IMG/VR virus record: IMGVR_UViG_3300006133_000325 | Origin: a virus | Taxonomy: Duplodnaviria; Caudoviricetes | DNA: 64,000 nucleotides | Strand: one strand, 5' to 3' | Shown: positions 1 to 64,000 of the stretch, one piece after another | How the letters are laid out: the number at the start of each line of letters is the position of its first letter | Position numbering within the stretch: position 1 is the first letter of the stretch | Notes under the pieces: generated by a model | Told to the model about the DNA's origin: nothing | Database searches by the model: none | The model's input: only the letters and a program-made list of their open reading frames with translations | Position numbers and translations under genes: made by a program

Positions 1-431
1 ATTTCTTCATATTCATCACCTCTTTCTTTTAAACGGATACGTATAACATCATTTGATGACTTTATCTGACAAATGAATATTTTTTTTGCTACTAATTCTT
101 TCTCTTTTAAATACAATGCTTTGATTTGTTTTATTCCTTCTGGATTTGAGACCAGGACACGATTTACTTGATTAAATAATTCATTTATAGGAGTACCATA
201 ATACCATATCATTCCATTTTTAATAGAATGGCATGTTGTTTCTGCAAAGAACCCTTTTTTTTGCAGCGCAATGAATTTTTCCTGTGTTACAAAGTGATAA
301 TCTATTCCATTTATTTCTCCTTTTCTTGCAGGTCTTGTAGTATATGTAATCACTCTTTCCAGTCCAAGTTTTTGGAGGGCTTTGGCAACAGTTGTCTTGC
401 CTGTTGCCGTTTTTCCGCATAAAATTAACAT
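1..431 (-). CDS. gmk: Guanylate kinase (partial, runs off window start; absent from ORF track)
   Basis: Manual translation from ATG 431: MLILCGKTATGKTT...VITYTTRPARKGEINGIDYHFV...WYYGT; P-loop and TTR..R.GE..G.DY.F signature; start overlaps thyX stop. Confidence 0.9.
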   Translation of the reverse strand, partial: MLILCGKTATGKTTVAKALQKLGLERVITYTTRPARKGEINGIDYHFVTQEKFIALQKKGFFAETTCHSIKNGMIWYYGTPINELFNQVNRVLVSNPEGIKQIKALYLKEKELVAKKIFICQIKSSNDVIRIRLKERGDEYEE

Positions 432-1108
432 AATTGCTCCTTTTTAGGTTTTCTCCCACAGGATTTCTTTTCCGGGCAAAATCCAAACCATTCACACTTT
501 GGCATAAAACAGTGTTCTACTAAATAAAGCCATTCAGGGGAATAATTTTTCAGAGCTTCACCTACATCATAAAATAATTTTCTATATTCCCAATACGCCC
601 TTGAACACATACGTTGCTTAGACATATCTGCTAAATTTCTAAAATTATGCTTGCAAGCAATTCTTGTTGTCATGCCAAGAGGAAGTGCCAAAGCAAAGTC
701 TTCTCTTGGAATATTTAATGCTTCCAGTTCTTTTAATGACTGGTTGATACTTTGCATCAAGTTTTTATAGATCTGTGCTGCAGCCTCGTTCTGACGAACA
801 GAGTGCGGAATAATATAATCAAATCCCTTTTGATAGTTGATATATCTTGTCGAAGCCTGTAATCTTGTAGGAGAGCCGCCAATATGGGTATACCATTCCC
901 GAATCACGCGGGCAGAATACCCATCTAATATCATGTATACATCTGGAAATTCCCATGTTCTGCCATGGTTTGTTTCAATACAATCTAGCCCTCTTTTATA
1001 ATTTCTTTCTTCACTATTTGTATCTGCCCCATAACATTCTCCGGCTTCCCTACCGATCAATGTGATAGGCTTTTTTGTTGTTTCTTCTTGGATGATTACT
1101 TTTCCCAT
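425..1108 (-). CDS. thyX: FAD-dependent thymidylate synthase ThyX
   Basis: H..T.EF, SARVIREWYTH...QASTRY, NFRNL, RMCSRAYWEYR and C-terminal C..FGFCPE..SCG motifs. Confidence 0.85.
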   Translation of the reverse strand: MGKVIIQEETTKKPITLIGREAGECYGADTNSEERNYKRGLDCIETNHGRTWEFPDVYMILDGYSARVIREWYTHIGGSPTRLQASTRYINYQKGFDYIIPHSVRQNEAAAQIYKNLMQSINQSLKELEALNIPREDFALALPLGMTTRIACKHNFRNLADMSKQRMCSRAYWEYRKLFYDVGEALKNYSPEWLYLVEHCFMPKCEWFGFCPEKKSCGRKPKKEQLC

Positions 1109-1119
1109 ATTATGTTCCT

Positions 1120-1854
1120 TTACTTATAAAAATTATGCCCGACACCATCTTTAAATAAAAATTTTGCTCCATTGAATGTCTTTGTGGTCTGATTACTATG
1201 AAAATACAAAGCGCCTTCTGTTGTATCTCCAAATATGGACACATATTCTAATGCTAAAATGCTATCTTCTTCAATAGATTTTCTACCATATGCAAATTGA
1301 TTTGGAGATGTAATGATATCCGTTATTGTTTCTCCAAATCTTCCATCTTCCAACCGGTTTAAAATAACAGAAGCGATATTACATTTGCTATCAAAGTCTG
1401 CCCCAAAACATTCCGTTTCGATACATCGTTGCATTAGATAGACTTCCCCTTCTGTAAACTTGTCGTAAACCGTTTCTGGTGGATCTAGATGTTCTTCATA
1501 TTCTTGATATAGTTCTTTATACGCAAGAAAACGTTCTTTGTTATTTTCGATAGATTTAATCTTTTCCAATCTAGCCTTTAATCGCTTTTTTATTAACTTT
1601 TTTGTATCTTTACTTTTTGCTTTATGCTCTGTTTCTGCTATCTTTGTCTGTTTTTCGGACTTAATATTTTTCACTTTACCGGACTGTTTTGACTCAATTT
1701 CATGAGCCAAAACAATTTCAGTATTTTTCTGTTTCATATCGTTTTTGGCTCTATTATGTTCTTTTCCTATCATTATGTAAAAAGAACCTATAAACAACAA
1801 AACCATTATTAAGATATTCCTCATTTTATAAACTCCCTTAATCACAAGATTCAA
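1120..1854 (-). CDS. Cell wall hydrolase, SleB/Hydrolase_2 family, N-terminal membrane anchor
   Basis: IETE, VILNR, NQF, GALYF, GHNFYK motifs; hydrophobic N-terminus. Confidence 0.8.
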   Translation of the reverse strand: MNLVIKGVYKMRNILIMVLLFIGSFYIMIGKEHNRAKNDMKQKNTEIVLAHEIESKQSGKVKNIKSEKQTKIAETEHKAKSKDTKKLIKKRLKARLEKIKSIENNKERFLAYKELYQEYEEHLDPPETVYDKFTEGEVYLMQRCIETECFGADFDSKCNIASVILNRLEDGRFGETITDIITSPNQFAYGRKSIEEDSILALEYVSIFGDTTEGALYFHSNQTTKTFNGAKFLFKDGVGHNFYK

Positions 1855-2044
1855 ACCGTTCCCAAGTCACCATATATTCGCCATTAACTACCCTAAAATT
1901 TGGTTTATAAAAACCATATGCGTTTGGCGGAAATAAAGAATTATTCGCGATGTTTCTTACATAATCATTAGTCTCTTCTTTTGTTGCGCGTAATAGCATC
2001 ATATAATCCTCTTTTGAAATAATCCTACTTTCTTCTATATACAT
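1838..2044 (-). CDS. Hypothetical phage protein
   Basis: ORF with RBS in co-directional operon. Confidence 0.6.
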   Translation of the reverse strand: MYIEESRIISKEDYMMLLRATKEETNDYVRNIANNSLFPPNAYGFYKPNFRVVNGEYMVTWERFESCD

Positions 2045-2055
2045 ACTTCTCTCCT

Positions 2056-2295
2056 TTATTGAAATTCAGCCATCAAATTGCCAAACCTTTTAATTTCCTC
2101 TACATCGTCAGAATGAAACTCTACAATCACTGGGATAGATAAATCTAAACTAAAAAGACCCATAATAGATTTTGCATTTACAACATATTTACCTCTCACC
2201 AAATCTACATCGCCCTCCAGTTTCATCATTTCTGATACGAATTTCTGTGCCTTTCCTACCTCATTTAGATTGACTACTATACTTGTCTTCTTCAT
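2056..2295 (-). CDS. HPr-family phosphocarrier-like protein lacking His15
   Basis: VNAKSIMGL Ser46 motif; 79 aa; no N-terminal GLHARP. Confidence 0.8.
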   Translation of the reverse strand: MKKTSIVVNLNEVGKAQKFVSEMMKLEGDVDLVRGKYVVNAKSIMGLFSLDLSIPVIVEFHSDDVEEIKRFGNLMAEFQ

Positions 2296-2369
2296 ATTTC
2301 TTACTCCTTTTCTATTTTTGTTTTTATTTTAACTATCAGACATACATCCAATAGTGTTTCACATTGTTC

Positions 2370-2543
2370 TTATTGTTTTCTACATTTCAATACGCAATAG
2401 GTTTGTGTTCCATTTGGATATTTTTTACGCTTAATAGCTTCAATTATCATTTCATTTCCATTTTCATCTTCCACCACGACAAATGTTTCATCCAAAAACA
2501 AACGTTTTATCTCGCGTATCAAATGATGTGTATTTACTATCAC
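2370..2543 (-). CDS. Small hypothetical protein (57 aa, not in ORF track)
   Basis: GGAGG RBS then GTG: MIVNTHHLIREIKRLFLDETFVVVEDENG...CRKQ. Confidence 0.55.
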   Translation of the reverse strand: MIVNTHHLIREIKRLFLDETFVVVEDENGNEMIIEAIKRKKYPNGTQTYCVLKCRKQ

Positions 2544-2622
2544 TTGCTATTTCACTACCTCCAAATTATATTGTTGTTTTTTTCACTGGGATTTTTCAGA
2601 TTTCTACATTTACTTAGAAGGA

Positions 2623-3447
2623 TCAAGATATCATATTAGTAAAATCAACTACACTTATGATCGGAATATTTAGTTCTCTTGCTTTCTTATTTTTTCTACT
2701 GTTGTTCCATCAATTTCTACAAGCTCAAAATTTGCTACTGGAGTAATCTCACCTGTTTTTCCTATAGATCATTCACTATCTTTTAAAACAGTTGTTTCTT
2801 CTTCATAAAACTTAAATGCTATACTATGTTTCGGGTGGTGTTCTGTCACACCTAATAATTTCCCATAACGAATATCATTATAAGTCATTACTAATCCATC
2901 AATTGGATATTGTTTTTTCTTTGCATATTCTTTCAGTGTTTCTATGCTTTCTTCTATATCAGAAGAATTATCTACTCTAAGAAACGGAACAATGTTAAAC
3001 CCTATTGATAACGGAATATTCTCAAAAACTTTGGCGTTATGTGTTACAACTTCTCCAATCTCTCCATTTCCTCTCATTTCTGCTAATACCAGTTTTCCTC
3101 CTTCATACACCATTAGAATTGCTAGTCCATCCATTTTACACATAAGTAATCCCTCTTTGTTTTTTATGAATTCCTTTAATTTTGAAGAGGATTTCGTTTT
3201 ATTTAAAGAAAGCATAGGATAACTATGTGTTACTTTCTCTAATTTTGACTTTACTTCGTACCCTACTGTATGTGTAGGAGAATCCGACATGATAATATTG
3301 GTTTCTTCCTCTAACTGTTTTAATTCATCAAATAAATTATCGTACTCATAATCTGATACTTTCGATACTTACTTGTTATAATAAGAATCCCTATATTCAT
3401 TTAATTTTTTGTTAATTCTATAATTTTTTTACATTTTCCAATCGCAT
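2623..3447 (-). pseudogene. ligA: NAD-dependent DNA ligase pseudogene
   Basis: SYYNK*VSKVSDYEYDNL, SPT..VG, HSYPMLSL, KMDGLA, RGNGEIGE, IDGLV, IAFKF, E*SIGKTGEITPVA, then out-of-frame BRCT tail KARELNIPII; stops, frameshift and large deletions. Confidence 0.9.
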
Positions 3448-3453
3448 TCCCCC

Positions 3454-3726
3454 TTATAGTCTCATTACAAATTCTTTAAATTCCTCTAATTCGCTTGGCT
3501 CAATTAAAATATCAAAATAACAATATTCTTTATTTCTCAACACACTCCAAAGACGTTTCCATTTTTCCTTTATCATAGTATGTATATTCTTTTGATTAGT
3601 ATAAAAATTATCACTTACTAGTTGTAAGGATACTCCCCAATCCTTGTCATCATCAGCCTTTATAATTATTCCATTTCCACAACCGCATTTACAGAACATT
3701 GTTTTATATGATTTTTTTGTTTGCAT
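3454..3726 (-). CDS. Hypothetical phage protein
   Basis: ORF with RBS, CxCGC motif. Confidence 0.6.
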   Translation of the reverse strand: MQTKKSYKTMFCKCGCGNGIIIKADDDKDWGVSLQLVSDNFYTNQKNIHTMIKEKWKRLWSVLRNKEYCYFDILIEPSELEEFKEFVMRL

Positions 3727-3727
3727 T

Positions 3728-3949
3728 TTATCCTCTCTTACTTCTTAAAAATACTTTTTCTTGTTTTAATTTCCACTCACTTGGAATATCACTTACAATT
3801 CCACACTCATCACTATTTTTCCTTAATGGGCAACGTTCGCAAGTATCATATTCAGAACATACTTCTTGCAAAGCTTTTATCGCTTTAATGATTTTTTCTA
3901 CTTTCACAACCATTCCCTCCATTTTTATCTCAGTAGCTGCTAAGCTCAC
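3728..3949 (-). CDS. Hypothetical Cys-containing protein (start uncertain)
   Basis: C..C..CPL...C pattern in operon context. Confidence 0.5.
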   Translation of the reverse strand: MSLAATEIKMEGMVVKVEKIIKAIKALQEVCSEYDTCERCPLRKNSDECGIVSDIPSEWKLKQEKVFLRSKRG

Positions 3950-4065
3950 TTATTCAAAGTTATATAAAATACATGCAAGACATACTTTTGTATATGTCCT
4001 TCCTTCTACTAGAATATCACTTTTGCCATAACTAACATCTTTTATAACAACAAGAGACCTTATTT

Positions 4066-4277
4066 ATGATTAATTCAAATACATATAACTATATTGATGT
4101 TCTGAATAATTCTGCTAAGCCAAATCATATGATGTATAAGTCCTTTAAAACAATATTGCTAATGTCGATACTCCAAGTTATAAGCAGAAGGACGTCCAGT
4201 TTAAAGAGTATCTGATGGACACAATGACGAGAGATGCTTTATTGGAATATTATGTAAGCTTCATCTATTTTAACTAA
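4066..4277 (+). pseudogene. flgB: Degenerate 5' fragment of flagellar basal-body rod gene flgB
   Basis: MINSNTYNYIDVLNNSA then, in a shifted frame, NNIANVDTPSYKQKDVQFKEYL (rod protein N-terminal signature NIAN.DTPGYK). Confidence 0.75.
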
Positions 4278-4676
4278 AATAAATCATTACTATAAAATTG
4301 ATTTTATTCATTTTATCTATATTTACAAGTGGACATGTTGCTATTTTGACAGAATATTTATAATTTATTTTCTCATATTTTTTATTTTAAAAATATTCTT
4401 GCCCTTACACTCTCTTAAAAAAAATACAATATAGTTTCTTATATTTCCCTTTTATTATTTTATTTTTCCAAAAAAACAGCAAAGAATTATTATTTATTTT
4501 TTTCAAAAATGAGTTGCATTTTTCAGGAAATATATGATAATTATATTAAGGAAATAGTTATGCCATATCAAAATCTCTATATGCTATATAGCTAATATCT
4601 ATTATTTAATTTTGCAAAATTATAAAAATATTTTGACAGTTACTTTATAAATATAGCTCATAACAAGTATAAGGAG

Positions 4677-5504
4677 TTGATATCTATGAATAAAAAGCTA
4701 CAAGTCTTTATTTCGTCCACATTTACAGATCTTATTGAAGAACGACAGGCTGCTGTTGAAACAGTTCTTGATGCAGGTCATATCCCTGCTGGTATGGAAC
4801 TTTTTAAAGCTGGTAAGTCACAGATAAAAACTATTCACAAGTGGATAGATGAATCTGATGTATATATACTTATTCTCGGTGGTCGCTATGGATCTATCGA
4901 AAAGGAATCTGGTTTAAGTTATACGGAGCTTGAATATAAATACGCGCTTTCAAAAAACATGCCTGTTTTTGCTATTATTCTAGAAGATAACTTCTTATTT
5001 ACAAAAGCTGCTTCTAAAGTGGAAGATGTTATTTTTGAAAAAGACAATATTGCTAAATATGAAAAATTTAAGGAATTTGTCAAAACAAATGTAGTTCGTT
5101 TTGTCGATAACAGTGATAAAATAGCTTCTGTTATACATTCCCATTTAAATCATATATTAACAGATAGTGATTATCATCTTAATGGTTGGATAAGAAACAC
5201 TACTAAACAAAATGAAAAAATAGATTTTAAAACATTGTCAACTGTTTTTAGTAAAATTACTATTTTGGAACAAAACGATATTAAGAAAAATGCAAATGTT
5301 TTCTTTTTAGATAATATCCCTTATTTTAATATCGGTGTTAGTGAATCATTTCAAGCATATACTTATTTTCACTATTCAAAAATATATTTATTATATGGGC
5401 TTTTAGAAAAAGTTAAAAATGAAAATAATAAAGATATGTTGCAACTTTCAAAATTAGGCTCAGAATATTGTGCTTATTTAGTTACTAATGTTCTTTTCAC
5501 ATAA
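4677..5504 (+). CDS. DUF4062 domain protein (TIR/NDT-like fold)
   Basis: VFISSTFTDLIEERQA, PAGMELF, ILGGRYGS, SYTELEYKYA. Confidence 0.85.
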   Translation: MISMNKKLQVFISSTFTDLIEERQAAVETVLDAGHIPAGMELFKAGKSQIKTIHKWIDESDVYILILGGRYGSIEKESGLSYTELEYKYALSKNMPVFAIILEDNFLFTKAASKVEDVIFEKDNIAKYEKFKEFVKTNVVRFVDNSDKIASVIHSHLNHILTDSDYHLNGWIRNTTKQNEKIDFKTLSTVFSKITILEQNDIKKNANVFFLDNIPYFNIGVSESFQAYTYFHYSKIYLLYGLLEKVKNENNKDMLQLSKLGSEYCAYLVTNVLFT

Positions 5505-5518
5505 GTCCTCTTTTACCG

Positions 5519-5568
5519 CCACTACATACAATACCCCATTAAACATAATATTGTATGTAGTGGTATTT
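5519..5568. terminator. Hairpin between convergent DUF4062 and macrodomain genes
   Basis: 15-bp inverted repeat CCACTACATACAATA / TATTGTATGTAGTGG. Confidence 0.6.
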
Positions 5569-5588
5569 TATCACCCTCCTAAATCTTG

Positions 5589-6041
5589 TTATCCTTCCTT
5601 TAACTTACATACCAAAATTTCAATATCCATATTATCAAATATAGACATAATCTGCTTTCTTACATCCTCCCACTCTAGTTTGTCAAGTCCTGCCCCAATT
5701 GTTGGCATAGCAATTTTAGTAATGTGATTTTGAATACAAATTTTCTTCATTTTTACTAACGCTGCTTCCATATTTGCCTTTGTTGGTTTTTGAAAATATC
5801 TCTCTTTCGTAATAAGGTTTAGTACACGTCCTTCTAAAATACAGTCTCCATGATATCTTTTGCTATGCCATTCATTTACATAGTTTGGATATTTAGTTTG
5901 CATCTTATTTTTCATATCAAATCTTTTATTGAATTCTACTACTATCCCTCTACCCATACCAAAATCTGCACTAATACAATGAGCAAAATAATAACTATCT
6001 GAAACAGAAAATAAGTCTTTGACTTCTTCTTTATATATCAA
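5589..6041 (-). CDS. Macrodomain protein (TARG1/DarG-like ADP-ribose hydrolase)
   Basis: AHCISADFGMGRGI, NLITK, AMPTIGAGLDKLEW. Confidence 0.85.
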   Translation of the reverse strand: MIYKEEVKDLFSVSDSYYFAHCISADFGMGRGIVVEFNKRFDMKNKMQTKYPNYVNEWHSKRYHGDCILEGRVLNLITKERYFQKPTKANMEAALVKMKKICIQNHITKIAMPTIGAGLDKLEWEDVRKQIMSIFDNMDIEILVCKLKEG

Positions 6042-6113
6042 AAATCATCGCCACCAATCTCATATCTTATTTTAATTCCACCAAATATCGTATTGTACTC
6101 TGTTCCTTCTTTA

Positions 6114-6440
6114 TCAATCATATTCTACATTTAAACGATACGCCTGTGTAACATCTACAACATCATCCATACTGCAGCCGCTCTTTGCCATAAAATAAAT
6201 CAACTCTTCCCTAGTTGGTTCATGATCAAAAATCTCTTCCGCCACAAATTCAAGTCTATTCCCATCTCTCACACCTCGTCTCCTTAAATCCTTTTGGCAT
6301 GTAGCAATCCAAATATCTTCCAGACACACTCCATCTGACATCATTGTTACCCTATCAATGCAGGGAATATATGAATTCTCATAATCCAATTTACTATCAT
6401 CCACACAAAGAGTTTCCCCTGATTTTAATATAATTTTCAT
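6114..6440 (-). CDS. Hypothetical phage protein
   Basis: ORF with AGGAG RBS. Confidence 0.6.
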   Translation of the reverse strand: MKIILKSGETLCVDDSKLDYENSYIPCIDRVTMMSDGVCLEDIWIATCQKDLRRRGVRDGNRLEFVAEEIFDHEPTREELIYFMAKSGCSMDDVVDVTQAYRLNVEYD

Positions 6441-6471
6441 TATGGTAATCTCCTTTATATTTTTTCTTGAT

Positions 6472-7005
6472 TTATTTTATCAAATATCTTAAATAGTACT
6501 GGAACGTTGCCAATATAAATATCGGGCTTAATTCTTTTTGTGGCATAAAGACCATCTCTAATCCATATTTAGCATTAAAGCTATGTAGCGATCCTAAAAA
6601 ACTTTTAGAGTTATACTTTGTATTATAATTTCCCTCTATCAAGTCTTTGTAAGTAGCATTTTCTATCAAAAGATATTTTCTTTTCGCATAGCAACGGCTC
6701 CATTCATCATTAAAACGTTCTCTTGTTTGAGCAAGGCATCCTGATAGTTCTTCTAAAGAATTCTTTCTCTCTAGGATAATGTCATTATAGAAAAACTGTT
6801 TGAATGGTAAATCTAATTCTGGTATTGCTTCCAAGCAGAAGCTATAATCTCCCGCTGGAAGTCCCATTACTTCATACTGAATTTTGTGTTTATCCCAGTA
6901 TTCTAGTAAATGCAAATTTGCTTTTTCGCGACTATCGACTAAGATAATCATCTTTTTCAAAATCTTTTGAATCTCTGCGTCTGTATATTTTCTTCTATTT
7001 AACAT
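6472..7005 (-). CDS. ERCC4/XPF-family nuclease
   Basis: VDSREK, GDY, ERK...EL motifs. Confidence 0.85.
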   Translation of the reverse strand: MLNRRKYTDAEIQKILKKMIILVDSREKANLHLLEYWDKHKIQYEVMGLPAGDYSFCLEAIPELDLPFKQFFYNDIILERKNSLEELSGCLAQTRERFNDEWSRCYAKRKYLLIENATYKDLIEGNYNTKYNSKSFLGSLHSFNAKYGLEMVFMPQKELSPIFILATFQYYLRYLIK

Positions 7006-9011
7006 ATCTTATATTCACTCACCCACCACTCCTTTTCGTCCGTTTCTATAAATTTAGTTCCCACTTTCTTCATTTTCGGTTTTCTATATTGCTGCTCAAC
7101 CTTAATGATATCTCCACGTTTAATAGGATTTTGTGCAAATATTTTCTTGCTTATCTTAATTGGTATCGTATTCCCATTTGCCAGAGCATATAAAGTTACA
7201 CGCGGCGAATAGTCTACATTTAAATCTGTCGCCACACAATATCCAGCATACTTCTTATCTATGATATCTATATACCCAAGTACATCCAATCTTCTTTGTA
7301 CTATTTCTTTAAAAGAATCTTTTTTTGTTTCAATTTTTGAAACTATCTCTTTTAAAATAGCCTTGGAATCCATTTTCATAAACATTTTTACGGTTTCAGA
7401 TTTGCAATGTTTTCTAATAATATCAAAGTCTATTTTATTTTGAAACATAGATTCTTTCTTACACTGTTGGAGATACTTTTTATTTTTGTAAAATATCTTA
7501 AAATATTCTACGCTTTCTGTTAAAAATGACATGCTTCCAAAATCACTAAAGTAATTCATAGAAATAAGATCTCTTATTCTATTTTCTCCAATTCCATTAT
7601 TTATCAGCTCTTCTAATAGTTCGATAAAATCTTCATAATGTTTTAATCCAATCCTGTAAAGGGTGTCTGCCATATTTTGTGAAAATGACTTAATAGATGC
7701 CAAAGACGGGTTTATACATCTATGTTCCTTGTCGATTGAAAATTCTCTGTTATCTAAGCCAAATTTGTAATCTCCATTCTTTATCCCAAAAGCACGTTGC
7801 ATTTCCTGTTTATAAGCAGTTACTTTATCTTTTTCCCCCTTTTCTGATAAATGCTGCATCATTACAGCATAAAATTCATAAGGATAATTTGCTTTTAAAT
7901 ATGCACCATACACACTATCATAAGCATAGGAATAAGCATGAGAAGCATTAAACGCATATTTTGAAAAAGCTTCTACAATATCCCATGTTTTTTCAAATCC
8001 TTCTTCCTTCCCTGTGTGCGCTATCCATCCTGTCAACAGCTTTTCTTTAAGTTCTCTCAACTCTTTATCTTTAAATTTCTTTTTACTTATTTTTTTAATA
8101 ATAGCATAGGTTTCTGTTTGCTCTATCCCAAGCCAGCCTAAATATGTCATAACATTTTCTTGATACATAATATAATGAAAACTATCTTCTAATATATTAT
8201 CCAATTCTTGGATGCCAGTAGAATATGGTTTTCGGTCTAAAAAATTCTGTAATTGTGTTTTAAATCCTGGTCTAAGAGCTGCTACCAATGCCGTCAATTC
8301 CTGCATATTTTGAGGCTTATATTTTATGCAGCATTGCCGTCCAAAATCAGATTCACATTGATTTATTCCAAGCGTATAACCATTTTTATATACCTCCCAT
8401 GTCTTATTATCTTTTTCTACTATTTTTGTTATTTGCGGAACTGTATAGGTCGAGATTCCAATACGTTCAAAGATTTTATTTATCGTAAGCCAAATATCAA
8501 CTTTTAATAAATCATTTTTAACAAACTTATAGTTTTCAGCAACCATTCCGTCTATAACAGTTGTTATAACACTATTATTAACATCGCTTCCATCATCATT
8601 TCCAGACACGCAGCGAATAAGCCCTATTTCTCTTTTTATGTTTCCGCCATAAATCAAGTAACCGCATGGTGCTTGTGATTTCGCGTTGATAATACCCTGA
8701 TATTTTTTGCTTTCATCTAAATAGCCATGATACTTTTTATCAACGAAGCTATAAATATCTATAGCTTCTTTTTCTTCTTTTGAATCTGCCTGTTTTAACG
8801 CTTTTTCATATAGGTTAATTTGAGAGGTTACTTCATTTGCAATATCAAAATCTAGTCCTTGTGACTTTGCATATAACTTAAATGCAGATGATTTTTGCAA
8901 TGGTTTATAGGAAATCATCGGATAGGCATGTCCACCATCCCCATATATCTCTGTCATTATCTCATCTTGTGCTTCTGCAAACACTTCTGGATTACCTAAG
9001 TTTAGATCCAA
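6999..9011 (-). CDS. dnaE: DNA polymerase III alpha (DnaE-like), exon 2
   Basis: GINQCES, AALRPG, MYQE, YAFNASHAYSY, YLKANYP motifs. Confidence 0.92.
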   Translation of the reverse strand: MDLNLGNPEVFAEAQDEIMTEIYGDGGHAYPMISYKPLQKSSAFKLYAKSQGLDFDIANEVTSQINLYEKALKQADSKEEKEAIDIYSFVDKKYHGYLDESKKYQGIINAKSQAPCGYLIYGGNIKREIGLIRCVSGNDDGSDVNNSVITTVIDGMVAENYKFVKNDLLKVDIWLTINKIFERIGISTYTVPQITKIVEKDNKTWEVYKNGYTLGINQCESDFGRQCCIKYKPQNMQELTALVAALRPGFKTQLQNFLDRKPYSTGIQELDNILEDSFHYIMYQENVMTYLGWLGIEQTETYAIIKKISKKKFKDKELRELKEKLLTGWIAHTGKEEGFEKTWDIVEAFSKYAFNASHAYSYAYDSVYGAYLKANYPYEFYAVMMQHLSEKGEKDKVTAYKQEMQRAFGIKNGDYKFGLDNREFSIDKEHRCINPSLASIKSFSQNMADTLYRIGLKHYEDFIELLEELINNGIGENRIRDLISMNYFSDFGSMSFLTESVEYFKIFYKNKKYLQQCKKESMFQNKIDFDIIRKHCKSETVKMFMKMDSKAILKEIVSKIETKKDSFKEIVQRRLDVLGYIDIIDKKYAGYCVATDLNVDYSPRVTLYALANGNTIPIKISKKIFAQNPIKRGDIIKVEQQYRKPKMKKVGTKFIETDEKEWWVSEYKIC

Positions 9012-10283
9012 CCTTTTGTACCGTTACTTTCGTAATACTTTAACACTTTTATCATTTAAAAGTCGGAGTAGACTATACCATCATCGTTGATATTATCTCG
9101 GATGTCCATTGGTAGTCGTTGCGAGCTTCCCATGTCTATAAGATTTAGGGCTATCTCTCAGGATTATCCAATCCTTATTCTTGTTACCATACCATTATAT
9201 TTAGTAATGCCACATTTCGATTTCTCTAATGCTTGGTAAATAAGGCTCTAAGAACTTTCCCTGATATTCTGGATTTTCTATACATATCACTATGTATAGC
9301 GACTTAAAAAATCTTTTACATACAAATATTCATTATTATCAATTACATATTTTCCTATTTGCGAATAAATTTTTTTGAATTTTTTTATTCCAATTTCTTT
9401 TTTTGTTAAAAAATCTTTTCTATTATTAAATGTTTCTTTGGTTTGTGGAGAACAAATGGGGCATTTTTCTGACGTGTATAATGCTTTTAGTAATTCAAAA
9501 AATCGGACATCATCATCCAATAGCGATGAATCGAAATAGCGCCAATGCATGTCTGCTGCTAATCGCTTTTTGTCTCTCAAAGCTATTGATAAACTGCTTT
9601 CGCTTTTAATTCCATATTTTATTTGCGCGTTTGAAATCATATCAAATACTTCTCCAGTCTCTAAGCATATTATAGCTGTAGCCCTTGGATTGTTTGTTCC
9701 AACAGCTAACTTGTTTGTTTTTCTCATTTGACTAAGATGAGCTTTTTGCTCCTGACTCCATTTGTGGTTGTAATTTGGATTTTTGCATCCGCTTACCAAT
9801 TTGCTCATTTTATCTCTGAATTCCTTTGATTGATATACACTATCTGGAGCATTTCTCAAATCAATCATCTTTTGTCTAAATTCATCATTCTTCCATAGCT
9901 TTTTTGAACTATTGGATATAATTTTTCTCTGAATATCATTCATTTTATATCCTGATATTCCTTCTCCTCCATCAGTTCTATTCGTAAGCCTATAATTTGT
10001 ATTGTTTCTATAATATGCAATCAATTCCTTTTCTTTATTAAAAGCTTCACTTTCAAATAAACTATCTTCAACTATTCGGACATCACATTCATGAGTATTA
10101 TACATATCCATAAAAAATTTATTTCTTTTTAATGTTTTGTACCGATTATCTTTCCCTTTCCCAACATAAAAAACTTCCCCAGTTAGTTTTATAAACCATT
10201 CGTAAACATAGTAAACATTTTCTATTTATTTAACATCCCCCTTCAATAATATGTTTAATATATATGTAAAGATTTTTTTGTTA
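9012..10283 (-). mobile_element. Group I intron in dnaE carrying a homing endonuclease
   Basis: Exon 1 ends in U (GAT^), intron ends in G (9012); P UCAGGGAA / Q AAUCCUGAG, R CAACGACUA / S UAUAGUCU; splicing restores SLPD-LDLN in frame. Confidence 0.88.
9290..10225 (-). CDS. GIY-YIG homing endonuclease with NUMOD3/NUMOD1-like repeats (probable ATA start at 10225)
   Basis: Frame open upstream of track start: YYVYEW...FYVGKG..NR, then E..A..E..LI, LTN..DGGEG, HKWSQEQKAHLS, IICLETGEVF. Confidence 0.88.
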   Translation of the reverse strand: MENVYYVYEWFIKLTGEVFYVGKGKDNRYKTLKRNKFFMDMYNTHECDVRIVEDSLFESEAFNKEKELIAYYRNNTNYRLTNRTDGGEGISGYKMNDIQRKIISNSSKKLWKNDEFRQKMIDLRNAPDSVYQSKEFRDKMSKLVSGCKNPNYNHKWSQEQKAHLSQMRKTNKLAVGTNNPRATAIICLETGEVFDMISNAQIKYGIKSESSLSIALRDKKRLAADMHWRYFDSSLLDDDVRFFELLKALYTSEKCPICSPQTKETFNNRKDFLTKKEIGIKKFKKIYSQIGKYVIDNNEYLYVKDFLSRYT

Positions 10284-11618
10284 ATCGGGTAACGATCTTG
10301 TCTGTAAAATTCTGGTTTTTGACATAAATCTATCTGGATAAAGCTTAACAGGCGAGGCAAACCTATCTATATTGCTAAATCCCAAAAGCGAGTTGACATA
10401 ATAAGAGACACCACTACCTCTACCAGTTTTTGTTACTATTCCCCCTTTCTCAATTCCTCTTTTGACTAATTTATAATCAATCAAAAAGTAATCTGCCATA
10501 TGTGTTTCTATAATTGCATCTAACTCATATTTAATTCCTTCTTCGTAAAGCTTTCTTTTTTCTTCTGGAATAGTATTTTGGATATCATTCCATTTTTCAT
10601 AAACCAAATTTGTCAACGCAGCATCTTTTTCAGATTGACTCATGGAAAGATTACTGGATGGTAATTTTATTTCTTTGTCAAAAAATAATTCATCAAAAGT
10701 AAGAATGAGATCTGTATTTTTAATGCATCTATCTATTTCCCTTTCTGTAAGAACACCCTGCTTTTTTAATCGCTTCCTTACTGTTTCTTCATCAGGATAA
10801 TCCATATACCATCCAGTCTCTTCATCCTCTTCTTTTGTATATCCCTTTCTTCTTGTAGAAACATAATTGTTCCGTTCTATATAATCACTTTCTAATATGA
10901 AATGGCTGTCATATCCAAAAATAATGTCGATTCCATATTTTTTACTTATAGAAATAATTCTTTTGTTTAATTTTTTTTGCTCTGGCGTATCATGATATTG
11001 TATCTCCAGAAAAAAATTCTCGCCAAAATGTTGATGTAATTTTTCGGTAATTTCCTCAATATCATCATATTTCCAATAGGCAATGCAGGCGGTTGTCACG
11101 AATACATTTTCAGGTTTAATTCTAAGAAATAATTCTAGATCCAATCTTGGTTGACCATAATACCCATCAATATTAGCATCAGATAATGCCTCGTTGATGT
11201 CTCTTCGTCCCTCTTCATTTTTCGCAAGTAGTATAATATGACAATTGCTTCTATCTTTTTTTAAAAGAAGGTTTCCATCCTTATCTTTTTTATATTCTCC
11301 TGTTTCTTTATCTATAAATGGATATTCTTTCTTTCTATCTTTTACCCAATATGCCTCTGCTCCAAATACAAATTTTAAAAGTGATTTTTCATATTCTTCT
11401 TTTGTTATTTCTCCTTTTTCAAATCTTTCCTTTGCCTTATTATTATTTTCTTGTACTAATTCATATGGTTCATAATAATTCGACTGAAATCCATGCTCTA
11501 CGCTTGAGATTACTTTCTGTCCTAGGTCTTTCGCCCTTTTTATGTAATCTTTATAGGAAACAGCACAGTCGGCTACTAGAACATTAGAGTACCAAGTATG
11601 CTTATGATAATTCTGGAT
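10284..11618 (-). CDS. dnaE: DNA polymerase III alpha (DnaE-like), exon 1 with PHP domain (probable ATC start)
   Basis: Frame open 158 codons upstream of track start: IQNYHKHT, VEHG, GAEAY, HIILLAKN, DSH, GRGSG. Confidence 0.9.
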
Positions 11619-11647
11619 ATCTTATCACCACCTCTCTGATTGGAATT

Positions 11648-12436
11648 TTACGGCTTATACTCGCAAGCACAGTTTCTCATATCGCAAATATTCCAACAAA
11701 AATATTTTGAAGGATTTGGCAACCATGTTGTTTCATTTTCAATGGCTTTTACTGTAGCTGCTGCCCATTTTTTTGCCTCTTCAAATTCATTGTCGTTAAA
11801 TTCAACCGTAAGCCATTTTCCTTCCTTAAATAGATTCCATTTTAAGAATTTTGGTTTCTTTCCATATTCCTCTATCACAGCAATTGAATATAGGTAAAGC
11901 TGTCTTTTAAAAGACAAAACATGCCCTTCATCTGTTTTACTCACGTCACCATTTTTCTTGAACTTGAGACTTGCACTTTTATGATCCAGTACAGCAATCT
12001 CACCTGTTTTCTTATCTTTTAATAATAGGTCGATATAACCAATTAGTTCGTATCCACCAATTTTAAATTTTACTTCCTTTTCTACTCCTAAAATCTCATA
12101 TGTGTCCAGCGCCAAGTCAATATTGTCCAGGTACTCAAGCCCTTTCTCATAGTAAGACTGTCTAACATCCACATATTTATTACTAGGCGCAGCACATGTT
12201 ATCGCCTCGTTAAAATGTTCTTCGTAATACCCTGAAATTTCAAATAGCGATAATTCTCCTTTTTCGTATTTTTCTAAAATACTATGTAAAAAGCTTCCAT
12301 ATTGTCCAAAAAAATTTGATTCACCTTCGTTACACTGAACGTATTTCAACCAAAACCCATATGGACACTGATGGTAACTTTGCAGCCTCGAGAATGACCA
12401 AACCATAGTATCAATCACAAATCTGTCTTCGTTCAT
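11648..12436 (-). CDS. PD-(D/E)xK nuclease (Cas4/AddB-like, Fe-S cysteines)
   Basis: SFSRL...CPY, FGS..H, E, GYIDL, DHKS, QLYLY, C-terminal Cys cluster. Confidence 0.85.
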   Translation of the reverse strand: MNEDRFVIDTMVWSFSRLQSYHQCPYGFWLKYVQCNEGESNFFGQYGSFLHSILEKYEKGELSLFEISGYYEEHFNEAITCAAPSNKYVDVRQSYYEKGLEYLDNIDLALDTYEILGVEKEVKFKIGGYELIGYIDLLLKDKKTGEIAVLDHKSASLKFKKNGDVSKTDEGHVLSFKRQLYLYSIAVIEEYGKKPKFLKWNLFKEGKWLTVEFNDNEFEEAKKWAAATVKAIENETTWLPNPSKYFCWNICDMRNCACEYKP

Positions 12437-12448
12437 ATTTCACCCCCA

Positions 12449-14374
12449 TTATTTATCTGGAAAAATATCTTCAGGACTTGGATGCAAACGATCTGTATAG
12501 GGAAGCCTATCCGCATAAACCTTCTTATCCCAGGCAAATTTCTTATCATATTCGGCATAATCCGTATAAAATCTTCTTGATGTTATGTCATACCATAATC
12601 CTAGCTGAAAATCGGTTTTCCCTAACAATCTGTCTTTGATTACAGTTAAAACAACATCATATTTGCCCCATTTTGCTTTTGGATCTTCCTTTTCTTTTTT
12701 GGATGTTCTACGTAAACCGATTGACCGCATAGCAAGATTGATAATATTAGATGAACCAGAAATATCATACATTTCGATATCAGAATTAGTATCCTGTGTC
12801 TTTCTTGGATGGGCAATCAATACTACCGCAACATTAAATTTCGCTGCAAATTTTATCAGGCGGTTAATAAAATTCGTTTGTTCTGTATTTTTATCGCTTT
12901 CCGAACAATTCAGGTCGATCATCATAAGATTATCCAAAACAATCAATTTGCACCCGAACTTCCTAACACATTCTTCCGCAGATTTCATAACAGAATCTAC
13001 GTCGTTCGGCTCATCATCCCTATAAATAAACAATTTTTTATTATAGAAATCCTGTAATATCTTTTTTGTCTTATAAGGGACTATATAATATTTCTTGCCT
13101 TCTGAAGTAGAATGTTCCTCCATATTTCTTCGCCCAGCAATGATAGTGTTAAACCAGTTGGCAGACATCCTTTCTGGCATTTCTTTTGAAAAGAGAAATA
13201 CAGCACTTCCGCTATCTATGGTTTCTGCTATTGTTTGATCTATAATACTTGTCTTTCCACTTCCTGGCCTGCCAGACAATATTGTTAATGTACCATAAAA
13301 TATTTTCAGTAATTCGTTATCTAAAGGCTTAATTCCTGTTTTTACCCCTTCCATTTGGGATATATCCAACTCTTCAATTTCGGAATAATCAATCACGCTT
13401 TTTACCGGAACATCTTTTGCTTCTGATATTAAGCCCATTACATAACTAGCTCCTCCAGCCTGCAAACAATCATTGATATCATTAAGCAAAAACTTCTTGC
13501 CATCCTTATCTATGTAGTGAGTAGGAGTTTCGATATATTTCGTTCGCCATGTCCCCAGCCTATAGATACATTCTTTTCTCATCTTAATTCCGGCCTCATC
13601 ATTATCAGACCAAATTATGATGGAATCAAATAAATCTAGCCAGTCCCAATTTTCTTCAATCCAATGAAGATTCCCAGCCCCAAGAGGTACGCTAACGGTA
13701 TTCAAATATCCGGCTTCAATAGCACTGGCACAGTCTGTCTCCCCCTCTGTAATAAGCAAAGGCTTTGCTGGATTTACTCTGTTCATATTAAACAATATCG
13801 AGGAAGTGTCGGAATCTTTTTGACACCATGTTTTACTTTGTCCAGAATGTTTATCAATTGTTCTTGCAGGACGATATTTTACCATTGTCAAAACATCGTT
13901 CGTATCATAAAAATTAAAAACGCCATTCCCATGTTTGTCCTCTCGTATATCTAAGTAGTCAATCACGTTTTTTGATATGCCGCGCCTTCCCCAGTACTCA
14001 AGTACTTTCCTTCTATCATTGATAGGTTCTTCATGTGGATATCTATAGTTATATTTTGTTTTTACATTTTTCTCTCCAAAACTGTATTCGATTCCTACTC
14101 TTTCAAATAAGTATTTTGAAGCCTCTAAAAATGTATTACCCTTTTCCATTAACACATCAATAATATCCACAGTCTTGTTACAACCAAAGCAATGCCAATT
14201 ATACTTTTTCTTGTTATAAATAAAGCTTGCAGTATCTTCATCATGATAAGGACAACATGCTTTTAAATTTTTTCTATCAAAATCATCAAGCTCCAGTAAT
14301 TCTGCCATAATAAATGCGTTTTCGTCGCCTAATTTCTCTTTTGCCTTTTCTATTTCATTCCTTTCAATGATCAA
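12449..14374 (-). CDS. DNA primase-helicase (CHC2 zinc finger, TOPRIM, SF4 helicase)
   Basis: CPYH..CFGC, TEGETD, DND.AG, GRPGSGKT, VLDNL, AHPRK. Confidence 0.9.
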   Translation of the reverse strand: MIIERNEIEKAKEKLGDENAFIMAELLELDDFDRKNLKACCPYHDEDTASFIYNKKKYNWHCFGCNKTVDIIDVLMEKGNTFLEASKYLFERVGIEYSFGEKNVKTKYNYRYPHEEPINDRRKVLEYWGRRGISKNVIDYLDIREDKHGNGVFNFYDTNDVLTMVKYRPARTIDKHSGQSKTWCQKDSDTSSILFNMNRVNPAKPLLITEGETDCASAIEAGYLNTVSVPLGAGNLHWIEENWDWLDLFDSIIIWSDNDEAGIKMRKECIYRLGTWRTKYIETPTHYIDKDGKKFLLNDINDCLQAGGASYVMGLISEAKDVPVKSVIDYSEIEELDISQMEGVKTGIKPLDNELLKIFYGTLTILSGRPGSGKTSIIDQTIAETIDSGSAVFLFSKEMPERMSANWFNTIIAGRRNMEEHSTSEGKKYYIVPYKTKKILQDFYNKKLFIYRDDEPNDVDSVMKSAEECVRKFGCKLIVLDNLMMIDLNCSESDKNTEQTNFINRLIKFAAKFNVAVVLIAHPRKTQDTNSDIEMYDISGSSNIINLAMRSIGLRRTSKKEKEDPKAKWGKYDVVLTVIKDRLLGKTDFQLGLWYDITSRRFYTDYAEYDKKFAWDKKVYADRLPYTDRLHPSPEDIFPDK

Positions 14375-14730
14375 TTACGTTTCCACCCGCCTCTATTTTT
14401 CTCCCAGAAAAGTTTTCTAATGCCATATAAAATTTGCACAGGCTTATCGGAATAATATTTCTTTGATGTTTCAATATTTTTCTTAATAAATTCTAGTGGA
14501 ACCTGATTTTTAAATACCAAAATATTGATAATTCGCATTGCTATTGGATATTGTTCTTTATCTTCTATATATTCCATATACATAGCAACGCAATCCTTTA
14601 TCTCCTGTTTTATTGCTGCACAATCCCAATGATAATGCTTTTTGTTCATTACCACGGATTCAGAGGCTTTTACTCTGTTTCCGTGGTGTAAGCAGTATTT
14701 GTATGCACAGACATATTCTTTATCTGCCAT
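14371..14730 (-). CDS. Hypothetical replication-region protein with putative Zn finger
   Basis: C.Y..C...H..C motif; sits between ssb and primase. Confidence 0.65.
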   Translation of the reverse strand: MADKEYVCAYKYCLHHGNRVKASESVVMNKKHYHWDCAAIKQEIKDCVAMYMEYIEDKEQYPIAMRIINILVFKNQVPLEFIKKNIETSKKYYSDKPVQILYGIRKLFWEKNRGGWKRN

Positions 14731-14738
14731 ATTTTCTC

Positions 14739-15158
14739 CTAATTAAATGGTAATTCCTCATCAATACCATCTGGAATATTGAAAAAACCATCCGAAGGTT
14801 GAGTTGATGTATTACCTCCTGTTCCATTAGAAGCATTATTATTCTTGCTTTCAACAAACTCTGCTTCCTCTACAACAACATCTGTCGTATATACCTTGGT
14901 TCCGTCTTGCTTTGTATAATTGCCGGTTTGAATACGACCAGAAATACCTATCATCATACCTTTTGTAAAGTATTTGTTGATAAATTCCGCAGTTTTATGA
15001 AAAGCCACACAACTAATAAAATCTGCGTCATAATTACCTTCTGAATTTTTAAAACGTCTGTTTACTGCAATGGAGAAGCGTGTTACCACGCTATCCCCTT
15101 GAGTGTTTCTGCTTTCCGGATCTCTTGTTAAACGTCCAACAATCATTACTTTATTCAT
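14739..15158 (-). CDS. ssb: Single-stranded DNA-binding protein
   Basis: MNKV.IVGRLTRDPE...acidic DEELPFN tail. Confidence 0.95.
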   Translation of the reverse strand: MNKVMIVGRLTRDPESRNTQGDSVVTRFSIAVNRRFKNSEGNYDADFISCVAFHKTAEFINKYFTKGMMIGISGRIQTGNYTKQDGTKVYTTDVVVEEAEFVESKNNNASNGTGGNTSTQPSDGFFNIPDGIDEELPFN

Positions 15159-15177
15159 AAATTAATTCCTCCTCTAA

Positions 15178-16140
15178 TTACGCAATCGGCTTTAATGTTT
15201 TTAGTTTTTCCAAACAATCTTTTGCCTTATCAAAGTCACGAAGTGCGTTTGGATTCCCACTAGCGGTAAATTTTTTCAATTCAGCCATAAGTTCTTCGTT
15301 CTTAGTACCTCCCAAGTCAGTACATAATGCAACAATTTCTTTTTTTACAGTAGCAAGATCATCTTGATATGTAGACTGTGTGCCTCCTTCAGATTCATCC
15401 CTTCCTCTTACTGGCGGGGTATATCCTTCACCGGAATTCGCCCATTTAATAATTCTTTCTCCATAATCTTCACTTAAAAGAGTTGCAACCTCATTCTCAA
15501 AAATATGAGTATTATCTTTTTGAGCTTCCGCCATGCTTGTTTTTTGATCGATTAGAAATGTGCAAGTAAACTCATATTCAAATCCATCACGCTGTTTCGC
15601 ACCAACTCCAAGTTTCTGCACAGATGTTTTTCCGTTGTTATCCTTTGTCATCTCATACTGGTCTTTTCCTCGCATGGTAGCAATAATATGTAGTGGAGAA
15701 TCTGCGATTGCTTCGATAAATTTATTATGACGAGGAGTAATGTTTTTCCAGTTCTGGTATTGCCCGCCAGCTTGTTGATGAAGTTCAAGACATCCGCCTC
15801 TTCCTTCCCATTCGTGTGAGGATGAATCAATAATTAAAATATCGTATCCCTTTTCTACGGCAAAATTGATAAAGTCAACATACTTCTCTGGATTATGAGG
15901 AGCTTCAATGTCTACGATATCGTATTTAAACTCATTTGCATAATAATACCCACGTTTTTGCTCCGTATTCCCTAGTAAAATTTTTGCCTTCTTTCCGGTT
16001 TCTTGTTCAATTTCACGAGCCATCCCAGTTGCAAGCCTAAGTGCTGAATAAGTCTTTCCTCCACCGCTCGGAGCCATTAACGCAATTTTACAATAGATCT
16101 TTTCTCTTTTCGCTTCCTTAATTTCAAAACTATATCCCAT
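15178..16140 (-). CDS. AAA_24/Sak4-like recombination ATPase
   Basis: APSGGGKTYSAL, IIDSSSHEW, QRDGFEYEF; adjacent to ssb. Confidence 0.8.
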   Translation of the reverse strand: MGYSFEIKEAKREKIYCKIALMAPSGGGKTYSALRLATGMAREIEQETGKKAKILLGNTEQKRGYYYANEFKYDIVDIEAPHNPEKYVDFINFAVEKGYDILIIDSSSHEWEGRGGCLELHQQAGGQYQNWKNITPRHNKFIEAIADSPLHIIATMRGKDQYEMTKDNNGKTSVQKLGVGAKQRDGFEYEFTCTFLIDQKTSMAEAQKDNTHIFENEVATLLSEDYGERIIKWANSGEGYTPPVRGRDESEGGTQSTYQDDLATVKKEIVALCTDLGGTKNEELMAELKKFTASGNPNALRDFDKAKDCLEKLKTLKPIA

Positions 16141-16164
16141 TCCATTTCCTCCTATAAAATAATT

Positions 16165-16340
16165 GTTTGCCTATTTTTTATATGAACAGCCTTTTAAGCT
16201 GGAACATAAAGTAACTCTATATAAAAATCTATCTAAACAGTGATTTTTGGCATAACTTAACCAAGGGTATGCTGTTTTACCACCCAACGAATACAGCGAT
16301 TCAGTTGTCACAATAGAGAGTTTTACGATATTAGATAGAA
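16165..16340 (-). ncRNA. Candidate structured leader RNA upstream of the replication operon
   Basis: 9-bp outer stem 16228-16236/16331-16339, GGGU...ACCC hairpin, possible GCAUA/UAUGC pseudoknot. Confidence 0.35.
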
Positions 16341-16356
16341 ATTATGTTTTCCTTAT

Positions 16357-16388
16357 CCGCTTTGTAGCTATAAAAATCTACAAAGCGG
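16357..16388 (-). terminator. Strong hairpin after phosphoesterase gene
   Basis: Perfect 11-bp inverted repeat CCGCTTTGTAG/CTACAAAGCGG; no clear U-tract on minus strand. Confidence 0.45.
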
Positions 16389-16400
16389 TTTTGATAAGAT

Positions 16401-17162
16401 TCAAAGAATCCTTATAATCTGTTCGTAAATGCAGGTAGCTCTCTCCCAATAGAAATTAACATTTTCGTGCATATGCCCAAATATCCATTGCTTATATTCA
16501 ATCGTTTGTTTAATTTTCTGTAAATAGTCTGTAAATCTATCTCTCTCGTACAAACCAGAACCGCCATCCATTTGACTTAGCAATGATGTGTAAGGGCTAT
16601 GAGTAATAATGTAATCTACCTTGTAATTCTGCTTTTTGAGGTTATTTAGTCCCTCTTCCATTTCTTCTTCATTTGGCAACTCTCTTTCCCACCAGCTCAC
16701 ATGATTGATCCGATACAAAGCAAAAGGATCTTTATCTAATCTTTTCTTCTTTTCTTTAAAGCTTGGATCATCTGGTTCTAAGATACCTGCAGAAATATCA
16801 TGGCTGCTTGCTCCACCAAAGGTAAAGAATGATTTTCCACTGATATTAAAAATCTGTCCTCTCATAAGGTGAATTACTGATGGACGAATAAAATTAACTT
16901 TTCCTCCATACCATTCTTCCACTGGTAAGCTATCTAAAATGTCATAATTCTCATGATTTCCTGATACGAACAATGTAGTAAATGACTTATTTTCCAACCA
17001 ATCTAAATTGTACTTCTCTCTATTAGAATTATCCCAAATACCAAAGTCACCTGCTATTATAACATAATCATCTTTTGACATTTCCTTTTGTTCCGGAAAA
17101 GAATCCATCTTCAATCTGTTCATCCAGTCACCATGTGTATCTCCTGTAACCCAAACCGCCAT
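16401..17162 (-). CDS. Calcineurin-like metallophosphoesterase
   Basis: GDTHG, GDFG, GNHE, ITH, FGHMH. Confidence 0.9.
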   Translation of the reverse strand: MAVWVTGDTHGDWMNRLKMDSFPEQKEMSKDDYVIIAGDFGIWDNSNREKYNLDWLENKSFTTLFVSGNHENYDILDSLPVEEWYGGKVNFIRPSVIHLMRGQIFNISGKSFFTFGGASSHDISAGILEPDDPSFKEKKKRLDKDPFALYRINHVSWWERELPNEEEMEEGLNNLKKQNYKVDYIITHSPYTSLLSQMDGGSGLYERDRFTDYLQKIKQTIEYKQWIFGHMHENVNFYWERATCIYEQIIRIL

Positions 17163-17232
17163 TTTATTTAACTCCTTTTACTCTATAATTCAAATTCCTA
17201 TAATATTTTCATTATCTTTTTCTCTCTTCTTC

Positions 17233-17634
17233 TTAATCAATTCTTTCTACATTCACTGGAAGCCACATATTCGGATTGAAATTTAAAGTATATCTATATT
17301 TTGAAACAGCATTTGCTCCTAAATTTAGATCTTCAACAATATAAGTCACATTATCACTTAACCCCACAAAGTGCTTTACATATGTACCACCATCTTCAAC
17401 GAGGATTTCGAGCTGATTATCATCTACATCTGCCGTGATCGACATTTTTCCAGTCATTTGAAACAATACGTCTCCTTCTATACAGTTAATAACGGTCAAC
17501 TGCCGCACCACATTAAAATTATCCGCCTGTTTGGTCAAGTTATAATTAACTCTATCCGCCTCTGAATCACATCCTGCTAACAACCCTGTCATCATAAACA
17601 CTAACAAAACTAAAAAACAAAGATTTCTTTTCAT
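17233..17634 (-). CDS. Phage lipoprotein
   Basis: Signal peptide with LAGC lipobox. Confidence 0.75.
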   Translation of the reverse strand: MKRNLCFLVLLVFMMTGLLAGCDSEADRVNYNLTKQADNFNVVRQLTVINCIEGDVLFQMTGKMSITADVDDNQLEILVEDGGTYVKHFVGLSDNVTYIVEDLNLGANAVSKYRYTLNFNPNMWLPVNVERID

Positions 17635-17650
17635 GACATAATTTCTCCTT

Positions 17651-17856
17651 TTATCTTGTATTTTTACAAAAATGTTACTAATTCATTTTGATACGGATAA
17701 ATGGATTCAGTGCTTGTATATGTTCATTTCTATTTCCGACACGCCTTGCTAGAGGTTATGCGCACTAACTCAAAGGAGTGTATCGTTCGTGTTTATATTT
17801 TTGCGTCTTATCCTGCTATTATCCGTATCCGTTTTGGCTGAATGAGTACAAGATAA
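17651..17856 (-). ncRNA. Candidate ~200-nt multi-stem ncRNA
   Basis: Nested perfect stems 17651-17660/17847-17856 and 17690-17700/17819-17829 enclosing further hairpins; strand inferred from operon. Confidence 0.5.
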
Positions 17857-17955
17857 TTTTTCTATCTTTTAGAAAAACTAAATTGAGCCTTAAATTTCAT
17901 CCATTTAATCATGAGGAACTTACTTCATGAACCAGTTAGATTTTGATACTTACTT

Positions 17956-18669
17956 CTAGTAAATAATACCAATACTACGCATATATCCCTCCTCTAAATC
18001 TAAAACAGTTTCAATAGCTGACTTGTCCACGTTACATCTTTCTGCAATGAAGTTAATTGCTTCACCAAAATCATATACAATTTCTTTATCTTCTACATTA
18101 TCCATTTTATTATCCTCTTTTCCTTCTTTGTTTTTCTTCTTGTTACTATACTTATCCCCATACAAATGAAATTTGAGTTCCATACGTTCATTATCTTCAA
18201 TATCTTCTAAACTAAAGAAATCTTCTATTTTCTTTCCGTCTGCAATTATAAGATACAAATTCCCTGGTTTACTTAGATATGTTTTTTGTGCTTCATTTGA
18301 ATTATCGTCGTCTCCTACCCAATTAGCCAAATAGTCATAAGACTCTATACAGGCCATTTGCTCTTCTTTTGCATATGGTTTCTCAAATTCAAGCCGAATA
18401 CTTGTTATGTCATTATATTCTTTAATCCTGTCAAATGTCATTTGCTTAAAGTTCTCAACTTCATTCCCGAATTCATACCTTTCCTTATTTGCATCTTTAT
18501 GTATTTCAATAATTATCGTATGCGCTATATTGATTTTATCTATTGAATTACAAGCAATTCTTCTAACAGAAGGCCTAATATCTTCTACGCAAAATTCACC
18601 TATATATTTGCCATCTATTTTTATGGTGTCGCAATTCTCAAATGTTAATTCTACATATTTTAACCTCAA
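17956..18669 (-). CDS. Hypothetical phage protein (possibly two fused ORFs)
   Basis: Long ORF; internal GAGG RBS before MDNVEDK. Confidence 0.65.
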   Translation of the reverse strand: MRLKYVELTFENCDTIKIDGKYIGEFCVEDIRPSVRRIACNSIDKINIAHTIIIEIHKDANKERYEFGNEVENFKQMTFDRIKEYNDITSIRLEFEKPYAKEEQMACIESYDYLANWVGDDDNSNEAQKTYLSKPGNLYLIIADGKKIEDFFSLEDIEDNERMELKFHLYGDKYSNKKKNKEGKEDNKMDNVEDKEIVYDFGEAINFIAERCNVDKSAIETVLDLEEGYMRSIGIIY

Positions 18670-18686
18670 TTTTTATCCTCCCTATA

Positions 18687-19001
18687 TTACCCAATTGTAA
18701 ATCCACAAAAACTCTCTACAAAATCAGGCTCTTCAATTTGCTTATACTGTTCTTCTTCTTGCTTATATTCAAACCACCATCTTTTATGTGATGGATTATA
18801 TATCCCTTCATCACATTCTTCGATAAGTGCATATTGATAACAAGTTTCATTTATGTCGCAATTATTTTCTATTACAGATGAATAAGCATCTTCAAACTTA
18901 GAATACCATCCTACTAACCTGCTCGAGCCAAATTCCGGAAATTTTGACGTAGCATTGAAGCTTAAATCGGTCATTACCATAATAGTATATATTTTACTCA
19001 C
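18687..19001 (-). CDS. Hypothetical phage protein
   Basis: ORF with GAGGAG RBS. Confidence 0.65.
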   Translation of the reverse strand: MSKIYTIMVMTDLSFNATSKFPEFGSSRLVGWYSKFEDAYSSVIENNCDINETCYQYALIEECDEGIYNPSHKRWWFEYKQEEEQYKQIEEPDFVESFCGFTIG

Positions 19002-19013
19002 AATATTCTCCTC

Positions 19014-19256
19014 TTAATATCTAATATTCCTTTCAAGATTCACTGTTCCACTCCATTTCTTACAGCAAACTTTAGTCTCTATAAACACATTCTCTCTTTC
19101 TGAAATTTTTGAGATATCGTTTAATGCTTGTTGTATTCCTTTCTTATATCTACACACATCTTCTTTGTTACAAGTATCACATACCTTATTGCTTTTTGTA
19201 GACGGAAAAACTCTGGGTGGTACTGGAATATTTATATTGCGAATATCAAATGCCAC
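19014..19256 (-). CDS. Hypothetical protein (C..C....VC motif)
   Basis: ORF with GGAGG RBS. Confidence 0.55.
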   Translation of the reverse strand: MAFDIRNINIPVPPRVFPSTKSNKVCDTCNKEDVCRYKKGIQQALNDISKISERENVFIETKVCCKKWSGTVNLERNIRY

Positions 19257-19358
19257 TTAACATACCTCCTCATAGATATATTCTCTTTTTATTTCATGTT
19301 TATAATAGAAATTGAAATTGAAGTTATCATTTAAGTCGCCATGAAGAATATTTAATAA

Positions 19359-19574
19359 CTATCTATTTCCATCTATTAAATCTTCAATAAAGTATCTTAT
19401 ATCCTGATATGAGGCAGCCTGAAGCATACATTGTATATTTTTATTACTTCCTAACTCATGCTCTCCATTTTCAATAGGTTTATAAAAGTAATTCTCTTTC
19501 GCGGTTACATATTCTAAAACCTTATTCAGTTTTTCTTTATCCGACATATCTCCTCCTAATTTTTTACTATCCAA
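19359..19574 (-). CDS. Hypothetical protein (true start probably the internal ATG)
   Basis: AGGAGG RBS before MSDKEK. Confidence 0.55.
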   Translation of the reverse strand: MDSKKLGGDMSDKEKLNKVLEYVTAKENYFYKPIENGEHELGSNKNIQCMLQAASYQDIRYFIEDLIDGNR

Positions 19575-19642
19575 CTGTTGAATATTTTACATCATATAAC
19601 AAAACCTACATTGGAATATTTAACATAATTTCTGGTTTTAAC

Positions 19643-19867
19643 CTACACTGATAAATCATGATTTCCCTTAACTTTCTTTTTACCACACTTTTTCATATGT
19701 TTTCTATTTGGTTTACATTGATTACAGTTGTTCCTATTTTTACAAAACCAGCATCCGTCTTGTCCCCACCAATACCAATCTGGCATAGCAGGTCTTGGTT
19801 TTCTTTTTGCTTTTCCCATATAGTAGCCCCCTATTAAAAACTTTTCTTTCTTATAGCATTCTGGCAT
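19643..19867 (-). CDS. Small basic Cys-rich protein
   Basis: CWFC....CNQC; RBS before MGKAK. Confidence 0.55.
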   Translation of the reverse strand: MPECYKKEKFLIGGYYMGKAKRKPRPAMPDWYWWGQDGCWFCKNRNNCNQCKPNRKHMKKCGKKKVKGNHDLSV

Positions 19868-19869
19868 CC

Positions 19870-20283
19870 TTATGACAATTCATATATTATTCTTCTGCCA
19901 CTGTAACTCTCCTCATCCCATCCTTTCTTCCATTCCTCATACACTTCCTTATTCACTGGTACTCTAATTCCTATTCGTAGTTGTGCATAATAGGAATTGT
20001 CATCCAAAAAGCCATCTTTATTGCCTACATACCAACCATCCAATAGCAACTCTTGAAAATGAGGTACATAGCATTTGCAGCATAACTCTTTTTGATTTCT
20101 TACCTTACATCCTTTTGTAGTATCTCTATCAGAACATTCAAGTATAAAAATTTCAGATAAGTCATATGGAGTTATTCGAGCAATTTTCAAAATATCATAT
20201 GCGAAGAATGTTCTCTCATGATGGCTCTGCTTTAGATGAAATTCTTGGTGTATATTCAATTCTTTGTCATCTCCTAATAACAT
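19870..20283 (-). CDS. Hypothetical phage protein
   Basis: ORF in co-directional operon. Confidence 0.55.
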   Translation of the reverse strand: MLLGDDKELNIHQEFHLKQSHHERTFFAYDILKIARITPYDLSEIFILECSDRDTTKGCKVRNQKELCCKCYVPHFQELLLDGWYVGNKDGFLDDNSYYAQLRIGIRVPVNKEVYEEWKKGWDEESYSGRRIIYELS

Positions 20284-20309
20284 CCAAGAAAGTTTATTTT
20301 ACAATAAAT

Positions 20310-20600
20310 CTACAAATCAAAAAGTTGAATATTCGGTACTTCAATAGAATTATTTTCTTTTTCCTCCTCTACAATTTCTATCCCGTATTTTTCTACCACT
20401 CCCTCTGGATATTCTCTCATCCAAAGTTTAGCGCTTAATGTATTACCACAATTTTTACAAGCGCAACTTTCACAATCTTCCCATTTACTAAAAATTCCAT
20501 TTTGACTTCTATACTGTTCCACCAAATCTAAGTTCCATTCAATTTCTGACACGTTCCCACAATTTCCACATATCCATTTTGACTTGTCTGTTAAAATCAC
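20310..20600 (-). CDS. Zn-ribbon protein
   Basis: CGNCG...CKNCG; overlaps stop of radical SAM gene. Confidence 0.6.
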   Translation of the reverse strand: MILTDKSKWICGNCGNVSEIEWNLDLVEQYRSQNGIFSKWEDCESCACKNCGNTLSAKLWMREYPEGVVEKYGIEIVEEEKENNSIEVPNIQLFDL

Positions 20601-21733
20601 TTTTTATCACCATCCGATCTATTTATTTTACTATAGTTCATAAATTTCATATCAAAATATCTATATGCCAGTTCTGGGATCTCTTTTTCAATCTGTTTCA
20701 GGTATCTCATTTCCGAACACTCTTTTTGATGTCTTGATTGCTGATACTCCACAAATTCTCTATAAGATTTTTTCTTAAAAGCACTGGGCTGATTACACCA
20801 CGCAGCAAGATTTATATATGTACCCCTATAAGGAGATTCCTCATATCGGTTAAATCTCATAATATATGGTAAACACTGATATTTCATAAGCAGTTCGATT
20901 CGTTTCCATAAATCCCATATATCTTGCCTCCAAAATTTATCATCCCATTTATCTTCTCTATCAAAACCGCAAAAAGTATAAAATTTTAAGACTTTATCTG
21001 TATACCTTCTCAATAGCTGCAGCTTATTTTCGATCAGTTCGTAATCAGCTACATTGTCAAATGCAAATATATAATCACCATCATATTTACTGTTAAAAAT
21101 CACGTTACATTTTTCGTCTGTAAGAAGCCGTTCATCCATGCCTTGCTTATATTGAAATGGTTTTCTTGTATTTTGCAATTCTCTAAATATTTCTTTCCAA
21201 TAAGGACTTCCGAGAATATTATCATCCAATAAACATATCTTCTTTCTTGAAGGATCGAGAAACTTACTTAATGGACTATGATAATCAACTTTTTTATAAT
21301 TACGATTCACGCAAAATTCACATTGTCTAAAGCAACCTCTCGTCGTGTAGCCAATCGAATAATCAAGATAATACTTAAAATCATTTCTCTTTTTGCCACT
21401 CTCAATTTGTCGATTTACCCATGTATCATATAAATGGTAATCTGGCATATAGTGTTCTACTTCGTCAGGAAGCTTTGGAGCTTTGTCATAGAAGAATCCT
21501 GTTCCGCCATATTTTACATTAGGAAGTTTCAAAACTTCTTCATCTATTGGTGTATCAGTAAATACTTTAGAAATGAATACTTTGTCATATGTTTCCAAAT
21601 CTTCATAATCCATTTTTAATTCAACATCAGTACCAAGTCCTTTGTAGTAACCGGATAGTTTCATACAAACCAGATTGGGGAACCTGTGCTTGTCTCTGCC
21701 TATTAGATCTGCATCTATAATTGCTATTCTCAA
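20597..21733 (-). CDS. Radical SAM protein
   Basis: TTRGCFRQCEFC; FPNL..MKLS, GGTG, LDDNIL. Confidence 0.85.
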   Translation of the reverse strand: MRIAIIDADLIGRDKHRFPNLVCMKLSGYYKGLGTDVELKMDYEDLETYDKVFISKVFTDTPIDEEVLKLPNVKYGGTGFFYDKAPKLPDEVEHYMPDYHLYDTWVNRQIESGKKRNDFKYYLDYSIGYTTRGCFRQCEFCVNRNYKKVDYHSPLSKFLDPSRKKICLLDDNILGSPYWKEIFRELQNTRKPFQYKQGMDERLLTDEKCNVIFNSKYDGDYIFAFDNVADYELIENKLQLLRRYTDKVLKFYTFCGFDREDKWDDKFWRQDIWDLWKRIELLMKYQCLPYIMRFNRYEESPYRGTYINLAAWCNQPSAFKKKSYREFVEYQQSRHQKECSEMRYLKQIEKEIPELAYRYFDMKFMNYSKINRSDGDKK

Positions 21734-21844
21734 TAATCAGCACCAAAGTGGTTGCAACCTTTAAAGCTAGCTACTAATTATCCTTTCTTAATCATCTTAT
21801 TGTTTTAAAAGTTCTTGACATATCATCGGAATGCTATGATATTA

Positions 21845-22396
21845 TTAAATAACTGTATACCAATAATCAAATATTTTTCTATAGCTATTTCCGCTCTTAA
21901 TATCCCCCTTATATTGCCTTACTCGACCATTAGCATACTTTTTATAATACTTATATCTATTTGGTTTACGCCTTCCTCTATGTATTCTTTTATAATAAAC
22001 AGTTCCTACAGGATCATCGAAATTATACTTACCATTTTCACCAACAGGTATAGCAAGTGGTGGATAACCACTATATGTTTGCGCCAAAAATTTAACATGT
22101 GCTTTATATTTGAAATCTCTTTCTCTTTTACTTCTTCTCTTTTGTTTAGAATAATTTTGTGAAATTTCAGATTGTATATATGCATCTTCACATCTGCCAA
22201 CTCTGAAGGTCTTACCGCCTACTTTATCACACCATAAGAATTTTTCAAATTCATCTGCAGCATCTTCTGGCTTTAAATCATGATATATGTCATTTGGCAT
22301 TCCCTTTTCTGTAGCAGTTATTTCATACCAGCTCATCATCTTCTCAAAATCTTCTTTTCCGTAAGGACATTCCCTACAATACATGATATCCACCAC
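21845..22396 (-). CDS. Hypothetical phage protein
   Basis: Long ORF, basic C-terminus. Confidence 0.65.
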   Translation of the reverse strand: MVDIMYCRECPYGKEDFEKMMSWYEITATEKGMPNDIYHDLKPEDAADEFEKFLWCDKVGGKTFRVGRCEDAYIQSEISQNYSKQKRRSKRERDFKYKAHVKFLAQTYSGYPPLAIPVGENGKYNFDDPVGTVYYKRIHRGRRKPNRYKYYKKYANGRVRQYKGDIKSGNSYRKIFDYWYTVI

Positions 22397-22406
22397 CTAT
22401 CCATTT

Positions 22407-23165
22407 TTATAAAATAATACTATTCCATTTCTTATTCTTCTCGTATTTCCATTGAATGCTTCCATAATAAAATCTTGTTTCTATATCTTCTACACGTTCC
22501 ATAGACAATATCCATTCACGATATTTTACCGCCTCTTCTTTTGTGGCATCATAGTATGCCTTCCACATACTGATCGTTTTCTCTATTTGCTCTACAGACC
22601 ACTCATAATCAGATAAGGAAGCTTGTCTCTTAAATTCTGCTATATACTTATCCCTCTCCTCTTTCGCCTCTTTATATGTAAAATAGACTTTATCTGGTCT
22701 AATGCTTACCCTATCTACATGATGCTGCCATATCGGATATTTTTTTACGATACAAAATCCATCTTTTGTAATATCTTCTTCTATATTCCCATGAAAAATT
22801 TGATTCGATTTTACTAATAATCCTGACTCATATGCCTTTTTAATAGAATCTGGATTATCTATGGAAACATGTAAACTATCGAACAACTTTACATCTTCAG
22901 AATTTGGCTTCTGTTCTAAATGGAATAATTTAGTGTTATATGTCCATCCTTTTGGAAGTTTTCTTCGCTTTTCTTCGTTTTTGAATACATCTATTGGTAT
23001 TCCATCAACATATCTTGTTTCTTTTGGTTCCAATAGATCAATACAAACCGCATCGGAAAATTGCTCGTCTACTCGTCCGTATTTTACAAAATATTCACAA
23101 CCGATTTTCTGACACCAGTAAACGATATCACCATGATTAAATCGCTTTTCAAAACCTTTTTGAAT
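22407..23165 (-). CDS. Hypothetical phage protein (probable ATT start at 23165)
   Basis: Frame open upstream of track start; GGAGGTG RBS precedes ATT ATT CAA. Confidence 0.65.
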   Translation of the reverse strand: MQKGFEKRFNHGDIVYWCQKIGCEYFVKYGRVDEQFSDAVCIDLLEPKETRYVDGIPIDVFKNEEKRRKLPKGWTYNTKLFHLEQKPNSEDVKLFDSLHVSIDNPDSIKKAYESGLLVKSNQIFHGNIEEDITKDGFCIVKKYPIWQHHVDRVSIRPDKVYFTYKEAKEERDKYIAEFKRQASLSDYEWSVEQIEKTISMWKAYYDATKEEAVKYREWILSMERVEDIETRFYYGSIQWKYEKNKKWNSIIL

Positions 23166-23201
23166 AATTTCACCTCCTCTAATGAAAACGATATTTCATA
23201 A

Positions 23202-24083
23202 CTAATAGTTTGTAATCAATACTTCTATATCCTGGCTCTTATCCTTCTTTTGGTAATTGCAATTGTTATAATTACCATTTAAATAATGTACGTGATATCT
23301 ATCCTTCCATTCTTTCAGCATTGGATTGTCATATTTTAAATTGTTACTTAGTGCAAACCTCCCGCCCCTAAGATTGATGCCATCCAGTAAATTTAATAAA
23401 TCTCTCTCATCATTCTTCGTCCAGCCACCGTTTTCATTATAAGAAGCAACAGAATTATAATACGGCGGATCACAATACACAAAGTCCCTGTTTTGAAAGA
23501 CGCAATCTCTAAAATCTTTATTATGAAACTCAATATCCTTCTTATGTAATTCTTCTACAAACTCTTTCAGTTTCTTCTGTAATGCTATATTGTAATCTCG
23601 TTTTCCGTATGGTATATTGAATTCTCCTTTTGAATTAAAGCGTATCTGATTATTAAAAGCACATGCAATCAACGTATAAAACTTTATCCAATTTGGATAC
23701 TTATTATAGTCTTCCCGTAATTTTAAGTATTTAGTTTTATTATAATTCCCTAGACCATTACTTGAATTACAACCATAACTTTTATATCCATTTATATCAG
23801 ATCTGCTTAGCCCATAGCTCGTAATTGTTTCAAGGATTTTCTCATGAATATCTTTGTAATCAATTTCATAAAAATGTTTTAATAAATCTACTACTTGGGT
23901 ACATATATCATTATATATAATATGTTCTGCTTTTACATTTACGCCTACATTAAATCCACCGCCAAACAAATCAATAAATGTATTCATATCATCTGGGAAG
24001 AGATGTAAAATCTCCCCCAGCAATTTATATTTCCCACCGACATAATTCAAGCAAGATTTTATGTATTTTTCACTCATTATCAA
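23202..24083 (-). CDS. dam: Dam-like N6-adenine DNA methyltransferase
   Basis: NYVGGK, DLFGGG, R.N.KGEFN.PYG, DPPY, EVLITNY. Confidence 0.88.
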   Translation of the reverse strand: MIMSEKYIKSCLNYVGGKYKLLGEILHLFPDDMNTFIDLFGGGFNVGVNVKAEHIIYNDICTQVVDLLKHFYEIDYKDIHEKILETITSYGLSRSDINGYKSYGCNSSNGLGNYNKTKYLKLREDYNKYPNWIKFYTLIACAFNNQIRFNSKGEFNIPYGKRDYNIALQKKLKEFVEELHKKDIEFHNKDFRDCVFQNRDFVYCDPPYYNSVASYNENGGWTKNDERDLLNLLDGINLRGGRFALSNNLKYDNPMLKEWKDRYHVHYLNGNYNNCNYQKKDKSQDIEVLITNY

Positions 24084-24084
24084 C

Positions 24085-24124
24085 TAGGAGTAAACGCGCA
24101 TTTAAATGGTATACCAAACCTCAT
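24085..24124 (-). promoter_or_regulatory. Two-palindrome leader element, copy 1
   Basis: ATGAGGTTT-GGTATACC-ATT-TAAATGCGCGTTTA-CTCCTA. Confidence 0.6.
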
Positions 24125-24164
24125 TTTCCTCCTTGTTTATTTTATAAATCGTTTTATTATTCCA

Positions 24165-25034
24165 TCAATAATTAGTTAGGCAATCTCTCAACATTTCATC
24201 TTTTGCTCTTTGATAAAACGTGAGGTCAATCTCAAATCCGTATGCACTTCTTCCCAATTCAACCGCTGCCCTCAAAGTCGTTCCAGACCCACAGCAGGGA
24301 TCTATGACAACATCTCCCTCATCTGTAAATATCTCAATCAACTTTTTAAGGACTGATACGGGTTTTTGTGCAGGATGAATTTTAGGTATTTCTTTTCCAT
24401 CTCGCTCCCAATTAAACCAATTAAAAACCATATGACCTGTACCTGGAATATTTTTACCATTTTCATCAATTTGCAATCCATTTCTAAACTTAGGCAATCT
24501 GTCTCGATATAAAAGCAGTGCATATTCCGTTGCTCCTACAACACGCATATTTGCCTTTAGGACTTGAGGGCTGTAATTTTTGATGAATACTAAAGGTATG
24601 TAGTGGATAAAGCCATGTTTTGTCGCCGCGCTAATGAGCGTCTGTATCTGCTCAAAGCTGCAAAACACAATCATACAGGGAGAATTGCTACTCCTGCCTC
24701 GTGGAACTGGTTTTGTATCGTCTTTCTTTAACATTTTGTGACAGAAATTAAACATTTCATAAAGATTAAAATTGAAATCCGAATTAAAAGCCGCTTTTTT
24801 TGCATATTTACTTTCACCATTTTTGTTATTTCCCTTTTCGTACCACATAGGATTACTACCATAAAAATTTGTTCCAATGTTATAAGGACAATCGCAAATT
24901 ACCAACTGCGCTCTCGGTATGTTATAGCCTTTAAAATTCTGAAAACTATCTCTGTAAATCTCGAATTTAATTTTCTTTTTATATTCCATTTTTATTAGGA
25001 GTAAATCATGATTTATCCCGCGCGGAAACCTCAT
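24165..25034 (-). CDS. N4/N6 DNA methyltransferase (beta class); alternative start at 24989
   Basis: DCPY (DPPY-like), HPAQKP, DPCCGSGTT, GFEID. Confidence 0.88.
   Translation of the reverse strand: MRFPRGINHDLLLIKMEYKKKIKFEIYRDSFQNFKGYNIPRAQLVICDCPYNIGTNFYGSNPMWYEKGNNKNGESKYAKKAAFNSDFNFNLYEMFNFCHKMLKKDDTKPVPRGRSSNSPCMIVFCSFEQIQTLISAATKHGFIHYIPLVFIKNYSPQVLKANMRVVGATEYALLLYRDRLPKFRNGLQIDENGKNIPGTGHMVFNWFNWERDGKEIPKIHPAQKPVSVLKKLIEIFTDEGDVVIDPCCGSGTTLRAAVELGRSAYGFEIDLTFYQRAKDEMLRDCLTNY
24996..25034 (-). promoter_or_regulatory. Two-palindrome leader element, copy 2
   Basis: ATGAGGTTT-CCGCGCGG-GA-TAAATCATGATTTA-CTCCTA. Confidence 0.6.
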
Positions 25035-25081
25035 TTCCTCCTTGATTTTCTATTATTTCTATCTCATTTATTCCCTTGTAA

Positions 25082-25409
25082 TTACTCAATTTTTACATTG
25101 ATAAACCCAAGAACTTCCTTCATTCCAAGACCACCATCTTCCCATGGTTTCATACAATATTCCCATAATTTCGGATGTGTTTGCTTTAGCCGTTGAAATC
25201 TGTTTGGTTCTTTCTCTAAATGACACCCATATCCGCAAAAGGAGTATCCTGTCCTACTACAAGCAGTTGTATAATACTTTCCAGACTTCAAGCCTGCATT
25301 GTTTTTAGATCTTCATTTGTATATGCTCTTTGCTCTGAATTATAATCAGAAGGAGATAAAATGTCAGAATCATTATACCCCCTCTGGTTATTTTGCGTTT
25401 ATTATCCAT
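25082..25409 (-). pseudogene. PAPS-reductase-family gene remnant (N-terminus joined to C-terminus)
   Basis: YTNEDLKTMQA*SLE abuts RTG..FCGYGCHLEKEPNRFQRLK.THPK. Confidence 0.65.
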
Positions 25410-25535
25410 TACCTTATTGACATACGGCGTGTAAACACTTAATAACCGATTACTTTATGTACTTCTCCTTTTTCTTTTTTTGTATTTTCAGATTGTACTT
25501 TTCTGATTTATGGTACGTCTGCCGTCTTGCTCAAA

Positions 25536-26334
25536 CTACTTCTTTATTTCTTTTTCTTTACTACAATACTCATCACTTTTTAAGTGCTGTATAACTCGAT
25601 TTTTACCAGCTTCAAAATATTTTTCATCTTTTTCAATACAAATCACCTTTCTGTTTAAGTTACTTCCTGCAATTGCACATGTCATACTTCCTGCAACAGA
25701 ATCTAATACAACATCTCCTTCATCTGTATATGTTTTTATAAAATACTCATAAATTTCTACTGGCTTTTGAGTTGGATGAATCTTTTTTGATTGATCTGCA
25801 TTACTAAAAATCTGCACATCCAATGGGTATCTATCTGTACTGTCATATAAGGTATTTCGTATTTCTCTGCCATAACAGCTATTCCCATCTGCCTCTTTGA
25901 CATATTTTGTTTTTGCAAATTTTCTTTTATGTCCATGTGTCATCTGTGGATGATAAATTGGTGGTCTTTTATAAAACACTTCTATATTTTCATGCGCCCG
26001 CATTGGCATTTTTTTAGCGTTTAGATGTCCTTTGGGGTGTGTTTTCTGCCATATCCATTCATACTTAAACATCTTAGGATTACTCATTACCAAAGCAGAC
26101 GTAAATGGTTGACTACTAAATAGTAAAATCGCCCCATTGTCCTTAATAATTCTATTGTATTGTTTCCACAAAGGTTCAAACGGAATAATAATATCCCATC
26201 TACATTGAGTGGTACTAACCATACGGAAGATCGGAAATAATGCAATCTATGGATTTATCTGGAATATAACTCATAACATTCAGACAATCTCCGCGAATCA
26301 GCATATTATCACGAAAATCCGTATTGCTCGGCAC
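25536..26334 (-). pseudogene. N4/N6 DNA methyltransferase frameshifted by a 4-nt insertion
   Basis: GDCL..M...SID.I.SDLPYG* then TTQCRWD...HPTQKP...GS in another frame. Confidence 0.8.
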
Positions 26335-26399
26335 CTCCTCTTCATTAAATATTTTATATATATCTGTCAAAGCAAAATCCTTTCTTTATTTACAGGTTA

Positions 26400-26543
26400 A
26401 GTTTTTCTTATGTTGTAATATTCTATCATATCCCTTTTTAAATATTTTTTCTCTTTCTTAATACAAATACCTTTTTTCCTGATTTCTTAATGGCTATTGA
26501 TGAGATCTAAACAATCACCACAAAATAATTCAATACCTTTCAT
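26400..26543 (-). pseudogene. DNA methyltransferase remnant (internal deletion)
   Basis: MKGIELFCGDCLDL joined to a degenerate C-terminal segment. Confidence 0.5.
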
Positions 26544-26556
26544 TTAATATCTTCTC

Positions 26557-27285
26557 CTATACAAGCCCTAATCTTCTTTCTGCTACATCAAAATATTTTT
26601 TATCAATTTCATATCCTAAGAAGTTTCTTCCTAGCTCTGAAGCTGCTACCAATGCAGAACCCGTACCGCAGAATGGATCGAAAACTACTTCTCCTTCTTT
26701 GCTGGAATTTAATATATAGAATTTTAATAGATCTACTGGTTTTTCACATGGATGTGTCTTGTTTCCTATAATATTAGAAAATTGATGAACAGTTTTACTT
26801 TTTCCTATGTTATTGATATATTTTGCTTTTCCTTTTCTTAAAAACAAAATATATTCACAATTCTTCATATAATATTGGGAACAGACACAATTATTCTTCT
26901 CCCATACCAATAGATTATGTAGTTTAAAACCTACTTTTTGCGATTCGTTTAACATATCTGTCAAATTCAAGACATTCGTAAAAATATAGGCATGGCTCCC
27001 ATTCTTTAGAACTCTATATACATCCGACATCCAATCTGATATTTTTACATTTTGGTAGGAAAATAACCTTCTGTTGCCACTCAACATCCCCTTCGGACGT
27101 TCCGAATTCCTACCATTATGATTTCCTCCTGTAATAATTCTATATGGAGGATCTGTAATCAGTAGGTCTACACTTTCTGATTCCATGTTTCTCATTGCTA
27201 CAATAGAATCATCATTTATGATTTTATTACATTCCATTCTTTCTTTAGGGGTAAAATATACTTTATTGGAATTCCAAATCCCCAC
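26557..27285 (-). CDS. N4/N6 DNA methyltransferase (beta class); alternative start at 27237
   Basis: TDPPY, HPCEKP, DPFCGTGS, GYEID. Confidence 0.9.
   Translation of the reverse strand: MGIWNSNKVYFTPKERMECNKIINDDSIVAMRNMESESVDLLITDPPYRIITGGNHNGRNSERPKGMLSGNRRLFSYQNVKISDWMSDVYRVLKNGSHAYIFTNVLNLTDMLNESQKVGFKLHNLLVWEKNNCVCSQYYMKNCEYILFLRKGKAKYINNIGKSKTVHQFSNIIGNKTHPCEKPVDLLKFYILNSSKEGEVVFDPFCGTGSALVAASELGRNFLGYEIDKKYFDVAERRLGLV
27246..27285 (-). promoter_or_regulatory. Two-palindrome leader element, copy 3
   Basis: GTGGGGATTT-GGAATTCC-AA-TAAAGTATATTTTA-CCCCTA. Confidence 0.6.
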
Positions 27286-27294
27286 TCCCTCTAT

Positions 27295-27720
27295 TTATTT
27301 ATCGCTACTACTAAACTCATCTAAATCGGTATTGATTTTTGTTTGATCAATATCCCTTAAAAGTATTTCATAATCAGTATCACATAATCCCAAATAATCT
27401 TGTAAACACCAAGGAGTATTTTTTGGAGTTAGCTCTATCCATTTGTTAATCTTTTCAATCCATTCTTCCTCTTTGTAATCTTCTAATACATGCGTCTCAT
27501 ATTTCGCTTGTAGCCAAGCCAATTCTGCAGCAATCGCCTTCTCATATGTTATATAGTGTCTTGGTAAGTCAGGAGAGGTATAATAATACCCTAATCCAGA
27601 AGAGCGATATACCCGTTCTTTTGCAATCCTACTAATATTTCTTTGATTTAACTTTTCTATATTTGTAATAATATCCCAGCTTTCTATATTTGGAATCACC
27701 TTGCATAGTAGGAAAACCAT
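27295..27720 (-). CDS. Hypothetical phage protein
   Basis: ORF in operon; start uncertain. Confidence 0.5.
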   Translation of the reverse strand: MVFLLCKVIPNIESWDIITNIEKLNQRNISRIAKERVYRSSGLGYYYTSPDLPRHYITYEKAIAAELAWLQAKYETHVLEDYKEEEWIEKINKWIELTPKNTPWCLQDYLGLCDTDYEILLRDIDQTKINTDLDEFSSSDK

Positions 27721-27839
27721 GCAAGGCTATGTTTATTATTCCTTGTTTTTACGATGCCTCCCAGCTATATAACCTCCAATAAAGGATGCAATCAAACAAA
27801 CACTAAGATACAATAAAAAACTCCCAATTTGTAACATAA

Positions 27840-28586
27840 TCATATCTTTCCACTCTTTCTCTTTGCCTTCATCTTTGATAGTTTCCGCTCAATCTCTTCT
27901 TCCTTCATACGTTTGTCTAATCTTTGTTGCTGAACATCCGAAGAATTCTCATAAGCCACTTTATGACCATCTGCCTCCTCTTTTGTCTTGCGAACACCAT
28001 CACGAACTTTTTCTAGCATTTTATCTTCTTCCTTGTTAGAAATCCCAGGTGTGGCTTGTAATGATTTCGTAACCTGTGCTGTTTCTAATGTAAGTACCGC
28101 ACTTTCTTTCTCAGATTTTAAATCAGCCAATTCATTAAAAAGCTGATCTACTGTTTCTTTTTGTAAAGAGGAATTTTCTCTTAATTCTTTTAATGCACTT
28201 TTGATAATATCGATTTTTTCCTCTATTTCCTGTTGGCGTTTTAAATATACCTTGGCTCCCTCATCATCTTCTTTTTCCATACAAGAATCAAGATTGATGC
28301 CTAATTGCATATTGCCTTTCTGTAAACTTCTTAACTGTTCTTCGTAGTTTTGAATCTTGCCAAGCATTTGTGTATAAACCGAATATGCCTGCCTATAATC
28401 TTCTTCCTTTTTAGTAATTGCAGTATTGTAATAAGCCTTTGCCCCTTCTGGAGTAGATGCATCTTTTGTTATTATCTCATCAGCAGTTCCAACCATCCTA
28501 AGGCGTAATCTTTTCCCGATTCTTGTGACGAATAAAAAGACAATTACCATAATCAATAATAGTATCATTGCTACAATTTTAGCCAT
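27840..28586 (-). CDS. Membrane-anchored PspA/IM30-like coiled-coil protein
   Basis: N-terminal TM helix, long coiled coil, L..MK tail. Confidence 0.6.
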   Translation of the reverse strand: MAKIVAMILLLIMVIVFLFVTRIGKRLRLRMVGTADEIITKDASTPEGAKAYYNTAITKKEEDYRQAYSVYTQMLGKIQNYEEQLRSLQKGNMQLGINLDSCMEKEDDEGAKVYLKRQQEIEEKIDIIKSALKELRENSSLQKETVDQLFNELADLKSEKESAVLTLETAQVTKSLQATPGISNKEEDKMLEKVRDGVRKTKEEADGHKVAYENSSDVQQQRLDKRMKEEEIERKLSKMKAKRKSGKI

Positions 28587-28588
28587 AC

Positions 28589-29227
28589 TTAATCTCTCCC
28601 CTCATCAATCGACAAACCAAAATTCTGAAATAATTCTGTCATTCCATTTCTGTACCCAGAGCCAAGTGCCTGGAATTTAAACCCATTGTTATAGCGATAT
28701 AATCTACCCATTTCTACAGCATTTAGATTTTCAAAATTTTCATTTTCTGATAAATCATATTTATAACACTCTCCGGATGGATTATCATAATCACAGATTG
28801 TCATAGTTGCATTGCTTACCATGCCAAAATTTTGCAAACGCTGTACTGCCCTAAAAATAGTTAAACATACTGTAAAATCAGTTCTGTTTGTCGGAAACTT
28901 ATCGGCATGAATGATAAAATACTCATCAAAGTGTTCCCTGTTAAAAGTAATCCCTTGTGAATCATCTCCTGTTCGATTATCTCCCGAATACTCGATCCAC
29001 GGATATGAGCTGCCATCACCATATGTATTGTAATTTACAATATCATTTGGATATGCTACTTTTCTATCAGAGTTTGTCAAGAAGCCATGAATATCAAAAT
29101 CTATATCTGCTTCTCCTGCATATCTGTTGGCATCCCAATTCACCCCAATAAATACATTTGCAATAGCGCTTCCATCTTCTTTTGTCATATTGATTTTTTG
29201 GTTCTTACTCATGTTAATTACTTCCAT
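28589..29227 (-). CDS. terD: TerD-family stress protein
   Basis: GVNWD, D.D, GDNRTG, QNFGMVSNA, YDLSE, FQALGSG. Confidence 0.9.
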   Translation of the reverse strand: MEVINMSKNQKINMTKEDGSAIANVFIGVNWDANRYAGEADIDFDIHGFLTNSDRKVAYPNDIVNYNTYGDGSSYPWIEYSGDNRTGDDSQGITFNREHFDEYFIIHADKFPTNRTDFTVCLTIFRAVQRLQNFGMVSNATMTICDYDNPSGECYKYDLSENENFENLNAVEMGRLYRYNNGFKFQALGSGYRNGMTELFQNFGLSIDEGRD

Positions 29228-29244
29228 AATTCCATTCCTCCATT

Positions 29245-30033
29245 TTATTTATTGTTGAGCCAATCCTTATATTGGCGCAAAATTTCAGTATATAACTCCT
29301 CATCACTCATACCATCCATATCGCAAACGGCAGTAAATCCTGTATTGTCATTTTTTCTTCCTTTCATATCATCCAAAGAACGTAAATAAGAAAAATTGTC
29401 ATTTCCGATACCAATAAACTGCACAAACATATTGTAATTGGAAAGTTCCTTAATGATTTCATTTGTTTCCGTCTTATCCCAATTATCTCCATCTGTAATA
29501 AAAATGATAAATGCCGGAATGCAACTTGGTTCTACGTCTTTATAGTACTTCACGATGTCTTTTAAAACTGGCGCATAATTTGTCCCGCCCATATTCATAC
29601 GGGATTTCATCATAACCTCCCTTACATAATTCTTATAGTTTTGAATTGTCACAGCTTCCACTCGTTTTTGACTATCTGAAAACAGCCAAGATTCTAATTC
29701 GCCGTTATCATCAAATCGTAAAGAGATTGGAAGCAGCCTGGTAATAGTATTCTGCACAGATCCATCTGCAAACAGCCCGGACATACTACCGGAATAGTCC
29801 ATTGCTAATGCCACTCTTGCAACATGTTTTGACATATCAATTTTTCCTGTTTTAGACATATCAATCAATACTTTATCTAAGTTTTTTGCCGACTTAGACA
29901 TATCAATCGTCCCTACCATTTTTTCAGTTGATTCCTTTTGCGGTATTTCTCTACTTTGTGCTGGAGTACCGGAAATATCCGGATACTCCTCTTTGTTCTT
30001 GCTAAAAAGATTCTTAAATAGTCCCATACTCAA
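29245..30033 (-). CDS. vWA domain protein (Ter-associated)
   Basis: MIDAS DYSGSM, GGTNYAP, FITDG, QFIGIG, DNTGF. Confidence 0.88.
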   Translation of the reverse strand: MSMGLFKNLFSKNKEEYPDISGTPAQSREIPQKESTEKMVGTIDMSKSAKNLDKVLIDMSKTGKIDMSKHVARVALAMDYSGSMSGLFADGSVQNTITRLLPISLRFDDNGELESWLFSDSQKRVEAVTIQNYKNYVREVMMKSRMNMGGTNYAPVLKDIVKYYKDVEPSCIPAFIIFITDGDNWDKTETNEIIKELSNYNMFVQFIGIGNDNFSYLRSLDDMKGRKNDNTGFTAVCDMDGMSDEELYTEILRQYKDWLNNK

Positions 30034-32662
30034 ACTCCTTTTCTTTTATATTATTTCTTTTTACAATCGCTTTTCTAATCAAATCTACTGGAATTACCAA
30101 AAGAGAAAGACCTATAACGATAAGCCATTGAATCAGGTTCAATGAAGTAAGTTTCAATAATTCTCCTAAAAACGTACAAGCAATCATAACTCCAACAAAG
30201 ATTCCAATTGCTATCTCAACAAATAATTTATTTTTTTTCAAACCATGAAATAGATTAAAATGTTCTGTCCGAATATTAAATCCATTAAATACAGCCATGA
30301 AGCAAAGTATCGTAAATCTAGCAGTCAAAAATTCCAAATCACTCGTAAAATATCCGTGTAGAGATGTAAACATCATAAGGAAATACACCCCGATAAAAGT
30401 ACATGCGGCAATTGCGATTCTTCCCTTTGCTCCTCTGATAAATAAGCCAGAGCCTTTTTTAATAGGAACCTCACATATATATTCTTTTTTAGAAGGTTCT
30501 CCGCCAAAGGAAAGAGAGTTTAAAGAATCCATAATAATATTTACGATCAATATTTGAACAGATGCTAAAACAGACATACCAGAAGCAAAAATTGGATACA
30601 AAATACCTAAAATCAATAATGAAATATTGATAGGAAGTTGGAACTCTAAAAACATCATAATGTTGTGCATAAATGTCCTGCCAAGTTCTACTGCCTTTAC
30701 AGTGGAAGCAAAATTATCATCTGTTAAAACAATATCACTTGCTTCTTTTGCAACATCGCTTCCGCTTTGCATACCAAAACCAACATCTGCTCTCTTTAAG
30801 GCAGGTGAATCATTTACTCCATCCCCTGTCATCGCAACCGATTTATCAATTTCCTGTGCCAATGTCACCAAACGCAATTTTGTATTTGGAGAACATCTTG
30901 AGATAACGCGAAGAGAAGGAAGAACCTCTTTTACTTCTTCATCCGTCATTGCTTCAAATTCGTCATTTGTCAATGCAACCTCTCCATCTTTATAAATACC
31001 ACATTCCTTTGCCACAGCTACGGCAGTTTCAATACAATCTCCTGTAATTTCGATTACTTGTATCCCTGCTTTTTGTGCTGTCTTTACTGCTTTTGGCACC
31101 TCTTCTCTTATCGGATCTACCACTCCTATAACCCCTAAAAGCGTCATTTCATGTGGCAGATGATTTTCTATCAATGCTTCATTTTTAACTGCCAGGGCAA
31201 TACACCTCATAGATTTCGAGGTCATTGTTTTAATTGTATCACTTAGATTGCTTTTCATTTCTTTTGTGAATTCAAATACCGTTCCATTCTCCTGCATGTG
31301 TTGCGAACAAAAATCAATAATTCTCTCTGGTGCGCCTTTATAATATGTAATGCCATTTTCTGCGGTAAAGGCAGAGTATTTATTTAAGCTACTAAATACT
31401 TGCTTGTCCTTCATTTTGTTGTTTTTTACAATTTCTGAGTAATTCGACGGATTTACAAGGCTTAATACTGCTCGGTCAATAGAATTACCTCCTATTATGC
31501 TTCCTTCTCTGTCAAAGGTTGCACTATTATTTAGTACTATATTTTTCTGAACAGTATCCCAAAGAGTAGAATTTTTTAACAACTCTTTTCCACTTCCATC
31601 TATCACTGTTTTAGGAGACATCATTCCTGTTGTTAAAGTTCCAGTTTTATCTGTACAAATGATATCAACATAGGCTAATTCTGGAATCTTATTTGGATTT
31701 TTGGCAAGAATATTGAATCTTTCCATAGTTTTTACATTTTGCTTTGTAACCAATTTCACAATCAAAGGAAGCCCTTCCGGAACTGCTGCTACGATAATGG
31801 TTAATGCCACAGAAAAGTTTTGTGCAAATTTTTGTGCCAAGCTAAATACATTATCTGAAAAATAATTCTCAAATCCTACCTTTAAAATTCCCGAAGTCAC
31901 CAATACGATAAATGTTAAAATAGCAGCCGCGGTTCCCCATTTTGATATAAAATCGCCTAAATTATCAAGTGCAATATTTAATGCTGTTTTAGGTGATTCC
32001 AGCGTTTGCATTTTTACCATTGTATCACCATTAATCGTATTCACTCCAACATCTGTTACTACCATCTTCCCTTCGCCTGACATTACTGTTGTACCAGCAA
32101 AGAGACAATTTTCATTTGTATAAGCATCGGTTGATGTCGTTTTCTTATGAATATATTCATCTACTGGCTTTTTCTTACACTCTTTTGTTTCTCCATTGAT
32201 AGCAGCATTATTAACCGAAATTTTTCCTTCTACTATATACCCATCTGCAAAAATTTCATTTCCTAATCCAAGGCATACAATATCTCCTACTACAATATCA
32301 TCTTTATTGATGGTTTCTAATTTCCCATCTCTAATCACATCGCAATACCTTACAGATGTTTTTTCTCTTAACTCAACTGCAGATTTTTGTACTCCAATCC
32401 CTGTTTTTACGGCAATTCCTGTCACGATTCCAAGCACAACCATAATCATAGCTGGCTCTGAAAATTCCATTACTCCAACAAAAGTTAGTCCAAATTGTAA
32501 AACAGCGATAGAAATAAGGATCATTGTAATTTTTTCACTTAATGCTTCCTTTGCAAACTCATACCATTTTTTTAATTTTGGCTCTGGTAGTTTATTGCTG
32601 CCGTATTTCTTTCTGCTTTTTATAACCTCATTTTGAGTTAAACCTTTCATTTTTTCCTCCAT
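30014..32662 (-). CDS. Ca2+-translocating P-type ATPase (PMCA-like)
   Basis: VPEGLPL, DKTGTLT, KGAPE, DP.R, MTGDGVNDSPALK; multiple TM helices. Confidence 0.92.
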   Translation of the reverse strand: MEEKMKGLTQNEVIKSRKKYGSNKLPEPKLKKWYEFAKEALSEKITMILISIAVLQFGLTFVGVMEFSEPAMIMVVLGIVTGIAVKTGIGVQKSAVELREKTSVRYCDVIRDGKLETINKDDIVVGDIVCLGLGNEIFADGYIVEGKISVNNAAINGETKECKKKPVDEYIHKKTTSTDAYTNENCLFAGTTVMSGEGKMVVTDVGVNTINGDTMVKMQTLESPKTALNIALDNLGDFISKWGTAAAILTFIVLVTSGILKVGFENYFSDNVFSLAQKFAQNFSVALTIIVAAVPEGLPLIVKLVTKQNVKTMERFNILAKNPNKIPELAYVDIICTDKTGTLTTGMMSPKTVIDGSGKELLKNSTLWDTVQKNIVLNNSATFDREGSIIGGNSIDRAVLSLVNPSNYSEIVKNNKMKDKQVFSSLNKYSAFTAENGITYYKGAPERIIDFCSQHMQENGTVFEFTKEMKSNLSDTIKTMTSKSMRCIALAVKNEALIENHLPHEMTLLGVIGVVDPIREEVPKAVKTAQKAGIQVIEITGDCIETAVAVAKECGIYKDGEVALTNDEFEAMTDEEVKEVLPSLRVISRCSPNTKLRLVTLAQEIDKSVAMTGDGVNDSPALKRADVGFGMQSGSDVAKEASDIVLTDDNFASTVKAVELGRTFMHNIMMFLEFQLPINISLLILGILYPIFASGMSVLASVQILIVNIIMDSLNSLSFGGEPSKKEYICEVPIKKGSGLFIRGAKGRIAIAACTFIGVYFLMMFTSLHGYFTSDLEFLTARFTILCFMAVFNGFNIRTEHFNLFHGLKKNKLFVEIAIGIFVGVMIACTFLGELLKLTSLNLIQWLIVIGLSLLVIPVDLIRKAIVKRNNIKEKEFEYGTI

Positions 32663-32820
32663 TTCTTTTTATTTTTTGCTTTCTATATAATCTATCACAC
32701 AATCCCTGATAGTAGAAAACAAAACAATTAAACCAATTCCAATAACAATCCAAGCAGTTTCTTACATTTTATTACTCCTTCCTAGCATCCAAACATATTG
32801 TTCATCATCTTGTAAATTCA

Positions 32821-33717
32821 TCACTTCCTTAACCTAATTTTCTCAAACATATCATCAACTGATTCAAGTAAATCAAATCTCTCATCTAAAGGAGATGTTG
32901 AACTTTTAGAAAACTCCTTTTCTACCATATCAATAAAATAGGTAAATTCCGAATCCTCTCCCATATAAAACTCATCCCATTCTTCACTACTCATCAGCCG
33001 TCGGACTTCAAGCTGTTCTAAGGCTAAATTATCAAAGCTTACTACTTTGAAATGTTCGATGATGGCACCAATGTTTTCTTTCAGCCACATTTGTTTAGCA
33101 ATAATATTTTCACACTCCGCCCTATACCATTCATTTCCACGTCTTAACTGTTTATATCCAAGGATAAGTATTTTTAAACCTTTATCAGACAATATCTTTA
33201 CGTCAGATGGTTTAAATATACCGTTTATTACATGAATAACTGCATTTGGATACTGTTTGACCAATGATATAAATTCATCTGTTGGATCTACAAGTGATAC
33301 CCCAAGACCATATATCAATTTTTCTTCAGCTAATTTTTTAATCAGTTCCTGCTTCTGTTCAAAATGTTTTTGATTGACTGTAACATTTGCAATAACCCTT
33401 TTATCTTTTAGCTTATGTAAGAACGGAATCAGATCGGGATGGCTTGTTACGTCACCCCCTCCAAGTGCAACCTCCTGATACGGATGTAAAGTTTCAATAA
33501 AATTTTGGTTTAGGATATCTCCATGTTTACCATTTTTTGTACTTCCCTCATGACAAAAAGCACAAGACATGTCGCAATAATTGCTTATTTTAATATCATT
33601 ATTCTCTGCAAAATCAGGAATGAATTCATCCTCTTGCGTTTCTCTAATTTTAGTTCCGTCTAAAATATTAAATTTAACTGTGTAATTCCCATTTTTATAA
33701 ATCTTCCAACTGTTCAC
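32821..33717 (-). CDS. Radical SAM protein
   Basis: CDMSCAFCHE, ALGGG, NVTVN. Confidence 0.85.
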   Translation of the reverse strand: MNSWKIYKNGNYTVKFNILDGTKIRETQEDEFIPDFAENNDIKISNYCDMSCAFCHEGSTKNGKHGDILNQNFIETLHPYQEVALGGGDVTSHPDLIPFLHKLKDKRVIANVTVNQKHFEQKQELIKKLAEEKLIYGLGVSLVDPTDEFISLVKQYPNAVIHVINGIFKPSDVKILSDKGLKILILGYKQLRRGNEWYRAECENIIAKQMWLKENIGAIIEHFKVVSFDNLALEQLEVRRLMSSEEWDEFYMGEDSEFTYFIDMVEKEFSKSSTSPLDERFDLLESVDDMFEKIRLRK

Positions 33718-33732
33718 CTGTAAACCTCCATA

Positions 33733-34038
33733 CTATATACTCCCACTCAAACCCCATTCTTGATTAACTATCATATCCATAACATTCTCATCATCGTTCC
33801 AGCCAAAATCCCCATCTGGAGGATATTTACTAGACTTTTCAAATGCTATTGCTTCTTCTTTCGTATAAAAATGTTTGATTAGTGGTTTATTATTTTCTGG
33901 ATAATGCCATCCTGAACCAGAAAGCAATAATGCTTCCCCTTTATCTCACTTATCATAATCAGACTCTATACACATAACTAAGAAATGTAAGCTACTACTA
34001 TTAATCTCAAAAATTTCACGTCTTACTTGCTTTTTCAT
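33733..34038 (-). pseudogene. Third FETNSSS-family paralog, interrupted
   Basis: MKKQVRREIFEINSSSLHFL...DK*DKGE (internal TGA). Confidence 0.65.
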
Positions 34039-34051
34039 AAAATTTTCTCTC

Positions 34052-34537
34052 CTAATCACAATCTGTCTTTAATGACACATATTTATTGAATACAAAGTTA
34101 ATAATTGCATCCTCATCATAAATATCTATGATGTTGATTTCACTATAAGGCTGCGACTGATGATCAATATCCGGATCTTGTTCTCCTAAAATTTTGATTC
34201 CCGTTGCCCCAGAATATTTACATACCGTCTCCTGAATTCTTTTAAACTCCCACATATCATAAATATTAGAAATATCATCATATTCAGATAAATAATACAG
34301 ACAAGTAATTAAATAAGAAAGCTTGTCATACTGGGAAGTATAAAAGCATAAGTCTTTACCGAACTGTCCAAAATCAATTTCTATTTCTCCATCTTTATTC
34401 AGTTTAAACTTGCTCGCTTCCCTTCCGTCATTAGAAATAACCAAGCTGTGGGCGGAAGACGAGTTTGTTTCAAATACATCTTCTCTAATTTTTCTTCTCA
34501 TTCTATTCCCAATCCTCTTCTGGATATTCATGGTCAA
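34052..34537 (-). CDS. FETNSSS-motif phage protein
   Basis: IREDVFETNSSSAHSL; IDHQS. Confidence 0.75.
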   Translation of the reverse strand: MTMNIQKRIGNRMRRKIREDVFETNSSSAHSLVISNDGREASKFKLNKDGEIEIDFGQFGKDLCFYTSQYDKLSYLITCLYYLSEYDDISNIYDMWEFKRIQETVCKYSGATGIKILGEQDPDIDHQSQPYSEINIIDIYDEDAIINFVFNKYVSLKTDCD

Positions 34538-35219
34538 TTGTCTCCATATTTACTAATCCTGTTCGCTTCATATCTTTCCAATAACAGTACTCATCACCAT
34601 CCTGAATTACTATATATTTCTTATTGATAAGATATTCTTCAAGAGAGATATTCTCCTTTTTTAAAAAATTACTCAAAATATCTTCATCTACACATCCTGT
34701 ATATGGCTCTTCATAATGCCACCATCCACTTGCTTCCCAATATCCGACTGCAATCTCCCAATCATTTCCTTTTTGTAATAAATATTCTTTTAATTCTTCT
34801 TCAGTCTTTCCATGTATTTGATAATAATCGTTATTTTCATGTATTTTAGAATCTTTATTCGCAATTATACGATTACCCATCGGAAGTTTAATCTTCTTAA
34901 GACCTGGTATGTATTTCAGCGCGAGTGAAACAAGTTCTTTATAAACCTCATCATTGTATTCATGAACCAAAGATGCACAAGCATACAGCCATTTATCTGC
35001 AAATGTTCCTATAGCCCTAAATGGGCTTCTCCCAAACTCCATATCATGAATCCATGGTTTCCAAACACAAGACACCTCTCCTGTATCTGCATCCCTTTCT
35101 AGGTATATTCCATTTAGAATTTCTTCTTTAGTATATTTATCTTCTCGTTTCATAACCGTAAAAGAGTGCATACTACTTGAGTTTGTTTCAAATACACCTC
35201 TTCTAATTTGTGTTTTCAT
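34503..35219 (-). CDS. FETNSSS-motif phage protein
   Basis: IRRGVFETNSSSMHSF. Confidence 0.75.
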   Translation of the reverse strand: MKTQIRRGVFETNSSSMHSFTVMKREDKYTKEEILNGIYLERDADTGEVSCVWKPWIHDMEFGRSPFRAIGTFADKWLYACASLVHEYNDEVYKELVSLALKYIPGLKKIKLPMGNRIIANKDSKIHENNDYYQIHGKTEEELKEYLLQKGNDWEIAVGYWEASGWWHYEEPYTGCVDEDILSNFLKKENISLEEYLINKKYIVIQDGDEYCYWKDMKRTGLVNMETIDHEYPEEDWE

Positions 35220-37413
35220 ATTTTCCCCTTTCCTTATAAAAAAGCCTTCTTAACGTACAAATATCTCTTGGCATGCTACTCAAATCTTCTATATCATGTA
35301 AATTTCTAACCCAAGCATAAAATTCATTTGCTATTGGTGTGGTTAATCCAGAAGTTTTATAAATGTATCCGTTTTTAATTGTCTCATGAGCTACGCTTCT
35401 CATAAATTTCCAGAAATGATAATATGTCAGCTTTAGCTTGACCATATATCCAGAACTGTCTTCAATTACAAAACCTTCAATCTTGTTATTGTTGTATTCG
35501 TAGTCTTCCTGTAAAACATCATAATACCAATCAAAAAAATCTTGCCAATTTGCAATCTCAAACGCTTTTTCTTTGTGTTCTAATCCAAACTGCTCTGCAA
35601 TATGGCACATCTCACCATATTCATATTTAGCAAACTTCATTTGATTGTAAACAATATCTAATAATACCAACTTGTTTTCAGAATATTCGATAATATGCGG
35701 ATCGTTCTTCCTATCAACACATTCAAACACGAATGATACATTATGTTCTTTTATATAATTCTTCATTTTCAGTATATTTTCTTCTGATACTTTCTCATAC
35801 AACATATCTTTAAGCCAGCCAGCAAATTCACTGTCAATTGTAGACTTACTTGCAATAAATAAATCATCTTCATATTCGTTATAGCTGATAATTCCCAGAA
35901 AACCATTCTCTTTCACATATGCTGTTACAGGAAATTGTAGTTTATGCTGCAACATATCAAATTTCGTTTCAGAACGTTCATTGACATTAAAAAATTTTGT
36001 ATATGCTCTTGCTACTACTTTTCCTTTCATTGTGTCAAGATATAGTCCTCTTGCTTTCGTAGTCTGTTCGTCCCATATTTTATTGTAAAATACTTTAGGG
36101 GTAAAATTAAAAGATGAAATATTACCGAACTTCTTTTCTTGAATATACTTATTAGAACGCAATGCAATAATGACATCTGCTATCGTACTGCCTGTTACAG
36201 TTTGCTCTTTTTTGATTTCTGGTGTTTTAAATACCTCATTCTTTACTTCTATTGTATGAATCCCATTTTTATCAATCTGAACACACCTGAGATAACCTCC
36301 AAATTCTACTTGTCCTTCTAAATTGAATACCTTGTCATTTACTTGAATTGGCAATTGTTTCGTATTTCTATGTCCATGAACCTGGTAATAATTTTCTGGC
36401 GTAGTATTCAAATACGTCTCTGCCATTTTCTCAAAATCATTGTAATTGCCTACTCCATGAATCATTTGATCGGTTGCTACAAATGATAAATTGTTAGGAA
36501 CTGTACTGAGTCCAGCATGAGTAACCAAGAAAACTTTATCTTCATATTTATAATAAGCACACTGTCCAAATCTTCTATATAACTGTCTGATATCTTTTTT
36601 ATCAATTCCAGCCTCAATAAGTGCTGGTTTTGTTACTAACTCAAATTCTTTTGATTGGCTGAGACAATCATTAGCGTATAACCATAACCATTTTTCATGG
36701 TTCCCTTCTAACATCAATACATTTCTCTTATCTTTAATCGAAATAAGAAACTTTACAACTTCGGCATTTTCAATTCCTCGATCAATATAATCACCTGTAA
36801 AAATGAAAAACTCATTATCTTTCATTCCACCATTATCTGATAGATATTTCTGCAACACAGTATTGCAGCCATGGATATCTCCAATATGATGAATTTTTTC
36901 ATACTCTGACAAATCAATCATTTTCATCCAAATAGTATCTAATTCATCTGGTTTGATAATCTTTACTCCAGATGGAATCTTTTGCGTAGCAAATCTGGAA
37001 TACATTTTATCTATCACTTCTTCAGGTACTCTCTTTAATGGTACTCTGTTTGCATTTCTCCTTTTTACTTCTTCAATTGGAATATCTGTAAAATCAACAC
37101 AATAAATCCGATATCTATAGGTATCACACATTTGTTTATATCTGTTGATTTCTGATGTCTTGGAATTAGTTGCATCTACTACTGTAAATTCTCCTTTTTT
37201 CATCCTTGTTTCTAACAAGTTGAATAAAACCTTCCATGCAATGCCATCATTACTTTGACTGATTTCTTCCCTACCATCCAGCCGCATAATAGGACTCTGG
37301 CATAATAATCTGATATCATCTACTGATAATGTATAGGATTTTAACCCATTCTTTTCAATCCATGTGGATTTACCACATCCGGCAGAACCTCTTAATAAAA
37401 GTAAAATTCTCAT
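35203..37413 (-). CDS. Trifunctional RNA repair enzyme: polynucleotide kinase + metallophosphatase + Rnl1-like RNA ligase
   Basis: GSAGCGKST/DD.R/DATN; GDIHG, GDYIDRG, GNHE; ARGL, KFFN, KENG, FE, EGFV, KLK. Confidence 0.88.
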   Translation of the reverse strand: MRILLLLRGSAGCGKSTWIEKNGLKSYTLSVDDIRLLCQSPIMRLDGREEISQSNDGIAWKVLFNLLETRMKKGEFTVVDATNSKTSEINRYKQMCDTYRYRIYCVDFTDIPIEEVKRRNANRVPLKRVPEEVIDKMYSRFATQKIPSGVKIIKPDELDTIWMKMIDLSEYEKIHHIGDIHGCNTVLQKYLSDNGGMKDNEFFIFTGDYIDRGIENAEVVKFLISIKDKRNVLMLEGNHEKWLWLYANDCLSQSKEFELVTKPALIEAGIDKKDIRQLYRRFGQCAYYKYEDKVFLVTHAGLSTVPNNLSFVATDQMIHGVGNYNDFEKMAETYLNTTPENYYQVHGHRNTKQLPIQVNDKVFNLEGQVEFGGYLRCVQIDKNGIHTIEVKNEVFKTPEIKKEQTVTGSTIADVIIALRSNKYIQEKKFGNISSFNFTPKVFYNKIWDEQTTKARGLYLDTMKGKVVARAYTKFFNVNERSETKFDMLQHKLQFPVTAYVKENGFLGIISYNEYEDDLFIASKSTIDSEFAGWLKDMLYEKVSEENILKMKNYIKEHNVSFVFECVDRKNDPHIIEYSENKLVLLDIVYNQMKFAKYEYGEMCHIAEQFGLEHKEKAFEIANWQDFFDWYYDVLQEDYEYNNNKIEGFVIEDSSGYMVKLKLTYYHFWKFMRSVAHETIKNGYIYKTSGLTTPIANEFYAWVRNLHDIEDLSSMPRDICTLRRLFYKERGKYENTN

Positions 37414-37829
37414 TCTTCACTTACCGTCGTAAGTTGCACGTGCTTTTCACCTATAGGAACTTTTCATTTTATCCTTTCTTTATTTCTATTTTTAATATGC
37501 TTTCATTTCAAACCATTGCTCACCACAATAATTCTCTTTTTTAATAGCATCTATAATCTAGACCGTAATATATGTACATAATCGCTATTTTGTTCTCTTT
37601 AATTACTATCTATTTCATGTCTATTTTTAATTATTGTTCTCATTTTATTTCTCCATATATAATTTCCATAAAACTGTAAGATTGACTAATAAAATTATTG
37701 ACTTACTGTAGAATTCGTTATATTCTATATGTGTCCCAGGTGCAGAATACCAGACTTAGATCCTCATAACGAGTAGTGAGAAAAACCTATGGGACATTAT
37801 GCTCACTATTTCAAACGGAGGTGTTGCCT

Positions 37830-37928
37830 ATGGTATCAGATATCGCAACGATTATTTCATTCATATCCCTATTACTCATGAAACTTAGTTGTTTACATTA
37901 TCTAAGTCTGGTTGCCGACCTTATATAA
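37830..37928 (+). CDS. Small hydrophobic peptide, candidate type I toxin (32 aa)
   Basis: GGAGG RBS; MVSDIATIISFISLLLMKLSCLHYLSLVADLI; own promoter and structured 5' UTR. Confidence 0.45.
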   Translation: MVSDIATIISFISLLLMKLSCLHYLSLVADLI

Positions 37929-38028
37929 ATAACAGAGCTATTTGTTATTTACCCAAAATTATTTCTGTATGTTCTATTTCGTGTTTCTTAATTTAAGCCC
38001 AACTTTACTGTTTCAGGTATTTCTATGT

Positions 38029-39000
38029 CTAATATTCAGTAATATCTTCCTCTATTTCCGGAATTTCGATAAACTGTGCTAATAATCCTTCATGATAAAA
38101 TACTTTATCATTTTCCGTAATATCTTCTTTTAAAAACCTTCTGATTACAAACGGCAACATATAATTATCTAAACATTTAAACTCAATATCTTTTTCTCCA
38201 TTTTCTTTTATAATCTCTTTATAAAATCCTTCTGTTCCATGAATTACATAAAGGCGAAACAGTTCTACTCTAAATGGAACTGGAATAAGACAATCATTTC
38301 CATAAATCATATTATTTATATTTTTCTTGATCCAGCTTACAAGTAAATAATTTAACCCATCCTCCCTATCAGAAACATCTATTACAATTTCATCGTTAGA
38401 GAAAAATACTACTCTATCAATTGAAATTACTTCTTTTAAGTGTATTAAAAGTTGATCCATTATATATTTCTCATAGGTAATATGCCTTTTTGGATTACAG
38501 TTTCCCAAAATCACCTGGCGAATATATTTGCTGTTTATAATATGCTGATTTAGAGTATATCTCCCAATAAATTCTTCCCATGTATCCGCGTTACCAAAAA
38601 TTTCAGAACTATAATTCTGCAAAGCTGAAAAATTCGCTTTTCTCATATCAATGCTAATAAAACACTTTCCATTATTAGAAGGCTTAAATATGTCCTTACT
38701 CGGAAGATCTATATGTGTAATCCGGTACTTATTCATGTCTTCCTCATTAAAACGTTTATAGGAGCTTGATTCTTTAATGGATAAAATAGCAGAATCTTTT
38801 ATACGATTATATTCTTCAAAGTAATCTTGCTCACAATGATACTTCTCTAACTCACTTACAAACAGATTCCATTTTTCATTTGTTCCATAAAATTTATCAT
38901 ATAACTTTATCCTGTCACTAAAATATGGCTCCTGGAAAATACGTAACGGAATATTACAATCTTTGCAAAAGCGTTGTTTTGCTACTACAGATACTTCCAT
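38029..39000 (-). CDS. Hypothetical protein with possible polymerase-palm motifs
   Basis: 323-aa ORF; FISIDMRKANF and FSNDEIVI. Confidence 0.7.
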   Translation of the reverse strand: MEVSVVAKQRFCKDCNIPLRIFQEPYFSDRIKLYDKFYGTNEKWNLFVSELEKYHCEQDYFEEYNRIKDSAILSIKESSSYKRFNEEDMNKYRITHIDLPSKDIFKPSNNGKCFISIDMRKANFSALQNYSSEIFGNADTWEEFIGRYTLNQHIINSKYIRQVILGNCNPKRHITYEKYIMDQLLIHLKEVISIDRVVFFSNDEIVIDVSDREDGLNYLLVSWIKKNINNMIYGNDCLIPVPFRVELFRLYVIHGTEGFYKEIIKENGEKDIEFKCLDNYMLPFVIRRFLKEDITENDKVFYHEGLLAQFIEIPEIEEDITEY

Positions 39001-39054
39001 TTTAAATATCCCCCTTTATAATTCTTTCATTTACATATATTTTAGACTCATATA

Positions 39055-39576
39055 CTAATTCTTCATTTCTAAAATTTCATTTAACGTTTTTGGAAAGAAT
39101 CCAATAATATCTACCCCTACATTATAAGCATTTTTAACCTTAGACATATATTGATTCGTTTCATTGTTAAAGTTATTATGAATATGCCCGTAAAAATGTA
39201 GAACATTTCTATAATAACCATTCCATTCCACCATTGGATAATGACAACAAACAATTTGCCTTCCGTTATCTTGAACCATCTTTATATCAACAATTTCAAC
39301 AAAATACTTTTCACAATCAGGGCTTTTCAACAATTTACCATCATGATTCCCTACTATTAAATGTTTTCGCCCTTTTAACTGTTTAAGGTAAGAAATCGGA
39401 TCTTTGCCTTTATAGGAAAAGTCGCCTAATATATAAATATCATCATTATCTGCAACCCTACTATTCCAATTATTGATAATAACCTCATCCATTTCTTCTA
39501 CTGTATTAAATGGTCTGTTAGATAACTTACGAATATTGTCATGTCCCAAATGTGTATCTGCTATATAGTAATTCAT
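39055..39576 (-). CDS. Calcineurin-like metallophosphoesterase
   Basis: ADTHLGH, LGDF, GNHD, HYP, GHIH. Confidence 0.9.
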   Translation of the reverse strand: MNYYIADTHLGHDNIRKLSNRPFNTVEEMDEVIINNWNSRVADNDDIYILGDFSYKGKDPISYLKQLKGRKHLIVGNHDGKLLKSPDCEKYFVEIVDIKMVQDNGRQIVCCHYPMVEWNGYYRNVLHFYGHIHNNFNNETNQYMSKVKNAYNVGVDIIGFFPKTLNEILEMKN

Positions 39577-40154
39577 TTAACTACCTCCTCATAAAATGTA
39601 AGTTTCATTTCTACTTATTTCGTTTTCTTCTTCCTAATCTAAACTAGTATAAATATCATATATATGTAGCTGAAACCCCACATTGTTTTTACAGGATAAA
39701 CAATTCTTAATTTCTCCTTTATTTTCTTATCTCTTTTCTCTAGTAACCCAACAATATCTTTTATTGGTGTATTCATATCTTTCTAATTCATACTTCACCA
39801 ACCTACCCTCCACATTCACAATCCAGAACTGCTATATCTATCTCATAAGCATTCCATCCATACTTTGTATTTTTTTATATGCCAATAAATGCACATATGT
39901 CATACATTTTTCTCCATGTCATAATAATTTTTATAAATATCTTGTGTTATATCTGTATTTATTATATACTTCTGTGAAAAATTTTTCACCACTAGTATAT
40001 TTCCGTAGAACCATTACTACGATTTTACTCATAGGTTCTTTCATTTCTGGTAAATTCATAAAAATTAATTCTTCCTTATTTTTTATTTTATATTTGCATT
40101 CTCCTTCTATTGTGTTATAATAGTAATAATCATTTTATAAGGGAGGCTTGATTT

Positions 40155-40292
40155 ATGCCAAATATAATTATGGCAATATGTCCAAAGTGTAAAAAGGAAG
40201 CTCGCGGGAAAGATGAAATAGACAAGTTGTTTGGATGGCGAACAATAAATGGAAAAACAGTCCCCCAATCACAATGCAAAAAATGCAGATAA
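40155..40292 (+). CDS. 45-aa zinc-finger protein (not in ORF track)
   Basis: GGAGG RBS; CPKC...LFGWR...PQSQCKKCR; promoter upstream, hairpin downstream. Confidence 0.7.
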   Translation: MPNIIMAICPKCKKEARGKDEIDKLFGWRTINGKTVPQSQCKKCR

Positions 40293-40448
40293 CTATAGCA
40301 TGTTGCTACCAGATTTTTACAAATCAAGAGGCTGTTTATATAATAGTCTCTTGATTATATAATTTTTTTAATAAATATTACTGAAGGCATTATTCCGAAC
40401 ATCTATTAAAATCAGATACTCCTTTTTATTAGATCCTTCTTATAATCT

Positions 40449-41145
40449 TTATATTCTGTTATCCTTCATTCTCTCCTTTGCTATATCAAACCATTTCTTT
40501 TCTTTTTCTATTCCAATAAAATTTCTTCCTAGCTTCAACGCTGCCACACCTGTTGTTCCTGTTCCCATTGTAAAATCTAAAATTGTATCACCTTCATTTG
40601 TCCAGATGGTTACACATCTTTCCATAAGTTGCAATGGTTTTTGCGTCGGATGCCCCATTCCTTTCTGGACTCCATGGAACAATAGGCGAAATATCATACC
40701 AAACATTTGTAAGCGCTCTACATTCTTGTCCGTTCTTCCTTCCCATTCCTCCTGTTTTCTTTGGAATATTAGAATAGATTTTTTGATATGTAGGAGTTTT
40801 TCCTTTGCAATACCACAAGATATCTTCTCTTGTAGAAACAAAATTCTTTTTCGAGCCACGTCCTTTAATTCTGTCCCATACAATCCAATTTTGCATAATA
40901 AATTTCTCATCCAACAAACATTTTGTATCGGCTACATTAGACCAACCCTGGAACAAAACTAAGTTTCCATTATCCTTTAATAAATTATAACATAGCTGTA
41001 TAGCTATTGGCATATTAAAACTATTATCCCATTCTGTGTAATTGATATTATAGGGTGGATCACAAATAATTGCTTCTACTTTCACTCCTTTTGCTATTAG
41101 TGATTTCATCACTTCAAAGCAATCTCCATTAAATAATTCCTGTAT
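40449..41145 (-). pseudogene. N4/N6 DNA methyltransferase with +1 frameshift in a G run
   Basis: NGDCF, DPPY in one frame; HPTQKP, DFTMGTGTT, GIEK in another; junction AAT GGGG CAT near 40653. Confidence 0.8.
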
Positions 41146-41538
41146 TTTATCTCCCTCCTAAAACTTTACACCTACACAATATCTTTCATTAGTACAGGTA
41201 TACTCATTATTATATTGGGCTTTATATAGATGCTCTGCCAGCAATGCACAACAATTTGTGATAATTCTATTGCCTTCTTTTTTATTCACATACTGCTCTA
41301 TAATAGCTCCTTTCTAATAATTTGCCTCATGCAACATCCCAATAGCCTTATCCATTTTCTTTTCTGAAATCATCAATCTCAATGTTTGAAGAAGATAAAT
41401 CAAATTCGACATCAACATCTGTTTCCTCTCCCTCTTTTACATCTTCCTCAACCTTCTATTTCTTCATCTGTTGTACCATCATCAAATTCCATAATTTCTT
41501 CATGACTGCACGTAGGATACCCAGTTCCTAAATAAAAT

Positions 41539-41961
41539 TTAACCTTTCTCATTTTCCTTATTTCCTCCCTCCAAAATCCCATGTATCGCCCTCAATTGTT
41601 CTAAGGAAATATCCCTTTGCAAACCGAATCTGAACCGCTGTTCAACCTCCATAAACAGTCTGCTTTTCTCGTGCTTTTCCTCAATCTCATGCCTTTCCAG
41701 ATAGAGAATGTAATCTACGCAGCAATCAGTTTTCTCAACAAATCTTTTATAGTTTTTTCTATATTCAAACGTGGTTTCAAATCGAAATATTCCGTTTTGT
41801 TTCTTGTAAGCCTTTATGTATTTTCTCCCAACGGAAGTTATCTCCCATTCCTCAATGCACTGTTCAGGTGTCTTTCCTCTGCTTGCATTACCTGTCAGCT
41901 CAACATAAACCGTCTGACCGACTTTGAAATCTTTTATGTTCATGTCATACCCCCACTTCAT
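41539..41961 (-). CDS. Hypothetical beta-barrel phage protein
   Basis: FKVGQTVYV...SVGRKY. Confidence 0.65.
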   Translation of the reverse strand: MKWGYDMNIKDFKVGQTVYVELTGNASRGKTPEQCIEEWEITSVGRKYIKAYKKQNGIFRFETTFEYRKNYKRFVEKTDCCVDYILYLERHEIEEKHEKSRLFMEVEQRFRFGLQRDISLEQLRAIHGILEGGNKENEKG

Positions 41962-42277
41962 CGTCAGCCGGAAACTGAAAATAGAAATTATCCAAAACTT
42001 CTACTCTTGGTTCGCTCATGCTCCAAACCCAATCATCGCTTCTCATTTTTGGCATTTCCTTTTGAATGGGTTCTTTTATTTTAATGTTTGGAGAGTAGGC
42101 ATTTCTCAACATCTCCATAGCCTTATCCATTCTTTCAGTAGAAGAATAAACCGCCATTTTGAACGGCTGTCCTGTGCCTGTATAGGCGTAAATCGTGTTG
42201 CAATCCATCATTTTCTCTAAAACTATATTTTCATACGGCAAATCGTACTTACCCTTGTCCTGTGACAAAATCCTCAT
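41945..42277 (-). CDS. Hypothetical phage protein
   Basis: MRILSQD...FQFP; RBS. Confidence 0.65.
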   Translation of the reverse strand: MRILSQDKGKYDLPYENIVLEKMMDCNTIYAYTGTGQPFKMAVYSSTERMDKAMEMLRNAYSPNIKIKEPIQKEMPKMRSDDWVWSMSEPRVEVLDNFYFQFPADDEVGV

Positions 42278-42297
42278 ATCGGTTAAGCCTCCTTAAT

Positions 42298-42585
42298 CTA
42301 TTTCCAACCATACCTGCGTTTCATCTTCCGATATTTCTTCATGGCAAGTTTCATTTCTTTGTATGTAAGACCGACAGAATTATTTAACTTATCAGAATTA
42401 ACACCCTCTTGATACGAAATAATCAAGTGTCTGCCGTTTGCCTTGTGGTATATATCAAGCCTTTGATAATATCCAAACTGCTCAACTTTTCTTCTGTAAT
42501 AAACTCCATATTTACTTTCTTCATCTTCTCCATGAAGTTTCACAAATCCAATCTTTTCTAATTTCATATCAATGCTTTCAAACAT
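42298..42585 (-). CDS. Hypothetical phage protein
   Basis: ORF with RBS. Confidence 0.6.
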   Translation of the reverse strand: MFESIDMKLEKIGFVKLHGEDEESKYGVYYRRKVEQFGYYQRLDIYHKANGRHLIISYQEGVNSDKLNNSVGLTYKEMKLAMKKYRKMKRRYGWK

Positions 42586-42598
42586 TCTTAAATCCCTC

Positions 42599-43003
42599 CT
42601 ATTTCAAATCATCAATTCTGAACACAATCCCTCTGCAATAAGGCTCTCCGCCCTCATAAATCATAAAGGTTTCGTGCGGTATCTCGGTTTCGTAAGTCCA
42701 GCAGATAGGCTTTCTGTTTTCCTCGTTTTCGCGCCACAACGCCTTTATACAGTTGCTATAATTGTCAAATGCAGAACGGTCTGTTTCGTCCTGGCATACT
42801 TCCGTTTTATTGAAATAAACATTTCCTCCGTCAAAACAGCCGCCCTCGTCTTGTATCGCTCCCTCAAATTCCATAAGGTCATCAGAGCAACCATATACAA
42901 TGACAAATCCGTTTTCTTTCGCTGTTTCGATTTCTTCTTTGGTAAACTGCGGATGGTCGTATTCTTTTCCGCTGATTGACTTTGCAAATTCTTTTATGTC
43001 CAT
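42599..43003 (-). CDS. Hypothetical phage protein
   Basis: YGCSDDLMEFEG...YCRGIVF; RBS. Confidence 0.7.
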   Translation of the reverse strand: MDIKEFAKSISGKEYDHPQFTKEEIETAKENGFVIVYGCSDDLMEFEGAIQDEGGCFDGGNVYFNKTEVCQDETDRSAFDNYSNCIKALWRENEENRKPICWTYETEIPHETFMIYEGGEPYCRGIVFRIDDLK

Positions 43004-43016
43004 GCGTTAAACCTCC

Positions 43017-43208
43017 TTAATCTGGAATTTCAAATGTAAATCCCATTTCTTCGCTGATTAAAACTGCATTTCCCATTTCAACAACAACCTTTTCGTGTGG
43101 GTCGCAATTCGCATTTACCCAATCAATGAGCGGCTGTACTGCTTTCTTAAATTCTTCCATGTTTGGCATTTCTTTTCTATGTTCAATACACACTCTATCC
43201 ATTCCCAA
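43017..43208 (-). CDS. Hypothetical phage protein
   Basis: ORF in operon. Confidence 0.55.
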   Translation of the reverse strand: MGMDRVCIEHRKEMPNMEEFKKAVQPLIDWVNANCDPHEKVVVEMGNAVLISEEMGFTFEIPD

Positions 43209-43272
43209 ATCCTCCTAACTCTCCAAGCAATAAACATTCTCCAAATTCACAATCACAAAGCGGTTTTTCTCT

Positions 43273-43458
43273 TTAATCCTTTAGCAATCTTTTAGTAAGT
43301 TCCTCATTCAATTTCCTGCTCTCCGATATTTCCTTTTCAAGCTTTTTAATCCGTTCCTCATACTGTTCTCTTTCTTTTTTATCCATGTGTACATATTCTG
43401 TTTTTGTTGAACAATTACAGTTACAAGCTCCACAATTACTCCCATCACAACTAGGCAT
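43273..43458 (-). CDS. Cys-rich peptide with C-terminal coiled coil (candidate radical SAM substrate)
   Basis: MPSCDGSNCGACNCNCST; start overlaps SPASM gene stop; GGAGG RBS. Confidence 0.65.
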   Translation of the reverse strand: MPSCDGSNCGACNCNCSTKTEYVHMDKKEREQYEERIKKLEKEISESRKLNEELTKRLLKD

Positions 43459-44458
43459 TTTTATTCCTCCATTTCTTCAACATATAAAGAATTACCGCTT
43501 TCAAAATATCGCAAGTATAATTCTTATTGATTTCCTTGTTATTCTCTTTGCAGCCGCCACCGCAAATATCGCTTATAGGACAACCCTTACATTTTTCTGG
43601 CAATGAATAGTTATATCCAAGCCGATATTTCTTCTGTTTCTTAAATTCCTCTACAATGCTTTTATCATCAAAAATATTGCAGATTTTTTCTCCATAAACT
43701 GTTGTTTGACAAGGGAAAATATCTCCGTTCACATATATTGCAATCAATTTCTCTCCTGCTGTGCAACCCTCGTAACTTGAATTTATGCTGATATTGGAAA
43801 ATTTCATTTTGTTGTAAATGTCATATCCTTTATTGCAAAGAATATCTATAACCGAAATCATCTTCTCGACAATCAAATCCAATGGCATTTCCCCGCAAAA
43901 GAAATGGTCTAAATAAATCCCCCAGTTCAAATCCCTGTCAGCTATCCATTCCGCCAATTTTTCAATATCCGAAAAGCTGTTCTTATCAATGACGGTAGAA
44001 ATATCAATGTTTCTATTCTTGTTTCCAATCAGTCTCTCTATGTTTTCTTTCACGATTTCAGCAGATGATTTTCCGTTATGGAATGGTTTGGAATAAGAAA
44101 ATCCGTCAAGTGAAACGCCAAAACTGTATCTCGTATCTTTGAAGTATTTCAGCATTTCGTCTGTCAGAATAGTTAAATTTGTAATAACGCTTACATGACC
44201 GTTTCCGTTCGCCTTATCAATAAATTCTTCTGCGTGTGAAATCCATTTATCAAATACAGTTAGCGGCTCTCCACCTGCAAGCCTATAAATAACAGTTTTC
44301 TTTTCTCCGCTCTCAAGCATTTTCAAGAAAACATCATTTATCCTTTGATATGTACCGCTTTTCATATCCTCATTTCCTTGTTTCACATAACAATAAGGAC
44401 ATTTCAGATTGCACCTTGTTGTAGTGAAAATCCAAGGGGAAATATAACTCATTTCCAA
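43451..44458 (-). CDS. Radical SAM/SPASM domain protein
   Basis: CNLKCPYC, GGEP, SLDG, CTAG...GDIFPC, CKGC....CGGGC...C. Confidence 0.9.
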   Translation of the reverse strand: MEMSYISPWIFTTTRCNLKCPYCYVKQGNEDMKSGTYQRINDVFLKMLESGEKKTVIYRLAGGEPLTVFDKWISHAEEFIDKANGNGHVSVITNLTILTDEMLKYFKDTRYSFGVSLDGFSYSKPFHNGKSSAEIVKENIERLIGNKNRNIDISTVIDKNSFSDIEKLAEWIADRDLNWGIYLDHFFCGEMPLDLIVEKMISVIDILCNKGYDIYNKMKFSNISINSSYEGCTAGEKLIAIYVNGDIFPCQTTVYGEKICNIFDDKSIVEEFKKQKKYRLGYNYSLPEKCKGCPISDICGGGCKENNKEINKNYTCDILKAVILYMLKKWRNKNA

Positions 44459-44515
44459 ATTCCTCCAATCTCATATTATTTGCGGACTTCCCATGAAAGA
44501 AAGTCCGCTGTGTGG

Positions 44516-44692
44516 CTACCTCCAATGCGTAGGCGTGTAATAAACATACATACTTCCATCTGGAAAGAACCATAACCTCCCTCTGCGTTTTAGTTTCTGC
44601 ACATTCCTACGTCCTTTGCCATCATCAATCTTTGTTTCAACAACGGTTTCTTCCGGCGGTAACTGTTCTGATACTTTTATCCAATCACTCAT
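44516..44692 (-). CDS. DUF551-like small phage protein (58 aa, not in ORF track)
   Basis: MSDWIKVSEQLP...PTHWR. Confidence 0.7.
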   Translation of the reverse strand: MSDWIKVSEQLPPEETVVETKIDDGKGRRNVQKLKRRGRLWFFPDGSMYVYYTPTHWR

Positions 44693-44695
44693 AAT

Positions 44696-45082
44696 TTACC
44701 CCAACTCATCCAACATCTTTTCAAGTTCCTCAATAGACTTGCCCTGCAACGCTTCGTCTTGCTTGCTCGCTAGAATGGACATGATTTTTTGTTTCTGTTC
44801 CTTGCGCTCCTTTGCCATTTCGACGGCTTTCTTTTCTTCCAGCTTCACGGACACAATATACTTGATAATCTCAATCTGCACCGCCAGTTCTTCGTCCTCG
44901 CTGGTCTTAACCTCCAGAAGGCTTTCTTCCTGTGCCTGTTTTGCTTTTGCGTTCAGTGACTTGTAGATTTTGTCAAGTTCCGTTACAGACAAATCCCATA
45001 AGTCCTCAACCGTTGCCAATCCTTTGAACGGAAACCGCATTTTCTCCCTGCTTGCCTTGATAAACATTTCTTCTCTGCTCAT
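44696..45082 (-). CDS. Hypothetical phage protein
   Basis: RFP..G...VEDLWDL, helical C-terminus. Confidence 0.7.
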   Translation of the reverse strand: MSREEMFIKASREKMRFPFKGLATVEDLWDLSVTELDKIYKSLNAKAKQAQEESLLEVKTSEDEELAVQIEIIKYIVSVKLEEKKAVEMAKERKEQKQKIMSILASKQDEALQGKSIEELEKMLDELG

Positions 45083-45107
45083 AATTTTTATTCCTCGCTT
45101 TCTTTAT

Positions 45108-45374
45108 TTATTGTGTTTCCACGACGTTCAAAATCTTTTCAACTGCCTTTTCCCAGAATATGCGAACAAAATCGTCAAGCGTTGCAAACTCTTTATCATC
45201 AGTAAGACCTATTTCGTCAGCACTTCTCATGATGGTTTTCATTCCTGACTTGTCCATTTCTTCTAATGTGTCATGCACAAGTTCGGAAACAATTTCTTCT
45301 GTACCGCTGTATTCACATCCAAGAGAACAGGTTTCTCTAAGTTCTTCCATGTCTTTCTTGCTTAATTTTCCCAT
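45108..45374 (-). CDS. Hypothetical phage protein
   Basis: ORF with RBS. Confidence 0.6.
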   Translation of the reverse strand: MGKLSKKDMEELRETCSLGCEYSGTEEIVSELVHDTLEEMDKSGMKTIMRSADEIGLTDDKEFATLDDFVRIFWEKAVEKILNVVETQ

Positions 45375-45388
45375 TTTTATTTCCTTTC

Positions 45389-47440
45389 TTAAAACTTCAC
45401 TTTGACAACCCTCTCGCTTGCTCCCCTGACCTTTACAACTAGGTCATTCCGCTTTGTTGCCGAAAATCCAACGCCGGATAATTGGTCTGCCACATCTTCA
45501 ACGTGCATTTTGCTTCCAAGTGCTTCAAACACACGCTTATGCTCCGTCAGTTCGTTTTTCAGAAATTCGTTATAAAAGCCATTGGGCATTTCCTCATTGA
45601 TACAGCCTTTCAACATGAATAAGTAATGCCTATGCCCGATTCCGTCCTGCTCATCCCAATAATTCGGGGAATACATGATAACCGATACCGGAACAAACTG
45701 ATTTGTCTTTACGCCCCACACTTCCCTTACGGACATATTAGACGGCAACAGTTCCTTGATTGAGAAATTCTGTCCGTCAAAAGTTACTTCTGCAACTGGC
45801 ACATTCTCATTCTGCCGCAACTCTTTCTGATAATCGAAACGGTAAATGTTTCCGTCACACTCAATCTCCGCCCGAAAACCGTTCTTGCCGCCACGGTTAG
45901 CGAACTGATGAACAAAGAATAGATACTTGCCTTTCTGCATGGTGTTCTTGCTCGCCCATGTGATATTTTCAACAGCAGGAGTATTCTTGTTGGGGTTAGT
46001 TATGTCAATATCAAGTTCTCCCTTTGTCCAGCTTCTCTTATGGCTATACATAATTTCCTCGCCGCTCGGTTCTTTACAATGTGCGTCAAGGTCGTTTCTA
46101 TCCCAATCGCCCATATCGTTCCACTGGATCGAGAAACGCAAAACTCCGTCTACTGCGCCGCCTGCTGACTTCACATTTTCCCGAATATCGCTGTCTGTGA
46201 TGTTTCCGGCATACGCCCAAGAAAAGCCATTATTCCATTTGAACATTGTAGGCGCATCCGCATTTTTCGGTGCAATCAGCGACACCATGTTTGATGAATG
46301 TCTGTTTTCAAGGAATACTTCAATTTCTTTTGCTGTAGGCAGCACATTTTTCACAAAATCTTCTGCCGATACTTCCTCAGCCTTAGAAAACTTCTTCGGG
46401 TTGACTGCAATATCCTTTTCCATACTTGCAAACACATCATCTGCGCCCGATATGCGCCGCTGCGCATCCTTATTTGAGAAAAGAATGTTGTTGATAGAAA
46501 TATCATCAAGCGCGGCGAATCTGCGCTCTAAGGACGGCATATATCCTAATTCCTCAATCTTTTTCTTTGCCTCCTCCAACATCTTCTTTGTAAAGATTGC
46601 CTTTGGACGCTTGTAATTTGCCGGAGCGACAATCTGCTCATATTTCTTAACTGCCGTGTCTAACTCCATTCCCTCGCTGATATTAACAAGCAGTGTTCCG
46701 ATACTGTGATTCCTTATCCTGCCAATAGCGGCTCCTGCGGCAATAGATTTCTCCCATGCGAAGCTTTCCTTTTCCTCTGCCGCTGTCAGTTTGTCGTAGG
46801 CTTTCTTGTACCTCAAAAACTCTGTTAAAACGGCTTTCCATTCCTCACCCTTGTAAAGAGAGTTCTGTGAAATCAACTCCAATACAGTCATAATACTTTC
46901 TTCTGAAATTTCATCCAGTGACCGTTTGAACACATTCCTTGTGTCTCTAAATGTCCCTTTAATGTCGCCTGCGGAACGCCGCTTGCCAAAAACAAACTTG
47001 TCCGGCAATTCCAGATAAAAATGCTCGTAGGTGTTAATCTTTCCGTTTTCAAGCTGCTCATGGTTCTTGTCTGTACCGATTTTCTTCTCTTGGCTGACAT
47101 ACACATCCGTAACCGCATGGGATTCTATGTAGTTTGCCATAGCGTTTGCAACAGTCTGAAATGCCGGGTCATCTATTGCCATATCCCATATAGAGTAGAC
47201 TGTGTTGTTTTTGATAACTACCGCATTTCCGATAGCCTTAATGAAGTGCCTGCAACAGCTACAATCGTATTCCCTGCGTTCTCTATAAATCTCGTTCGTT
47301 CCTGCCGGAAAGCTGTCCAGATACAGATTCCACAGCTCGTCCTTGTCTACCGCAACCTCAAACAAATGTGTTGCGTCCTTTGTTATCTCTGCAAAACGCT
47401 TTTGCAGTGCTTTCTTAAATTCATTAAATTCCATTGACAA
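45389..47440 (-). CDS. Large phage protein with C-terminal YfaP/DUF2135-like domain
   Basis: DCSCCRHF; DLDAH...LDIDI...AVENITW. Confidence 0.7.
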
Positions 47441-47477
47441 AATCCTCCTTGAATTTGATATATGTTGATTTTTATTG

Positions 47478-47693
47478 CTACCTAAAGAACAAAAGGTATA
47501 TTGCGCTTGCGAAAATTCCGATTATATCAATCACTACAAGAAAAGAAAGAAATATGGCTGATTTGGGAAAATACCCTTTATCAAATGTGATTTTGAACGC
47601 TTCTCTTGGGTTTTGAGAAAGCCAGCTTTTGTACAGAAAAACATAAATCGCAGTTACCATAACTGCCAAAACTGTCAATTTTACAATAATCAT
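47478..47693 (-). CDS. Small membrane protein
   Basis: Two hydrophobic segments; RBS. Confidence 0.55.
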
Positions 47694-47694
47694 G

Positions 47695-48037
47695 TTATCC
47701 CTCCACTTTCATAAAATCTGGAAGCTCCTGTTCGCCCTCAACTTTAAAAGGCTCTTTCTCTTTTGCCTGTGCCTTTGGCATGGTCGGCGGTGCTGGCTTT
47801 TCTTCGATTTCCTGGAACGGTACGGAATTGGCGCTTTGTTCAATCTCATACGCCACATCTTCTGCGACAATATCCACGTTCTCAAATTCCTCGTCACGCT
47901 CATATTCATTCGCAACGTCTGGATCCCCGTGCGTGCGGATAATGTGCTTAATCAGACGGTTTTTAACGGTCTTTTCGCACATCTGGTCTGTAAATTTCTG
48001 GTGTGTTCTGTGCTGCTACCTCATTCTTTGTTGTCAT
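47695..48037 (-). pseudogene. RecT-like recombinase remnant (internal deletion)
   Basis: MTTKNEVAAQ joined out of frame to THQKFTDQMCEKTVKNR and an acidic tail. Confidence 0.6.
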
Positions 48038-48069
48038 AGTTTTATTCTCTTTTTCTTTTATTTGATTTT

Positions 48070-48435
48070 CTAAATACAACCGCCACAACTTCCATGTCGC
48101 CAATCAGAAGCGTTGATTGCATAGAAAATATCAGATTGTGTGTTGCGGTCTGTTGAAATGGTGTCAAGCCAGTATTTATTCTCTTTTATCCATTCCTCGC
48201 ATTCTAAACCGTCATGATAACTTTCCCATTCAACTTCCCAATCGGCTCCCAAACGCCACTTTTGATAACCTCCATAGGTGTTCATTTCTGATTTTCTCAA
48301 TTCCTCTGGAATTTTGTCAGAAACATCTTTTCCGTCAACTATCAAAATCCATTCTCCCGAACACAAATTTGGATAAGAACCACTCCATTTTGCCTCAACC
48401 ATTTTTTGCACTCCTTCCTTTAAGCTATTCCACAA
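48070..48435 (-). CDS. Hypothetical phage protein
   Basis: YPNLCSG...SCGGCI. Confidence 0.7.
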   Translation of the reverse strand: MWNSLKEGVQKMVEAKWSGSYPNLCSGEWILIVDGKDVSDKIPEELRKSEMNTYGGYQKWRLGADWEVEWESYHDGLECEEWIKENKYWLDTISTDRNTQSDIFYAINASDWRHGSCGGCI

Positions 48436-48453
48436 GGGAACTAATTTTTGCTT

Positions 48454-49332
48454 TTAATCTCCTTCTCCTATATACACTAATTGTTCAATATATTTCCTTC
48501 CTTCTCCTTTGAAAATTGGTATTTCCTTATCAATAATCCACTGGCTTCTCAATACGCCAGATTCTACCTCATTATTTTCATAAGATGTAGTGCATCCTTC
48601 AGGAGATTCAGTAAAGTTTCTATTATCATTTCTCGCAAAATATTTTTCTCTGACTACTCCACTACCATGTTTTTGATACGTAGGAAAACCATTCCAGTTA
48701 ATTTCTTTTTGTTTCATAAGCATATCTTTAATATCATTACATGATTTTTCCTGTAGTTCTTTATGGCTAAAATTAGCTTGTCCAACCACCTGAATACTAT
48801 TTCTGGTAGCATCAAGTTGTCTCCAATAAAAGTAGTTTGCCACTTCTTCTTTTGGAATGTTGAACACTCTGGCATCAAACATAGCTTTTCCAAGAACATT
48901 GAGATAAACTTCGTAAAACTTTGTATGTTCTTTTAATACTTCATTCTGAATATTTTTAAAAAAGAAACGATTAAAAGCCATTGTCGCCATACTTGCGGAA
49001 ACAGAACACATCTTCTGTACTTCATAGTCAAACCATGCCGAACTTTCTAATCTTTTATAATCTATCAATAACAACGATATCTCATCCGATTGTGTATATG
49101 CAAACATACATCCCATAATATTTTCACAAAGATATTTTGATGTCTCTTGCATCGTCTTAATCAAAAGTTCGTCGAATGGTCGATCAAATCCTCTTGTATA
49201 AGTATGAAATGCCTTCCCATCAATCCTAATGACTACAGGACAACGCCTCATCAGTCTTGTTTTAGGAATCGTCTCATAGAACTCCTTCATCCGATTCGAT
49301 AAATCATCCCTTAAAATCTTTTTTTTACTCAT
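48454..49332 (-). CDS. thg1: tRNA(His) guanylyltransferase Thg1-like protein
   Basis: RMK.YE, RIDGKAFH, YTQSDEISL, FDAR, WRQ.DA.RNS. Confidence 0.92.
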   Translation of the reverse strand: MSKKKILRDDLSNRMKEFYETIPKTRLMRRCPVVIRIDGKAFHTYTRGFDRPFDELLIKTMQETSKYLCENIMGCMFAYTQSDEISLLLIDYKRLESSAWFDYEVQKMCSVSASMATMAFNRFFFKNIQNEVLKEHTKFYEVYLNVLGKAMFDARVFNIPKEEVANYFYWRQLDATRNSIQVVGQANFSHKELQEKSCNDIKDMLMKQKEINWNGFPTYQKHGSGVVREKYFARNDNRNFTESPEGCTTSYENNEVESGVLRSQWIIDKEIPIFKGEGRKYIEQLVYIGEGD

Positions 49333-49507
49333 ACTTTTCTCCTTTTATTTTTCGCAATCAACTCATCAATCTTTATTTTAGCATAATGAATATTAGTATC
49401 TTCTATCCTTTTCACTAGGAATCTATTATTGTCATAAATATACAGATTATCTTTTGTTCTTTGAATGAAATATCCTCTATATTCTTCTTCATATCGCTTC
49501 ATGTTAC

Positions 49508-50935
49508 TTATGCACTTTCTCTTGTTTCATTATTCATAAACTTATCCAAATCTGCTTTCATATGTAAAAAATTCTGCTTTTGATCGAACGAGTACATATT
49601 GGTTCTTTTAAAGTAATCTACAATCCAATCATCCAAATCGATCTCCTTATCAAAGGAATATGCAACCATGGCAATTAAAGAAGGATGATTTCTCTTATGT
49701 AGCAGCTTTGAAGTATTATCAACATTTAAAGTCAGTACTTCAAAAACCTCTTCGTATTGCTCTAAATCATCTTTAGTTACGCCTTTGTCTACAACTTCCT
49801 GAATAAACTCTAATTCGTTGATATCTTCTGTATCTTCCTTTTTGATATGAAAAAACTCATGCAAAAGCTCCTCTAATAAAGCCAGCTTCTGAGAAACAAC
49901 AGATTTATCTTTGGTCGAACGGCTTCCGTTTATTTCCAAAAACTTCTTTCCGTTTTCTGTGCCAAATAATTTACCATTTTTAAAGGCATATAAAAATTCT
50001 AAGAATCTCTCCTCCGCCAATTCAAGTGCGGTAAATTTATCATAGACAGTAAACCAAATAAAAGAATCTTTGCTTGTAAAAAGTTTCTGCAATTCTTCAT
50101 CTTCGCCTACAATTTTTTCAAGTTTAACCAAATTTTGTTCTAATTTATCAAATTCTTTTTTAGAGGAATTTTTATTTAAAAAAGCCCCCATTTTTTTGCT
50201 TTGTTTATTCCACTTATCAAAGTGAAACATACACATTACAGATTCTATGATGATTCTCTCTATTGTTCCATTATTCCGTTCCTTTGCACTATATGTTCCG
50301 CAATCCTTAAAAAAGCGATTATGGAGAGAAATTCTTTTCACTTCCTTTGCCATATTATCCATATATGTCACGGCACTTTGAGACATGTTCATAGATTTTT
50401 GCTTATTATATCTTCTGATATGGTATCCAATTTCTTCATCGGTACAATCTAAGTGTTTGACAATATCAATTTTGAAATTATCAAATTTCTCTTTCAATTC
50501 AGGTGGCAAATCTGAATATCCCTTTCCACGCAAATCATACTCTACATTTTCATATTTGTATTCCCCATATTTATCCTTAGTAATATTTCCGTCCGAATCT
50601 CTTATAGTTTTTTGATATACAATAATTGGAAATTCGATATTACTTCCAACTTTAAAAACTCCATTCTTATATTCGTTTAATGTAGATACTCTTTGCACTC
50701 CATCAATTAGCCACAATACAACGCCGCCATCCCGAAGCTGCTCACATAATTTAATCGAATCAATATCTTCACCTTTAATTACACTGGCAATCAAACCATC
50801 CTTATCTGTTTTTGTCCACTGATCTGGTTTTCTTTGTAAAGGATGATCTTTTCTCAGTTCACCTCTGTCAAACATTTTCTGAATTGTATCATTCATATAA
50901 GCATCTTTTATCCGCTTATCCCTTACTAAACACAT
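49508..50935 (-). CDS. DUF262 (ParB/Srx, GmrS-like) domain protein
   Basis: HPLQR...W, LI.S, LIDGVQR, RRYN. Confidence 0.75.
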   Translation of the reverse strand: MCLVRDKRIKDAYMNDTIQKMFDRGELRKDHPLQRKPDQWTKTDKDGLIASVIKGEDIDSIKLCEQLRDGGVVLWLIDGVQRVSTLNEYKNGVFKVGSNIEFPIIVYQKTIRDSDGNITKDKYGEYKYENVEYDLRGKGYSDLPPELKEKFDNFKIDIVKHLDCTDEEIGYHIRRYNKQKSMNMSQSAVTYMDNMAKEVKRISLHNRFFKDCGTYSAKERNNGTIERIIIESVMCMFHFDKWNKQSKKMGAFLNKNSSKKEFDKLEQNLVKLEKIVGEDEELQKLFTSKDSFIWFTVYDKFTALELAEERFLEFLYAFKNGKLFGTENGKKFLEINGSRSTKDKSVVSQKLALLEELLHEFFHIKKEDTEDINELEFIQEVVDKGVTKDDLEQYEEVFEVLTLNVDNTSKLLHKRNHPSLIAMVAYSFDKEIDLDDWIVDYFKRTNMYSFDQKQNFLHMKADLDKFMNNETRESA

Positions 50936-50954
50936 ATTTTATTACCATCCTTTC

Positions 50955-51506
50955 CTAAAATAATAATGAGATATTTTCATATGCGTGAATTCCTATCATA
51001 ATATCTTGATATTCCCTCTCGCTTATGTGTAGCATTTCCTGAATTTCCCCTGCTCGAAAAGAAGCTGCCAAAAGTTCTACAACTTTTCTCTCTTTCTTTG
51101 ATAATGAATCAAGATAATATTCTATTTTACTACTTCTTTCATCCTCCCATCCTAACACCTCTCTTTCCACATTAAAGTCACTTGCTATAATGTCTGCCAA
51201 TGTGACACTTCCATCTCCAATAGGAGAATCAATAGGAACTGATATTCGATCTATTTTTCTTTTTTCTCGATTCCTTCTTGTTACTTCACTCTTAATTTTA
51301 TTAGACAAGCAACTATACAAAAATGGATCAAACGGTTTTTTATCATCATATCTTTGCATAACATCAACAAATACTTCATTAGCTAAAGAATAAAAATCAT
51401 CTACATCTTTATTTGCCAGCCCCCCAAAATGCAAAAGAATTTTATCTACTACCAAGTGCAATCTTTTTGCATTATTTTCATAATATGAATTTAAAATCTG
51501 TTCCAT
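50955..51506 (-). CDS. Phage sigma-70-family sigma factor
   Basis: Region 2-like DFYSLANEVF..YD, region 4-like LSKKERKVVELL...EIQEML. Confidence 0.7.
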   Translation of the reverse strand: MEQILNSYYENNAKRLHLVVDKILLHFGGLANKDVDDFYSLANEVFVDVMQRYDDKKPFDPFLYSCLSNKIKSEVTRRNREKRKIDRISVPIDSPIGDGSVTLADIIASDFNVEREVLGWEDERSSKIEYYLDSLSKKERKVVELLAASFRAGEIQEMLHISEREYQDIMIGIHAYENISLLF

Positions 51507-51546
51507 TTTCTCTTCCTCCCATTGGAATATTTACTTAATATTTTTT

Positions 51547-51714
51547 CTATTTCTTAGTAAAATCCTCATCAAATATTCTTTTGAAATCAAGCCTATTTAT
51601 ATACTTTCTTTCATGGCACCTAGGACACTCATTATACTTGTTACTCTTTATACCTCCTCTTTTTTCATACCTTGTACCACTTTTCATTTTTATGCCACAT
51701 CTTTTACATAACAT
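51547..51714 (-). CDS. Small Zn-ribbon protein (55 aa, not in ORF track)
   Basis: MLCKRCG...ECPRCH. Confidence 0.6.
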   Translation of the reverse strand: MLCKRCGIKMKSGTRYEKRGGIKSNKYNECPRCHERKYINRLDFKRIFDEDFTKK

Positions 51715-52327
51715 CCTCGCTTTCCTCCTCTACAATCCTATACGTATATTTTCTCTTAAAGAGTCCATCTATGGCTCTCTTAATCATTTCTCTATCCAAA
51801 TATGATACATCTACATTTCCCAATACATTTCTTATAATCATTATTTCATCCTTTGCTTCCCTTCTTTTTTTCCTATTTTCTCTAATTCTATTATATATTT
51901 TCCAAGCATCATACAGCCCTTTTGCAGATTCTAGCTCTATCTTATGTAGTATATCAACCAGTTCTGTATCTGTATCTTCTAAAACTTTTATTAGATACTC
52001 TGAACGCTGTTTTGCCTCTTTAAAGATATCTGAGCATGTGCCAAACTTATCAATCCATATTGAAATATCCTTAGATAATTCATATTCTTCCGCTTTTATT
52101 ATTTTCTTTTGAATATTTTCTTTTTTTGTCTGAACCATTTGCACATTTTCCGGAAGTGGATATATTTTAAAATTAAGCCTCTTTAATGTTTTGGGTAGGC
52201 TATTTAAAATATGCTTTGCCTTTTCTTCTGAAAATATCCCTTTTTTCTTCTCCGAACATGTCTCCACTCTACCATTTTTAGTAAGCATAATATATAACTT
52301 TTTATGATTCTTAATAACATATTCCAT
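51704..52327 (-). CDS. Hypothetical phage protein
   Basis: DILHKIE...RKKRR..KDE. Confidence 0.7.
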   Translation of the reverse strand: MEYVIKNHKKLYIMLTKNGRVETCSEKKKGIFSEEKAKHILNSLPKTLKRLNFKIYPLPENVQMVQTKKENIQKKIIKAEEYELSKDISIWIDKFGTCSDIFKEAKQRSEYLIKVLEDTDTELVDILHKIELESAKGLYDAWKIYNRIRENRKKRREAKDEIMIIRNVLGNVDVSYLDREMIKRAIDGLFKRKYTYRIVEEESEDVM

Positions 52328-52619
52328 ATGATTTCATATCCTTTCTTTAAAAGATGAGTATAAGAAATACACATTCATATCACATAAAAAATGAATACTC
52401 TAAAATAGCTTTAAAAATGTATTTTATAAAGCCACTGTCTTTATATTTTATTTTATAAGTGAAAAATTTGACGAAACGTCTGAAAAACTGTTTGACAATG
52501 ATATGTAAATATGTTTTAATATCAATAGACGGTTCGCCGTTGTTCTGCTAAAGCCTGTCCAACCAGAGGTGTTCCAGCACCGTTTGTATGGTTCGGATAG
52601 GTTTTTTCTTGTAAGGTAC

Positions 52620-52671
52620 ATTATAAAACATACGTTTGTTTTTGTCAATACTTTTTCAAAACATCCGTTTG
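52620..52671 (-). promoter_or_regulatory. Consensus sigma-A promoter overlapped by two LexA-box-like sites
   Basis: TTGACA-17-TATAAT; AAAC-N4-GTTTG at 52625-52638 and 52658-52671. Confidence 0.6.
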
Positions 52672-52696
52672 ATTATTTTTTGTCCTTTTTTATCTA

Positions 52697-52885
52697 TTAA
52701 AAAAATTCCCTCATAAAATCATCATTTAACGCTGTTACTGTCTTGATATCTTGAAATATATTGTAATCTTCTTCCCGGTATTTAGGCGCGAACATAATAT
52801 CGCTATCTTCGTTTTCTTTTTCCAAATATTGTACGAAAATCAATACATTAGTACGTCTACTACAATATTCCTTTTCCTCTTCCAA
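52697..52885 (-). CDS. Hypothetical protein
   Basis: Short acidic ORF. Confidence 0.4.
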   Translation of the reverse strand: MEEEKEYCSRRTNVLIFVQYLEKENEDSDIMFAPKYREEDYNIFQDIKTVTALNDDFMREFF

Positions 52886-52921
52886 TGTCGTTTTTACATA
52901 TCACATAATATTCTCATCTCC

Positions 52922-53159
52922 TTAATCTTCAAAATTTGCTTCATAAACGCGACAAATAGCGTCTCTTTGTCTTGTTAGAGTATGTGTCGGCTGATTTAAG
53001 TTTTTTAATTTCGTAGAAAATGGCATTACAATAGTTGTGGAACTGTGCAGATTTCCAACATTATTTTGTATTACTAAAACAGGACGTACTCCTCCTTGTT
53101 CTGATCCTATCGCTCCATTTAAATTTGCTTCTACTACATCATATTTTTTTTATATCCAT
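52922..53159 (-). pseudogene. mazF: MazF/PemK toxin pseudogene
   Basis: GSEQGGVRPVLVIQNNVGN; extra A in an A run after the start; internal deletion. Confidence 0.8.
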
Positions 53160-53210
53160 ATATACATCCTTCTCTCTCGTAACCTCTTTCTGTTTCGTAT
53201 TATATCACGC

Positions 53211-53270
53211 ACAATAAATATTGTTAACAATATTTATTGTACAAAATATTTATTGCAAAAAATATTTATT
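53211..53270. promoter_or_regulatory. Operator-like repeat array
   Basis: 30-bp perfect palindrome ACAATAAATATTGTTAACAATATTTATTGT plus two more AATATTTATT copies. Confidence 0.6.
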
Positions 53271-53294
53271 TCTGATAATATGTAATCATCACAC

Positions 53295-53561
53295 GTGAAA
53301 GGAAGGAATCTTATGCAAGTAATGTTACGTGAACTTCTTGATAAGAACGAAAAATCCATATATTGGCTCAGTAAGGAAACTGGTATAACTCAAGCTGCTT
53401 TGTCTAATCTTTGCAATAATAAAACTAACCGGATTGATTTTTCTGTATTAGACAAGATTTGTATTGCACTTGATTGCAAACCTAATGATATTCTAATTCC
53501 TAAACATCAAATGGCTTTACTAACGTCAGAGCCTAATAATCAAGACGATACTTCCAAATAA
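53295..53561 (+). CDS. Xre/Cro-like HTH regulator
   Basis: LSKETGITQAALSNL...LDKICIALDC. Confidence 0.9.
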   Translation: MKGRNLMQVMLRELLDKNEKSIYWLSKETGITQAALSNLCNNKTNRIDFSVLDKICIALDCKPNDILIPKHQMALLTSEPNNQDDTSK

Positions 53562-53612
53562 AGTATCGTCTTGAAACAGTCCTTTTATCAAAATACAATT
53601 ACATTATGTAAG

Positions 53613-54383
53613 TCATCTTACATCTGGAGAGATATCATAATATCCATTTTTCCTAAGCAATTTACGAATATAATCTAATCCAATCTTAGTTCCGTAGGTA
53701 AGGCTTCTAATTTTGCCATCATGACATGTTGTTTCTTTAACCGCAAACTTTCCCTCTTTCCGGAAGCGTTCATACGGAACATTTACCATATCTTTATCAT
53801 AAAATAATACCCTCTTGTCTCTAAGAAAAGCAAATAATTTATATTCACCAATACCAAGCTCCTTGGTCATTGTATTAATACTCATCAGCCCTTCCGTGTT
53901 CATTAGATCGTCGTAAAATTGCTTTAACTCTCTATTCTGCCGGTTCAAATCATTCACCATTTCCGTTTGTACTTCTTTTGAAAAGGAAGGAAAATAATTT
54001 CTAACCATTTCTTCTTCTCGACCTTCTGGCATTGCTGCACCTGTAAGGCGGATGGATTTTAGATATTGTTTGATTTCTTTTTTCATTTCTTTAGCGATAT
54101 GTTTAGTAGATCTCATACAACATTCATATAAACCATCTTCCGTTAAAGCCCATGTCTCTTGAATTCCTCCAAGGGTCTTAAAACTTTTAAGTCCCTTTTT
54201 ATTGTCATCAATTTTCTTTACCATATTGGTAATTTGATATTTCCCATTACTTCCTTTAGAATAATCAATCCACTCTGCTACATCTTTTGCCATAAATAAT
54301 GGATTTTCAATACTTCCATACATCTGAATCTTCTTCCCAAGAATTTCAGTCTCTTGGATTACTGTTAAAACTTGTTCTGCCAT
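53613..54383 (-). CDS. Phage antirepressor (BRO-N + KilAC)
   Basis: PLFMAKDVAEWI, LTEDGLYE, LFAFLR, T..G..YI. Confidence 0.85.
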   Translation of the reverse strand: MAEQVLTVIQETEILGKKIQMYGSIENPLFMAKDVAEWIDYSKGSNGKYQITNMVKKIDDNKKGLKSFKTLGGIQETWALTEDGLYECCMRSTKHIAKEMKKEIKQYLKSIRLTGAAMPEGREEEMVRNYFPSFSKEVQTEMVNDLNRQNRELKQFYDDLMNTEGLMSINTMTKELGIGEYKLFAFLRDKRVLFYDKDMVNVPYERFRKEGKFAVKETTCHDGKIRSLTYGTKIGLDYIRKLLRKNGYYDISPDVR

Positions 54384-54552
54384 AATTCAGTTCCTTTCTT
54401 AGACATATTTCATTGGTTAATAGTTCCAATACTTACTTCTCCAAAAAATCGACATCCTATAAATTTTTGCGATACTCGCTATTTTATTTTCAATGTACGA
54501 TTTGATTTTGAAATTTGACTTGAAATAGTCCATGAAATAAGATAGAATATAT

Positions 54553-54626
54553 CTGACTTTGGATTATTCCAAGTCTTTGGTTAATGACGGCTCTAAACTT
54601 TGGTCGGTGGAGAGCCGTCATTTTGT
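54553..54626 (+). ncRNA. Candidate antisense sRNA to the antirepressor leader
   Basis: TTGAAA-17-TAGAAT promoter, two hairpins, the second of 12 bp followed by Ts. Confidence 0.45.
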
Positions 54627-54695
54627 CTTGACTTATGAATTATTTTCATATATAATAATTTTAATCTTGTATACGAAAAATAATTTTATATATGT

Positions 54696-54724
54696 ATTAT
54701 ATACTTTCAATATATGAATGTCAA
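54696..54724 (-). promoter_or_regulatory. Perfect consensus promoter toward the antirepressor
   Basis: TTGACA-17-TATAAT, divergent from the repressor. Confidence 0.7.
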
Positions 54725-54769
54725 TACATATATAGGAAAATTTTCTTTTATATGTAAAGGAGAATATAT

Positions 54770-55579
54770 ATGGATAATGAACAATTAGTTACTTCAATAA
54801 AAGTTCTGTGTAAAGCTAATGACATAACTGTCACAAAACTTGAAGAAGTTCTTGGGATGAGTCAAGGGTTAATTAGTCGTTGGAACAAATCTGATCCATC
54901 ATTAAGTAAAATCATAGATATAGCAAATTATTTTAAAATATCTGTAGATACCTTAATAAATTCCAAAAAAATATTAAATGATAAATTCTTGTGCAAACTT
55001 TTAGCAGATACTACTAGACGAAAGCTAATTTGGCATCCTTATGATGATGAGATTACTGTACCAAAAAAACATAGTGATCCCGATGCACCGAAAATTTATC
55101 GCGATTTTCCTCCATCTGGAGGAGTATCTGTCTTAAATGGAGTAGAAACATCATTTTATACATGCATAAATAATGGATATATTTCCCTATACAGTTTCCA
55201 TTCACAGAATAATACCCAAAAGAATGCTATTATCCTTTTATATATACAACCCGAACCTGATTCCAATCTTATTCAACAATCCTATCAAACAGATGACTTA
55301 AAAGATTTATGGCAAAATGTATTGCTTAATCTTGATGAGAATGCTCCTGATGATATAAAAGCAGAAAAATTAAAATTTTCTTATATTTCTGATATAGAAA
55401 ATGAATTTGAATCAACTTCTAAAAATACTAATATAAAAGATGTTTTAAATAATCAGTCTCTCGCAGAAGTAAACAGGCTAGTAAAAACACCAGAATTTCA
55501 AGAAGTACAAAAACTTTTTTCCAATCCAGAATTTCAAAAAGTTATAGAAATTGCTCAAAAGACTATAATCAATCAATAA
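54770..55579 (+). CDS. Xre-family HTH repressor with C-terminal extension
   Basis: ITVTKLEEVLGMSQGLISRW...IANYFKISVDTL. Confidence 0.8.
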   Translation: MDNEQLVTSIKVLCKANDITVTKLEEVLGMSQGLISRWNKSDPSLSKIIDIANYFKISVDTLINSKKILNDKFLCKLLADTTRRKLIWHPYDDEITVPKKHSDPDAPKIYRDFPPSGGVSVLNGVETSFYTCINNGYISLYSFHSQNNTQKNAIILLYIQPEPDSNLIQQSYQTDDLKDLWQNVLLNLDENAPDDIKAEKLKFSYISDIENEFESTSKNTNIKDVLNNQSLAEVNRLVKTPEFQEVQKLFSNPEFQKVIEIAQKTIINQ

Positions 55580-55590
55580 TATAAATTATC

Positions 55591-55627
55591 AAAGGCGCTA
55601 TATGCTATTTCATATAACGCCTTTTTA
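55591..55627 (+). terminator. Intrinsic terminator (probably bidirectional)
   Basis: AAAGGCG..ATATG/CATAT..CGCCTTT plus T-run. Confidence 0.6.
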
Positions 55628-55656
55628 TACATTATTACCAGAACAATTTATGAATA

Positions 55657-56013
55657 TTATCTACAATACTTCCTTAATAATTCCTTTACTTCACTTTGCT
55701 TTAAATTTTCCACTTCTTTTTTAGCATAAACAGCTAACAAATAAATCAATTTATCATTTTTTATAACATAATATATTACTCTAAAGCCATTTTTAGGACT
55801 TCTATTAGCATCAATATTTGCAACCATAACTTTATAAACATCTTCGCTTTCTGGCAGCCCTAAATTATCATAAGCAACTCCAATTAAATTGCCATGTTCT
55901 AATTGTAGAAAAACTTCTTCAAATTCTTCTTTAGACTTTGGATATTTCTTCAAAAGTCTCTTAAATTGATTTTTAAAATTAGATGTATATTCTATATCAT
56001 ACAATTTGTACAC
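55657..56013 (-). CDS. RelE/HigB-family toxin
   Basis: F..QFKRL.KKYP, GFRVIYY, IYLLAVYAK. Confidence 0.8.
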   Translation of the reverse strand: MYKLYDIEYTSNFKNQFKRLLKKYPKSKEEFEEVFLQLEHGNLIGVAYDNLGLPESEDVYKVMVANIDANRSPKNGFRVIYYVIKNDKLIYLLAVYAKKEVENLKQSEVKELLRKYCR

Positions 56014-56196
56014 CTACTCTTCCTCTAAAATAAACAAATCATGCCAGGAAGGTTTCTTAGACTTTTTACTTTTTTTACTTTTCATTTCTTGCATCTCTTT
56101 CAAGGATTCTTCTAATTCTCTCAAAAAAATTTTTTCATTATAATTAATAGTAGTTGTAGTCATAGAATAGCCCTCCTTTTCTTTATCTTCATTCAT
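56014..56196 (-). CDS. Putative cognate antitoxin
   Basis: Small ORF abutting toxin; ELEESLKEM...SWHDLF. Confidence 0.6.
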   Translation of the reverse strand: MNEDKEKEGYSMTTTTINYNEKIFLRELEESLKEMQEMKSKKSKKSKKPSWHDLFILEEE

Positions 56197-56221
56197 ATTA
56201 TATCACCCCACAATCTGAAAA

Positions 56222-56533
56222 TCAACTATAGCTTTCAAATTCATTATATCCACTATATTCTTTCTTTAATACCTTTTCTCTTGACCTTTCTCTCTCATCT
56301 CTCACTGTAGGCAACCCATATTTCTTACCAAACTTACACAATCCACATCCACAATGAATCTTCCCTTTTGAATATTGTCCATCATATTTATACCAATCAT
56401 AACCATATTTTCTATTGGCTATTTTCTTTTTCCTTTTTATAGCACACTCTCTAACATGTCTATAATATACCCTATCTCTTCCAACTTCTTTTTCATAAGT
56501 ATTCCTCCTACCCAAATGATTAAAGGATACCAT
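56222..56533 (-). CDS. Hypothetical basic protein
   Basis: SKGKIHCGCGLC. Confidence 0.55.
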   Translation of the reverse strand: MVSFNHLGRRNTYEKEVGRDRVYYRHVRECAIKRKKKIANRKYGYDWYKYDGQYSKGKIHCGCGLCKFGKKYGLPTVRDERERSREKVLKKEYSGYNEFESYS

Positions 56534-56616
56534 ATATTTCTATATGATATCCTTTAGACAAAATGTTGCACTTAATATCTTCTATGTAATCCTGTTATAA
56601 TAACATGTTTAAACTA

Positions 56617-57175
56617 TTACTCCAAATGTTCCAACAGTTTTTCTCCCCTAGGATGATTTCTGTTTTCTATAATCTGAATTATACGTTGTTTTTCTTTATC
56701 ATTCAGTTCATAGCACTCCTCCGTCTTTTGTCCAAATTCACCATAACCTAATTGCCAAAAAAACATATAAAATACATCATCATTAAATTTTTCTACCTTA
56801 CTGAATATCTCATCTACTGTAAAGATATCATATGTCCTAGTAAAAAGACAATATAACAACCATTTAGCCTTTATTTTATCATCATTCCATGATAAAACTT
56901 TTTCACCCATATTTAAAAACATCCTTTGTATCTGGGGAGAAAACATATATATCTGAACCACAATACACAAAAATATTTTCAATTCCTTTTGCGACAGTCT
57001 TTACTGTTTCTAAATATGGAATTTTAATAATTGAATCTTTTTCGATATAGTCAGCTAAGATATTATCCGCCGTTTCAACAAATATATTAGTTATGTCAGA
57101 TTTAGCTTCTTGTAAATAATTATTATCCATCTCAAGTTTCTTTCTGCTTAAACTAAAATAAAAGTAACAAATCAT
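56617..57175 (-). pseudogene. Hypothetical gene downstream of TIR, apparently frameshifted
   Basis: Overlapping ORFs 56903-57175 and 56617-56982. Confidence 0.4.
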
Positions 57176-57199
57176 TACTATAAATAAATATGTGATACT

Positions 57200-58150
57200 C
57201 TATTTTTCCAATAAAAAGTCAAAGCCTATTCTACATACATTGTTATTTTTATTATATGTATTATCTGGCACATAAGGGCTATCTAACAATATAATAACCC
57301 ATTCTGAATATGGTATAAATATACAACTCGCAGGAATCGTCTCTTGATAGTCAGAAATAACAACATACCTTTCAGCAGTTTTCTCTTTAATAATCCATTT
57401 TTCTAAATATGTGTATGGCTTAACTTTTCCGTTCAAAATAAAATAGACTCTATCTAACACATCACTAATTGTTGTGGTATATTCGATTTTAATATATTCT
57501 ACGATTTGTTTATTATAGTTATCTTTATATTCTATTGACACTTCATATTCTATTTGGGAGATGTTGTAGTTCAACTTAAACTTCATTATCATTTCGAAAT
57601 AATTATCTAACTTTTGTTCTAACATTTTATAAGAATTTTCTTTTTCAAGAGATTTTTGTTTTTGTGAAACAAAACAATTTCTCATATCATTTAAACTTTT
57701 TACAATTAAAGCATGAAAAATTTCTTCATCAAATACTACATCAAATACGTCAAGAATTTTTTTCATTAATATATTTGCCTCATCTATATTTGAAAACCCA
57801 AAAATTTGTTTTTGTTGTAAAGGAGTAGATACTTGTCCAATGTTAATTAAAAACTTTACTGGTATTAACTTACTATCTCTTAATGCTTCGGCATATCCAC
57901 TTTCATATAAAATCCATGGTTGATCGTTACTATTTGGAGTAATAAAAGATACAACTGCTTGACTACATTTTAAATTATTCAATATAGTTTCAAACCAGTT
58001 ATCTCCTCCCATAAACCCCCCATGTACCTCTGTATCATTTGAAAACCAAATATGGATTTGATTTAATGAAACTCTATTTATTAAATCCGCAAATATCTTA
58101 ACAACTTCTTTATCCAAACTAGAATGACTTATAAATAAATTTTTATTCAT
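57200..58150 (-). CDS. TIR domain protein
   Basis: LFISHSSLDK, ITPNS..QPWILYESGYA (catalytic Glu). Confidence 0.85.
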   Translation of the reverse strand: MNKNLFISHSSLDKEVVKIFADLINRVSLNQIHIWFSNDTEVHGGFMGGDNWFETILNNLKCSQAVVSFITPNSNDQPWILYESGYAEALRDSKLIPVKFLINIGQVSTPLQQKQIFGFSNIDEANILMKKILDVFDVVFDEEIFHALIVKSLNDMRNCFVSQKQKSLEKENSYKMLEQKLDNYFEMIMKFKLNYNISQIEYEVSIEYKDNYNKQIVEYIKIEYTTTISDVLDRVYFILNGKVKPYTYLEKWIIKEKTAERYVVISDYQETIPASCIFIPYSEWVIILLDSPYVPDNTYNKNNNVCRIGFDFLLEK

Positions 58151-58465
58151 GTTGACTATTCTCCTCTTTATTCATATTGTCCTCCAAAATATTTTACAAC
58201 TTCTCTATTTTTGCATGATATATCATATTTTCCAATTCACACATACATTCAAAACATAAATCCACAATGCAATCTTTCAGGGAATTCTCAAAACAAAATT
58301 TGATACAAGTCTTCCTCATTACTTCGCTTCCCACAACTGATACAATCTCCAAATCCTTCTGCACCAGTTAATTCACTCTATTTCGTATCCAATTTCCTCC
58401 CATTCCAATAAAATCAATCATATATCCACATATGACTAACGGACTGGAAAAACACAATCCTCCAA

Positions 58466-58915
58466 TCATATATTTCTCTTTACATTTAACACACTCATTA
58501 ATGCTTCCTGTAACACCCTGGAAACATTTATTCCTGCACGTTCCGCTTCATAATTAAGCCAACGAGGAAGTGCCACATTTCTTCTGACCGTTTTTGTATC
58601 AATTCTTTTTCTGTACTCAGAAAAATCAACATCTACATAAGTCAAAATGCCTTGAGAGAAGTCAATATCTTCTGTATCCTGCTTTACTTTTTCAATAGCA
58701 GCATTTTGGTCTGACGGTACAGGAAATTGTTCTTTATTATCTTCCATTGAAATTCCCGCAAGTCCAATAGCATCCCTTGCCATCTCAATAGCGTCTGCAA
58801 AAGTATCACCTTCAGTGAATATTTCCATATCAGGAACACATACTAAAAAAGAATGTTCGGAATCATCATTTGTATTTAATATAAAAGTTGGATAAACTTG
58901 TTTCATATTATTCAC
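58466..58915 (-). CDS. hicB: HicB antitoxin
   Basis: YP.F, VPD...TEG.T..DAIEMARDA, LP.WL...A...GIN.S.VLQEAL. Confidence 0.92.
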   Translation of the reverse strand: MNNMKQVYPTFILNTNDDSEHSFLVCVPDMEIFTEGDTFADAIEMARDAIGLAGISMEDNKEQFPVPSDQNAAIEKVKQDTEDIDFSQGILTYVDVDFSEYRKRIDTKTVRRNVALPRWLNYEAERAGINVSRVLQEALMSVLNVKRNI

Positions 58916-58918
58916 TCC

Positions 58919-59125
58919 TTATAATAATTTCCATTTTCTAAGTATCATTCTTGCCAAATTCTCATTCACTTCTTTATGTCTTGGGATTTTTTCTATATCA
59001 CTACCCCTTCTGTATATATCATAATTTCCTCCATGTCTTTCAAATGAAAATCCAGCATCTTCAAGTTTTTTAATCAAATCCCTTTGTTTCATTAGTGTTC
59101 CTTCTTGCAATATTATTATACACAC
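58919..59125 (-). CDS. hicA: HicA toxin (catalytic His position reads Tyr)
   Basis: MKQRDLIKKL...RHGGNYDIY...IPRH.EVNE.LA. Confidence 0.88.
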   Translation of the reverse strand: MCIIILQEGTLMKQRDLIKKLEDAGFSFERHGGNYDIYRRGSDIEKIPRHKEVNENLARMILRKWKLL

Positions 59126-59181
59126 TAATTACACAATCGTCAATATAATTATACGCTCGTTTATTCTTATAAATGGATTGC

Positions 59182-59439
59182 TTAATGGTTTTTTATTTTC
59201 TCATATTGCTGAAAATATTTCTTACACAAATTTTTGTTATAGAAATGAATATTACTTTTTCTAATTTCTGTATCATAGTCCATATCCTGTTCATATTTTC
59301 CGCATAAACTTTTACCAATGTTAATAAATTTTGAATCCTTCTTATCATTGCCAATAAAACAATGATATTTTGCATTTTGAACAATAAAAGGTTCCTTGTG
59401 ATTATCGCTATTGCAAGCTTTTAACATCCATTTTATCAT
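59182..59439 (-). CDS. Hypothetical protein
   Basis: ORF in operon. Confidence 0.45.
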   Translation of the reverse strand: MIKWMLKACNSDNHKEPFIVQNAKYHCFIGNDKKDSKFINIGKSLCGKYEQDMDYDTEIRKSNIHFYNKNLCKKYFQQYEKIKNH

Positions 59440-59473
59440 TGCTACTTCTATTTCTTTTTTTTCACCCTTCTTA

Positions 59474-60472
59474 TTATATCATACATTGTTCTGCTATGCT
59501 AATAATTTTGTTAATTCCTTCAAATTTGTCAACACCACTTTTCGCCATTTCCCAACACTGACTAAGAAGTTCTCTAAAATCTTCCGATTTTAATGGAATA
59601 ACCGGAGAATTTGATATCTCAATTTCTTCTCCATTTTTCTTTCTAAGCATATAATTAGCATAATCAATACCATATTTATCTGCTTTTCTATCAATTTCAT
59701 TTATATAAATTTTTGTTGTTTCTAGATCAGAATGTCCCATCATAGTTTGCACAATCATAAGATTATCAGCATCTTGTGGATGTAATTTATATATTGTATT
59801 TGCGTAATATTTCCGAAAACTATGTGTACTAATTGGATATGCTAATCCAGTCATTTGTACAGCTTGCTTTAACATTTTACGAAATGCAGCATTAGAATTC
59901 AAAAAAATTTTTTCTTTATAATGTTCCATTGGATTTATTTTTACCAATTTGCAATATTCCTCAATATAATTTTTTGCAAGAGCATTTAATTTAACTCCAA
60001 CCACTTTTCCAGTTTTCTCTTCTTTTAAAGTAGTAAGCCTTTCACGATATTCTCCATTTGACAAATATAGATCTGACCATTTTAATGACAAAGTATCTCC
60101 AACGCGACGCCCAAGTGAAACCATTAAACAACTTGTAAGCCAATGGTGATACATATGATTATCTTTAAAATAATTTAAAACCTTTTCCAAATCTTCATAT
60201 GTTCTAAAAGGATCAACTCTCGTTGATTCATGATTGGTATTTGCAATACTTTTTAAATTTATTACAAGAATATTATTTTCATAATCTGTTTCGCATTCTA
60301 CCCATATCTGGGACTTATAATTAGTAAATTTAATTAAATTTTTTGTTTCGTCTGATTCATTTATTCTGAATCCATATTCATACATATAATTTTCCAATTC
60401 TGTTGGAGAAATAACTTCTCCAATTATATCCTTTTTCATTCTATCAATTTTTTTTGCCATATTCATTAACAC
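59474..60472 (-). CDS. Tyrosine recombinase/integrase
   Basis: GRRVGD, EEKTGK, HSFRK, MGHS...TKIY. Confidence 0.9.
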   Translation of the reverse strand: MLMNMAKKIDRMKKDIIGEVISPTELENYMYEYGFRINESDETKNLIKFTNYKSQIWVECETDYENNILVINLKSIANTNHESTRVDPFRTYEDLEKVLNYFKDNHMYHHWLTSCLMVSLGRRVGDTLSLKWSDLYLSNGEYRERLTTLKEEKTGKVVGVKLNALAKNYIEEYCKLVKINPMEHYKEKIFLNSNAAFRKMLKQAVQMTGLAYPISTHSFRKYYANTIYKLHPQDADNLMIVQTMMGHSDLETTKIYINEIDRKADKYGIDYANYMLRKKNGEEIEISNSPVIPLKSEDFRELLSQCWEMAKSGVDKFEGINKIISIAEQCMI

Positions 60473-60739
60473 ATCCTTTTTTGCAGAAAATAATCTATCA
60501 TATTCTTAATATCTTCCATATACCAAAATGAACATACTTCTTTGTATTACGATAAATATAGCCCCTAATTCTAGTATATTATACGAAAATATTAGGAAAT
60601 ACAATACTATTCTTTTTTATTATCCTGATTTTTCTCATATTATTAGTCGCTTCTTTAATTCCCAATTTTTTAAAACATTCTTTCAACAACTTCCTCCTAT
60701 CATTCTCCATAATATTTTCCAAAATGATATAAGCAATTT

Positions 60740-62362
60740 TTATACATCTGTTTCAATCATCTTGATGGAATTCATAGGATTATATATAAAATAATCTGCA
60801 TTAGCAACCGTTTTCTTATATTCCTCATATCCTTCAAAATCATCTACTACTTCTCTTTCTTCTTTTGTCATATCTTTATAAGATTTTTTCCCATATCCAG
60901 GTGGAAGCCATTTCTTTTTCTGACTTCCGAAAATATTGAGTTTCTTTAAAAGTTCCGCATTGATAAATTCTATATGACATGTACCTTTTTTATAAAAAGT
61001 GACGTAAAAATATTTGAGTTGTATCTTCTTGGTTTGCTTTTCTTGTTCTGCTCTTCTTAAAGTAATTTCTATATCTATACTTTCTGTAATTCCTCCATCT
61101 AAGTAATTCAAAGCTTTCTCTATATCTTTTAATGGTTCCACCACAGTATAGTTAGGCTGAAACTCTCCACTCCATTCTGAAAAAGCATTCATATAGGGTA
61201 AAATAACCTTTTTATTTATATACCATGCCTTATTTGTTTTCCACCCATTATAGTAATGGATATTCTTAGAAAATTCATCACTATAAGAATATTGATGAGA
61301 TAGTTTATCAAATAACTCAATGATACAATCTTCAATCCCTTTAACCAACTCTTGGCTTATTTGTAGCTGTATGCACTTAATATTATAAATGGAAAAATCA
61401 TAATCAGATAGTTCCTCCACTTTCGCAAAATATTGTTTTGCTAAATTAGATGTCATTTTTCCAGTAAATTTTGTATTACAAAACAAAGCATTCCAATATT
61501 TTCTCCTAACACGTCTCACAAAAGAATTTGTTGATAAGTTACTTTCATTTTTTATAGTCAAGCATAAAATGGGACTTTTATGACTGTCATTTCTTAGATC
61601 ATCTAATATATAGGGAGACATTGCTTTATACTCTTGAATCAGTCTTATTCCTGCCTCGACTTCCATCTCATACATTTTAACGGCAGCTTCTATAAAATCA
61701 TTTGGAACTAAATCTGTTATATTTTGATAAATATTCTCCTGATAAGACTTTTTCTTTAAATCCTCAAAAATAAAGCTTTTACTCTCTTTATAAGGAATAC
61801 ATACTTTAACAACTGCAATCTCTACATCTGTTCTCCGTTCTGCTTTTATAAATTCATTTTCCATATATTGAATATCTGCCTCTAACTCTTTCAGACGGTT
61901 AATCAATACTTTCCGTTCATTTGTATATGGATTTTTGATAGTTTCCGCATTAAGAATACAAAGGATATCTCCACCATCTTTTTGTAAATCTAATGCTTTC
62001 AACAAATGTGCTGCACCACTACTAAACGGCGGATTCATGATAATCAGTCCATATCTCTTATATGTATGAAACGTTAAAAAATTGTCATGTATTACTCTGA
62101 AGTTTTTTCCGATTAAAATACTTCTTAATTCTCGATCTATTTCTATACAATCAATATCTAACCCTTTTTCGCTCCATATTTCACTTTTATATTTTTCTTT
62201 AACATATTCTGCAATATCGCCTTTCCCAGCAGATGGTTCCAAAACAGTTCCAACTTTATCCCATTCAAAACCTTTTGTAATTTTATCTAGCAGCTCTATT
62301 GGAGTAGGATAAAATTCGTCTACACTGTATTTCATATTTAGTTCCCTCCTGTTAATTTTCAA
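60740..62362 (-). CDS. DUF4942-type class I SAM-dependent DNA methyltransferase
   Basis: FYPTP, LEPSAGKG, MNPPF, YKKGTCH, WLPP.YG. Confidence 0.85.
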   Translation of the reverse strand: MKINRRELNMKYSVDEFYPTPIELLDKITKGFEWDKVGTVLEPSAGKGDIAEYVKEKYKSEIWSEKGLDIDCIEIDRELRSILIGKNFRVIHDNFLTFHTYKRYGLIIMNPPFSSGAAHLLKALDLQKDGGDILCILNAETIKNPYTNERKVLINRLKELEADIQYMENEFIKAERRTDVEIAVVKVCIPYKESKSFIFEDLKKKSYQENIYQNITDLVPNDFIEAAVKMYEMEVEAGIRLIQEYKAMSPYILDDLRNDSHKSPILCLTIKNESNLSTNSFVRRVRRKYWNALFCNTKFTGKMTSNLAKQYFAKVEELSDYDFSIYNIKCIQLQISQELVKGIEDCIIELFDKLSHQYSYSDEFSKNIHYYNGWKTNKAWYINKKVILPYMNAFSEWSGEFQPNYTVVEPLKDIEKALNYLDGGITESIDIEITLRRAEQEKQTKKIQLKYFYVTFYKKGTCHIEFINAELLKKLNIFGSQKKKWLPPGYGKKSYKDMTKEEREVVDDFEGYEEYKKTVANADYFIYNPMNSIKMIETDV

Positions 62363-62583
62363 TTAAAAAAGCACCTGGATTATATTTCTCCAAATGCTTT
62401 TCATTTTCACTACTATATTTCATTTACTAATTTTACTATTTGCCTCAATATATCTTATCATATTATTCAACGTTTTTTTTTGGGAATTCGTGAATTATTA
62501 TTGCAAAGTAATGCCTTTCCTGAACTTGTTATCCAAATTTTTGTTGCCTTTGTTGTCGCTTTTCCCTCTGCTATGAACCAATC

Positions 62584-62856
62584 CTAAAGATTTGAGGCAT
62601 TTAAAATACCCACTTCTTTGGAAAATTCCATTATTAAATGAGCATTATTACGAATAAATTCTTTAAAATAATCCATTTCCGTATCAGAATATCCTTTTAT
62701 ATCTTCCCAAAAATAATCTGGCAGATAACATGTGGCGTTATGGAATCCATCTTTTAAATCAGGTGTTTCTATATATACCCTTACTCTACCATCTGATAAC
62801 ATTTCTGAATGTGTAATCTCTGTATCATCATTCAATGTTACATACGGATACATCAT
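62584..62856 (-). CDS. Hypothetical protein
   Basis: GGAGG RBS; MMYPYVTL.D.TEITHS. Confidence 0.7.
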   Translation of the reverse strand: MMYPYVTLNDDTEITHSEMLSDGRVRVYIETPDLKDGFHNATCYLPDYFWEDIKGYSDTEMDYFKEFIRNNAHLIMEFSKEVGILNASNL

Positions 62857-63141
62857 AAATATACCTCCCTATATCGTCAAGTGATTTCCCTTAAAAAATC
62901 AAGGAATTTATAGTTTCATATCTCAGACGAATGAGCCAAGGAGATGGGCATTTCTCTGTATCTCCTTTTTTATAATTCTATTATAATCTCCTTCTGTCAT
63001 AACATGAGCTGATACTTTATCTATTATAACAGTAACCATAACATTTCTACAACACTTAAATTTTGATATTTTCTTCAAATTTCCATCATATTTTCCCCTA
63101 ATTTAAAAAGCCACTAGATTCCCTAATGGCTTTTATTCTAG

Positions 63142-63348
63142 TTATTTGCCTTTTGGCTTATCATATGCCCCGCGAATCATCTTTTGATTGATTTGTTGCT
63201 TTGACATACCAGATCCAATATCCTTTTGCAATAACACCCAGTCAATCTCCATCCCTTCCGGCGGAAGATAATGATGCGCTTGCTGTTCTAATGACTGGCG
63301 GCACACATAAGGAATTAAAATAATGATAAGTATAATCAAAATTGCCAT
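63142..63348 (-). CDS. Small membrane protein
   Basis: N-terminal TM helix, GGAGG RBS, downstream hairpin. Confidence 0.6.
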   Translation of the reverse strand: MAILIILIIILIPYVCRQSLEQQAHHYLPPEGMEIDWVLLQKDIGSGMSKQQINQKMIRGAYDKPKGK

Positions 63349-63818
63349 AATAAAACCTCCATTTCTTTAGATTTTTTGTAAGCATATATTTATCATTTAT
63401 CCATTCCCATTACTTCTTTAAAAATTGCCTTGTCAAAGTTTGGGATTGTTATAATAATTGCTTTTCTGACTATCAGAAAACTAAATGTATTCAAGTACGC
63501 CTTTACTTCTGCAATCTTATCTTTCACATAATTCATATTTTTTATATTTACCTTCATACCATATTTCATTAGTATCATACAAGATATCTTTTATCGTTCT
63601 ATTTCAAGATTATACAATATATAATCTGCGATGTATTCTATTATATCATCTTCATCCTTAAAAATCTATCCCCAAAATTTTTGCAAAACTTCTACGTCTA
63701 ACTTATATCAACTATCAAATGTATTATACCTTTTACCTAGAAATGCTTGCTTCTTCTCATTCCATATTTTTCTCCAATCTTCTTATTTTTCATCATTAAA
63801 TACATTTTATCCTTTTCC

Positions 63819-63859
63819 AGCAAGAAGACTCCGACCTCTAAGGTTGGAGATGAATTGCC
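63819..63859. mobile_element. Probable IS200/IS605-family terminal hairpin
   Basis: GCAAGAAGACTCCGACCTCTAAGGTTGGAGATGAATTGC resembles subterminal palindromes of Firmicutes tnpB elements; no transposase in window. Confidence 0.5.
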
Positions 63860-64000
63860 TTCCTCTTGCCTTTTTCCAAAAGTTCTGCTATACTAAGCAC
63901 AATGATTAGTACATTGACAACTAGGATATAGCAGGTTGCACAGAGAAAACCAATATGCGAAAACCAAGCGTCCTTCTGTGCGTAAAATATCCAAGGTACG

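Follow-up and report, generated by a model that had tools for sequence, protein, structure and literature searches.

The element upstream of the RNA-repair gene is a diverged and somewhat eroded copy of a conserved leader cassette of approximately 75 nt. Besides 112 IMG/VR contigs, the cassette was found in a contig from ENA and in a further metagenome contig. In the 5' to 3' direction, a AAGAAAGGA box and AAGTT are followed by the palindrome CCTATAGG, which an A-rich spacer separates from another 8-nt palindrome, and by a hairpin of the form CTTAC-N4-GTAAG. The cassette is a new and uncatalogued family of putative structured translational leader with no matching Rfam family, and this subtype is specific to RNA-ligase genes. 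We give roughly even odds (a probability of about 0.5) to the reading that the cassette is a conserved mRNA leader that acts in cis and sets the initiation of ligase translation in uncultured, low-G+C gut phages.

Parts of the leader and its copies before RNA-ligase genes

The window, i.e., the whole 64,000-nt stretch of viral DNA that was analyzed, contains the leader upstream of a fusion gene for RNA repair (Table 1). The two palindromes, the letters AAGTT and AACTT, the CTTAC-GACG-GTAAG hairpin, and the six-codon uORF that had been reported in the preliminary description were all present on the minus strand at 37414-37480. That observation is real apart from the enclosing repeat, and its interpretation was half right. 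The palindromes CCTATAGG and GCACGTGC each occurred once in the window, where 0.31 and 0.09 occurrences were expected, and their centers were 14 nt apart, within the range of 12-15 nt downstream of an SD-like box that characterizes the two-palindrome layout. The leader reads AACTTACGACGGTAAGTGAAGA from palindrome GCACGTGC to the ATG of the gene, and its hairpin can be extended to 6 bp (ACTTAC/GTAAGT, 37419..37434, minus strand), leaving 5 nt before the ATG. The PF09511 ligase domain spans residues 453-665 of the fusion protein, i.e., the gene next to the leader encodes an RNA ligase. Homology between this gene and its relatives began precisely at the ATG at 37413; one public gene call for the fusion protein (P0001) begins 42 codons late, and the leader explains how the true start of genes of this kind escapes gene callers.

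Table 1. Features of the window that are discussed in the text.
Feature	Position	Strand	Remark
Sister leader (AGCTAGCT, GTTGCAAC) before radical-SAM-like gene	21734..21790	-	Flank duplex z = -2.2
Class B two-palindrome leader before D12 (Dam-like) methylase	24084..24135	-	
Further two-palindrome leaders	~24990-25045 and 27241-27290		
736-aa kinase / metallophosphatase / Rnl1-type RNA ligase fusion	35203..37413	-	Pfam PF13671, PF00149, PF09511
Purine-rich tail GAAGA (TGAAGA counting the last T of the 6-bp hairpin)	37414..37418	-	No usable SD
Hairpin CTTAC-GACG-GTAAG	37420-37433	-	In minimum-energy fold
AACTT after palindrome 2	37431-37435	-	
Palindrome 2, GCACGTGC	37436..37443	-	Other sequence in IMG/VR copies
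Spacer TGAAAA between palindromes	37444-37449	-	
uORF MKSSYR*, ATG AAA AGT TCC TAT AGG TGA (6 codons)	37447..37467	-	Not conserved
Palindrome 1, CCTATAGG	37450..37457	-	Identical in all 115 copies
AAGTT, directly 5' of palindrome 1	37458-37462	-	
SD-like box AAGAAAGGA	37472..37480	-	58 nt 5' of true ATG; found in every leader copy
Small hydrophobic ORF	37830-37928	+	Opposite strand to repair gene

The upstream SD had been thought to serve the uORF. The box AAGAAAGGA serves as a normal SD both in L001 and at position 26390 of the window, and upstream of the repair gene only TAAA (4 nt) separates it from the uORF ATG, which is in the frame of the main gene. This arrangement would suit a regulator that works through the leader peptide or through translational coupling. 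However, the ATG was absent from all 114 other copies, which have ACG (L003) or ATAG (L185 and the 112 IMG/VR contigs) in its place; therefore, the SD is not there to serve the uORF. Furthermore, the stop codon of the uORF lies 33 nt upstream of the true ATG, and its SD spacing is shorter than the approximately 7 nt at ordinary genes of these phages. Regulation by the uORF is extremely improbable, and the tiny frame, judged from the copies, is an accident.

A search with the pattern AAGTTCCTATAGG-N10-18-CTTAC-N4-GTAAG recovered the 112 IMG/VR contigs, which were 6-217 kb long and mostly of at least 90 kb. The ligase-leader class was defined from these copies and from L185, a metagenome contig with a third and more distant copy. 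The window shares with the class a AAGAAAGGA-type box 8-10 nt upstream of AAGTT, CCTATAGG as the first palindrome, a second 8-nt palindrome 5-6 nt further on that differs in sequence yet is perfect, and a CTTAC-N4-GTAAG hairpin a few nucleotides upstream of the start codon. In the IMG/VR set, the second palindrome was GTGCGCAC in 110 copies and an imperfect ACGTGCGT in two. The hairpin stem was the same in all copies, with GACG, TAAG, TACG, or TATG as the loop. L185 contained the same box, AAGTT, and CCTATAGG, a perfect GTGCGCAC as palindrome 2, and the same hairpin stem with a different loop, and it lacked a uORF. The hairpin, both palindromes, and the box were intact in three lineages (the window, L003, and L185).

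The 42-nt core was near-invariant across the 112 IMG/VR copies. Within one ligase type, its identity was 98-100%, compared with 89-92% for the first 120 coding nucleotides of the same copies. The element was always in the sense orientation in these copies, and its 3' end lay at the start codon. The downstream ORF encoded an RNA ligase in all readable IMG/VR cases (109/109), and the ligases were of three types (439 aa, n = 45; 389/390 aa, n = 48; 308 aa, n = 16) that showed no BLASTP similarity to one another. The kinase-phosphatase-ligase fusion of the window and L003 represents a fourth type, and in L185 the product of the gene downstream of the leader has at its N-terminus the OB-fold domain PHA02142, which is a domain of RNA ligases. 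These data establish membership of the family, its conservation, and its link to ligase genes. The near-invariant core, conserved above the coding start and placed before ligases of unrelated families in a fixed orientation that ends at the start codon, argues for a leader that acts in cis.

In the contigs L186-L297 (e.g., L189:1300-1790), a gene encoding a 240-aa HNH endonuclease always preceded the RNA-ligase gene (112 gut-phage contigs), and the ligase family varied between phages, with the swap point exactly at the start codon. As the common form adjoins the HNH gene in every one of the 112 contigs, part of its conservation could stem from gene conversion. The palindromes and the core might instead form a recognition or recombination sequence at the DNA level, e.g., for the neighboring HNH endonuclease, and provide a fixed left junction for ligase swaps. 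Such a site would be consistent with an HNH gene that stops approximately 10 nt short of the leader in the IMG/VR contigs, with start codons that mark the exact junction for three unrelated ligase families and for the window fusion, with palindromes that are perfect through their centers, and with a core that is more conserved than the coding sequence. On the other hand, the leaders of the window and L003 have no HNH gene beside them, the HNH gene of L185 is separated from the leader by a toxin-like gene, and the orientation and the distance to the start codon are fixed. Genomes with the endonuclease would also carry its own target. Moreover, the palindromes of the wider family (see below) differ between close relatives, and thus no single sequence-specific protein can read them. 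We regard a DNA-level site as unlikely.

Rfam gave no match at gathering score in the window, including SAM riboswitches, T-box elements, and self-cleaving ribozymes; at E up to 10, the matches in 37380-38060 were only snoRNA-like and at chance level, and nothing matched in L185. A sigma-70 scan of 37300-38200 found fewer sites than in shuffles and no terminator, and no tRNA was found. The exact core CCTATAGG-N6-GCACGTGC and a 22-mer had no match in viral, metagenome, and genome collections, and the form of palindrome 2 in the window is known from the window and L003 only. A pattern admitting other first palindromes had no match, and the GenBank phage collection held no isolate with the leader. 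The leaders are short and variable in length, and MAFFT alignments of them were out of register.

Predicted folds and translation initiation

The minimum-energy fold of the common form of the ligase leader was an 8-bp helix (AAGUUCCU:AGGAACUU) stacked on the hairpin, which argues for a cis-acting leader. The common form has AGGAACTT, which pairs with AAGTTCCT, where the window has the tail GAAGA. In L189, a contig with the common form, the duplex had -11.0 kcal/mol (z = -2.8), and one of 200 shuffles was as good; L003 retained a 6-bp version of the helix (-6.5, z = -0.1). The helix AAGUUCCU:AGGAACUU ending at the start codon was absent from the window, where its 3' strand is replaced by GAAGA. 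The enclosure of the palindromes by AAGTT and AACTT, as put forward in the preliminary description, did not stand up. Although this pairing was the best duplex between the flanks, it had -2.6 kcal/mol (z = +1.7), and 196 of 200 shuffles were equal or better. It also shares three bases with the hairpin; therefore, full formation of both is impossible. An enclosing duplex no better than chance in the window, together with modest z-scores for the leader folds (-0.9 to -2.6), counts against a leader that acts in cis. The core is so invariant that there is almost no covariation within the ligase subtype.

From the folds of the common form, we infer an action at the RNA level, which may turn translation either down (off) or up (on). 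A folded insert would keep the strong SD-like box at a distance of 58-59 nt from the true start. The 8-bp helix of the common form, on the CUUAC/GUAAG hairpin, would end at the start codon, or two bases into it, and would hide a local GAGGA ribosome site. The same helix would bring the upstream box to approximately 8 nt from the start, i.e., to the split-site geometry that is functional in T4 genes 25 and 38. In the window copy, in which the helix is lost, a hairpin, two palindromes, and a stranded SD box are left, and the true ATG is thus without a usable SD. The SD-to-start distance of the window leader is 58 nt, of which the hairpin takes out only 16 nt, whereas the distance in the common form comes down to approximately 8 nt. 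In this model, translation of the repair enzyme of the window is probably weak or dependent on the hairpin region, and its leader is a diverged, perhaps weakened member of the family.

Several known systems resemble the proposed leader in part. The mom gene of phage Mu (com-mom control) has a translation-inhibition structure, in which an mRNA helix covers the ribosome site, and Com is its activator. The common ligase form is likewise predicted to place a helix over the ribosome site of a nucleic-acid-modifying enzyme; however, no Com-like activator is known for the ligase leader, and the sequences are unrelated. The STAB-SD of Bacillus cryIIIA and the polypurine stabilizer of phage SP82 are orphan-SD 5' mRNA stabilizers that are located near the 5' end of the transcript. 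The ligase leader similarly has a strong SD-like box that lies in a Firmicute leader and is too far from any start codon to work on it, whereas its box usually lies approximately 10-25 nt after the stop codon of an upstream gene. T4 genes 38 and 25 have split ribosome-binding sites, in which the SD is brought to 5 and 11 nt (Nivinskas et al., 1999; Malys and Nivinskas, 2009; reviewed in PMC3014915), and they provide a precedent for a cis-acting leader. As in these genes, the SD of the ligase leader is too far from the start and RNA structure lies between, with the predicted fold of the common form leaving approximately 8 nt. Unlike in T4, the insert is approximately 50 nt rather than 17-22 nt, contains two perfect palindromes, and would hide a second, local SD, and the bridging helix is missing from the window copy. 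Some leaders of phage homing-endonuclease genes also hide the start site (PMC3014915).

Sister leaders with two palindromes

The ligase leader has sister leaders in the window (Table 1) and in related phages. Their common skeleton comprises an SD-like box, an A-rich linker, an 8-nt palindrome, a purine-rich spacer of 4-7 nt, a second palindrome, and the start. In the window and its relatives, they precede D12, N6_N4, and EcoRI-like methylase genes, as well as radical-SAM-like and PAPS-reductase-like genes. The layout of the ligase leader is shared, as this skeleton, with leaders of methylase and radical-SAM genes of the window and related phages. The view that the element is not strictly tied to SAM enzymes holds for the leader family, whereas the ligase subtype is bound to one gene class. 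A general device of this phage, as had been proposed, is not what was found: the 64 kb of the window contain approximately five leaders of this kind, and each related contig of 100-150 kb contains one to three.

Three cases of two G+C-containing 8-nt palindromes separated by at most 8 nt were seen in the window, compared with 0.42 expected (sd 0.71, maximum 4; 200 shuffles), and palindromes overall were depleted (257 seen vs. 352 expected). An excess of palindrome pairs over shuffles was therefore seen in the window. In contrast, raw pairs were not raised in four related contigs (3 each vs. approximately 3.8 expected), in which enrichment appeared only behind an SD-like box. In the 598 kb of the window and the four related phage contigs, 14 pairs were seen behind such a box and 2.2 were expected. 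The paired palindromes thus exceed chance.

In methylase leaders of class A (L004, L067, L112, and others; L067:2181-2229), an insert of approximately 38 nt splits a would-be perfect 13-nt SD between AGAAAGGA and GGTGA. The insert ends in CCTTTCT, presumably the letters of the Firmicute 16S rRNA 3' end, and its removal would restore AGAAAGGAGGUGA, which we take to be the full complement of the Bacillus 16S 3' tail. The SD box of class A (CAGAAAGG) pairs with CCUUUCUG on the 3' side of the second palindrome, and in class B, AGGAG pairs with CUCCU; the duplexes of SD box and pyrimidine box in both classes had z from -2.6 to -6.8. Several stems of the sister leaders, including some second stems, contained G-U pairs on the sense strand only. 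Helices from the flank to the start were of differing sequence and the same arrangement (AGUCAUC/GGUGACU, GUUCAC/GUGGAC, and AUAAUUAG/CUGAUUAU), equivalent to the helix of the common ligase form. The box pairing, the sense-only G-U pairs, and these helices are consistent with action in cis at the RNA level.

In methylase and other DNA-modification leaders, the SD box has a pairing partner in a pyrimidine box, either CCTTTCT or CTCCT, whereas the ligase leader has none. In the window leader, neither form of the box follows palindrome 2, and the flanks form no significant duplex. Furthermore, the palindromes of the DNA-modification leaders change freely, whereas the ligase leader has a fixed palindrome 1 and an extra hairpin. 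It is closest to a sister subclass without a pyrimidine box, in which the bases after the SD box and the left half of palindrome 1 pair with the local ribosome site. Both kinds of leader occur on one contig in L092/L203 and L141/L231.

The palindromes vary between close relatives yet stay perfect, as in the paired changes of GCTGCAGC vs. GTTGCAAC and of TCATATGA vs. CCATATGG. Perfect 8-nt palindromes give only 2-bp hairpins, and intramolecular folding leaves their self-complementary centers unexplained, which weighs against a leader that works in cis. Pairing of two mRNA copies through the palindromes, by which translation would follow the concentration of the transcript, would account for these centers and for the paired changes. 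The predicted homodimer gain was -11.9 in the window, compared with -7.0 +/- 2.6 in shuffles, and -19.9 in L189. However, this gain follows by construction from the palindromes, palindrome 2 is imperfect in two copies, the second stems of class B have G-U pairs and non-palindromic loops, and cellular mRNA concentrations are low. We know of no bacterial precedent for control by palindrome pairing between mRNAs, and this explanation is quite improbable.

Two further ideas were rejected. Cores such as GAATTC are not avoided in the rest of the window, and the palindromes are therefore not rare, protected restriction sites; methylase homologues that are 72-80% identical have different palindromes, which are thus not the targets of the enzymes themselves. 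A SAM riboswitch was rejected for the wider family, given that there was no model match and that the enzymes encoded downstream of the ligase subtype do not depend on SAM.

RNA ligases and end-healing enzymes of phages undo the damage caused by host anticodon nucleases and other RNA-cutting defenses; to our knowledge, little is known about how the expression of phage RNA-repair enzymes is controlled. The occurrence of one near-invariant leader before four unrelated ligase families in more than 100 gut phages, and of sister leaders before DNA-modification genes, points to a portable control cassette for counter-defense genes. The leader is also a compact candidate RNA element of approximately 75 nt that is testable and absent from Rfam. 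It could be a sensor of RNA status dedicated to the control of ligase synthesis, in which a cut by a host ribotoxin, or the binding of ligase or of its broken RNA substrates, would free the start; alternatively, pairing of two messages through the palindromes would set the dose. Either version would explain why one invariant leader serves four unrelated ligase families and sister leaders serve DNA-modification genes, but this proposal is highly speculative and has little chance of being correct.

Three additional observations were made among the sister leaders. At 26180-26560 of the window (minus strand), a methylase start breaks off after approximately 18 codons, and the second methylase frame behind it is interrupted by an in-frame TAG downstream of ...DLPYG, suggesting decayed or recoded methylase genes in the array. 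On the G003 contig (L052, approximately 39790-39860), a run of nine G, perhaps a tract for slippage, lies between a sister leader and a PAPS-reductase-like gene. An unrelated repeat, catcgttacaac-CAGAAAGG...CCTTTCTGG-tcataacgac, occurs once or twice per viral contig of 32-37 kb (L069, L073, L075, and approximately 40 other loci) and was picked up by the class A pattern by chance.

Relatives of the fusion gene and the neighboring toxin-like block

Most relatives of the fusion gene (approximately 81% identity) have the gene of a CCA-adding enzyme directly upstream and a plain GGAGG site, with no leader. In a relative with 65% identity, there is a promoter of the sigma-70 type, and a normal AGAAAGGA site is spaced 7 nt from the ATG. 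L003 (87% protein identity) is the only lineage with the arrangement of the window and contains the same leader. The repair gene belongs to a conserved set with an RlaP-like nucleotidyltransferase and a protein of approximately 320 aa (window 38029-39000; L004-L007). In most relatives, this set includes the CCA-adding enzyme, which the window and L003 lost or never had. The 615-nt gap upstream was considered as a remnant of the gene for this enzyme, and this was rejected by tblastn and blastn.

The window and L003 form a mosaic: identity is 85% in the gene, which includes unbroken matches of 71 and 62 nt, and 95-97% in the flanks. Because of these matches and flanks, the 46-nt identical block in the leader is not exceptional and proves little alone, and it was rejected as evidence of constraint by itself. 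A conserved toxin-like block (37741-37922) lies near the leader. The leader and this block are conserved between the window and L003 (46/48 positions), and the approximately 200 nt between them are unalignable. Block and leader occur together in the window, in L003 and L185, and at 14 of 112 IMG/VR loci; the two are therefore separable.

The leader of the window may also be a decaying relic, left after a cassette of the small toxin-like gene and the leader replaced the gene of the CCA-adding enzyme, with no remaining regulatory role and with translation from a residual weak site. The CCA-adding enzyme gene and plain GGAGG site of the 81% relatives, the loss of the 8-bp helix of the common form from the window, the stray ATG after the SD box, and the unexceptional 46-nt identity with L003 would fit such decay. 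It is less readily reconciled with the conservation of the leader and the block against L003 across an unalignable stretch, or with a hairpin, palindromes, and a box that are intact in three lineages. Decay is possible, but rather doubtful.

The block is closed by a 12-bp stem (CCAGACTTAGAT/ATCTAAGTCTGG) with many paired changes in relatives. Its plus strand has a canonical GGAGGT site followed, after 7 nt, by a conserved hydrophobic ORF of 30-36 codons that begins with MVSDIAT. A non-coding RNA at 37741-37922 was considered and dropped because the opposite strand has this conserved small ORF. By its sequence features, the block resembles a gene of the type I toxin kind whose mRNA would form a long-range fold. 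Short forms of the block without the ORF were also observed.

Follow-up and report, generated by a model that had tools for sequence, protein, structure and literature searches.

Organization of the Locus

The window, that is, the whole stretch of 64,000 nucleotides of DNA from a large phage that was analysed, encodes on its minus strand a radical SAM/SPASM enzyme and, directly downstream, a small Cys-rich protein. The locus comprises the following features:

44461..44466 (-): GGAGGA ribosome-binding site of the enzyme gene, read from the sequence, 8 nt before the ATG at 44452
43451..44458 (-): gene for the radical SAM/SPASM enzyme, matched by Pfam, NCBIfam and PHROG 1802
43465..43470 (-): ribosome-binding site (GGAGGA) that serves the small gene, located within the last codons of the enzyme gene and 6 nt upstream of the ATG
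43273..43458 (-): small gene, coding for the 61-aa protein made up of tag, Cys tract, and helix, conserved beside the enzyme in 26 contigs
43423..43458 (-): N-terminal tag MPSCDGSNCGAC, residues 1-12, delimited by 12/12 identity, codon variation and a profile search
43411..43422 (-): variable (xC)n tract, NCNC here, with length and composition that vary among homologues
43279..43380 (-): helix, residues 27-60, the variable body of the protein, from AF2, heptads and Pfam

The longest open reading frame of the enzyme (335 aa) starts at the TTG in 44458. Translation more likely begins with the ATG in 44452 (333 aa, MSYISPW...), because this codon has the GGAGGA site 8 nt upstream and the homologues are 333 aa long and start with MSYISPW. 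The ATG of the small gene sits within the 8-nt overlap ATGCCTAG (43451-43458) with the stop codon of the enzyme, an arrangement which indicates that the two genes are translationally coupled. Each of the 18 distinct versions of the tagged gene is preceded by a GGAGG-type site at a distance of 6-9 nt. The scan for promoters and terminators gave no signal above the shuffled expectation.

The initial annotation had described a SPASM gene that overlaps the start of a gene for a Cys-rich peptide, and both open reading frames were found at the positions listed above. It had also pointed out that the frame continues past the TAA, which is correct (the continuation reads REKPLCDCEFGEC), and had proposed that the peptide may once have been longer. 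This last proposal has been rejected, since distant orthologues stop at different positions and none of them reads through. The REKPLCDCEFGEC extension is common only to the near-identical relative L001, and it occupies a 64-nt spacer which holds the ribosome-binding site of the next gene.

The Radical SAM/SPASM Enzyme

The enzyme matches the Pfam model Radical_SAM (PF04055; 1.8e-19, 71 bits against a cutoff of 29.5) and the SPASM domain of NCBIfam (TIGR04085; 47.6 bits against a cutoff of 27), with the Pfam SPASM model (PF13186) remaining just under its cutoff (19.8 versus 21.5). It exhibits the hallmarks of the radical SAM superfamily, namely the CX3CX2C motif, the partial TIM barrel, and the SAM-binding GGE motif, as well as that of the SPASM subfamily, which is a C-terminal motif of seven or eight Cys for two auxiliary [4Fe-4S] clusters. 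The cluster motif reads C16-x3-C20-x2-C23 and a GGEP sequence is found at residues 62-65, all of them invariant in 57 of 57 homologues. The SPASM cysteines are seven (232, 250, 290, 293, 299, 303, and 316), and the arrangement C232-x12-G-x4-C250, C290-x2-C293-x5-C299-x3-C303 and C316 is equally invariant (57/57), so that the 10 Cys of the radical SAM and SPASM motifs are conserved without exception in this set. The AF2 model is confident, barrel included (pLDDT 94.1, pTM 0.92).

It had been suggested from the start that the enzyme has no obvious N-terminal RRE, and the model agrees: strand beta-1 begins at residue 5 and the CX3CX2C motif at residue 16, and no RRE is found. A PqqD-like neighbour is not found in the window either, so no discrete RRE is seen. 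The leader-binding RRE, fused or discrete, of a canonical RiPP maturase is therefore missing from both the enzyme and its neighbours.

The Small Protein and Its N-Terminal Tag

The 61-aa protein holds Cys residues at positions 4, 9, 12, 14, and 16. In the AF2 model, residues 1-26 are unstructured (pLDDT about 50), and residues 27-60 form a helix (pLDDT >90) with a heptad pattern that can be read from the sequence (I37, L40, I44, S47, N51, L54, L58). This helix is probably a coiled coil, to judge from the heptads and the model; the coiled-coil Pfam matches of the protein are weak, and a search of the ESM Atlas with it returned scores (0.81) at noise level only.

The tag remains identical at 12 of 12 positions while identity ranges from 44 to 60% in the enzyme and from 9 to 27% in the remainder of the small protein. 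At the DNA level, 11 of the 12 tag codons exhibit synonymous variation with the residues constant, and Ser appears in both of its codon families. These synonymous changes show that selection on the tag acts, as judged from the codons, at the level of the peptide. Conservation and codon evidence led to the rejection of a chance open reading frame as the explanation of the small gene. A profile search with the tag in 1.84 billion (1.84e9) proteins found 39 representative clusters, and in 37 of them the match begins at residue 1, so the tagged protein is, on its predicted start, leaderless. Only 0-15 in-frame codons are available upstream of the ATG of the tagged gene. Within the tag, Ser3-Cys4 is invariant and position 5 is either D or N, as illustrated by the D5N variant P0197.

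Beyond Cys12, the residues of the tagged protein are not conserved. The (xC)n tract is missing in some homologues (P0181, P0191, P0193, and P0174 are examples without Cys after C12), and the body ranges from 52 to 180 aa, often with a basic tail. Bodies of 173-180 aa are known, and some tagged proteins bear extra domains or basic tails. The initial annotation had envisaged a core placed first and a follower helix after it. The order is right, as the Cys motif does lead, but a role of the helix as a recognition follower is not sustained, given that it is the least conserved part (9-27% identity, 52-180 aa). For this reason, the 12-mer and not the helix has been taken as the recognition element of the enzyme, and it is presumed from its invariance to be the site of modification as well.

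Conservation of the Pair

The pairing was sought in both directions, from homologues of the enzyme and from a DNA pattern for the tag. In 29 of 29 loci (26 contigs, comprising all the MPSC genes retrieved), the tagged gene comes straight after the end of a gene for an enzyme homologue, and the small gene is kept beside enzyme orthologues of 42-98% identity. As a negative control, 129 loci around distant, unrelated radical SAM genes were used, taken from GTDB representative genomes and from an alignment-driven viral scan, and none of them contains an open reading frame of the tag type. Among the matches listed from these two sources, only distant generic radical SAM genes appeared, as the patterns were too general. 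Conservation of the peptide beside orthologues, on which the proposal of a coupled system had been made to depend, is thus found in 26 contigs and is absent from the 129 control loci.

When 15 loci were compared, the enzyme and the tagged gene were the sole genes common to them, with no third conserved gene, protease, or exporter across the set. This extends to other phages the initial observation that no transporter or protease is nearby, which holds in the window too. Taken together, the comparisons support an obligate pairing of the enzyme with the Cys-rich protein, the two being coupled in translation.

The pair recurs in dozens of uncultured phages. Among GenBank phages, no relative exceeds 25% identity, which means that no cultured phage carries the family. 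A sister clade of about 300 aa (P0097-P0120) gave no match in the viral-contig scans, which thus brought none of its partners to light. PADLOC returned generic similarity to viperin-type radical SAM enzymes only, with no assignment to a defence system. In the literature, no paper describing this pair of enzyme and tagged protein was found; the FxSxx peptides of vWA-MoxR conflict systems (PMC7159879) belong to other radical SAM-peptide systems, distinct from the present one. It may also be mentioned that, for many SPASM enzymes of phages, a peptide partner is not known.

Comparison with Known Systems

The best NCBIfam models for the enzyme are those of thioether-forming maturases (PapB, and also QhpD and SCIFF) and of anSME. 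Nevertheless, its scores fall far short of the cutoffs set for all the named maturase families, and it belongs to none of them: 96.4 bits versus 340 for PapB (NF047865), 78 versus 349 for anSME (TIGR03942), 71 versus 453 for QhpD (TIGR03906), and 59.6 versus 425 for the SCIFF maturase (TIGR03974), a distance from the characterised families that makes the type of reaction an analogy only. The best PDB sequence matches are CteB and anSME. According to Foldseek, the closest folds are ChlB, CteB, and anSME (E about 1e-15). These and the fold neighbours SuiB and SkfB are all peptide- or protein-modifying enzymes.

In the thioether-forming SCIFF system CteB/CteA (PDB 5WGG/5WHY), CteB is the top PDB sequence match (1.2e-12), with a TM of 0.75, six SPASM Cys that align, and a seven-Cys pattern common to both enzymes, and CteA is a Cys-rich substrate, as in the phage pair. 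However, CteB has an N-terminal RRE, CteA consists of a leader and a C-terminal core, and SCIFF systems are bacterial and not carried by phages. The model of PapB, which introduces the Cys-Asp β-thioethers of the ranthipeptide freyrasin into PapA, aligns along its whole length (positions 8-326 of 330), and the adjacent Cys and Asp of the tag could serve as donor and acceptor. With Asp or Glu as acceptor, PapB tolerates 0-6 residues between the two, but it needs a leader, which is presumed to bind its RRE domain (PMC9413430). Moreover, PapA has a C-terminal core of repeated CX3D motifs.

An acceptor N-terminal to the Cys is found in the streptococcal RaS-RiPP system NxxcB/NxxcA, where a β-thioether links Cys to an upstream Asn and NxxcB takes Asn or Asp as acceptor (PMC9389541). 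This description, and not sequence, is the basis for setting the phage enzyme beside NxxcB, and it fits [D/N]5-x3-C9, N8-x3-C12, and the D5N variant mentioned above. The spacing of NxxcA is x2 instead of the x3 of the tag, and NxxcA has a leader. In QhpD/QhpC and CrpC/CrpA, thioethers are introduced into lasting proteins, where the substrate retains its body and no peptide is released. QhpD and CrpC are SPASM enzymes with seven Cys for which a role of an open AuxI site has been proposed, although CrpC has a predicted RRE (PMC13692751) and the phage enzyme has none. CrpA, in turn, begins with some 47 residues that resemble a leader and has its Cys repeats at the C-terminus, whereas in the phage pair the presumed site of modification is the extreme N-terminus. 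The seven-Cys SPASM pattern has been linked to an open AuxI site that binds a substrate Cys (PMC13692751, PMC9389541).

Two further relatives differ more in chemistry. The protein anSME (PDB 4K36-4K39) has no RRE, a similar size (370 aa versus 333-335 aa), and a TM of 0.73, and it works directly on a short motif within a protein. It performs an oxidation, not a cross-linking, and the C/S-x-P/A-x-R motif of its substrates is missing from the tag (PSCDGSNCGAC). ChlB, a multiple cyclophane synthase (PDB 9GM3), is the top Foldseek match (E 1.4e-15) and compact (about 372 aa), but it generates aromatic C-C cyclophanes. Cyclophane (triceptide) chemistry was rejected because the invariant 12-mer contains no aromatic residue.

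Proposed Function and Alternative Explanations

The conserved pairing points to an undescribed enzymatic modification of the very first residues of a protein. It is somewhat probable, on the sequence comparisons and the analogy with known maturases, that the tag of an intracellular coiled-coil protein is covalently modified by the enzyme, with thioether cross-links as the most likely form of modification. The system would be a two-part phage cassette formed by an RRE-less radical SAM/SPASM enzyme and a protein with the substrate tag (M)PSCDGSNCGAC. After translation of both genes as a coupled pair, a step which is regarded as demonstrated, the free N-terminal tag would be bound directly in the barrel of the enzyme, in an anSME-like manner and with neither leader nor RRE. 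A cysteine of the tag would then ligate the open iron of auxiliary cluster I, to which, as in CteB and CrpC, the protein would contribute three Cys ligands; we infer this open site from the invariance of the seven SPASM cysteines. SAM would be cleaved reductively to a 5'-deoxyadenosyl radical able to abstract a hydrogen from a neighbouring residue, and the cysteine sulfur would form the thioether. Such a bond would be of the sactipeptide type if it joined the Cys sulfur to C-alpha, and of the ranthipeptide type if it joined it to C-beta or C-gamma. Among the candidate partners, Asp/Asn5 and Asn8 together with Cys4, Cys9, and Cys12 are the most conserved, and they might be joined, for instance, as [D/N]5-x3-C9, as N8-x3-C12, or by a link from C4 to D5/N8. 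The outcome would be a helical protein, probably a dimeric coiled coil, that bears a small cross-linked cap at its N-terminus. It would stay inside the infected cell, as the cassette has no protease or exporter, and since the body varies freely, the biological role may reside in the cap plus oligomerisation or in the lineage-specific body.

Several considerations count against this reading, among them the low scores with the maturase models. Known thioether maturases mostly use a donor Cys N-terminal to the acceptor, conservation ends at Cys12, and the C-x4-C-x2-C arrangement of the three essential Cys of the tag also looks like a set of metal or Fe-S ligands. A rather unlikely alternative is that the tag is a metal- or Fe-S-binding or docking module and the small protein an accessory subunit (for example, for electron transfer, cluster delivery, oligomerisation, or regulation) of an enzyme whose true substrate lies elsewhere, for instance among nucleotides, nucleic acids, sugars, or other proteins. 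The essential Cys followed by CxC repeats have a metallothionein-like or cluster-like spacing, the enzyme lacks an RRE, and SPASM enzymes without a known peptide partner are common in phages. The distant relative P0096 also favours this option, as the MPSC Cys-rich tag is fused there to the N-terminus of the enzyme itself, with its own ribosome-binding site, next to genes for a methyltransferase and a CapD-like epimerase and with no tagged protein encoded nearby. The fusion also counts in favour of the reading of the tag as a substrate. In that case, however, this cis-fused form would be a single-turnover self-modifier, and an accessory module accounts for it no less well than a substrate; no relatives of it were found, and P0096 is a singleton. 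An accessory subunit would nevertheless be expected to have a conserved interface, whereas identity beyond residue 12 is only 9-27% and length varies threefold. Besides, the 15 loci have no further gene in common that might hint at another pathway, and the fold neighbours and best family models modify peptides or proteins.

The enzyme could also modify the tag without a thioether, by conversion of Cys or Ser to formylglycine as in anSME, by epimerisation, or by another change in a single residue. The closeness of anSME in sequence, fold, and size, its lack of an RRE and its short-motif substrate, together with the invariant Ser3-Cys4, speak for this possibility, which is nonetheless improbable, as the anSME motif does not occur in the tag, and three invariant Cys and the D/N residues suit cross-linking better. 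In addition, both auxiliary clusters of anSME are fully ligated, whereas the phage enzyme family keeps only seven SPASM Cys. Still harder to accept is a classical RiPP, in which a host protease would separate a cross-linked N-terminal core from the helical follower and thereby release a small bioactive peptide of about 12-20 residues. The invariant Cys-rich core does resemble those of SCIFF or ranthipeptides, and follower peptides occur in other RiPP classes, according to reviews and to work on darobactin (PMC9055067). However, recognition followers are conserved and the helix is not, a conserved protease or exporter is lacking from all 15 loci, and bodies of up to 173-180 aa, some with extra domains or basic tails, suggest functions of their own. 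With the motif at residue 1, a follower that is not conserved, and no protease in the cassette, the small protein lacks the attributes of a RiPP precursor, and the product is a tagged protein more than a classical RiPP.

Implications

A broader and more tentative version of cap formation by thioether cross-links is that phages possess a leaderless tagging system, in which the RRE-less enzyme cyclises the 12-residue tag and the capped dimeric coiled coils act intracellularly. It is possible that recognition of N-terminal tags in place of leaders extends to the compact SPASM enzymes of the broader 'ISPW' clade in general. The cap might be rigid, protease-resistant, or metal-binding, with host takeover and counter-defence as examples of its use.

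For radical SAM peptide maturases, a leader peptide and, in most cases, an RRE are regarded as necessary. The phage pair represents a different recognition logic, since what is conserved is the extreme N-terminus of a protein that keeps its body, and this in viruses. If the modification is confirmed, the 12 residues would constitute a minimal, leader-free tag for recognition and cross-linking, of interest to enzymologists and to peptide and protein engineers, and the pair would provide a first function for one of the orphan SPASM enzymes that are so numerous in the genomes of phages.

The coupled gene pair

The radical SAM/SPASM enzyme and the small Cys-rich protein of the window are encoded in tandem, with the following elements:

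43451-44458, minus strand: radical SAM/SPASM enzyme gene, an ORF of 335 aa from the listed TTG start
44461-44466, minus strand: GGAGGA site, 8 nt ahead of ATG 44452
43273-43458, minus strand: small gene, a 61-aa ORF

The enzyme matches Radical_SAM in Pfam (1.8e-19), the SPASM domain TIGR04085 in NCBIfam (47.6 bits, with a cutoff of 27) and PHROG 1802, annotated as 'radical SAM domain-containing protein' (1.8e-34). Translation probably begins at ATG 44452 instead of the listed TTG, given the GGAGGA upstream of that ATG and the homologues, which are proteins of 333 aa beginning with MSYISPW. The small ORF, with a separate GGAGGA 6 nt ahead of its start, begins within the final codons of the enzyme gene, the overlap being 8 nt (ATGCCTAG).

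The small protein consists of MPSCDGSNCGAC, followed by NCNC, STKTEYVHMD, and a helix. Its first 12 Cys-rich residues are referred to here as the tag, and the remainder as the body. In the AlphaFold model, residues 1-26 show no regular structure (pLDDT about 50), and residues 27-60 form a confident helix, whose heptads can be read from the sequence as I37/L40/I44/S47/N51/L54/L58. Parallel dimeric zippers typically carry an Asn at a heptad 'a' position.

A search with the enzyme retrieved 168 homologues in metagenomes, and every homologue with at least 42% identity and readable DNA (for example in loci L002, L003, L006, L011 and L008) is followed downstream by a gene starting with MPSCD. In the reverse direction, a degenerate DNA pattern for the 12-mer matched 5 viral and 11 metagenome contigs. 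The coupling of enzyme and peptide proposed in the initial annotation is borne out among orthologues, as an enzyme homologue ends immediately upstream of the tagged gene in 29 of 29 loci (26 contigs, 18 distinct DNA versions). No ORF-initial, Cys-rich M[PT]SC ORF was found in the 129 control loci around distantly related radical SAM genes (L017-L145, among the matches listed). When the same-strand ORFs of 15 loci were clustered, the enzyme and the small protein were the only common genes; neither a third conserved gene nor a protease, an exporter or a discrete RRE protein appeared among them, in agreement with the earlier remark that no transporter or protease lies nearby.

Two loci depart from the simple arrangement. 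In L008, an extra gene for a 127-aa untagged coiled-coil protein (4001-4384, plus strand), which may provide a partner helix in a heteromeric coiled coil, separates the enzyme from a tagged gene with the divergent form MPSCDWTEYEDAC. In L005, a 332-kb viral contig, the enzyme gene (3926-4681, plus strand) looks truncated at the N-terminal end (251 aa, with the match starting at residue 107) and adjoins a tagged gene with an insertion variant, so this cassette may be decaying.

Conservation of the tag

The tag is identical to that of the window at 12 of 12 residues in 11 of the 13 loci compared, a set in which enzyme identity falls to 44-60% and that of the rest of the small protein to 9-27%. 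Synonymous differences occur at 11 of the 12 tag codons (Pro uses four codons, Gly all four, Ser3 AGT/AGC/TCC and Ser7 AGT/TCA/TCT/TCC), so it is the peptide that is under selection, rather than the RNA or the gene overlap. A profile built from residues 1-30 was run against 1.84 billion representative proteins and found 39 clusters (E<=1e-3), in 37 of which the match begins at residue 1 of proteins of 51-173 aa. The ATG of the small gene has only 0-15 in-frame codons ahead of it, making a leader impossible.

Variants of the tag include MTSCDG, MPSCNG (D5N), replacement of CGAC by CSAC or CSVC, and S7A; there is also one insertion form, MPSCDGSGSNCSSNCSAC, and the one divergent form already mentioned. 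Judging from this variation, the essential residues are P2, S3, C4, D/N5, N8, C9 and C12. The (xC)n tract noticed in the initial annotation is optional, since several members (P0181, P0191, P0193 and P0174) have no Cys beyond C12. The suggestion that the peptide was once longer did not survive comparison: the continuation REKPLCDCEFGEC is common only to the near-identical locus L001, lies in a spacer holding the ribosome-binding site of the next gene, and distant orthologues stop elsewhere. Bodies are helical and span 52-180 aa, many with a basic tail at the end and a few with extra C-terminal regions.

The nearest outgroup of the enzyme, P0096 (35% identity; L014:3001-4050, plus strand), carries at its N-terminus MPSCHACNPYECGGPCG, then a charged linker of ~28 residues, and then ISPWIQTT..CNMRCPYC. 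Its ATG is directly preceded by a stop codon and has a GGAGGA 7 nt upstream; M1, P2, S3, C4, N8 and C12 are common to it and the canonical tag. The L014 locus has no separate tagged gene, and no relatives of the fusion were found among 5.8 billion proteins, so it is a singleton. P0096 links tag and enzyme physically, and can be read either as a self-modifying enzyme or as an enzyme of which the tag is a working part. Borosin methyltransferases, which carry their own core, are a precedent for self-modification. A sister clade (P0097-P0120) comprises compact SPASM enzymes of ~300 aa (28-34% identity) that share the N-terminal signature ISPWIHTT..CNLKCHYCYV.

The enzyme family

Across 57 aligned homologues, every sequence keeps C16/C20/C23, GGEP and a set of exactly seven SPASM Cys (232, 250, 290, 293, 299, 303 and 316), and only 39 have C260. 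With this seven-Cys pattern, three ligands of auxiliary cluster I are predicted to come from the protein, an open configuration that has been linked to the binding and activation of a substrate cysteine (PMC13692751, on CrpC; PMC9389541, a RaS-RiPP review). In the AlphaFold model (pLDDT 94.1, pTM 0.92), strand beta-1 begins at residue 5, leaving no space for an RRE; together with the lack of a discrete RRE protein in the 15 loci, this upholds the original reading of the enzyme as RRE-less.

Foldseek against the PDB retrieved the cyclophane synthase ChlB, the SCIFF thioether synthase CteB and anSME at E about 1e-15 and TM 0.72-0.76, and after these SuiB, SkfB and TigE; all six are peptide- or protein-modifying. 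By sequence, the nearest solved proteins are CteB (1.2e-12), six of whose SPASM Cys align with those of the enzyme, and anSME (1.4e-8). Among NCBIfam models, the best matches are PapB (96 bits over the full length), nif11-type maturase, anSME, QhpD, DynA and SCIFF; as the enzyme scores far under the cutoff of each, it forms a family of its own among SPASM enzymes that modify peptides.

Proposed mechanism

Three elements are established: a gene pair that is both obligate and coupled; an invariant, Cys-rich N-terminus with no leader; and an enzyme of CteB/anSME type that lacks an RRE and has seven SPASM Cys. We favour, with moderate confidence, a model in which the enzyme modifies the tag to yield a capped coiled-coil protein that would stay inside the cell; that the specific chemistry is a thioether is proposed somewhat more cautiously. 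The free N-terminal tag would be bound directly by the enzyme, one tag Cys would become a ligand of auxiliary cluster I, the 5'-deoxyadenosyl radical would take a hydrogen from a nearby residue, and the thioether would then form. Candidate cross-links fitting the conservation are [D/N]5-x3-C9 and N8-x3-C12, with the acceptor upstream; in NxxcB, the acceptor also lies upstream of the Cys, and either Asn or Asp is accepted (PMC9389541). Alternatively, C4 could be joined to D5 or to N8 in the manner of PapB, for which spacings of 0-6 are tolerated (PMC9413430).

The C-x4-C-x2-C spacing and the cis-fusion in P0096 would also suit a metal or Fe-S docking module, with the small protein as an accessory subunit, but everything past residue 12 drifts freely, and we regard this role as unlikely. 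An anSME-like oxidation, or another single-residue modification of the tag, is doubtful to a greater degree, given that the tag lacks the anSME motif. A classical RiPP released from a follower seems improbable indeed when both protease and exporter are missing, the follower lacks conservation and bodies reach 180 aa.

The cassette in phage and host genomes

The window, with nearly all its genes on one strand, comes from a large phage of Firmicutes-infecting type. Its relevant genes are:

45389-47440, minus strand: PHROG 1735 protein, 683 aa, 65% identical to a Bacillus phage JBP901 protein
35203-37413, minus strand: kinase-phosphoesterase-T4 RNA ligase 1 fusion, 736 aa (Pfam)
48454-49332, minus strand: Thg1-like protein (Pfam)

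The PHROG 1735 protein, in which no Pfam domain was found, is widespread: 557 phage records in GenBank have it, and they extend over phages of Bacillus, Salmonella, Klebsiella and Caulobacter. Small accessory genes surround the cassette, which is located between an RNA-repair set (PNK-phosphatase-ligase and Thg1), confirmed by Pfam, and a DNA methylase; the RNA-ligase fusion and the Thg1-like gene flank the region. This N6/N4 methylase (40449-41112, minus strand) is divided between two ORFs that overlap and lie in different frames, one of 172 aa (profile positions 1-147) and one of 153 aa (118-221); the split could reflect a sequencing error, a frameshift or a programmed slip. The window also encodes an 882-aa P-type cation-transporting ATPase (30014-32662, minus strand; E1-E2_ATPase, Cation_ATPase_N/C and HAD domains), an unusual auxiliary gene in a phage, and a 475-aa protein (49508-50935, minus strand) with weak similarity to GmrSD_N (DUF262) and to PADLOC NsnA (1.2e-10), predicted to be a nuclease-like, defence-type gene. 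Across the 15 loci, the neighbours of the cassette differ among other phages, and in a Clostridia MAG it sits between host-type genes, indicating that it acts as a mobile two-gene module.

Literature searches found no published description of this enzyme paired with an MPSC-tagged protein. Its nearest published counterparts are QhpD/QhpC and CrpC/CrpA, in which thioethers are formed in proteins (PMC13692751), along with the SCIFF, PapB and NxxcB RiPPs. The pair would belong to an already known type of system, a radical SAM/SPASM enzyme with a Cys-rich substrate; provided that the small protein is indeed the substrate, it would be set apart by leaderless N-terminal recognition, the lack of an RRE, a retained protein body and its viral home.
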